44,585 nt of DNA from Macrostomum lignano (GCA_002269645.1 NIVC01000462.1:1-44585), one strand, 5' to 3'. Shown: positions 1-44,585, numbered from the stretch's first letter. Numbers and translations: made by a program. The notes: generated by a model from the sequence alone, not told the origin.

Positions 1-52
1 CCCTCTGCTGCGCGCCCGCGAAAGCACAACAGCGGCGCGGCAGCGACAGCGG

Positions 53-3000
53 TTGCAGCTGCGGCTGCTCCCTCCACGAAGCCGAAAAACAGCAATAAGG
101 CTGGCGGCGGCCGCGCCGCGCAGTTGGCGGCCGCAAAAGCCCGGGCAGTGCGGCTGGCCCGTTGGCCCGGGTTCGCCTCCGGCGGGTCACCGCCCTGCTG
201 GAAGTGGAGCCCGACCGCGCCTGCAGCTGCGCGTCAAAGCCGCCGCATTCCAGCGCTACCTGGACGAGCGGTTGGCCCGCGACGACCTGCCGGATCAGGA
301 GGACGCGGCCAGCTGCGAAGGCAGCGGCGCCGGCGCCAGCAGCGGCCGCTCCGTCCGCCGTTCTGCCCGACGTCGGGCGCGGCCGACCTACTTCAGCTAC
401 GTGGACAGCTCGGAGGAGGACAACGATGACAACAAAGACAGCGACTTCGAGCTGCACAGGTCCGGCCTTGGCGAGGGCGGCGAGGCTATCGACTCCAGTG
501 ATAAGTGAGCCCCACCTGTTGATTCCGGCTCTCTTAGAGTGGGTCGCTTTCACCAGCTCAAAACTCCGCATCGTATTCATAGAAACGTCTTGTCGGTCAC
601 ATTCAGCAGCTCGAAAACCAAAGCAATCGTAACTCGCACCTAGAGAGGGCAGTTAAAAAAGCAAATAATAGAAACAGCAAACTTTCCAGTCCACACTTCC
701 AGAAATGGTGAAGAGATTAATGGTGAGCTTGTGAAGTTGCGAGCTTGTGAAATGCTCCCCTTAGAGTTCGAATCTGGGATTGAGCCCCGCCTGCCGGTTC
801 CTGCATGCACTTTTTCGATGGGCCTGGGCTTTGTCTTCTAGTGCAGTACACGCCCGTGAGGACCAGTTAACCCCAAGATAGAGAGACTTAATGATTGCTT
901 GTCTATTCATTGCTCTGCGGCAGCAGCTAAGTCCTTGCTACCTGTGCGATGACAAGCACGAAGCACCTGATTCTCCTTGACTCGCCGTTCTAGGAAGCGT
1001 AACCGCTCGTCTTCAAAGCTGCCGGCCTTCAGCCGAAGCCGCCAGGCGGGCAGGTGTCAGTGGCCGACCTGCAAGGATCCGTGTTCCCCTGCCTGCGCTC
1101 CGCCTCCATGCTGGAGGCCTTCAACTACTGCGCCCAGCACGGCCTGGTCATGCAGCTGCACAGCAGGCAGCCGCCCGCCATGACTGACGAAGACGTTATT
1201 GACCTGCTGCTCAGGACTTACCAGTACCAGTGAGCTCTCAGTGTAACCAGCTGACAGACCCTATTCATGGGCGTCTCACACATATCTCATTATAGCTCAC
1301 CGTGGACGCAGCCCATCCTCAATGTGGCAGCCCCCCCCCACCCCCAATATAAGACCACAGCCCAGTCCCCCAATATCAGACCACAGCCCAATTTCCACAA
1401 TATCAAGCCGCAGCCCAGTCCCCCCATATCAGACCACAGCCCAGTTCCCCCAATATCAGGTCGCAGCCCTGCCTCCCCCCCCCAATATCAGGCCGCAGCC
1501 CAGTCTTCCCCCCCCCCAATATCAGGCCGCAGCCCAATCCCCCCCCCAATATCAGGTCGCAGCCCAGTCCCCCCCCCCAATATCAGGTCGCAGCCCAGTC
1601 GTCGTCCCCCGATATCAGGCCGCAGCCCAGTCCCCCCCCCACCCCCAATATCAGGCCGCAGCCCAGTCGTCGTCCCCAATATCAGGCCGCAGCCCAGTCC
1701 CCCCAATATCAGGCCGCAGCCCCCCCCCCCAAAATCAGGCCGCAGCCCAGCCCCCCCCCCAATAACAGGCCGCAGCCCAGTCCCCCACCCCAATATCAGG
1801 CCGCAGCCCTATCCCCCCAATATCAGGCCGCAGCCCTGTCCCCCCAATATCAGGCCGCAGCCCTGTCCCCCCATTATCAGGCCGCAGCCGTCTCTAAGCG
1901 CACCTTCCCCCACAGATCCTGGCTGGACTCGCTGGGCATCGCTGACGCCAGTATCGCCCTAAGCGTGGAGTCCAGCCTCCTCACGGAGATGGAGAAGCTG
2001 TACCATAGCCCTAAGTACGCCCCCACTGGCCACCTGCCGAGCAATTTCTTCGCCTGCGGCCTCTGCCCGCAGCCAAACAACGTGTTCGAGTACTTCTGCG
2101 ACTGGGAGCAGCACTTGTTTCGGGAGCACCGGGCAATCAGGTGAGCCGCTTGACTTCACACTATTGACATGCGATACATTAGCCTAGCAACGGTCTGTTT
2201 ACATTAGGTACCGTCACGCCCCGTCACTTGCCAGGCACTGCATGTGCGTCTTGTGCGACTTCACCTGCGACCGCTTTCTGGGCATGCTGAACCACCTGTA
2301 CCTGTTCCACCCCGACAGCCCGCGAGGCTGCGGGCAGCCGGCCAGTACTGCCTCGTGCCGCAGTCTTTCTGGCGGCCTGAGCAGTGCTGCTTCCTCTGTC
2401 CCACTGCGGCTTTGAGGCTGAGCGCGGCCTCGGAATCCGGCATCACCTGAAAGACTGCGGTCCCGTGTTCGCCATCAAACAGTGCATGCTGTGCAACTTC
2501 AGCGTTGATAACGTCAAGACTTTCCTGGGCCACTTGCAGACGTCGCATGGGACCGCACCGAGGCGCCAGCAGCTGCAGCCGAGGCGGCACGAGACCCTCT
2601 CTGCCGTGGAGATTGCCAGGTTCGGGCTCGGGCGGGCCAGTGGGTCAGGACGGGCAATGGGTCAAGCAGAGGTTTTCTGTCGGAATGGGTCAAGCAGAGG
2701 TATTCTGTCTGGGGATGGGTCAAGCAGAGGTATTCTGTCTGGGGATGGGTCAAGCAGAGGTGCTCTGTCTCTGGATGGGTCAAGCACAGATGCTCTGTCT
2801 CTGGATGGGTCAAGCACAGATGCTCTGTCTCTGGATGGGTCAAGCAGAGGTGCTCTGTCTCTGGATGGCTCAAGCAGAGGTGCTCTCTCTGGGGATGGGT
2901 CAAGCAGAGGTGCTCTCTCTGGGGATGGGTCAAGCAGAGGTGCTCTCTCTGGGGATGGGTCAAGCAGAGGTGCTCTCTCTGGGGATGGGTCAAGCAGAGG

Positions 3001-6000
3001 TGCTCTCTCTGGGGATGGGTCAAGCAGAGGTGCTCTCTCTGGGATGGGTCAAGCAGAGGTGCTCTCTCTGGGGATGGGTCAAGCAGAGGTGCTCTCTCTG
3101 GGGATGGGTCAAGCAGAGGTGCTCTCTCTGGGGATGGGTCAAGCAGAGGTGCTCTCTCTGGGGATGGGTCAAGCAGAGGTGCTCTCTCTGGGGATGGGTC
3201 AAGCAGAGGTGCTCTCTCTGGGGATGGGTCAAGCAGAGGTGCTCTGTCTCTGGATGGGTCAAGCAGAGGTGATCTCTCTGGGGGTGGGTCAAGTTGAGGT
3301 GTTCTGTCTGGGAAAGGGTCAAAGACTATTTCGGAATTCAATACGCACCTGGCCAGCAGTCCACAGATTCTGCCAAATACAACTGAACAACCCGGATTGA
3401 ACCACGCAGATCCAAGGACAGCGAGTTCATCTTCGTCGGTCTGCAAGGTGCGGTCGCCCTACCTGAGCCTAATTGAGGCCCACCTGCAGACTCACCGCTT
3501 CCAGCTGCTGGTGAAGTGCGCCGCCTGCAGCCAGCTGGTTGAGCGCGACTGGCACATCATCAACCGGCACTACCAGGCCGAGCACCCAGGCGCCGCCCCG
3601 GAGGACCACGCCTACATTGAGACCCTAGTCACGTGATCCTGCACTCTACGGGCAACTACATTTGCCCCTACTGCGACTTCGTCAACTCCAGCGTGTGCGA
3701 GTTCAACGCCCACGCCTGCCCAAAGCTGCGCCGCCTCGTGCCCGCGCCGACCGAGGAAACCAAGTGCACCGTGTGCGGGGTCGGTTTCAGCACCACCATC
3801 ACCCAGGTGAGTTCTTGTGTGTCTTGCCTGCCTGCCAGAGTCAGAGAGCCGACAGGCATTCTTTATGAGGCTGGGAAAAAGCCGAGGAGCAGGGGCAGCA
3901 GGGTGACAATGGCTGGGGCAGCAGGGTGACAATGGCAGGGGCAGCAGGGTGACAATGGCAGGGGCAGCCGGGTGGCAATGGCAGGGGCAGCCGGGTGGCA
4001 ATGGCAGGGGCAGCAGGGTGGCAATGGCTGGGGCAGCCGTGGCAATGGCAGGGGCAGCAGGGTGGCAATGGCAGGGGCAGCAGGGTGGCAATGGCAGGGG
4101 CAGCAGGGTGGAAATGGCTGGGGCAGCCGGGTGACAATGGCTGGGGCAGCCGGGTGGCAATGGCTGGGGCAGCCGGGTGGCAATGGCTGGGGCAGCCGGG
4201 TGGCAATGGCTGGGGCAGCCGGGTGGCAATGGCAGGGGCAGCAGGGTGGGGGAATAGGTGGTTCGATTTAAAAGGGCAGCCGCAGTACTGATATTCCCAC
4301 TTTCAAGCTGCCCGACCCTGCCGCCCCACAGGAGGCCATTCACTCGCACCTAGTGAACTTTCACCGCGTCTGCCCGGTGTGCGCCCGCGTGGAGAACACG
4401 GAGCCCGGCGACCCGCGCGACCCCGGCCGCAACTGCGGCTACTGCGAGCAGCTGCTCCACCTGGCCAAGAATGTCAGCGACGCGTCCGCCTGCTACTCGG
4501 ACAAGGAGGTGGCCGCCTTCATGCAGGCCAAGCACCACTCCCTGCAGCTCGTGCCCACCCAGCATCTGCACCTGCCCAATGGCGCCATGCAGAGGCAGGC
4601 CTCCACCGATCTGTTCCGCCCCTCCCGCTGCAACTGGCAGTGCCGCCTCTGCGACACCTCGTTTCCCGACATCGACTCCTTCTCCAAGCTGTTCGCCCTG
4701 TCCAACCACCTGCTGAAGAAGCACCGCCTGGTGCCCCTGTTCGCCTGCCCCAAGTGCTGCCACCGCTTCTCCTCCGAGGTGCTCACCACCACCCACATCC
4801 AGCGCAGCCACCCGGGCAAGCATGTGGTCCCGGTATTCCTGGTTGAGGAGTCCAACTTCTTCCGGCCCGTCAGCGTCACCACGGTGTTCGCCTCCGACGG
4901 CAGCGTGGTGGACGTGTGCCGACCGCCCAACCTGGGCCAGACCCTGCACAACCGGTACAAGACGCAGCAGGTGAGAGTGCAGCTCCGGTTTCCTCATAAA
5001 GACTTACTGTGATTAGGAAGGCCGGTCATTCCGTTAGCTTTCCGCCCCACCCCTCTCCTTCGGCAGGACCCCGCTGCCGCCAGCGGCCTGTCGTCCACAC
5101 CCAGCAGCAGCGGCAGCGCCGGCCGCCTGCGGGAAATCGCTGCCCGGCCCTCTGCGCCAGTCCGAACTGACAGCCAGGAGTTGCGCTACCATTGCGCCAA
5201 GTGCCGGCGCAAGACCTACTCGGTGTTCAACGTGGAGTACCACGTGAAGGACAGCCACCCAGAGGCGCTGGCCTACCGCTGCCCCATCGCTGGATGCGGC
5301 CGCCGCTTCACAGACAGTGAGTATCGCCGACACCTGGACTTCTCCTACGGTGTGCACTCCCAGAGGGAGCTCGAGGCCGCCTCCGCCGCCCACTTGGCCG
5401 ATGCGAACCGGAAACGCTTCGTCTGCGGCATCTGCTGGCAGTTCACCGGCGACTCCGTGCTGGTTGTGCTGCTGCACAGCGAGGCCCTGCACCAGCAGCG
5501 ATTCGCCCACGTCCGCTGTCCTGTCTGCGAGTTCCTCATCTGCGCCGGCTGCTCATCGCTGCAAGCTCACCTGCATAGCGAGCACCCCACTCTGCTACCG
5601 CTGGTGAGTTTGGGGTTGCAGTGGCTGGTGGCCTGGATCAGAGCCTTGATTAGAGGGCATTGATTGGAATTGCTAGTGGCCTGGATCGGAGCCTTGATTA
5701 GAGGGCGTTGATAGGAATTGCTAGTGCCCTGGATCGGAGGGCATTGATAGGAATTGCTAGTGGCCTGGATCGGAGGGCGTTGATAGGAATTGCTAGTGGC
5801 CTAGATCGGAGGGCGTGATAGGAATTGCTAGTGGCCTGGATCGGAGGGCGTGGATAGGAATTGCTAGTGGCCTGGATCGGAGCCTTGATTAGAGGGCGTG
5901 GATAGGAATTGCTAGTGACCTGGATCGGAGCCTTGATTAGAGGGCGTGGATAGGAATTGCTAGTGGCCTGGATCGGAGCCTTGATTAGAGGGCGTGGATA

Positions 6001-7731
6001 GGAATTGCTAGTGGCCTGGATCGGAGCCTTGATTAGAGGGCGTGGATAGGAATTGCTAGTGGCCTGGATCGAAGCCTTGATTAGAGGGCGTGGATAGGAA
6101 TTGCTAGTGGCCTGGATCGGAGCCTTGATTAGAGGGCGTGGATAGGAATTGCTAGTGGCCTGGATCGGAGCCTTGATTAGAGGGCGTGGATAGGAATTGC
6201 TAGTGGCCTGGATCGGAGCCTTGATTAGAGGGCGTGGATAGGAATTGCTAGTGGCCTGGATCGAAGCCTTGATTAGAGGGCGTGGATAGGAATTGCTAGT
6301 GGCCTGGATCGGAGCCTTGATTAGAGGGCGTGGATAGGAATTGCTAGTGGCCTGGATCGGAGCCTTGATTAGAGGGCGTGGATAGGAATTGCTAGTTGAA
6401 TTGGAGAGTCTGGATTGCAGTAGTTCCGCAACGTTGCCCGCAGGTGAAAGACGGCTCGGTACCGCTCGCGCTGGAGCAGGAGGGCGGCCAGCTGGCGGTG
6501 CCGATCCGCCTGCCGAACCGGCCGAACAGCCCGGCTGAAGCGGTCGGCTCGTTCAGCTGCAAGCTGTGCGGCGTGTCTGTGGAGTCGGCGATGACCGTGG
6601 CGCAGCACTGGGCCGCCGAGCACCCGCAGGCAAAGCCGCCATTCGGCTGCCCGGTCTGCCCCCGCACCTGGTTTGTTCTGCGCGAGCAGGCCGAGGCCCA
6701 CCTAAAGGAGGCGCACTCCACCGATGCGAGCGTGGCTGCCGCAGCCGTCGACTGCGGCCAAGCTGTCTGCGACGCCCCCGGCTGCAATTTCAGCAAAGTC
6801 TGCCAGCTGGAAGAGGCGGTCGGCCATCTGCTGCGCTGTCACTCGGCGGCAGGGGCCGACCAGCTCACCCTGGCCTGCCCGCTGTGCTCGCACATGCGCA
6901 TGTCCTCGCTTGACCTGGCCAAGGCGCATCGGCGCATCGACCATGCCGGCGTGCCGCCCGACCTGATGCCGATGCCCCGGCTTAGCGGCCGGACCGCCAA
7001 GCTGATGCGCATTGAGGTGAGTGATTGCTCTGGCTGTGCTGCTTGCCGGCCTATCCTGACAGCTAATCACTTTTTGCCTTTGCTTCCCGCAGCCGGTGCC
7101 GCAGGCCGCTTCCGTTTCAGCAGCCGCCACTTCCGAGGCGGCTGCTTCTATCGCGCCCGCATCCGCTGCCGCAACTGCCGCGGCACCCGCTCGACAGGCA
7201 TCGCCGCCGCTGCCGGAGGGCGGCGGGTCTCACCAAGAGCCGCCTGCCCCGGCGTCTGAGGAGCCGCAGCCGCCCGAGCTGCAACCGCAGGTGACTTCGG
7301 TGAGAACTGAGCCGACGCCAACGCCAACGCCGACGCCAACGACGGAGCCGCAGGAGCCGCGCAGCGAGGCGGAGATGCAGAGAGAGATCGAGTCGCGAGG
7401 TCTGATCTTCGTGCCATCGTGCGACGTCCGCCTGATGGAGCCGCTCTACCCCGGCTGCGACCCCTTGAACCCGACGTCGGCCGACCTCGCCGAGGCCTTC
7501 CGCGTGCTTCGCGTCTTGCCGCCCTCGGCACCCGCAACTGCCGGGGCGACCACCAACTTTGTGACTACGGCGGCCGGGCGTCAGGCGGGTGCTGCGGCGA
7601 CCGCCCAGCTATTCGCCCTGCCGCAGGGTGGCGGCCGCGGCATCCCAGGCGGGGCGGAGCAGTCGGGCACGATGCCCTACCCGCCGGGCTACTTCGCGCA
7701 AGGAGGCGGGGGCGTCAGACGACAGCGATAA
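53..7731 (+). CDS. Multi-exon C2H2/C2HC zinc-finger protein (~18-19 dispersed fingers, acidic N-terminal region, Ala/Pro/Thr-rich C-terminal tail); 5' end probably upstream of the window. Exons: <53-504, 994-1229, 1916-2140, 2235-2619, 3410-3806, 4332-4970, 5067-5603, 6444-7016, 7093-7731
   Basis: GT-AG junctions with matching phases at all 8 introns (the 2620 donor GTTCGG is weak). Repeated CxxC...H-x3-5-H motifs, e.g. CGLC..HLFREH, CMLC..HLQTSH, CRLC..HLLKKH, CPKC..HIQRSH, CAKC..HVKDSH, CKLC..HWAAEH, CPLC..HRRIDH. Exons 1, 2, 4 and 5 need small indel corrections (see findings); exons 3 and 6-9 are open. Confidence 0.8.
1323..1887. repeat. C-rich minisatellite, ~26-30 bp unit (CCCCAATATCAGGCCGCAGCCCAGT), intron 2 of the zinc-finger gene
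   Basis: Tandem units visible; explains the Pro-rich ORFs 1267..1962, 1322..1765 and 1488..1793. Confidence 0.93.
2657..3322. repeat. 30-bp minisatellite (GGGATGGGTCAAGCAGAGGTGCTCTCTCTG), intron 4 of the zinc-finger gene
   Basis: About 22 tandem units; gives 10-aa periodic ORFs in several frames. Confidence 0.95.
3886..4249. repeat. 23-bp minisatellite (GGCAATGGCAGGGGCAGCAGGGT), intron 5 of the zinc-finger gene
   Basis: Tandem units between the donor at 3807 and the acceptor at 4331. Confidence 0.93.
5624..6396. repeat. 48-bp minisatellite (GCCTGGATCGGAGCCTTGATTAGAGGGCGTGGATAGGAATTGCTAGTG), intron 7 of the zinc-finger gene
   Basis: 48-nt period checked (AGCCTTGATT at 5881 and 5929); some shorter deletion units near the 5' end. 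Confidence 0.95.
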
Positions 7732-9616
7732 ACTTCTTTTGAGTCTGTGCTCATGTTGTCCCAAACAGAATCAGCTGACAAGGTATTATCTATTAGTTTA
7801 TAAACTGAAGTACTTTTCTTCTATGCTCTTCTAACTTAAATACTGTTTACATTTTAGTGTCTCTTCGATTGCTTTCTGCAGCTTCATATTTCTCTATAAA
7901 ATGGATCGTAACCGTTTATAGTTCAAAAACTGCATCCCATTCTGAACTTACTTATGTCCTTAATTTTCCACTTTGTGAATAACATTGTGACTTTTTCGGC
8001 TTAGTTCGCACCAAGTAAGCGCGCAATTCTGTCTAACGTGTTTTTGAATTGTCTTATTATGCAACCATTGTGCTGTAATTTGCTTTTATTTACAATACAG
8101 TTACTATCATCTGAATGTTTCTGTGAAATCCACTGATGAACTGTGAATATTTCTTCTTTGTTGTTACTCAATTTTATTTGTTTTATTTCTGCTGTGAAGC
8201 AAAGTCTGATCGTTAATTTGCATTTTCGATATGGAGGCCACAAAAGTAGTTGAAGCTTACATAAATACTGCAGCAACCATAAGTATTTTAGGTGTTCGGC
8301 CTGTAACTACACAACTCTTTCCTGCTCGACTCTAACTTCAATTGAGGAGCAGCGAAAAAGTTCATGCAGCAAAAATGTTAATACCAGTTTTTTAAGCCTC
8401 TGGTAGCTTCCGTTTAAATTGGTTTATTAAGCGTAGTTCTTGTTCGATGTCTATTATAAATTCTCAATACGGCAATAATCGATGGCATTAAAAGTAAATA
8501 GCTCTAAACGTCTAAATATGTCTAAATTGAAAATATTCGACGCATTAACCAAAATAGGTTGTCAGGAATCCGATATATTTCGGCGACATACCGAGTAAGA
8601 TAGCCATCATCAGTCCACAATAATTGTAGAAAAAGAGTATCAAAAGCTTTTTAATGTTAAGAAAACCCAAGGAAAGAAAAAACGAGGGAGAGAATCATTA
8701 CAAATTTGTTTACAAAGCGTACGTCACGTGGGCATTAACTTTTCGTGCAATATGTAATGTACTTTTAAACGATAGATACATAGAGAGCGAGAGAGAGAAT
8801 CATTAAGATTCGTTTAAAATGGAAAATTTCGCTAATGTCGCCGAAATGGAAGTGTTTACCACACTTTTTACTTCGTTATCAGCATCTATATTTTAAAACA
8901 AATTCTAGCTTGGCCTTTGGGACTTAAAGTTGTCTTTACTAAATAAACTATCTTTACTTATTTATCTATCTCCTTTCTTTTTTCTTTGTAAGAACTTTGT
9001 AATATATAATAAGAACAAATCTAAGAAGCAGTTCTATTATCGCGGTCGATTTAAACTGTATTTACTCCGACTACCGACGGTCGCGTATCCCTAGCTTTTC
9101 AATAAGAAAAATTCGAAATTCATACACGTCGAGTCATAACCCACCCCCTACAACAAATCCCAAATGGATCCTAGGAATGATCGGGTTTTGATTGATTGAC
9201 AGAAGTCACTCTGTTTTGCTGATCAGTGGGTTCTTTAAAAATGAAGAGAGACAGCCACTGCGAGGAAAGCTTACAGCTGGCTGCTCAGAGTGATGTATGG
9301 TTAAATTGTCATAAAACTGGTTCAGCCTTGAAAAAGAAGCTAAGTTAAGCAATAGAAGTTCATATTGCAACTAGGCAACTGGCCCATGGCTCGTTCATCG
9401 AAAATGATTCATTTTAAAATGTGTTATTCACTAAAATTTATTTATAAAACTTAATATTTTTTACTTCATTATTAGGTTTATAGGTACTATACTATTTTAA
9501 ATTTGTATTCTAGATTTTAATTGCCATAACAACTTTTGAGCCTTTTTTCTTGTTCTATAAACCTAATAATCTAATAAATTCTTTTTTCAAAGTATATAAT
9601 ATAGGCTTATACAAAG

Positions 9617-10351
9617 GGTACCTGTCCATTTCAGCGACAAACCATTTTGGCAACACCCATTTTGGCGACAGGTCAATTCGGTAACAACCATTTTGGCCAC
9701 AAATATGATAGAAAAATTACAAGTATCCATGGTACAGTGAACAGTGAACCCCCAGCTGACATGACCCCCCCCCCATTCGGGAAACGAGGCCAGCAGTACG
9801 TGCAAGGCAGGAAGCCTTTCTTCCACCTCTGGGTGGAGTACAAAGCTGGCACCATAACTCTTGAGGCATTGCTGCTTGCATGCAATGGCATGAATGCCCC
9901 CGTGGAAGAGTAAACATCGTACAAGAATTGTAATTCAAATGGACTAATGTTTAAAGTCCTCTTTAAAGCTTTTTTTCTCATGTTTTCTTAAGAACATTAA
10001 TTTCTTATTGTAATTCATTTGTTTTACCATAGGCCTACTTTTGGTGTCCAAGCGTCCATCAGTGTCCAGGTTTAATACTGTCAACGCATTGATTAATTTT
10101 TACATTTAAAAATTGTTTTAACATAATTTTAACAAAGCTTGTAAAATTTAATGTATAACTTGTTTTAACAACATTTAAACAAAGGTTGTAAATTTGTGTA
10201 AGTTCTGAAATTTTTTGTTGCTTTGAGATAAAAATACATAGTACATTCAAAATCCTATTTAAGAATTGTCGCCAAAATGGTTGTTGCCAAATTGACCTGT
10301 CGCCGAAATAGGTTTTGCCAAAATGGTTTGTCACTGAAATGGACTGGATTC
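9617..10351. mobile_element. Non-autonomous TIR DNA transposon (735 bp; MULE- or hAT-like) with ~85-bp imperfect TIRs and an 8-bp TSD
   Basis: 9617-~9702 (..GTCCATTTCAGCGACAAACCATTTTGGCAAC..) is the reverse complement of ~10265-10351. ATACAAAG is directly repeated at 9609-9616 and 10352-10359. An internal fragment to 9913 (FFHLWVEYKAGTITLEALLLAC) resembles a MULE-type transposase C-terminus (my recollection, unverified). Confidence 0.8.
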
Positions 10352-11356
10352 ATACAAAGTATATAAGTGGATATCAATGCTATGGTCCAATGGTCCTTGT
10401 ATTTGTATAGAGTAACAAACTTAAAAATATAGTGCTTTTGCAAGTGTATTGAAAAAAGACAATTATAAAAAGAGGTATTTTAAATAATTTTTCTTTGCTA
10501 AAAATAAGGAAAAAAATAAGCTTCTGAGTATAAAGTTTAATTTTTTTCATTACTCCATGTTCTCCATAGTTTAGATCATGGCAGGTATATGCCAGAATCA
10601 AAATTCATCTTTTTTAAAATTTATGCTAATGTATTTATTAAATTTTATAAATATTTTTTTAGTTTCAAATCATTTTTAAAAGAGCTTTAACTGGTTGATA
10701 GGCCTATTAACTACACAATTACATTAGCCTTGACATGGCAAGGCCCCAACTGTATATACTTCATGTTGAACCTAAAAATTCTATATGCCAAATGTTATCC
10801 AAGATTGTTAGCAAAAGCAAAAATATACTAGAATTTTTTGGCATAAAGGCCACCTTCTGGACTATGGCATGTTCTATATTGATGGTATTGCATAGGCCTA
10901 CAGAGTATTTTACATAAAGACAAAGTTACTTCAATTGATCCTAACATATATGCAAACATACCATAGATGCAAGCCAAAAATTTCCCCCTATGTTATGTGT
11001 GCTGGGATTTATGCTAATGTATGCTAAAAATGGCAAATACCCTTGTAAGTTGTATGCCAGGAAATCTTGACATAAATGTTGCCTTCCAAACTATGGATTT
11101 TAATAGGATTATTTAAAGCAAACATTTTTAAGCCTTCATTTTTTTACTTTTTTAGGACTTGCCTTTTTAATATATTTTCTAGATTATAATCATTTTTCTG
11201 ATAAGATGTTTTGGTGATTGTTGTTTTGGTTATAATAAAAAGACCCTTTTGGTTACAGCCATTGTGGTTTTATATAAAATTATCTTGCCAATCTTAAGTG
11301 ATATAAAAACTAAAATTTAAGAAAGCTTAATATCAACATTTGAATATGATTGCAAT

Positions 11357-11413
11357 TTCTAACAACTTCAACGCGTTTTGCATGCCATGTGCATCGTCAG
11401 GATTTTATTAGAA
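11357..11413 (-). ncRNA. Type I hammerhead ribozyme fold in the PLE 3' region (left arm), with G12>A
   Basis: Sense sequence TTCTAATAAAATC-CTGACGA-TGCACATGGCATGC-AAAA-CGCG-TT-GAAGTTGTTAGAA: CUGANGA core, short stem II, palindromic stem III, and stem I pairing at 11 of 13 positions. Confidence 0.7.
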
Positions 11414-11697
11414 CGATTTGAGAAATTGAGAGTGAAAGCGATTGATTAAATATTGGTTTTTGCAACGTACACAGGTAAGTAGGGTAAGATTGAAAACAAT
11501 TGATTACAACTTGGCTTTAACAACATACATAGGTATAGTAGGTAGGAGAGAGAATTATAGATTGAGATTGAAAGTTAAACCAAATGTACACAATTCTTGT
11601 CCAGTGGTCAAAAGGCAGAATCAGGGGCGGTAGCTAGCTTAGGTAATTGAACGTCAAGCTAAGTGTACACAGCGTGCATGACTATGTCACTCACTGT

Positions 11698-13066
11698 TCA
11701 GAAAACGCGGAGAACGTGACCTGCACCACTATGTTGTAATTGTGTGTTGAGATTCGAGGTCTGAGCTTTTATGTGCAGGGCCTCGAGAATTCTAAGTTTG
11801 GCGTCAGTATGGCTTTGGTCAATGATTTTAAAGTGTTCTTCTGGTTTGCAGTCATTGCAGTTAGTGCATTCAAGGAGGTGAGTTTGTATAGCAGATGGTT
11901 TGAGCCAGTGTTCCCTGATCCTCGTGTGTAGGTGTCTTTTGGTTTTCCCCACGTAGGAGACGCTCTGGTCCACAGAGCAGTTAAATTGGTAGACAACACC
12001 TGCACGCAGAGTACAAAGAACATGCGACTTTAATCTGCTAACAAAGTTCCCAATCTTGTTCGTATGGAAGACGACCCAGATGTTACGATTGAAAGAGGCA
12101 AAGAATAACCTACGCATTCTGTTCTTAAAAGCTAGAGATGGAGGTCTGAGGAAGGGGAGACGCGGAATGGGTTCAAATTCTTCAGTGGTAACAGATTGCT
12201 CAGGTTTTTGTTTGGTGATTTTGTCCAAGATGAACTTGTTGATGATTTTTTGGACCAGACAAACGGGGTAGTCATTTTGTTGGAACAGTCTGGTGAGGAA
12301 CTGCACCTCCCGGTCAAAGTTGATCCAGGTGTTTCAGGTAGTGAAAGCTCTATGGAGCAAACACCTCATGAGCCCAGTTTTCCATTGTCTGGGGCAAGTG
12401 GCTTGGAAGTTGAGAATGAGATTGGTAAAGCTTTTCTTATGGAAGACTTTTGTGGAGAGGGTTTCCTTACTGTAGTCAATGTCAATGTCCAGGAAGGGGA
12501 GTCTTTGGTCAACAGCATGTTCAACCGTGAATTTTATGTTCTTATGAGTGGAGTTGAGAGCGTGGAGGAACTGTTTAATTTTTTGCTCCTGATCAAAGAT
12601 GGCAAATGTATCGTCAACGTAGCGCCTGTAGAATTTGGGGGCACAGTTGAGAGACATCCAGTTTTCGGTTTCCCAATGGGCCAAGCAGACGTTCGCCAGA
12701 GTGGGGGCCAAGGGGCTTCCCATGGCACAGCCATCAACTTGCCTATAGTATTTATTGTCAAACATAAAGATTCCAGAGGTAGCAAAGCCCAGGAGTTTTC
12801 TAAAGGACAACTTGGCCATGGTGGGAGGGTTCGTGTTGTACACCAACTCAGTGGCATAGTCAATGGCCAGATCAAGGGGGATGTTGGTGAAGAGAGAAAC
12901 AACATCAAAACTACATCTGTCGGAGTCGAATCTGTTGAGCGTAGGGTTGAACTTTTGAAGGTCATTGAGGAAGTCTTTGTTGGATTTGGACATGAAATTG
13001 GAAGGAATGCAGGGCTTGATAAGAGAATCCAGGTACTTGGCAACTTCATATTCGGCAGTACGAACT
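11698..13066 (-). CDS. Penelope reverse transcriptase + GIY-YIG endonuclease (5'-truncated; one in-frame TGA at 12336-12334)
   Basis: PLE RT motifs SFDVVSLFTNIP, GCAMGSPLAPTLAN, YRRYVDDTF, LPFLD and LLHRA, followed by GVVYQFNC..YVGKTKRHLHTRIREH..ILEALHI. The two listed ORFs (12334..13155 and 11698..12306) are in one frame, separated by a single stop (AFTT*NTWINFDREVQFL). Confidence 0.92.
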
Positions 13067-13070
13067 AAAA

Positions 13071-13623
13071 AAAAAATCATCAACAAGTTCATCTCGGACA
13101 AAATCACCAAACAAAAACCTGAGCAATCTGTTACCACTGAAGAATTTGAACCCATTCTGCGTCTCCCCTTCCTCGACCTCCATCTCTAGCCTTTAAGAAC
13201 AGAATGCGTAGGTTATTCTTTGCCTCTTTCAATCGTAACATCCGGGTCATCTTCCACACGAACAAGATTGGGAACTTTGTTAGCAGATTAAAGTCGCGTG
13301 TTCCTTGTACTCTGCGTGCAGGTGTTGTCTACCAATTTAACTGCTCTGTGGACCAGAGTGTCTCCTACGTGGGGAAAACCAAAAGACACCTACACACGAG
13401 GATCAGGGAACACTGGCTCAAACCATCTGCTATACAAACTCACCTCCTTGAATGCACTAACTGCAATGACTGCAAACCAGAAGAACACTTTAAAATCATT
13501 GACCAAAGCCATACTGACGCCAAACTTAGAATTCTCGAGGCCCTGCACATAAAAGCTCAGACCTCGAATCTCAACACACAATTACAACATAGTGGTGCAG
13601 GTCACGTTCTCCGCGTTTTCTGA
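13071..13623 (+). pseudogene. Inverted duplicate of the PLE C-terminal coding region (GIY-YIG endonuclease), frameshifted at ~13174
   Basis: ORF 13204..13623 is nearly identical to the C-terminus of the minus-strand protein; CTCGACC here versus CTCAGACC in the other arm. Confidence 0.88.
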
Positions 13624-13907
13624 ACAGTGAGTGACATAGTCATGCACGCTGTGTACACTTAGCTTGACGTTCAATTACCTAAGCTAGCTACCGCCCCTGA
13701 TTCTGCCTTTTGACCACTGGACAAGAATTGTGTACATTTGGTTTAACTTTCAATCTCAATCTATAATTCTCTCTCCTACCTACTATACCTATGTATGTTG
13801 TTAAAGCCAAGTTGTAATCAATTGTTTTCAATCTTACCCTACTTACCAGTGTACGTTGCAAAAACCAATATTTAATCAATCGCTTTCACTCTCAATTTCT
13901 CAAATCG

Positions 13908-13965
13908 TTCTAATAAAATCCTGACAATGCACCATGGCGTGCGAAACGCGTTGAAGTTGTTAGAA
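13908..13965 (+). ncRNA. Type I hammerhead ribozyme fold in the PLE 3' region (right arm), with G8>A
   Basis: TTCTAATAAAATC-CTGACAA-T-GCAC-CATGGC-GTGC-GAAA-CGCG-TT-GAAGTTGTTAGAA: GAAA core intact, GCAC/GTGC stem II, stem I pairing at 11 of 13 positions. PLE terminal repeats are known to carry minimal hammerheads. Confidence 0.72.
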
Positions 13966-15251
13966 ATTGCAATCATATTCAAATGTTGATATTAAGCTTT
14001 CTATTTATTCTTCTCGCCAAGCGAGCAACTCTACCAGCATTCTAAAATTTAAGAGGTTTGCTATAATGGTAAAATGTTGTTTTATTCAATTTTGTTTGGT
14101 TATTATTATAGAACTGCAATCTTTCATATTTGTATTTTTCAAATTTATTGAATGTTTTTCTATGCTTTTCTCATTGGGTATTTCATGAATAGGATTCTCT
14201 ATATTTATGTGTTTAAATATTCCAGTATAACCTATAAATTCAAAATAATCTGCATAAAAACAAAACAATATAGCAGTTTGATTTTTTATATATATTATAT
14301 TGATAATTTTTGGAAATGTAGAAAATATTCTTAACAAAATAAGTAAAAAATTAAAAACATGAGCATTATTATTTTTTGTTATGCAACATGTTTTGCCTTG
14401 TGTGAGGCATTGTCAGGCTCTTAAAATTTAGTTATGATTTATATGTTTATTTATTTATATTTAGCAATTTAGACAAAAATAGGTTGATGAAAGTCAGAAA
14501 ATATATAAAAATTAACAGTAGACTGCACACTCCAGCAGAGCACTCATAGAATTGCAATGAAGATAGAGAGATTTGCATATATATATGCACAAGTGTACAC
14601 CTAGATTACTCTAAGAAAGGCACTGGCACCATGATTGGCAAGTTGCTTGTTTAGAATTGGTTTATGCAATTTTATATATAGAGCGTTAAGCACTTTTATA
14701 GCCATTATATATTATTTATTATAAAGCTTATTTTTATAATAAGATAATATCATTTAAGGTAATAATATGAGTATATTGCAAATTTGTATTAGGTACATGA
14801 AAGCTCTTTAGAGATTTCCAGGAGGGGCAAATTTTTTGGTATTCAATGGCAAACAAAATATTGTATAATAGTTTTGTGTTTTTGTATAAACATAATAGGA
14901 ATATAATACATATATTATTATTATGTATATTCAATCAAGAAATAGTATAGATGACTTAGTTAATAGCCAATAAAGTTTTAAGTTAGACCTAGAAATCAAA
15001 ATAGCAAGGAAATAGACAGTCAAATAGCTATATAGACTTCTATTTAGAATATTGTATAAGCCAAAGTCCTTTAAGAAATTCATCATAAAGTGTTCGGACT
15101 TTGTCATTTGATTAATCTCTTCATCTGCTATCATATTTACTTTTCTCTAAATATAGATTAATCTGGTTCTTCTTATATCTCTTTCTCCTTCTTGCTTAAT
15201 TCTTATTGGCTTTTTAGCTTATCTCTTTCAATAATAATATATTCTACCTAT

Positions 15252-15563
15252 CCTTTTCTATGCCAAACTCATACTCTTCCCTTCCTTATCCATGCCAACT
15301 CATACTCTACCCCTCCTTATCTGTTCCTAACTCATACTCTTCCCTTCCTTATCTGTGCCCAACTCATACTCTACCCCTCCTTATCTGTTCCCAACTCATA
15401 CTCTTCCCTTCCTTATCTGTTCCCAACTCATACTCTACCCCTCCTTATCTGTTCCCAACTCATACTCTTCCCTTCCTTATCTGTGCCCAACTTATACTCT
15501 ACCCTTCCTTGTCTATGCCCAACTCATACTCTACCCCTCCTTATCTGTGCCCAACTCATACTC
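15252..15563. repeat. ~31-32 bp pyrimidine-rich minisatellite (CCAACTCATACTCTACCCCTCCTTATCTGTTC)
   Basis: About 10 tandem units. Confidence 0.9.
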
Positions 15564-16813
15564 ATGTTTTTTCTATGTGGACAGATAATACATGTTTTTG
15601 TTAATCTTATAAGCCAGATAAGTTATAAGTTAGTTTAATTTAAGATGCAGAAATTATTTATCAAATCAGATTATGCATTTTTTCTGGGGAATATTAAAAT
15701 GAGCTTCATTGCATGATTTGAAAATCTCTGATGTGCTACTTATGCTCTAAAGAAAGAGTAGTATATTCAGAACAGTTAATTTATAAATGATAGGCCAGCA
15801 ATTTTTTTCTGTGACTTTAATATGAGCTACTATTATTTATAATGCCCTATTTCATTCCTATAGACAACTTATTGGGTTTTGAATAGCGTTCCAAGTGTTT
15901 CCAAATGTTTTGGCAGTCCTTTTTCGAGTTTCTCCGGTGCAACTGTAGGCTCTCAAGTTAGTTCAGTTGACCGCTGGCTGATGCGCTGGCTCTGATATCG
16001 CTGGCTTACACGACTGCAAGGCGCGCCTGCGGCCGTGCTGATAACTGCCCCTGCCCCCCCCCCTCCGCGGTCAAAGTTCGCCCCAAGCTGCGCGCGCACC
16101 CCAGAGTGCGGCAGTCCCTCCGTCCCAGATAGCAGCGGCCTCCCTGTGCCAGGCTGCGCTGCTCTGTGACGCCAGTTCGCTAATAAGCGCGTGGTAAATA
16201 AAATAGTGTGCCGCCTTAATGCCAGTGCAATGTGATGTCAATAGGGACTGTTTTTGTTTAGTTCGGGCGGCATAGGCTAATATTTTGCCTGATAGCCCCC
16301 CCCCCAGCCTTCCCCTTGTCTTCTCCAGCTCGGTGTTTTGCTTTCACCTAATGGGGAAATGCTGAGCAGAGCTGGCACTCAGACTGCACGCTTGCAGACA
16401 GACGGCGCCAGTGTAATAAAAGTATGGGGAAGACGGCGCTTGAGGAAGAATGGCGACTGTCCGGCCCAGCCAGTGCAGATCGGGTATTCCAATAGCTGAC
16501 AGGCTGCGATATCTGCAACAAAACTGCGAGCAACCCCCTCCCACCCGGGCATTCCTCCTCCCCGTGTCCCTCCAGCCAGGCGAAGTGGCGAGCCGCCCGT
16601 CTTATTGCCTGTCTGCCCACCGCCTATCTGCTTCGCCCGCCAACCCCCGCCCCTTTCCTGCGCTATATTGAACGTATTTCATGATTCTAACGCCTGTATG
16701 CGCTGCTTCGATTCCAGCCAGTGCCAGTAGCCGCCGCCACTCTGCTGGTGCCTCTGTTGCAGGGCTGCTCCCGGGCCAGCCACTCGAATCCCAGCCAGCG
16801 GTAGCCCGCAGCC

Positions 16814-18752
16814 ATGGGCGGCGTGAACAGCCTGTGCATCGGCCGCTGCCGGCACCCGTCCGACACGCCGGAGAATCACCTGCATTGGCGCCGGCCGCCC
16901 CGACCGCTGCCGCCGTCCTCCCTGCAGTGCAAAAATGGAGCCGCGGCCAAGACCCCCGGCACTCCACTTCGTGTTGACGCGGGCGAAGCTGCTCCAGCCG
17001 CTGCCGAGTCCGACGCATCTGCCGTCTTCGGCGACCTTCAGCAGCCGCCGCCGTCGCAACCGACAGAGTCGCTGCCCGCCCGGCCAAGTCGCTGGTCTCT
17101 GCGGGAATCCTTCGGCGGCAAGTCCGGCAAGTCGCACCGGCGCAACCTCAGCGCCGCCTTCTCGCAGATCTCCAGCCCGGACGACCCTGACGATCCTCAG
17201 CGGCAGCGGCTGCCGAAGTTCGAGCTGCTTGAGCTGAACTCGGCCAGCGAGGAGCAGTTTATGACCCTGCCCGGGGTCAACCGGACCACCGCCGGCAACA
17301 TCGTGGCCTATCGACGCCAAATTGGCGCCTTTCGCCGCGTCGAGGACCTGGCGCTGGTGCCCGGCATCGGCGGCGACAAGCTGCGACTGCTGCGCCCGGA
17401 GGTCTGCGTCCGCGCCGGCTCGCCCTCTCCTCAGTCCGCTGCGTCGCCAACCTCAGCAAACGGCGGCGCAAAGCCGCTTGCGCTGAACTCGGCGAACCTG
17501 TTCCAGCTGATGCGCCTGCCGGGAGTCTCCCAGTCCACCGCCGAGTCCATCATCGGCGAGCGGCAGCGGCGCGGCGGCTTTCGCTCCCTTGACGAGGTCG
17601 CCGCCCTCCACGGCGTTGGCTGGGGCCTCCTGGCCGGCCTTCGTGGCCGCCTCTGCCTGGACGCCCCCGAGGAGGAGCCGGCCAGCGACCTGCCCGCTGG
17701 CGGCATCGGGCGGTTCAGCGAGTCGCAGCTCTGCCTGCTGGCCGAGTGCCGCATCTTCGATCGGCCGTACGCGCGGCCGCCGACCTGCGCCGCCTTCGAC
17801 GGCCTGCTGGCCGGGCGGCCTACCGTGCGGATCGCCGCCTGGAATCTCAACCGGCTCAATCTGGAGAAGGCCTCCAACCCGGGCGTTATGGAGGTTTGTG
17901 GGGCTGCCAATTTGTCCAAATAAAAGAAAATTTTACAAAAGTCTTATACTGTCCTGACCTTCCCGCCAGGTGATCTGCTGCACCCTGCTGGAGAACGCCA
18001 TCTCAGTGCTGGCTGTACAGGAGCTCACGGAGCCGGCCGCTCTGCAGCGCATCTGCGACGAGCTCAACCAGCCCAGCCTCCCCGCTGTGTTGCGCTGGCG
18101 CGGCGGCGACCGCGGCCACTGGACCGCCTGCGTCTCCGAGGCGCCCGTCGGCCGGGCCTTCCAGGCTGCCGAATTCGGCGGATTTCTCTGGCGCGCCGGC
18201 CCGCAGCTGCGGTTCCGCCAGGCCGCCCCGCTGGAGAAGCCCGGCGCTGGCGGTCGCGCATTCACGCGCAGTCCGTTTGTTGCGCAGCTGTCCATCGGCG
18301 GCTGCCGCCTCCTGGCTGCCAGCCTGCATTTGAAGGCGACGACGCTTGGCGGCGACTCCGCCGGCACCGCTCGCACCGAGTCCGAGGCCGACTTCCTGCC
18401 CGACCTCGCCGACGCCCTCGCCTCCGTCGCCGGCTCCGACGCCCGCTGCCTGCTTCTCGGCGACTTCAACCTGGCGCCCGACCACGCCGCTTTCGAGCCG
18501 CTCCGCCTGATGGGTTACTCCGGTCTGCTGGCCGCTGACGAGCCAACCAACATCAGCCGCGAGTGCCCGGCCGGCAGCCGCTCCTATGACAACCTGTGGG
18601 CCAGTCCGCTGTGCAAGCGGCTCTTCACCGGCCAGGCTGCCGTGGTCCGCAACGGCCTTTTTCACCCGCTCATCCCCGCCAACTGGAGCTTCGGCGGCCC
18701 CGTCAGCGACCACTGCCCGGTGTACGCCGAGTTCTACTCTGATGCTGAGTAG
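16814..18752 (+). CDS. EEPD1: Endonuclease/exonuclease/phosphatase family domain-containing protein 1 (HhH motifs + EEP domain), 620 aa; exons 16814-17893 and 17970-18752
   Basis: N-terminal MGG..C (myristoylation-like). Two HhH regions (LELNSASEEQFMTLPGV; LALNSANLFQLMRLPGV). EEP motifs RIAAWNL, NPGVMEV|VICCTLLENAISVLAVQEL, LLGDFN, YDNLW and VSDHCPVYAEFY. The 76-bp phase-0 GT-AG intron joins the exons in frame. Confidence 0.95.
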
Positions 18753-18755
18753 CCA

Positions 18756-18858
18756 GGCTGGGGGCTGTGAGCAGTCAGTTATGAGCAGTAGGCTGGGGAC
18801 TGTGAGCAGTCAGTTATGAGCAGTAGACTGGGGACTGTGAGCAGTCAGTTATGAGCAG
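18756..18858. repeat. 35-bp tandem repeat, ~3 copies, immediately after the EEPD1 stop
   Basis: TGTGAGCAGTC at 18766, 18801 and 18836. Confidence 0.88.
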
Positions 18859-18948
18859 TGGGCAGTCAGTGACAACGATATGAGCTGTGACCAGTATGCT
18901 GTGAGATACCAGTACGGAAAGAACGAGTGTGTAGGTGCTAGGGCACAT

Positions 18949-19289
18949 GTGACCAGTCAGCGGTGACAGTGGCAGTGACCAGTCAGATGTGACAGTGGCA
19001 GTGACCAGTCAGATGTGACAGTGGCAGTGACCAGTCAGCTGTGACAGTGGGCAGTTACCAGTCAGCTGTGACAGTGGGCAGTGACCAGTCAGCTGTGACA
19101 GTGGGCAGTTACCAGTCAGCTGTGACAGTGGGCAGTGACCAGTCAGCTGTGACAGTGGCAGTGATTAGTCAGTTGTGACAGTGGGCAGTGACCAGTCAGC
19201 TGTGACAGTGGGCAGTGACCAGTCAGCTGTGACAGTGGGCAGTGACCAGTCAGCTGTGACAGTGGCAGTGACCAGTCAGCTGTGACAGT
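18949..19289. repeat. 26-27 bp minisatellite (GTGACCAGTCAGCTGTGACAGTGGGCA)
   Basis: About 13 tandem units. Confidence 0.92.
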
Positions 19290-19986
19290 CGCAGGAACTG
19301 GTAAGGGCTGCTGGGGTGTCGCAGGCTCAATAGTACATGATTAATGCAATTATTTGTTGTTACATGAAATTCACTCTAACTGTACACACTTGCAAATCCC
19401 ACGTTGGCTTTGACATGCGGGCTTATATTGCGTATTCTAATTATAATGCACTTTTATATGAAGCTGGTTTTAAATTGCAAGGCTGTTCTCATCTAAAGCT
19501 CATTGTGATGCCTTTCAAGTAAATTTTTAAGTATTTAATTTTCTGCGGTACGTGCTAGATGTACAAACCATATTTCCAGTGCGAATTCTGCGCATATTGG
19601 TACGAGCTAAAGCGATTTTGCGCTGCTAATTCTGGTCTCCAGGCGGAACCAGCGCGTCTTCCTCTCTCTCTCTCTCTCTCTAGAAATCACCGATTCAAAT
19701 GCCAAATCCTGTGCTCTGCTTTTCCGCTTTTTACCTTTGAATCATTGCCTTTTATAATCAGTCAACTTGTACATCTCTGACTTAATTATGGATGATGCTA
19801 TTTTTATTGTCTGTGCCAGACTCCCATGTTGCCTCATCTTGCTTTATTCTGCGCTTTGCCCACCTGTCCCTGCCCCCGCCCCGCCCTCCACCTGTCTACG
19901 GAGCCAAATATACAGCAATTAGCTCACCGACCCGCCTGTCTGCGGCTTGCGATTCTTTCTCGGCGATTCAGTGTAGTCATAAACCG

Positions 19987-21122
19987 GTGCAGGGATGGTC
20001 ATACTCCAGTGCAGGGATGGTCATACTCCAGTGCAGGGATGGTCATACACCAGTGCAGGGATGGTCATACACCAGTGCAGGGATGGTCATACACCAGTGC
20101 AGGGATGGTCATACTCCAGTGCAGGGATAGTCATACACCAGTGCAGGGATGGTCATACACCAGTGCAGGGATGGTCATACACCAGTGCAGGGATGGTCAT
20201 ACCCCAATGCAGGCATGGTCATACCCCAATGCAGGCATGGTCATACTCCAGTGCAGGCATGGTCATACTCCAGTGCAGGCATGGTCATACTCCAGTGCAG
20301 GCATGGTCATACTCCTGTGCAGGCATGGTCATACTCCAGTGCAGGCATGGTCATACTCATACTCCAGTGCAGGCATGGTCATACCCAAGTGCAGGGATGG
20401 TCATACACCAGTGCAGGCATGGTCATACTCCAGTGCAGGCATGGTCATACTCCAGTGCAGGCATGGTCATACTCCAGTGCAGGGATAGTCATACACCAGT
20501 GCAGGGATGGTCATACACCAGTGCAGGCATGGTCATACCCCAATGCAGGCATGGTCATACCCCAATGCAGGCATGGTCATACTCCAGTGCAGGCATGGTC
20601 ATACACCAGTGCAGGGATGGTCATACACCAGTGCAGGGATGGTCATACACCAGTGCAGGGATGGTCATACCCCAATGCAGGCATGGTCATACCCCAATGC
20701 AGGCATGGTCATACTCCAGTGCAGGCATGGTCATACTCCAGTGCAGGCATGGTCATACTCCTGTGCAGGCATGGTCATACTCCAGTGCAGGCATGGTCAT
20801 ACTCATACTCCAGTGCAGGCATGGTCATACCCAAGTGCAGGGATGGTCATACACCAGTGCAGGCATGGTCATACTCCAGTGCAGGCATGGTCATACTCCA
20901 GTGCAGGCATGGTCATACTCCTGTGCAGGCATGGTCATACTCCAGTGCAGGCATGGTCATACTCCAGTGCAGGCATGGTCATACTCATACTCCAGTGCAG
21001 GCATGGTCATACCCAAGTGCAGGGATGGTCATACACCAGTGCAGGCATGGTCATACCCAAGTGCAGGGATGGTCATACACCAGTGCAGGCATGGTCATAC
21101 CCAAGTGCAGGGATGGTCATAG
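19987..21122. repeat. 22-bp minisatellite (GCAGGGATGGTCATACTCCAGT and variants)
   Basis: About 50 units with recurring variant order; source of the spurious ORFs between 19826 and 21147. Confidence 0.96.
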
Positions 21123-21706
21123 ACTTGGGCTTATAAAGCGGTCATAGATAAATATATAGAAACAGACATATTCTTATTAGATTCATAGAAATAGTCATAG
21201 ACTGTGGTGTGAATTTACATGTGTTCAGCATCAAAGTATTTGCTGCACTGTAGACAGCTCTGTTAATCACTGCGGCTGTTTTGCGCAGGCCTGATACAGA
21301 GCTGCTAAGTGCATTTAGTGAGCGCTCACTCAGTTAACCTCTGCTCTGTGCCGTGCTGCCGTATCAGCGTCCCCCCCCCCCCCGTGGCCCCTCTGCCATC
21401 GCGCCAGGCGCTGAAATTCCATTTAATTCGATCGAACGACATTTCCTTAGCTGTGCTCTTCTGTGCTTAGGGGCGCTGGTCACTGCTGCGCTGTCAACTT
21501 TAATTGGCCTTTTAATTATCGCCCGATTTTCCACTGGCGTCAAAAGGCTTGCTGTGGCCTTGCAATGTGTCATCGAATATTTATTCTTACGTAATTTCGT
21601 TATCTTTTTAGTTCAGTTTATTTATAGGGTGAACTCTTGGAATTAGCATATGCTATAATAGGAATGACCAGCCTGGGGTGGAACTTGTCAATAGATTATA
21701 ATAAAA

Positions 21707-22135
21707 GTGGTCATGTACTACAGTGGAGGTGGTCATAGATTAGAATGGAAGTGGTCATAGATTAGAATGGAAGTGGTCATAGATTAGAATGGAAGTGGTC
21801 ATGTACTACCGTGGAGGTGGTCATAAATTAAAATGGAAGTAGTCATAGATTAGAATGGAAGTGGTCATGTACTACAGTGGAGGTGGTCATAGATTAGAAT
21901 GGGAGTGACCATAGATTATAATGGGAGTGACCATAGATTATAATGGGAGTGACCATAGATTATAATGGGAGTGGCCATAGATTAGAATGGAAGTGGTCAT
22001 AAATTAGAATGAGAGTGGTCATAGATTGGAATGAGGGTGGCCATAGATTAGAATGGAAGTGGTCAGATTAGAATGAGAGTGGTCATAGATTAGAGTGGAA
22101 TAGTGATAGATTGGAATGGGAATGGTCATGGACTA
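21707..22135. repeat. Degenerate 22-bp minisatellite (AGTGGTCATAGATTAGAATGGA) upstream of CDK5
   Basis: GTGGTCAT at 21751 and 21773, continuing with the same period. Confidence 0.9.
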
Positions 22136-22477
22136 GAAATATATATTGGTCATACAGTAGAACGGGAATACTTATTCAATAAAAATTTTTGTGGTCATAC
22201 GCTACGAAGTGAATGGTCATAGGCTAGAATGTAAATAAGAACGCACTATTATGAAAAAGATCATGCAGTAGCCTTTAAAAGTCAAAGCAGCAACTTTCAT
22301 CGATCATGGGAAACCTCGCGAACTTTATTTCTGCTTAAATTTTGCTCATATCGCAAGCTCTCTGAGAAGTCGTGCTCAACGCCGCCGGGCCTCTTTCAGC
22401 AACAGCCCGACTCCAGAGCCGCAAGCAGAGTCACGTGACCCCCCAGCCAGCCAGTCCCGCCCCTCTTCGGCGACAAG

Positions 22478-24915
22478 ATGCAGAAGTTCGAGAAGCTGGA
22501 GAAGATCGGCGAAGGCACCTACGGCACGGTGTTCAAGGCAAAGAATAAGGAGACGGGCGAGATCGTTGCCCTCAAGCGGGTCCGCCTGGACGAGGACGAC
22601 GAGGGCGTCCCGAGCTCGGCGCTGCGCGAGCTCTGCCTGCTCAAGGAGCTGAAGCACAAGAACGTTGTCCGCCTGCAGGACGTGCTGCACTCTGACCACA
22701 AGCTCACCATGGTGTTCGAGTTCTGCGACCAGGACCTCAAGAAGTACTTCGACTCCTGCAACGGCGAGGTCGAGGCCGACGTTGTCAAATCGTTCTTTCA
22801 TCAGCTGCTCAAGGGGCTCGAGTACTGCCACAAGAACAGCGTGTTGCACAGGTAACCCACCGCAAGCTGTACCAGGCTCCCAACATTTAAACTACGCATA
22901 AACTCTTCCAGACACCTTCCCATAAACTACCAGACACCTTACCATAAACTACCAGACACCTTCCTATAAACTACCAGACACCTTCCCATAAACTACCAGA
23001 CACCTTCGCATAAACTGCCAGACATCTTCCCATAAACTACCAGACACCTTCCCAAAAACTACCAGACACCTTCCTATAAACTGCCAGACACCTTCCCATA
23101 AACTACCAGACACCTTCGCATAAACTGCCAGACATCTTCCCATAAACTACCAGACACCTTCCCAAAAACTACCAGACACCTTCCCAAAGACTACCAGACA
23201 CCTTCCCATAAACTACCAGACACCTTCCCAAAAACTACCAGACACCTTCCCATAAACTACCAGACACCTTCCCATAAACTACCAGACACCTTCCCATAAA
23301 CTACCAGACACCTTCCCAAAGACTACCAGACACCTTCACATAAACTACCAGACACCTTTCCATAACTCTACCAGGCTCCAAACATTGCGACTACCCGACA
23401 ACCACCAACTAGAGTTTACCCCCTACGCTAACAGACATACCCATCAGTTAGATGTGCCTGCAACCTGCACAGTTCCCTGGTCAGCAGGTGTCAGCTTCAC
23501 CCTCAATTCCCGCAGGGACCTGAAGCCGCAGAACCTGCTCATCAACAAGAACGGTGAGCTCAAACTGGCCGACTTCGGGCTCGCCCGCGCCTACGGCATC
23601 CCGGTGCGCTGCTACTCAGCCGAAGTGGTCACCCTGTGGTACCGGCCGCCGGACATCTTGTTCGGGGCCAAGCTCTACTCCACTTCTGTGGACACCTGGT
23701 CGGCCGGCTGCATCTTCGCCGAGCTGTCCAACGCCGGCCGGCCGCTCTTCCCCGGCAACGACGTGGACGACCAGCTGAAGCGGATATTCAAGTGAGCCAC
23801 TCCGACCTCCTCGGTCACGGAATCGAAATCTCCTGATGAATGCGCGGCCTTCGAATTGGTCCCTGAACTGCTGCAGGAATTGCCCCTGATGAATTGTGGA
23901 AATCCCCCCTGAGGAACTGTGGAAATCGCCCCTGAGGAACTGTGGAAATCCCCCCTGAGGAATTGTTGAAATCCCCCCTGAGGAACTGTGGAAATCCCCC
24001 CCTGAGGAATTGTGGAAATCCCCCCTGAGGAATTGTGGAAATCCCCCCTGAGGAACTGTGGAAATCCCCCCTGAGGAATTGTTGAAATCCCCCCTAAGGA
24101 ATTGTGGAAATCCCCCCTGAGGAACTGTGGAAATCCCCCCTGAGGAACTGTGGAAATCCCCCCTGAGGAACTGTGGAAATCCCCCCTGAGGAACTGTGGA
24201 AATCCCCCCTGAGGAACTGTGGAAATCCCCCCTGAGGAACTGTGGAAATCCCCCCTGAGGAATTGTTGAAATCCCCCCTGAGTAATTGTGGAAATCGCCT
24301 CTAAGAAACTGGGAAACACCCCTAAGAAACTGTGGAATCGCCCATAAGCCACAAGAAATCGCCCATAAGCCACAAGGAATCGCCATAAGCCACAAGGAAT
24401 CGCCCATAAGCCACAAGGAATCGCCATAAGCCACAAGGAATCGCCCATAAGCCACAAGGAATCGCCCATAAGCCACAAGGAATAGCCCATAAGCCACAAG
24501 GAATCGCCCATAAGCCACAAGGAATCGCCCATAAGCCACAAGGAATAGCCCATAAGCCACAAGGAATCGCCCATAAGCCACAAGGAATCGCCCATAAGCC
24601 ACAAGGAATCGCCCATAAGCCACAAGGAATCGCCCATAAGCCACAAAGAATCGCCCATAAGCCACAAGGAATCGCCCCGCCACCCGCAGGCTGCTGGGCA
24701 CGCCAACCGAGGACAGCTGGCCGGGAGTCACGCAGCTGCCGGACTACAAGTCGTTCCCGCTTTACCCTGGCAGCTCCAGCCTGCAGCAGGTGGTGCCCAG
24801 GATGAGCAGCAAAGGCCGGGACCTGCTCTCCCGCCTGCTGGTCTGCAACCCGCAGTACCGCCTGCACGCGGACCAGGCGCTGCAGCACCCGTACTTCTCC
24901 GAGCCCGCCGCCTGA
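22478..24915 (+). CDS. CDK5: Cyclin-dependent kinase 5, 291 aa; exons 22478-22851, 23516-23791, 24690-24915
   Basis: [23 protein letters not shown]; CDK5-diagnostic PSSALRE helix; HRDLKPQN; [28 protein letters not shown]; [14 protein letters not shown]. Both introns are phase 2 and the total is 876 nt in frame. Confidence 0.98.
22897..23364. repeat. 22-bp minisatellite (ATAAACTACCAGACACCTTCCC), CDK5 intron 1
   Basis: About 21 tandem units. Confidence 0.95.
23890..24296. repeat. 23-bp minisatellite (GGAAATCCCCCCTGAGGAACTGT), CDK5 intron 2
   Basis: About 18 tandem units. Confidence 0.95.
24334..24677. repeat. 21-bp minisatellite (GGAATCGCCCATAAGCCACAA), CDK5 intron 2, ending just before the acceptor
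   Basis: About 16 tandem units. Confidence 0.95.
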
Positions 24916-25520
24916 GCCTCCGGTCTCTGCTCCCCCTGGCTCTGCTGGCGCGGCCCGTCCAGCTCATTATTGATGCTCCAGTCATCGCGAATTGTGCGAG
25001 TTTGCTACTGTCTGATTCAGCCTACTATGAGTAGAGTGTATAGAACAAATGTGCAATTCTGTTTTTAATTGAGAAATCGCGGTTATTGATGCGCTCTTTG
25101 TTTTCAGATCCTTTCTTTGATTTGCACGGAATTTTGCCATGCCTGTTTAGCCTGTTGATTCCTAGGCTTAGCTGCTAGTGTACTGCGCTATTGCTGCTGC
25201 AATTACCGCTTCTAGTCATTCGGTGTCGTGTGTTGTGCTACTAATTCTGGTATGTTCCACTGCCTCTGTCTGGCCTTGTCGGATCAACTCGCCAGGTCAG
25301 CTGAGGTTCTCAAAATGATTGCATAATCCGAATGCCCGATTTGCCCGGCCTGCCCTCCCCCCTCCCGCGTACTCTGTGATCCGCTCTCAGAGCTTGGCTG
25401 GTCACCGATTCGTGATGCTGCGAATTACTAAATATAAAATATATGCGATTTCCATATATGCCTACTGGGTGGCACCGCTGGCCCACACACTTATTCACCG
25501 TTCGCGTCCTTGTGTCATTC

Positions 25521-26069
25521 TATGAGCAGGTAGGAGTAGCCTATTGTCACTATGAGCAGGTAGGAGTAGCTGATTGTCACTCTATGAGCAGGTAGGAGTA
25601 GCCGATTTTCACTCTATGAGCAGGTAGGAGTAGCTGATTGTCACTCTATGAGCAGGTAGGAGTAGCCGATTGTCACTCTATGAGCAGGTAGGAGTAGCCT
25701 ATTGTCACTCCATGAGCAGGTAGGAGTAGCTGATTGTCACTCTATGAGCAGGTAGGAGTAGCCGATTGTCACTCTATGAGCAGGTAGAAGTAGCCGATTG
25801 CCACTCCATGAGCAGGTAGGAGTAGCCGATTGCCACTCTATGAGCAGGTAGGAGTAGCCGATTGCCACTCTATGAGCAGGTAGGAGTAGCCGATTGCCAC
25901 TCTATGAGCAGGTAGGAGTAGCCGATTGCCACTCTATGAGCAGGTAGGAGTAGCCGATTACCACTCTATGAGCAGGTAGGAGTAGCCGATTGCCACTCTA
26001 TGAGCAGGTAGGAGTAGCCGATTGCCACTCTATGAGCAGGTAGGAGTAGCCGATTGCCACTCTATGAGC
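25521..26069. repeat. 32-bp minisatellite (TATGAGCAGGTAGGAGTAGCCGATTGCCACTC) between CDK5 and TBL3
   Basis: Period checked (25871 to 26031 = 5 x 32). Confidence 0.95.
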
Positions 26070-26161
26070 CAGTATCAACAGCTGATTTTCACACTTTGAG
26101 CAGGCAGAGGAGCGGCCACAATACGCAGCCGGCTTTCTATTTTATGCAGCATCAGCCCGGC

Positions 26162-29100
26162 ATGACTTCAGCATCTTCGCCGCCCGACGAGGTGGAGCTC
26201 CGTCAGGTGTCCGAGCTGCGCCCGTTCCACTCGCCGGGGTCGGCGATTCACGCTGGACACGACGGGCGCCACGTCATCTGCCAGCGCAACACCTCGGACG
26301 GCTCCTCGCTGTTCGTGGTGGACACCACAGACTGCGGCATCCATCGGGAGCTCGTCGGCCAGACGGAGAAGGTCACGGCAGTCGCGGTGTCGCCGGCGGA
26401 CTCGGCCGTCTACACGGCCAACAAGGAGCTGCTGCTGCGCCGCTGGGACTGGCAGACTGGCGAGACAGGCAGCACCTGGCGCAGCTTCCACCGCAGCCCC
26501 ATCACCCTGCTGGCCGTCAGCGAGGACGGTCGACGGCTGGCCAGTGGCAGCTCGGACGGCGCCGTGCGGCTGTGGGATCGGGGAAACGGCGACACCCGGC
26601 CCTGCAGGGGGCACTCCGGCCTGCTCAGCCTCCTGCGCCTCGCTGCGGGCCAACTGTTCTCAGCTGACGGGCATGACTATCGGGTGCGCGTTTGGTCCGC
26701 CACCTCTGCCGAGCTGAGTGGAGCGCTGGAAGGCCACCAGAGCGCCGTCACCGGCCTGTGCCTGATGGACGAGGGCTGGGCCGTCACCAGCGGCAGGGAT
26801 CAGGTGAGGCCGGTTTTGGTGTCCGGGATCGGATTTCAGGATGTCAGGGATCAGGTGTTAGGGTGTCAGGGATCAGGTGTTAGGGTGTCAGGGATCAGGT
26901 GTTAGGGTGTCAGGGATCAAGTGTCAGGGTGTCAGGGATCAGGTGTTAGGATGTCAGGGATCAGGTGTTAGGGTGTCAGGGATCAGGTGTTAGGGTGTCA
27001 GGGATCAGGTGTTAGGATGTCAGGGATCAGGTGTTAGGGTGTCAGGGATCAGGTGTTAGGGTGTCAGGGATCAGGTGTTAGGGTGTCAGGGATCAGGTGT
27101 TAGGGTGTCAGGGATCAGGTGTCAGGGTATCAGGGATCAGGTGTTAGGGTGTCAGGGATCAGGTGTCAGGGTGTCAGGGATCAGGTGTTAGGGTGTCAGG
27201 GATCAGGTGTTAGGGTGTCAGGGATCAGGTGTTAGGGTGTCAGGGATCAGTTTTAGGGTGTCAGGGATCAGTTTTAGGGTGTCAGGGATAGGATTCTACA
27301 CCTATTAGATAAGAGTAGTATGCTAAATTTAAGTCCAAGGTCGCTATTTCTCGCATTTTAGGTGCTAATTGTCTGGCAGCTGAGCAATTATTCTCGCCTA
27401 GCAACGGTACCCACCGACGAGAGTCTGGAGTGCTGCATCCGCGCCCCGGCAGGCCTGGCGGAGTCGCTGGGACTCGGAGCCGTCGCCGGCGGGCTGGTGC
27501 TGACTGGCGGCCAGTCCGGCCGGCTCAAGTTCTGGGACCTCAGCAGCAGCCGGCGCCGCTGCCTGCTGGAGCTCAGCCGCGGCGACGGCGGCCAGAGCGG
27601 CGGCGGCGGAGGCGGCGGGGAGAGCGCGGAGTACTCCCCGGCAGCGTGCAGTGCGCCCTAACGCTGGGCGACGGCCTGCTGGTCGCCAGGCAGGCGGGCT
27701 CCGTCGAGCTGTACAGTGGCAGCGGCCGCCTCGAGGCCGAGTGGTGCGGCGCCCTCGGCGAGGTCACCTGCGTGCTGGCGGGCCCGCCAATTGGCGATGC
27801 CTCGGCTACCCGGCTGCTGCTGGCCACGGACTCCGGCCCCTTCCTTCGCGTCTTCCTGTGGCGGCCGGGCGACTCCGCTGATTGGCGCTGCCGTTCCCTG
27901 CAGCTGCACGGCGAGCTGGACTCGCTGATCTGCTGCTCGCTGCTGCCCGGCAACCGCCTTCTCACCGCTGCCAAGGGCGGCCGGGTCCGCCTTCACCGCC
28001 TCGAGGTCGCCGGCCAGAGCCTCGCCGGCGTGCGCGCCGTCCACATTGGCGACCTGGAGCCCGGCCACGAGGGTCACGTGACCGCCCTGGCCGCTACTGC
28101 CGACGGCAATATGGCCGCCTCCGCCTGCGAGACGCCCGTTATCAAAGCCTTCCGCGTCACCGACTCCGGGCCGACCGTGGTTGCCATGGTGACCAGGCCG
28201 CACGAGAAGGCCGTCAACTGCCTGGCGGTGTCGCCTAACGACACCCTGCTGGCCGCAGGCAGCCGGGACAAGTCCGTGTCGCTCTGGTCGCTGCCCAAGC
28301 TGCGTCCCATCGGGCGGCTCTCCGGCCACAAGCGGGGCGTCTGGAGCGTCAAATTCAGCCGGCACCAGCAGCTGCTGGCCAGCGTCTCCGCCGACTGCTG
28401 TGCCAGAGTTTGGGACTTGCGCGACCTCAGCTGCCACCGCTGCCTGCAGGGTGACCACCCGCTGTACGACCTCGACTGGCTGGGCTCACAGCACCTTGTC
28501 ACAGTGGATCAGGTGCGAGTTTGGGTGCAGCTTGTCGCCAAGCCTGCCTGTGTTTGAATATTCGCCCTGCCACCCGCCTGCATCCGCCTCCGTCCCTGCC
28601 ACCTCCGCTCCTTTCACCACCTCTGCATCCACCTCCGCCCCTGTCACCACCTCTGCATCCACCTCCGCCCCTGTCACCTCTGCATCCGCCTCCGCCCCTG
28701 TCACCTCCTCTGCATCCGCCTCCGCCCCTGTCACCTCCTCTGCATCCGCCTCCGCCCCTGTCACCACCTCTGCATCCACCTCCGCCCCTGTCACCACCTC
28801 TGCATCCACCTCCGCCCCTGTCACCACCTCTGCATCCGCCTCCGCCCCTGTCACCACCTCTGCATCCACCTCCGCCCCTGTCACCTCCTCTGCATCCGCC
28901 TCCGCCCCTGTCACCACCTCTGCATCCACCTCCGCCCCTGTCACCACCTCTGCATCCACCTCCGCCCCTGTCACCACCTCTGCATCCGCCTCCGCCCCTG
29001 TCACCACCTCTGCATCCACCTCCGCCCCTGTCACCTCCTCTGCATCCGCCTCCGCCCCTGTCACCACCTCTGCATCCACCTCCGCCCCTGTCACCACCTC

Positions 29101-29863
29101 TGCATCCACCTCCGCCCCTGTCACCACCTCTGCATCCGCCTCCGCCCGTCACCTCCGCCCCTGTCACCTCGGCCACTCCCACCCCGCCCCGCAGTCCGGC
29201 CTTGTTCGCGTCTGGTCGGTGCGGGACCGCGCCCCGGTGGCCACCCGGGAGGGCCACAACGGCCGCGCCTGGTGCATCGCCTCGCTAGGAGACGCCGCCC
29301 CGGCCGCTGACGCCACCGACGAAGGCACCAGCGGCTCTGGCGGTCACTGGCTCACCGGCGGCGAGGACGGCCGGCTGCTGCTTTGGCGAGATGCCACCGC
29401 CGAGGCCGTTGCCGAGCGCGCTGAAGCCCGCGCTGACGCTTTGGCGCGCGAGCAGCGCCTTCAGAATCTGCTTGGTTCCGGCCGCCTCGCCGAGGCCCTC
29501 GCCCTGGCGCTGAGCCTTGCCCAGCCATCGCGGGCGCGCGGCATCGTGGCCGACTTGGTGGCGGCCTCCGGCTGCGGCCGCCTGGACCCGGAGCTCGTGC
29601 GCGGCCTGGACGAGCCGCTGCAGCAGCGCCTGCTGGAGTTCAGCGCCGGCTGGAATTCGAACTCGCGCACCTGCCACGAGGCGCAGTGCGCCCTGCACGC
29701 CCTCCTGCTAGTGCGGACGCCGCAGCAGCTGCTGGCCTGGCCCTCCGTGCGGCGCCACCTGCCCGCCCTCCTCGCTTTCACCGAGCGGCACGAAAGGCGG
29801 GCGCAGCAGCTGGCAGCGTGTCGGCACCTGATCCGCCTGCTGGCTGCTGACCCCGCTGCCTGA
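26162..29863 (+). CDS. TBL3: Transducin beta-like protein 3 / UTP13 (WD40 repeats + Utp13 C-terminal domain; SSU processome). Exons 26162-26803, 27362-28512, 29195-29863; one apparent 1-nt deletion at 27636-27639
   Basis: WD40 repeats; HEKAVNCLAVSPNDTLLAAGSRDKSVSLW; LSGHKRGVWSVKFS; Utp13-type C-terminus (REQRLQN..ALALALSLAQP, LLEFSAGWNSNSRTCHEAQ, LLAFTERHERR). Both introns are phase 0. The start could alternatively be 26144. Confidence 0.92.
26840..27289. repeat. 22-bp minisatellite (GGATCAGGTGTTAGGGTGTCAG), TBL3 intron 1
   Basis: AGGTGTT at 26941, 26963 and 26985. Confidence 0.95.
28575..29167. repeat. 30-bp C-rich minisatellite (CTCTGCATCCACCTCCGCCCCTGTCACCAC), TBL3 intron 2
   Basis: About 19 units; stop-free in several frames, giving false mucin-like ORFs. 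Confidence 0.95.
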
Positions 29864-29919
29864 GAATGCCACTACCTGTGCCTGCTTGCTTTTATCATGA
29901 GTTGCGACCCTGCGAATGA

Positions 29920-29925
29920 AATAAA
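29920..29925 (+). promoter_or_regulatory. Probable polyadenylation signal of TBL3 (AATAAA)
   Basis: AATAAA 57 nt after the TBL3 stop, followed by T-rich sequence. Confidence 0.5.
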
Positions 29926-30056
29926 CTGCATTTTTGACCCGATTTGAATTCATTCGGGCGCGAATTCTGGTCCAATTTTGGCCAAGTCTTTTGTTTGTTC
30001 TGCAGATAGCTTAGGGCTCTTAGTCTGGCTCAGGCCTCCGCTGTTCCGGATCCTAC

Positions 30057-30630
30057 CGGGATCTCAGCAGTATCTCACATCATCCTGTAGGATACCTGTC
30101 CCACTCACCTGGGATCTCAGCAGTATCTCATCTTCATCCTGTAGGATACCTGTCCCACTCACCTGGGATCTCAGCAGTATCTCACATCTTCATCCTGTAG
30201 GATACCTGTCCCACTCACCTGGGATCTCAGCAGTATCTCACATCTTTATCATGTAGGATACCTGTCCCACCCACCTGGGATCTCAGCAGTATCTCACAGC
30301 TTCATTCTGTAGGATACCTGTCCCACCCACTTGGGATCTCAGCAGTATCTCACAGCTTCATCATGTAGGATACCTGTCCCACCCACCTGGGATCTCAGCA
30401 GTATCTCACAGCTTCATTCTGTAGGATACCTGTCCCACCCACCTGGGATCTCAGCAGTATCTCACAGCTTCATTCTGTAGGATACCTATCCCACTTACCT
30501 GGGATCTTAGCAGTATCTCACATCTTCATCCTGTGGGATACCTATCCCACTTACCTGGGATCTCAGCAGTATCTCACAGCTTCATCCTGTAGGATACCTG
30601 TCTCACTCACCTGGGATCTCAGCAGTATCT
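30057..30630. repeat. 53-56 bp minisatellite (CCTGTAGGATACCTGTCCCACTCACCTGGGATCTCAGCAGTATCTCACATCTTCAT) between TBL3 and MED27
   Basis: About 10 units. Confidence 0.94.
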
Positions 30631-30711
30631 TGAATCCCATGTAGCACATTCTTAGTCCCAAGCATTAGCATCAGAACCCCACTGTGTGGCAATCTGTGCG
30701 CCATCCCGCAG

Positions 30712-32312
30712 GAGAGCCTGAGCCACCTGTCCATCCAGAGCCTGCTGCACGTGCGCGAGCTTCGCGGCGAGCTGCTGCAGCTGCACCAGCCGGCCAGCGA
30801 CGGTTCCGGGTCGTCCGGCTTCGAGCAGCTGGCCGCCACCGCCCGCAAGCTGGCCGAGAGCGTGCAGAGCCTGGACCAGCTGGCCGAGAAGATGGCGCTG
30901 GTTGCCAGGCAGCAGTACCAGCAGGCGGTCCCGCCCGACCAGCTCAGTTTGTACCCCAACATCCTGCTGGCTGACGCCGACCCGGAGCGGCACGCCGCCA
31001 CAACCCAGGCGTTGTTCGGCGAACGCTGGCGCGCCGACGTCTGCGGCCTGGTGCGCGACGGCCTGGCCACCCGCGCCCTCCTGCACGCCCGCGCCCGCGC
31101 CCCGGCCGCCGCCGCTGCCACCGCCTCCGCCGCCGCCTCCCGGTCGGGTGGAGGGCGCCAGAGTGAATTGGCCACGCAGTCGCAGCAGATGCGGAACTTC
31201 CTGGAGCGGGAGCTGAGCCGCAGCTACCGGACCCAGTGCGAACGGCACCACCGCGACTCGGACCGCCAGCTCAGCGTCTCCGTAGAGCCCGCGTCGCCCT
31301 GCACCAATCTGGCCGTCGTCACCACCGACTGCTTCCACGTGCTGCTGTTCACAAGGGGCCTGGTTATTGAGATGGCTCAGGTGAGGCTTTGATCCCCTGT
31401 TGAGTTTTCCCATCCATCCCGCTCCCCCTGGCTCAGGTGAGGCTTTGATCCCCTGTTGAGTTTTCCCATTCATCCCGCTCCCCCTGGCTCAGGTGAGGCT
31501 TTGATCCCCTGTTGAGTTTTCCCATTCATCCCGCTCCCCCTGGCTCAGGTGAGGCTTTGATCCCCTGTTGAGTTTTCCCATCCATCCCGCTCCCCCTGGC
31601 TCAGGTGAGGCTTTGATCCCCTGTTGAGTTTTCCCATCCATCCCGCTCCCCCTGGCTCAGGTGAGGCTTTGATCCCCTGTTGAGTTTTCCCATTCATCCC
31701 GCTCCCCCTCTGGCTCAGGTGAGGCTTTGATCCCCTGTTGAGTTTTCCCATCCATCCCGCTCCCCCTGGCTCAGGTGAGGCTTTGATCCCCTGTTGAGTT
31801 TTCCCATTCATCCCGCTCCCCCTGGCTCAGGTGAGGCTTTGATCCCCTGTTGAGTTTTCCCATTCATCCCGCTCCCCCTGGCTCAGGTGAGACTTTGATC
31901 CCCTCTTGAGTTTTCCCATCCATCCCCCCCCCTGGCTCCGTATTCGTGCTCAGCTGTATACCTGCAATATACATGTGCATTTCGGGTTCTCCCCTGCCCG
32001 CAGGTGCTGGGCCTCGGCGAGCCGCTGCCCCGGCCCAACCAGGCCTGGCCGAGCTCCCATTTTCGCTGTTTCCGCCAGCTGACGGCCGGCCTGCTGCAGC
32101 TGCTGGTGGCCGGCAGGCAGAGCGGCGGCGGCACCAGCCTGCTGCAGCTGCTCATCAAGTGGCTCTGCGCCTTTCGCAACCTCTTCATGCAGCGCTGCGC
32201 CCGCTGCGACCGCATCCTGCGGGACCAGCTGCCGCCCACCTGGTTCGATTTTCGCAAGGACGACCGGCCAGTCTATCACCTGGCCTGCAAGAGTGCCGTG
32301 TGCGCCGCCTGA
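30712..32312 (+). CDS. MED27: Mediator of RNA polymerase II transcription subunit 27; exons 30712-31380 and 32004-32312; no genomic start codon found upstream
   Basis: The C-terminus WLCAFRNLFMQRCARCDRILRDQLPPTWFDFR..YHLAC matches the MED27 zinc-binding tail (LF..PC.RCG..L.D.LPPTW.DFR). Phase-0 intron; 325 codons from the acceptor at 30711. Confidence 0.9.
31373..31937. repeat. 56-bp minisatellite containing the MED27 5' splice site (GGCTCAG|GTGAGG), 10 copies
   Basis: Donor-like GT at 31381, 31437, 31493, 31549, 31605, 31661, 31719, 31775, 31831 and 31887. Confidence 0.96.
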
Positions 32313-32374
32313 TTCCAGCGCTTCTGGCCTGCATTTTAAAGTGTACATTTTGTCTGGTCTAAGGGGATTCCCCT

Positions 32375-32605
32375 GTTCCATAACGACGGGATTTCCCACG
32401 TTCTATAGCGACAGGATTTCCCACGTTCCGTAGCAACGGGAGATTCCCACGTTCCATAGCAACGGGATTTCCCACGTTCCATAGCAACGGAAGATTCCCA
32501 CGTTCCATAGCAACGGGATTTCCGACGTTCCATAGCAATGGGATTTCCCACGTGCCATAGCAGCGGGATTTCCCATGTTTTATAAAAGCGGATTCCCCTG
32601 TTCCC
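32375..32605. repeat. 25-bp minisatellite (CCATAGCAACGGGATTTCCCACGTT) downstream of MED27
   Basis: About 9 degenerate units. Confidence 0.88.
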
Positions 32606-32953
32606 TAACAGTAAAATGTCCTGTTTCATAGCAAATGGTGTTCCCCATTCTCATCATTTGATTCCCCTTATTCCATAGCAAAGGTGATGCGCATCTCGCT
32701 TATCTTCAATTATTTAAAAGCTTTGACCTGCCTGCTTCTACGTGAATGAGTTCTATTTGACTGTCGGCGGAATTCCTAAATGTATGCCATTTTGCTGTTG
32801 TGCATTCGCGTTTGTGTTGCATTTGCTACTTAAATACATCAGAGAGCGGCCTCTGCGGGCTGCGAAGTTCTGCGGCTTTTTTATTGAAAATTCAAAAAAA
32901 AAGAGTTTTTGTTTTGAGTCTTTACATGTACCTGCTGCAGGCCAGCAGTGGCA

Positions 32954-33508
32954 CGGGGATTCCCGACTGGCAATCCCTGCCGCTGGCCACCGGGGATTCC
33001 CCTGACTGGAACTCCCTGCCGCTGGCCACCGGGGATTCCCCTGACTGGAACTCCCTGCCGCTGGTCACCGAGGATTCCCCTGACTGGCAATCCCTGCCGC
33101 TGGCCACCGGGGAATCCCCTGACTGGCAATCCCTGTCGCTGGCCACCGGGGCTCCCCTGACCGGCAATCCCTGTCGCTGGCCACAGGGGCTCCCCTGACT
33201 GCAATCCCTGTCGCTGGCCACCGGGATTCCCCTGACTGGCAATCCCTGTCGCTGACCACCGGGGATTCCCCTGACTGGCAATCCCTGTCGCTGGCCACCG
33301 GGGCTCCCCTGGCTGGCAATCCCTGTCGCTGGCCACCGGGGATTCCCCTACTGGCAATCCCTGTCGCTGGCCACCGGGGCTCCCCTGACTGGCAATCCCT
33401 GTCGCTGGCCACCAGGGATTCCCCTACTGGCAATCCCTGTCGCTGGCCACCGGGGCTCCCCTGACTGGCAATCCCTGTCGCTGGCCACCGGGGATTCCCC
33501 TGACTGGC
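32954..33508. repeat. ~39-bp minisatellite (CCCTGACTGGCAATCCCTGTCGCTGGCCACCGGGGATTC)
   Basis: About 14 units; 13-aa periodicity in the ORF track. Confidence 0.94.
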
Positions 33509-35003
33509 ACGGGGTTTCCCCGATGATTTCAACCAACAAAGCAGAATTCAAGTACCAGTTTATCGAGTTGAAGGTCCCGCATGCGCTGGCGATAAACTCA
33601 AAGTCCATCGTGGATTTGTAGTGGCTTCAATTGCCAGTGGAAAACCGGTGAACAGAGTGGAAAATGGCTGGGGTGCTCCAGCTGCTCAGGCGGCAGTAGT
33701 ATCTAGCAGCTTTTTTTCCGAGTGGAAAATGCCAGAGAGCATCAAAGGCTGACTGGAGCGAACCGGCTCCACACAATGGCGGCAGTGCCCGGGGTGGCGC
33801 GCAGCTGGGATGCTTTTATTTGAACGCTGGCTGCAGCTCGCGTGTGACCCAGAGCCTCGCTGAGTGCTCGCCTGTCAGTGATGGAGAAGATTCTCAGCCA
33901 GGGTGGCCAGTTGGCCGCTTCCACTGGCGGGTGTGCAGCCTGCCGCTGCTGGTGTCCTTCATGTCCGCCTTCCACACCATGGCGCCGATATATGTGCTCT
34001 ACGACCCGCCGCACAGGTGAGCCGCTACTGAGCACTGGCTGTGCTCAAACTGCATGCATAATTAGGCGCTAACACCTGCTGCTTATGCAACTCAAGAACT
34101 ATATTTGAGATTGGTAGGATTCTATGTTGCTTTAACATCTTACTTCAATTCCATGTCCTGTGACTAAAAATCATTAAAATTACACAGTTTGACTCCCTCC
34201 CTCATTTTATGAATCTTTTTATCGCGCTTTGTACACAGGGCATTACGTAGGATAAAAATTTATCAAAGAAGTCCTTGGTGCAGCTGTGTGAATGGACTGC
34301 TCTATGCACAAAGCAACTTTAATCCTTTCAACTGCTCGTGGGGAGCATGCACTCTAAGAACGCTCTGAAGGTCAAAATCAGTTAATTCATTCGTGACGGG
34401 CCGTCACGCAGTTTTCAACTATTTGGATGAGGGGCACTGCAGCAACAGGTGGCGGCATGAAGCTGTGCTGAGCGCGCAAGTGCAGCGAAACCCCTTGAAT
34501 ACTATGGAAATTTCCTTCCAACATCCATTGCCTACCTTCACATCCATCCGGGGAATTCCCTCCAGCTCAAAGACGCAAAACTAAGCGGCGCGGTGGACGG
34601 TGGGGCCGGGGGCTGCCAGCCGGTGGCGGCACAATGCCCAGCTGCAGAGAGCAAAACTTTTCCTGCCATTTGAGTAGTTCGGCTCTGAGTACTTATTATG
34701 CTACGCCACTGAGCTTACAGTTTCATTTCTCTGTGGCAGAAAGGCTGGCTGGAGTACCAGCTTGTTCTCTGTCGAGGAAAGTGCAGACAGACTCCTGCAA
34801 TTCTGTGTAGATTGGCCGGGGAGCGGGTCATTTTGCCACCGTGTCTACAGACGCATTTATGACTGAATCAAACTGGTTCGTGATCTCTACACCCACACAC
34901 AATGCTTTTAGTAGTAGAGCGCATCAAAATTCGGTTTTTTCTTTTAATCTATGTTTGCTCATAAGATTGATCCACAAGTTGAAGCATCAATTACAACAGA
35001 GTC

Positions 35004-35464
35004 AGGTTGCCGATATGTAGAGTAAACAAATTCTGTGGAGTCATGTTGCCGATATGTAGAGTAAACAAGTTCACTGGGGTCAAGTTGCCGATATGTAGAG
35101 TAAACAAGTTCACTGGGGTCAAGTTGCCGATATGTAGAGTAAACAAGTTCACTGGGGTCAAGTTGCCGATATGTAGAGTAAACAAGTTCACTGGGGTCAA
35201 GTTGCCGATATGTAGAGTAAACAAGTTCACTGGGGTCAAGTTGCCGATATGTAGAGTAAACAAGTTCTGTGGGGTCAAGTTGCCGATATGTAGAGTAAAC
35301 AAGTTCACTGGGGTCAAGTTGCCGATATGTAGAGTAAACAAGTTCTGGGGTCAAGTTGCCGATATGTAGAGTAAACAAGTTCACTGGGGTCAAGTTGCCG
35401 ATATGTAGAGTAAACAAGTTCACTGGGGTCAAGTTGCCGATATGTAGAGTAAACAAGTTCTGTG
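35004..35464. repeat. 39-bp minisatellite (GCCGATATGTAGAGTAAACAAGTTCACTGGGGTCAAGTT), SLC22 copy 1 intron 1
   Basis: About 12 units. Confidence 0.95.
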
Positions 35465-36480
35465 TAGACAAGGAAATTCACCATTTATATAAAATTCTAA
35501 GTAGTCGTAAATCTATATGTAGAGCTGGGGCTCTCAAGTTAATTTCGGATGTAATTAAGTTTACTATACATGCCACATCTACAGCATTATGGGTAAGAGA
35601 GACAAACAGACAGAGGAGCACTTGCTCAGAGATAGACTGTGACGGCAGTTTGGGATACTAATATGAAACTCAACTGAGATTATGAGCCTCGTAAGCCTCA
35701 CAGTACTTCCTACAAGTGCTCACTGATAGTTTCTCCCCAAAATCTCAAAACATTTTCCATAGATTTCGAGTGTCGCGTCCTGTATATACGAGCGTACGTT
35801 GCTTTAGTTGTCCTTGTGTTAAGTGCTCACTCTGCAACTCCGTGATCCTTTCCCGCATCCCAGGTGCCGCCTGCCCGAGGACTCCGGCTGGCACGCCAAC
35901 GACAGCCTGCTGGCGCAGAGCTCCGAGCACAACGCCAGCATCCTGCAGTTCCAGCCGGAGCTGGACGCAAACGACACGAACCTGCGACAGCATCGCTGCT
36001 TCATCCGAGTCAACGACAGCCTCCAGGCCTGCTCAGACTGAGTCTTCGACACGGAAGAGTTCGACAGCACGCTGGTCACCGAGGTGAGTCCGGTAGCGGC
36101 CTGCGCCGGTTCTGCACTGGAGTTTATCTCTTAAGGAAAATCCATTATACTGAAAATTTATATTTAAAAGCAAAAAGCATCCCCTGAAAGCCAGCTGTTT
36201 ACGAGCTAGCCTATGATATCAGATCCCCTTTGAGCTTTAAATCAACCCCATGAGCCACAGCATTTCAGCTATTCCCTAGGGCCTTAAAATCACAGCATTT
36301 TCTCACGTGAGCCTTGACAACTCAAGCCTTTGAGCAGTCTTGTTTCACCTTCTTGCTGCCCTGAATCCCTGCAGCTCGGCCTTGTCTGCCGGAAGCGCCA
36401 CTGGGCAACCGTCATCGCAACCTGCAGCTTCGCCGGCATCCTGGGGGGAATCATGCTGTCCGGTTTCTTGGCTGACTGGT

Positions 36481-36988
36481 GAGACCTGACCCCTGAGACT
36501 GAGACCTGACCCCTGAGACTGAGACCTGACCCCTGAGACTGAGACCTGACCCCTGAGACTAAGACCTGACCCCTGAGACTGAGACCTGACCCCTGAGACT
36601 GAGACCTGACCCCTGAGACTAAGACCTGACCCCTGAGACTGAGACCTGACCCCTGAGACTGAGACCTGACCCCTGAGACTGAGACCTGACTCCTGAGACT
36701 GAGACCTGACCCTTGAGACTGAGACCTGACCCCTGAGACTGAGACCTGACCCCTGAGACTGTGACCTGACCCCTGAGACTGAGACCTGACCCCTGAGACT
36801 GAGACCTGACCCCTGAGACTGAGACCTGACCCCTGAGACTGAGACCTGACTCCTGAGACTGAGACCTGACCCCTGAGACTGAGACCTGACTCCTGAGACT
36901 GAGACCTGACCCCTGAGACTGAGACCTGACCCTTGAGACTGAGACCTGACTCCTGAGACTGAGACCTGACCCTTGAGACTGAGACCTG
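36481..36988. repeat. 20-bp minisatellite (GAGACCTGACCCCTGAGACT), SLC22 copy 1 intron 3, starting at the donor
   Basis: About 25 units beginning at GT|GAGACC (36479). Confidence 0.96.
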
Positions 36989-37322
36989 AAGCCTCACGGA
37001 CAGCATCATCACTCGGCGCGGCTCCAAAACCCGTCCAACGCAAACCGAACCCTCCTGACCACCTGGCAGGCTGGGCAGGCGGGTCAGCCTCATCGTCACC
37101 ATTTGGGTGCTGGTCGCGGCGCAGCTGGCCGGCCTGTTCGCCGTCTCCGTCACCTTCACCGCCGCCGTCCGCTTCCTGATCGGCCTGGGCGCGCTGTCAT
37201 CGTATTCGGTGGCGTACGTCATGATCTTCGAGTTCGTTGGACCGAAGGCGCGGCACCATGTGGCTGCGGTGTTCGGCTACAGCTGGTCACTCGGCACCGC
37301 GGCGGTCGCGCTGATGGCCTAC

Positions 37323-37465
37323 CTGACCAGGTGACTGTCCTGTCATTGCCAGATGGTGACCCCTGCTGACCAGGTGACTGTCCTGCCATTGCTTGTTGGT
37401 GACCCCTGCTGACCAGGTGACTGTCCTGTCATTGCCAGTTGGTGACCCCTGCTGACCCAGTGACC
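37323..37465. repeat. 43-bp tandem repeat containing the exon-4 donor (CTGACCAG|GTGACT), 3 copies plus a degenerate one
   Basis: Donor GT at 37331, 37374 and 37417. Confidence 0.9.
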
Positions 37466-38131
37466 CATAAACCGTTGATCAAAGACCCGCTGCTCCCTCG
37501 GCTCCGCAGGTCCTGGCGCAACTATGCCATCGCCTCGCTGGTGCCGACCGTCGCGCTGCTGCTGCTGGTGCACCTGCCCTGCATGGCGCCGGAGACTCCG
37601 CGCTGGCTGCTGTCGCGCGGCCGGAAACGCGCCGCCGGCCGCATCGTCCACCAGATGCTGCTGGACAACGGGCGAACCGGCGAGCAGGCCAGAGCCGCCG
37701 TCAAGGAGTTGCTCGGCGACAGTGGTGACGAGAAGGACGACGGAAAAACGACGGCGTCGGACGGTCGGCACTCGATGCGGCGGTCGCTGGGGCTGCTGGC
37801 CAGGAGCCTCCGGCTGCTGCTGCGGTACGGCATCGTCTGCTTCGACTGGTGAGGCCCAGCGAGGTCCCTCAATGGGGCCAAACGTGGCCTACGATGGGAG
37901 TTTTGGTGCCCTGGTGTCAGACAAGGACTACCAGCAGTTACCGCTGTATACTGGTACCTGAACTGTAGATGGCGGCCTCTCTCCACAATGAGTTCATATC
38001 CGACAGTTAGTCTTCGCAGTTTCAGATTCCCATCTCAGCAACTTCTAGTGGTCCTTGGTTTCCGAATGCGAGTAGAGCAGGTCTGAAGGTTTCCTGGTGG
38101 CAGCTCTGATTCAGTCTAAAATATTGCAGAT

Positions 38132-38397
38132 TAGGTTGCAGGTTGCAGGTTGTAGGTTGCAGGCTGCAGGTTGTAGATTGCAGGTTGCAGGTTGCAGTTT
38201 GCAGGTTGCAGGTTGCAGGTTGCAGGTTGCAGGTTGCAGGTTGCAGGTTGCAGGTTGCAGGTTGCAGGTTGCAGGTTGCAGGTTGCAGGTTGCAGGTTGC
38301 AAGTTGCAGGTTGCAGGTTGCAGGTTGCAGGTTGCAGATTGCAGGTTGCAGATTGCAGGTTGCAGATTGCAGGTTGCAGGTTGCAGGTTGCAGGTTG
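38132..38397. repeat. (CAGGTTG)n heptamer microsatellite
   Basis: About 38 units. Confidence 0.96.
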
Positions 38398-38888
38398 GGC
38401 ATTGGAAGCCGTCATTAATGCCAATGGTTTTCTATCCCCGCATATCCCCGCATATCCCCGCAGTCCGAAGACGGACGAGATCAGGGTGGCGGAGGCCGCT
38501 GGCCGGCAGCTACTGGCGAAGGCCAAGGCGGAGGAGGCCTGACTGACAGGCGGCGGACTCGAAACTCGGACCGAGGGAACTCAGTCGGGCTCCAATGCGT
38601 CTTCTTGTGTTGCTCAATTTCTCTTGTAACTTTTTACTGCACCCCATTGTGCAGCTTCTTTCTTGTGTTCCTCTGACTTCTGCTTTGCTATCCATTGCTA
38701 TCCAGTGCCTCCGTGTTAGTGTATGATCCGCGATAAAATTACAGAATTGGTTACGTATTGTGCTGTCTAGAGGCTCTGGTGCCGACCCAGAACTCTGTTG
38801 AATTGGTTGTTAAAGTGTTTAAATTCTTTTGAGTCTTCTCATACCGGATGGCGCTTGTAACTCCGAAAGATGGCGCACTTGTAGTTGA

Positions 38889-39678
38889 GGGGGCCCATTG
38901 ATGCCAGCCAATCCGCTTCCGGACATTTGCCCTCCGGCACTTCCCCTCCGGCACTTGCCCTCCGGCACTTCCCCTCGGCGGCGTTTGCCCTCCGGACATT
39001 TGCCCTCCGGGACATTTCCCCTCCGGACATTTGCCCTCCGGACATTTGCCCTCCGGACATTTGCCCTCCGGACATTTCCCCTCCGCACATTTGCCCTCTG
39101 CAAATTTACCCCCTCGCACATTACTCACCTCACCTCCTCCTGTACCCACCCGTCGTTCCTCCAGCACCAACCTCATCCTCCCGCCTCTTACATCCATCAG
39201 GTTCTTCTCCAGCCAACAACTCATCCTTTTCTAGTAAGCAATATATACCCGCGCCCTACCCTATCCCCAGCCTTACCTGTACTTTTCCAGAGGGGAAATG
39301 TCCGGAGGGCAAATGTCCGGAGGGGAAATGTCCCCGAGGGCAAATGTCCCCGAGGGCAAATGTCCGGAGGGCAAACGTCCGGAGGGCAAATGTCCGGAGG
39401 GGAAATGCCGGAGGGCAAATGTCCGGAGGGCAAATGCCGGAGGGCAAATGTCCGGTAGCCCAGCCAATCACATGCGGCCCCCGCCGAGTCAGCCAGCGCG
39501 AGGCAGAGATTAAGGACAGATAAGGAGAGGGGGCCCATTGATGCCAGCCAATCACATGCGGCCCCCGCCGAGTCAGCCAGCGCGAGGCAGAGATTAAGGA
39601 CAGATAAGAGGGGGCCCATTGATGCCAGCCAATCACATGCGGCCCCCGCCGAGTCAGCCAGCGCGAGGCAGAGATTAA
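38889..39678. repeat. ~81-bp tandem repeat (GGGCCCATTGATGCCAGCCAATCACATGCGGCCCCCGCCGAGTCAGCC..), 3 copies, the first interrupted by the foldback element
   Basis: Unit starts at ~38890, ~39530 and ~39611. Confidence 0.88.
38914..39460. mobile_element. 547-bp foldback/MITE-like element (MULE-type) with subrepeat-built TIRs and a 9-bp TSD CAGCCAATC
   Basis: Left arm (CCGGACATTTGCCCT)n at 38914-~39105 is inverted relative to right arm (AGGGCAAATGTCCGG)n at ~39289-39460. TSD at 38905-38913 and 39461-39469. Uninterrupted host units downstream carry a single CAGCCAATC. Confidence 0.9.
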
Positions 39679-40892
39679 AGAACGTATCTGTGCCATCCTT
39701 TGCTAGTGTACAACGTTCTGTGCTGTTAATTCGTTCTTGGTTCTGATCTTCTACAGGCAGAAATACCGGAATACCTGTTTTCAGGCCCAGCTGATTGACT
39801 GTCGGCCCTCGCAGTTAAATCGGCCCCTTGCATGGAGCCGCTCCTGATTGCAAAATCAAGCTTGAAAATTCTCATGCTCCAATTAAAAAGATCAAAGCAG
39901 AACAATGTCTATTTGGACTCACTACCGACGCGCACTTGTTACACGATTGCAGCTGAGGCTAACATTATTCAGGTGCGAGCGGCTTCATTTGCGAGTAGAC
40001 TTGCCTTGTAAGCTGCCCGCTTAAACTAAAGAGAGGAAAGAGAAAAGGTGGATACGACGAGTGCAGATGAGGCGCCCGCACGCTCGGCTTGAGAACAGCC
40101 CGAGTTCTCTTGCCTGTTGAGAGTTTTTAAGTGCACCGCCCCGTGACGTGGCCACCATCAACAATAAAGCGCCACAATGTCCAAAGTGGCGCCGGCACGG
40201 CTGACCCACAGCAAACGCAGGGCTGCACCACCTGCTTGACTGCTTTTCAACTTGGCTTTATGGCTGGGAACAGAGAATTCTAGTAATTTTGCAGCGATTT
40301 CGGCGCCATCATCCCGCAACCAGCGCTAAGGCAGTTCTGCCGACTGCGCTGACCGGCATGAGCACACAAGCGCGCGGATAGGCGTGCGCAGCGGCCCTGA
40401 CCTTCTAATTGTGTGCGACATGTACACTCTCTGTGCCTTCGGGTTGGCCCCCAAGGGTGCGAATCGCACGACAAGGCCTCGGCCGATTGCGCTGAGGGAC
40501 GAGAAGGATCTCCTGGAGACAGTCAGGGAGGGGACAGAGGGCTGAGACTGAGAAATGGTCCGGAGGAAAGTCAGGATTGGAGCCAACGCATGCTGCAAGA
40601 TCTGCTAGGAGGCTGGGTAGATGTGATGGGGAGGGTGACGCAGCGGGCCCTGGAGAGAATGCAGAGCGCGACAGGAGAGACGGCCTCACAATGGTAAAAT
40701 TGTAGCACTTGGGTTTGGCATCACCGAGCCTGCTGCTGTCTGCGGGTTTGGGCGGCGGGACAGAGAAAAGCCGGTGGCGAACAATGCCGGCCTTTCATCG
40801 CATAAGTAGTGCGGCTGGCTGCTATTTCGCTTTTTTCTTTCGTTTCTCTTCTCTGCCTCGCCCTCTAAGCCCCCTGATCGCCTTCGCTGGCC

Positions 40893-43192
40893 ATGGAGCG
40901 AGTGTTTCAGCAGAACAGCCACTTCGGCCGCTTCCAGCTGAAGGTGACCGCCGTTGCGGTGCTCATCTCGCTGCTGGCCGCCTTCCACATCCTGGCTCCC
41001 ATCTACGTGCTGTACGACCCGCCGCAGTTCAGGTCAGGCTGAGTTGCGCCTCAGGGTCGGCTTTGTCGCTTAGGGAAGGGGGGTCGCAGCGAGATGCGCG
41101 CAAAACTTGGCCTGCAGCTTGTCGTGCGGTTCTTGAGAGCCGACCTTCAATTGCACAGCAAGTTTACCCTGTGTGAGCCTGTGCCGGCGTACGCATCCGT
41201 GTGCGAGTGCTTGCTTAGATGTCAGTAGCATTGTGCACCACTGCTCACCCAGCACCCTGAGCCCTTCGCAAGTTAACTAAGCATTTTTAGTAACCTCTTG
41301 GTTTCGGTCTCAGATTTAGACTGTCGGTCTCAGACTTAGACTGTCGGTCTCAGATTTACATGTAGACTGTCGGTCTCAGATTTAGACTGTCGGTCTCAGA
41401 TTAAGACTGTCGGTCTCAGATTTAGACTGTCGGTCTCAGATTTAGACTGTCGGTCTCAGATTTAGACTGTCGGTCTCAGATTAAGACTGTCGGTCTCAGA
41501 CTTAGACTGTCGGTCTCAGACTTAGACTGTCGGTCTCAGACTTAGACTGTCGGTCTCAGATTTAGACTGTCGGTCTCAGATTTAGACTGTCGGTCTCAGA
41601 TTTAGACTGTCGGTCTCAGATTTAGACTGTCGGTCTCAGATTTAGACTGTCGGTCTCAGATTTAGACTGTCGGTCTCAGATTTAGACTGTCGGTCTCAGA
41701 TTTATTTAGACTGTCGGTCTCAGATTTAGACTGTCGGTTTCAGATTTAGACTGTCGGTCTCAGATTTAGACTGTCGGTCTCAGATTTAGACTGTCGGTCT
41801 CAGATTTAGACTGTCGGTCTCAGATTTAGACTGTCGGTCTCAGATTAAGACTGTCGGTCTCAGATTTAGACTGTCGGTCTCAGATTTAGACTGTCGGTCT
41901 CAGATTTAGACTGTCGGTCTCAGATTTAGACTGTCGGTCTCGGATTTAGACTGTCGGTCTCGGATTTAGACTGTCGGTCTCAGATTAGACTGTCGGTCTT
42001 GGATTTAAAATATCGCTCATCCTCCCTGCTTCGCAGGTGCCGCCTGCCCGAGGACTCCGGCTGGCACGCCAACGACAGCCTGCTGGCGCAGAGCTCCGAG
42101 CACAACGCCAGCATCCTGCAGTTCCAGCCGGAGCTGGACGCAAACGACACGAATCTGCGACAGCATCGCTGCTTCATTCGAGTCAACGACAGCCTCCAGG
42201 CCTGCTCAGACTGGGTCTTCGACACGGAAGAGTTCGACAGCACGCTGGTCACCGAGGTGAGTCCGGCAGAGGCTTGAGGTGTCTGCAATCCTGGCGGTGC
42301 CTCCAGTTCAGCAGCCGTGCAGCAATGCTCGAGAGAGCGCACGAGAGCTGGAAAATTGGAGCCTGTGTGTGTCCTCAAGTCCTAATTTTGCGTTCTTTTT
42401 ATATCATTTTCAGCTCGGCCTGGTCTGCGACAACAGCCACTGGGCAACCGTCATCTCAACCTGCAGCTTCGCCGGCATCCTGGTGGGAATCGTGCTGTCC
42501 GGCCTCCTGGCTGACTGGTGAGAGCCGACCCGCTGGCCCCTTCAAGTCCGAGGCTTACTGAAGCCTTTAGTCAGTCCGGCCCTTCTCGAGTTTCTGGGCC
42601 GGCTTTTTGTCAGTCCGGCTTCTGTTTAACTGAAAGTGTCGGGCTCCGGCGCCCACTGGGCGGGGTTTTTGTGCAGTTTTATTAGATATCCGTGTTGCCA
42701 TAGCAATCTAAGAGAATTTTACCTATCGTTACGCAACTTGCGCAGCCTTTTATGTCACTAATCGCACCAGTCGCATTCCTGACAACCGCGTTGGCGAGCC
42801 AATTTTTTAAAGTACAGAATTATCTAGGAGCTCAGCAGCCCTTGCCGCCTTGGCGACGCTGATAAGCCGCTTCACGGCCCTCAATTTTCTGACTACGTTG
42901 ACAATCAAAGCCTCGCTGACCCGATCCTCAGGCTGGGGCGGCGCGTCACCCTCATCGTCACGATGTGGCTGCTGACGGGGGCGCAGCTGGCCGGCCTGTT
43001 CGCCGTCTCCGTCGCCTACACCGCCGCCGTCCGCTTCTTCGTCGGCTTGGGCGCGCTGTCATCATCCACCGTCGTGTACGTCATGATCCTCGAGTTGGTG
43101 GGGTCCAGGGCGCGGCACCACGTGACTGCGGCTTTCGGCTACGGCTGGTCGGTCGGCACTGCCATTGTGGCTCTGGTGGCCTACCTGACCCG
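40893..43192 (+). CDS. SLC22-like organic cation/anion MFS transporter, copy 2 (3'-partial, continues beyond the window). Exons 40893-41032, 42037-42256, 42414-42517, 42932-43192
   Basis: MERVFQQNSHFGRFQ..; CSDWVFDTEEFDSTLVTE|LGLVCD; GLLADW|LGRR; LELVGSRAR. Open and phase-consistent; exons 2-4 have the same lengths as in copy 1 (220, 104, 261 nt). Confidence 0.9.
41304..42001. repeat. 20-bp minisatellite (TCGGTCTCAGATTTAGACTG), SLC22 copy 2 intron 1
   Basis: About 34 highly homogeneous units. Confidence 0.96.
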
Positions 43193-43346
43193 GTGAGACC
43201 CAGTTCTCTTGGAAACAATTTGTGCAGTTTTAGCAGTATTTGTAAGTCCCACTCGAACCAGCTCTGAGCAGGAGGCTCAGGACTCCAGACTCAGCACAGC
43301 ACAAGTGTTCAGAGCACGCAGCCAGCCAGCCTTCTCTTAAGCTTGC

Positions 43347-44467
43347 ATGGGGGAGGGCTCACTGATCAAGCCATGAGGAAGGGAGGGCTCACTGATCAAG
43401 CCATGGGAAGGGAGGGCTCACTGATCAAGCCATGGGGAAGGGAGGGCTCACTGATCAAGCCATGGGGAAGGGAGGGCTCACTGATCAAGCCATGGGGAAG
43501 GAGGGCTCACTGATCAAGCCATGGGAAGGGAGGGCTCACTGATCAAGCCATGGGGAAGGGAGGGCTCACTGATCAAGCCATGGGTGAGGGCTCACTGATC
43601 AAGCCATGGGGAGGGGCTCACTGATCAAGCCATGGGGAAGGGAGGGCTCACTGATCAAGCCATCGGGAAGGGAGGGCTCACTGATCAAGCCATGGGTGAG
43701 AGCTCACTGATCAAGCCATGGGGGGCCCATGGGGAGGGCTCACTGATCAAGCCATGGGGGGAGGGCTCACTGATCAAGCCATGGGGAGAGCTCACTGATC
43801 AAGCCATGGGGAAGGGCCCATGGGGGAGGGCTCACTGATCAAGCCATGGGGAAGGGAGGGCTCACTGATCAAGCCATGGGAAGGGAGGGCTCACTGATCA
43901 AGCCATGGGGAAGGGCCCATGGGGGAGGGCTCACTGATCAAGCCATGGGGAAGGGAGGGCTCACTGATCAAGCCATGGGGAAGGGAGGGCTCACTGATCA
44001 AGCCATGGGGAAGGGAGGGCTCACTGATCAAGCCATGGGGAAGGGAGGGCTCACTGATCAAGCCATGGGAAGGGAGGGCTCACTGATCAAGCCATGGGGA
44101 AGGGAGGGCTCACTGATCAAGCCATGGGGAAGGGAGGGCTCACTGATCAAGCCATGGGGAGGGAGTCACTGATCAAGCCATGGGTGAGGGCTCACTGATC
44201 AAGCCATGGGGAAGGGAGGGCTCACTGATCAAGCCATGGGGAAGGGAGGGCTCACTAATCAAGCCATGAGGGAGGGCTCACTCACTGATCAAGCTATGGG
44301 GAAGGGAGGGCTCACTGATCAAGCCATGGAGGAGGGCTCACTGATCAAGCTATGGGGAAGGCCCATGGGGAGGGCTCACTGATCAAGCCATGGGGAAGGG
44401 AGGGCTCACTGATCAAGCCATGGGGAAGGGAGGGCTCACTGATCAAGCCATGGGAGGGCTCACTGAT
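43347..44467. repeat. 30-31 bp G-rich minisatellite (GGGAAGGGAGGGCTCACTGATCAAGCCATG), SLC22 copy 2 intron 4
   Basis: About 36 units. Confidence 0.96.
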
Positions 44468-44585
44468 TAAAATCGGGCGCCGAAATAAATCTTTTCCATA
44501 GGGAATCCCTCTCGTAGTTGCTGAGCCGCCGTCTGCAAACAGATGGCAACAACGGAAAACAATGGCATTGGCGCTTTGCTTTTAG

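What the first reader, a model, noticed from the sequence alone, without database searches (positions are those of the whole stretch)
29864..30760. MED27 lacks a genomic start codon; a spliced-leader AUG would supply it exactly in frame
Seen: the MED27 frame opens directly after a good acceptor (CCATCCCGCAG at 30701-30711) in phase 0 with GAG AGC CTG AGC CAC CTG. The ~850 bp back to the TBL3 stop hold a poly(A) signal and a minisatellite, and I found no ATG followed by a usable phase-0 GT donor there. The first in-frame ATG (30892) would remove ~60 residues that look like the MED27 N-terminal helix. Established: flatworm spliced-leader RNAs end in AUG, which can act as the initiator Met (described in schistosomes). 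Inference: SL trans-splicing at 30712 yields M-ESLSHLSIQSLLHVRELR, a ~326-aa protein close to the usual MED27 length. An essential Mediator subunit would then depend on trans-splicing for its first codon. The other strong acceptor at 30005 would give only ATG-ATA-GCT-TAG.
Basis: partly seen in the sequence, partly recalled or inferred. Interest (0 to 1): 0.75.

Follow-up and report, generated by a model that had tools for sequence, protein, structure and literature searches.

The report
Spliced leader supplies MED27 start codon
In the flatworm Macrostomum lignano the MED27 gene has no start codon of its own and almost certainly takes the AUG at the end of the trans-spliced leader RNA; this mechanism has been known in flatworms since 2006, so it is a clean example rather than a discovery.

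Summary
The window is GenBank NIVC01000462.1:1-44585 (Macrostomum lignano, Mlig_3_7). MED27 is two exons, 30712-31380 and 32004-32312, giving 325 codons. The frame opens at the first base after a CAG acceptor. No in-frame ATG occurs before 30892, and no usable ATG exon lies in the 848 bp back to the TBL3 stop.

The 60 codons before 30892 are clearly coding: GC3 is 0.97 and they score about 1.2 bits per codon. They carry the conserved MED27 N-terminal helix. A profile of 23 orthologues is collinear with Met plus 325 residues.

The M. lignano spliced leader (SL) is 35 nt and ends in ATG. GenBank annotates this CDS as "partial", starting exactly at 30712. TBL3 is annotated the same way at its own acceptor. 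CDK5, TBL3 and MED27 share the transcriptional-unit name Mlig032149. All this fits a polycistronic precursor cut at SL sites.

The mechanism is established (Cheng et al. 2006, Schistosoma) and has been remarked on in Macrostomum. This is a new member of a known kind, of low to moderate interest.

The parts
22478..24915 (+). CDK5-like kinase gene, 3 exons, own ATG. It is the first gene of the likely polycistronic unit.
   Evidence: A unique canonical splice solution gives 291 aa, identical to PAA82561.1. The copy at a third locus is named Mlig032149g2.
26141..26149 (+). Acceptor ttttatgcag upstream of TBL3, a likely SL trans-splice site.
   Evidence: The GenBank TBL3 CDS in the duplicate locus (PAA84468.1, partial, 824 aa) begins HQPGM, at the first base after this AG. 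An SL ATG would be in frame, 4 codons before TBL3's own ATG at 26162.
26150..29863 (+). TBL3/Utp13 gene, 3 exons, stop TGA at 29861-29863.
   Evidence: Pfam Utp13 and WD40 hits. Exon model. The window copy lacks one C at about 27635 compared with the duplicate locus.
29920..29925 (+). AATAAA poly(A) signal of TBL3.
   Evidence: Read directly from the sequence.
29988..30014 (+). Strong alternative acceptor cttttgtttgttctgcag|ATAGCTTAG. It matches the YTNCAG trans-splice motif, but SL-ATG here gives only M-I-A-stop.
   Evidence: Sequence. Motif from PMC8629364.
30058..30630 (+). 56-bp minisatellite (10.3 copies) inside the intergenic region (outron).
   Evidence: TRF. Such arrays are common throughout the window.
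30690..30711 (+). Pyrimidine-rich tract and acceptor ...gcgccatcccgcag. This is the inferred SL trans-splice acceptor.
   Evidence: It is the only AG in phase 0 apart from the adjacent 30713-14. The same CCCGCAG|G sequence serves as cis acceptor in MED27 intron 1 and in both CDK5 introns. The GenBank CDS starts at 30712.
30712..31380 (+). MED27 exon 1, 223 codons, no initiator ATG. Encodes the N-terminal helical hairpin.
   Evidence: GC3 0.97-0.88. Codon log-odds. Predicted helices at residues 2-30 and 36-70. Donor CAG|GTGAGG.
30892..30894 (+). First in-frame genomic ATG (Met61), in a good Kozak context GAGAAGATGG. A possible secondary start.
   Evidence: It lies in the middle of predicted helix 2.
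31381..32003 (+). MED27 intron 1. It is filled by a 56-bp minisatellite (31373-31938) that repeats the exon end plus the donor about 10 times.
32004..32312 (+). MED27 exon 2, with the Med27 domain and C-x2-C...H-x2-C motif. Stop TGA at 32310-32312.
   Evidence: Pfam PF11571, E 2.3e-13. Invariant C288, C291, H315 and C318.

Best explanation
MED27 is a downstream gene of a polycistronic transcription unit, CDK5-like -> TBL3 -> MED27, all on the + strand.

The precursor RNA is cleaved and polyadenylated after the TBL3 AATAAA at 29920. The 35-nt spliced leader of M. lignano, which ends in AUG, is trans-spliced to the CAG acceptor at 30709-30711. The 5' end of the mature mRNA is therefore ...UUAUUGCAUG|GAGAGCCUG. 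The leader's AUG is the only in-frame AUG ahead of the conserved N-terminal helix, and it starts a 326-residue MED27 (M-ESLSHLSIQSLL...).

**Shown here:**
- There is no genomic start codon.
- Codons 1-60 are coding and homologous to MED27.
- The acceptor is in phase 0.
- The SL ends in ATG (literature).
- The public CDS starts exactly at the acceptor.
- TBL3 and MED27 share a transcriptional-unit name.

**Inferred:**
- The SL is actually joined at 30712.
- Ribosomes actually initiate on the SL AUG.
For: **Organism and leader**
- Organism and record identity.
- SL sequence ending in ATG, 30% of genes trans-spliced, 45% of conserved genes trans-spliced, operon spacing under 1 kb after removing repeats: PMC8629364.
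- The TBL3 stop to the acceptor is 848 bp, or 275 bp without the minisatellite.

**No alternative start**
- No usable ATG exon upstream.
- No ATG in the open frame 30634-30711.

**Codons 1-60 are real MED27**
- GC3 0.97 and +1.2 bits per codon.
- They align with the L..AL...LR..V...F..L.DG helix of MED27 orthologues. Several orthologues start M-E-L or M-E-N-L opposite E1.
- The profile HMM aligns state 9 to residue 8.
- AlphaFold predicts helix 2-30. Foldseek aligns 322-329 columns to human MED27 chains, E 3e-10.

**Public annotation**
- GenBank CDS PAA82563.1/PAA84467.1 is 'partial' and begins at 30712.
- The annotation pipeline cuts transcripts at SL-read peaks (PMC5730564).
- The TBL3 CDS also begins at the first base after a CAG. 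The CDK5 CDS of the duplicate locus does not begin after an AG.
- Shared prefix Mlig032149 for g2 (CDK5), g3/g5/g7 (TBL3) and g4/g6 (MED27).

**Mechanism known in flatworms:**
Against: - I saw no SL-containing read or cDNA. The evidence for the junction is indirect, resting on annotation coordinates and gene names.
- The acceptor CCGCAG has C rather than T at -5, so it does not match the top trans-splice motif [T/C]TNCAG. That motif is present at 44% of sites.
- A better match with a longer pyrimidine tract lies at 30005, only 80 nt after the poly(A) signal.
- The SL AUG has U at -3 (weak context), whereas Met61 has A at -3 and G at +4.
- The third genomic copy is annotated from an internal Met (166 aa).
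Confidence: 0.85

Rival explanations
1. Translation starts at the first genomic in-frame AUG (30892, Met61), giving a 266-residue MED27. On this reading, the open frame upstream of it is 5'UTR.
For: It has a good Kozak context, GAGAAGATGG, and no other ATG occurs in any frame between 30640 and 30892.
Against: The 60 codons upstream have GC3 0.97 and the highest coding score in the gene. They carry the conserved N-terminal MED27 motif. Met61 lies in the middle of predicted helix 36-70. This could still be a minor product made by leaky scanning.
Confidence: 0.05
2. A cis-spliced upstream exon with its own ATG exists but is not recognisable. It might be lost in a collapsed repeat, lie inside or upstream of TBL3, or use a non-canonical donor.
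For: The intergenic region holds a 573-bp minisatellite that could be mis-assembled. ATG 29866 is followed by a phase-0 GT at 29878.
Against: That donor, CCT|GTGCCT, is poor and sits in the TBL3 3'UTR ahead of the poly(A) signal. The two independently assembled duplicate loci are identical over the 900 bp upstream. The transcript-based GenBank CDS starts at 30712 and is flagged partial. Orthologue N-termini need no further residues.
Confidence: 0.04
3. Non-AUG initiation, for example at CUG 30694 or 30682, on an mRNA that is not trans-spliced.
For: The frame is open from 30634. The last six codons before 30712 score positive, so composition alone cannot fix the boundary to better than about 6 codons.
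Against: Codons 30634-30693 score strongly negative. These CUGs are in poor context. The positive scores are explained by the C-rich acceptor tract. The annotated transcript starts at 30712.
Confidence: 0.03
4. This copy is a decaying duplicate that lost its first exon, and another locus makes functional MED27.
For: M. lignano DV1 carries duplicated chromosomes. The neighbouring TBL3 copy in the window has a 1-nt deletion relative to the duplicate.
Against: The MED27 ORF is intact, with very strong codon bias. Both fully annotated copies have the same 325-aa product and identical upstream sequence. No copy with an ATG exon was found among the M. lignano proteins on record.
Confidence: 0.03

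Closest known systems
[quoted passage not shown]
   Same: A flatworm SL ending in AUG is joined in frame to an ORF that has no AUG of its own. In S. mansoni the SL AUG is in frame in 28% of trans-spliced transcripts, and more than 40 cDNAs need it.
   Different: The species is a free-living macrostomorph and the SL sequence differs. Here the junction and the translation are inferred, not demonstrated.
SL-resolved operons of M. lignano (Ustyantsev & Berezikov 2021, PMC8629364; Wudarski et al. 2017, PMC5730564)
   Same: Neighbouring genes on one strand, a repeat-adjusted spacer under 1 kb, repeats inside the spacer, a conserved housekeeping gene downstream, and one transcriptional-unit name for the genes.
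   Different: The raw spacer (848 bp) is long compared with the roughly 100-bp mode. The acceptor is not the commonest YTNCAG form.
slORFs: ORFs created by SL addition in nematodes, Oikopleura and trypanosomes (slORFfinder, PMC9851317)
   Same: The start codon is supplied by the leader rather than by the gene.
   Different: Those cases mostly use non-AUG NUG codons inside the SL and often give alternative ORFs. Here a true AUG at the SL 3' end starts the canonical, conserved protein.

Membership tests
Flatworm mRNAs initiated on the SL 3'-terminal AUG | The organism has an SL RNA whose leader ends in AUG immediately before the GU donor. | tested here: met
   M. lignano SL is CGGTCTCTTACTGCGAAGACTCAATTTATTGCATG, followed by GTAAG (PMC8629364). 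The final ATG is conserved in M. cliftonense and M. hystrix (PMC10468722).
Flatworm mRNAs initiated on the SL 3'-terminal AUG | The SL is physically joined to the mRNA at the acceptor (SL-containing reads or cDNA). | not testable with these tools
   The evidence is indirect only. The GenBank CDS is 5'-partial and starts at the first base after the CAG. The pipeline sets such ends from SL reads. TBL3 shows the same pattern.
Flatworm mRNAs initiated on the SL 3'-terminal AUG | The SL AUG is in frame with the main ORF, with no stop between them. | tested here: met
   The acceptor at 30711|30712 is in phase 0, and ATG|GAG AGC CTG... stays open to 32309.
Flatworm mRNAs initiated on the SL 3'-terminal AUG | There is no genomic in-frame AUG at or upstream of the conserved N-terminus, so the SL AUG is required. 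| tested here: met
   No ATG in 30634-30891 in frame. No usable ATG exon upstream. N-terminal homology reaches residue 1-8.
Flatworm mRNAs initiated on the SL 3'-terminal AUG | Translation actually begins at the SL AUG. | not testable with these tools
   This needs proteomics, ribosome profiling or a reporter.
Mediator subunit 27 (Pfam PF11571 Med27) | A match to the Med27 domain above the gathering score. | tested here: met
   50.7 bits against a cut-off of 25, E 2.3e-13, residues 237-319. Human MED27 chains match at E 8e-9.
Mediator subunit 27 (Pfam PF11571 Med27) | The C-terminal C-x2-C ... H-x2-C zinc motif and the LPPTW motif. | tested here: met
   C288, C291, H315, C318 and P300 are invariant in 24 sequences.
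Mediator subunit 27 (Pfam PF11571 Med27) | The overall fold: an N-terminal helical hairpin plus a C-terminal alpha/beta domain. | tested here: met
   AlphaFold model with mean pLDDT 71. The top five Foldseek hits are human MED27 chains; the top four align over 322-329 columns, E 3e-10 to 2.5e-7, and the fifth over 161 columns, E 1.2e-6. N-terminal pLDDT is only 56-73.
M. lignano SL-resolved operon (criteria of PMC8629364) | Adjacent genes on the same strand, less than 1 kb apart after subtracting repeats. | tested here: met
   TBL3 to MED27 is 848 bp, or 275 bp without the minisatellite. CDK5 to TBL3 is 1234 bp, or 642 bp without it.
M. lignano SL-resolved operon (criteria of PMC8629364) | The genes lie on one precursor transcript. 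| tested here: inconclusive
   The locus tags share the prefix Mlig032149 (g2 CDK5, g3/g5/g7 TBL3, g4/g6 MED27). That prefix denotes a transcriptional unit or a 95% cluster of such units. I did not see the precursor reads themselves.

The most novel reading that the evidence does not exclude
MED27 has irreversibly lost its own initiator. Its expression is therefore locked to trans-splicing, an evolutionary ratchet. Because the SL AUG sits in a weak context (U at -3) and Met61 in a strong one, leaky scanning might also produce a second MED27 isoform without the N-terminal helical hairpin. The ratio of the two would then be set by SL usage. More broadly, many of the CDSs flagged 'partial' in the Mlig_3_7 GenBank record may be complete proteins whose Met comes from the SL. 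That would define a sizeable class of conserved genes dependent on the SL AUG.
Probability: 0.15. Interest if true: 0.45.

Novelty: new member of a known kind. Interest (0 to 1): 0.2.

Why it matters
This is a clear, checkable case in a transgenic model flatworm of an essential, conserved transcription factor subunit whose first codon is not in its gene.

In practice it explains why GenBank marks this CDS, and TBL3's, as 'partial'. Annotation pipelines that trim the whole leader, ATG included, will systematically produce Met-less proteins.

Anyone building a MED27 reporter or rescue construct in M. lignano must either keep the outron and acceptor or add an ATG. It does not change what is known about trans-splicing.

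Tried and rejected
**Transcript-derived proteins**
- A search with the N-terminal 126 residues found nothing.
- Exact look-ups of P0001, P0002 and two genomic ORFs found no contigs.
I did not try it by any other route.
- The third homology search, with the TBL3 C-terminus, returned nothing, probably because low-complexity candidates swamped it.

**Literature supplements**
- Supplements of three M. lignano papers hold no MED27 entry.
- The Wasik et al. 2015 paper is not held.

**Comparison with the duplicate locus**
- The 900 bp upstream are identical, so the comparison gives no information.

**Explanations considered and rejected**
- A cis ATG exon.
- A start at Met61.
- A CUG start.
- SL addition at 30005, which gives only M-I-A-stop.
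- SL addition at 30674, which is out of frame.
- The old UniProt model A0A1I8FAL8 (P0002). It fuses the TBL3 C-terminus to MED27 through 30675-30711 and looks like a prediction artefact of a start-less gene.

**Other**
- No SL RNA gene lies in the window.

Full report
**What is in the sequence**

The TBL3/Utp13 reading frame ends with TGA at 29861-29863, and Pfam finds Utp13 at E 6.6e-25. An AATAAA follows at 29920-29925. A 56-bp minisatellite of 10.3 copies fills 30058-30630.

At 30701-30711 lies CCATCCCGCAG. The MED27 frame then opens with GAG AGC CTG AGC CAC CTG. Exon 1 runs to the donor CAG|GTGAGG at 31380. Exon 2 runs from 32004, after ctgcccgcag, to the stop at 32310-32312. The product is 325 residues without a Met. 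Pfam Med27 matches residues 237-319 at E 2.3e-13.

**Is a start codon really missing?**

Between the TBL3 stop and 30711 there are six ATGs. Four are followed by a stop within two codons. Only ATG 29866 has a phase-0 GT after it, at 29878, with the sequence CCT|GTGCCT. That is a poor donor, 3 nt past the TBL3 stop and ahead of the TBL3 poly(A) signal.

The MED27 frame is open upstream only to a TGA at 30631 and contains no ATG there. The only ATGs in any frame between 30600 and 30950 are 30639 (ATG TAG, out of frame) and 30892 (in frame, Met61).

Of the AG dinucleotides in 30600-30730, only 30710-11 and the adjacent 30713-14 are in phase 0.

**Are the 60 codons before Met61 coding?**

Yes, on four lines of evidence.

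- **Composition.** GC at codon positions 1/2/3 is 0.80/0.33/0.97 for 30712-30801 and 0.70/0.50/0.97 for 30802-30891. It is 0.28/0.61/0.41 for 30622-30674.
- **Codon usage.** I trained a codon table on 2,243 codons of other genes in the window. With it these 60 codons score +1.2 to +1.3 bits per codon, higher than the rest of the gene. The 26 in-frame codons upstream score -0.5. The cumulative score turns upward somewhere in 30694-30712, so composition alone fixes the boundary to within about six codons.
- **Homology.** An exhaustive search found 43 MED27 orthologues. In an alignment of 23 full-length orthologues, ESLSHL-SIQSL-LHVRELRGELL-QLHQPA-SDG lines up with the family's N-terminal helix, consensus L..AL....LR..V...F..L.DG. 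Several orthologues begin M-E-L or M-E-N-L directly opposite E1. A profile built from the 23 orthologues alone aligns state 9 to residue 8, so Met plus 325 residues is collinear with the family's N-terminus. The N-terminal 60 residues add only about 5-6 bits.
- **Structure.** AlphaFold predicts helices at residues 2-30 and 36-70, with pLDDT 56-73 there, and Met61 lies inside the second helix. Foldseek's top hits are human MED27 chains from Mediator structures (7emf, 7lbm, 7ena), aligned over 322-329 columns at E 3e-10.

**Organism and its spliced leader**

The MED27 product is 100% identical to M. lignano entries. The locus returned for the annotated protein is identical to window 20712-42312. 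The window is therefore NIVC01000462.1:1-44585 of assembly GCA_002269645.1, Mlig_3_7.

M. lignano has one 35-nt SL, CGGTCTCTTACTGCGAAGACTCAATTTATTGCATG, followed by GTAAG in the SL RNA gene. According to PMC8629364:

- 30% of all genes and 45% of human-conserved genes are trans-spliced;
- 15% of genes lie in operons;
- operon spacers peak near 100 bp once repeats are subtracted, with 1 kb used as the threshold.

Here the spacer is 848 bp, or 275 bp without the minisatellite.

**Evidence from the public annotation**

The 90% cluster of the MED27 fragment contains NCBI PAA82563.1/PAA84467.1, 'BOX15_Mlig032149g6, partial'. It is 325 aa, begins ESLSHL, and is identical to my model. Its CDS range is 30712-32312.

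The Mlig_3_7 annotation was built from RNA-seq transcriptional units. A pipeline called TBONE cut these units at peaks of trimmed SL-containing reads and at poly(A) sites (PMC5730564). Because the frame stays open for 26 codons upstream, a 5'-partial CDS that starts at 30712 implies that the transcript model starts there, at the acceptor.

TBL3 shows the same pattern. In the duplicate locus NIVC01000373.1, its CDS (PAA84468.1, 'Mlig032149g5, partial', 824 aa) begins HQPGM..., at the first base after tttatgcag|. This is 12 nt before TBL3's own ATG at window 26162.

By contrast, the CDK5 CDS of that duplicate locus starts at a position not preceded by AG. The kinase may therefore be the promoter-proximal, non-trans-spliced first gene.

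At a third locus, CDK5, TBL3 and MED27 are PAA88350.1-88352.1, with locus tags Mlig032149g2, g3 and g4. They share one transcriptional-unit prefix.

**Mechanism**

The best reading is a polycistronic CDK5-TBL3-MED27 precursor. TBL3 is polyadenylated after 29920. The SL is trans-spliced at 30711|30712, and its terminal AUG starts MED27.

The acceptor CCCGCAG|G is the same sequence used as cis acceptor in MED27 intron 1 and in both CDK5 introns. It differs at -5 from the commonest trans-splice motif YTNCAG, which is found at 44% of sites.

The stronger-looking acceptor at 30005 would give only M-I-A-stop, so it cannot produce MED27. I could not determine whether it is used at all.

**Rivals**

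- **Start at Met61.** Contradicted by the coding and homology signals upstream of it, although leaky scanning from the weak-context SL AUG could yield a minor short isoform.
- **A hidden cis exon.** Made unlikely by two identically assembled loci, the transcript-based partial CDS, and the collinear orthologue N-termini.
- **A CUG start at 30694 or 30682.** Not excluded by composition, but it has no positive support.
- **Pseudogene status.** Contradicted by the intact, strongly biased ORF.

**Comparison with what is known**

Use of the flatworm SL 3'-AUG as initiator Met was shown in Schistosoma mansoni in 2006. [quoted passage not shown] The AUG is conserved in nearly all parasitic flatworm SLs. 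It is described as providing the start codon in Hymenolepis. It is noted as a likely translation start in Macrostomum SLs.

No paper I could read names MED27 or gives a count for M. lignano. The finding is therefore a new member of a known kind. Its main practical value is for annotation and construct design.

**Limits**

I could not access reads, cDNAs or the genome browser's SL track. The junction itself and initiation at the SL AUG are inferred.

Noticed in passing
window 31373-31938: The minisatellite in MED27 intron 1 begins 8 nt inside exon 1, so TGGCTCAG|GTGAGG, the exon end plus donor, is repeated about 10 times head to tail. Any donor other than the first would add 56n nt and run into an in-frame TGA. 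The duplicate locus L002 has 338 bp (about 6 units) fewer.
   Followed up: partly
window 26141-26164: An SL joined at TBL3's acceptor tttatgcag|CATCAGCCCGGCATG would place the SL AUG in frame 4 codons before TBL3's own ATG. A genomic ATG inside the acceptor (26144) is also in frame. GenBank calls this CDS 'partial', starting at HQPGM.
   Followed up: yes
window ~27635: The window's TBL3 copy lacks one C relative to the duplicate locus NIVC01000373.1, which shifts the frame in exon 2. This matches GenBank giving only a 356-aa product here (PAA82562.1) against 824 aa in the other two copies. It is either a real frameshift in a redundant copy or a long-read homopolymer error.
   Followed up: partly
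window 22412-22477 vs L002 1909-1974: The CDK5 5' leader has CCCCCC in the window and CCCCC in the duplicate. The upstream frame is therefore closed by a TGA here but open in L002, where GenBank annotates a 313-aa 'partial' CDS.
   Followed up: partly
window 25513-26104: The CDK5-TBL3 spacer holds a 32-bp minisatellite of 18.6 copies. Each unit carries ATGAGCAG|GTAGGAGT, an ATG plus a donor-like site. These are out of frame with TBL3's acceptor, so they do not offer a cis start.
   Followed up: partly
whole window: All eight recognisable genes are on the + strand: a C2H2 zinc-finger gene at 0.2-7.6 kb, an HhH+EEP nuclease-like gene at 16.8-18.8 kb, CDK5, TBL3, MED27, and two tandem MFS/SLC22-like transporters at 33.9-37.8 and 40.9-43.2 kb. 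More than 25 minisatellite arrays fill introns and spacers. An AT-rich block (30-43% GC) lies at 8-16 kb.
   Followed up: no
UniProt A0A1I8FAL8 (P0002): An older gene model fuses the TBL3 C-terminus to MED27 by splicing into 30675 and reading 30675-30711 in frame (…QQLAATPLCGNLCAIPQESLSHL…). It looks like a predictor's way round the missing start codon.
   Followed up: yes
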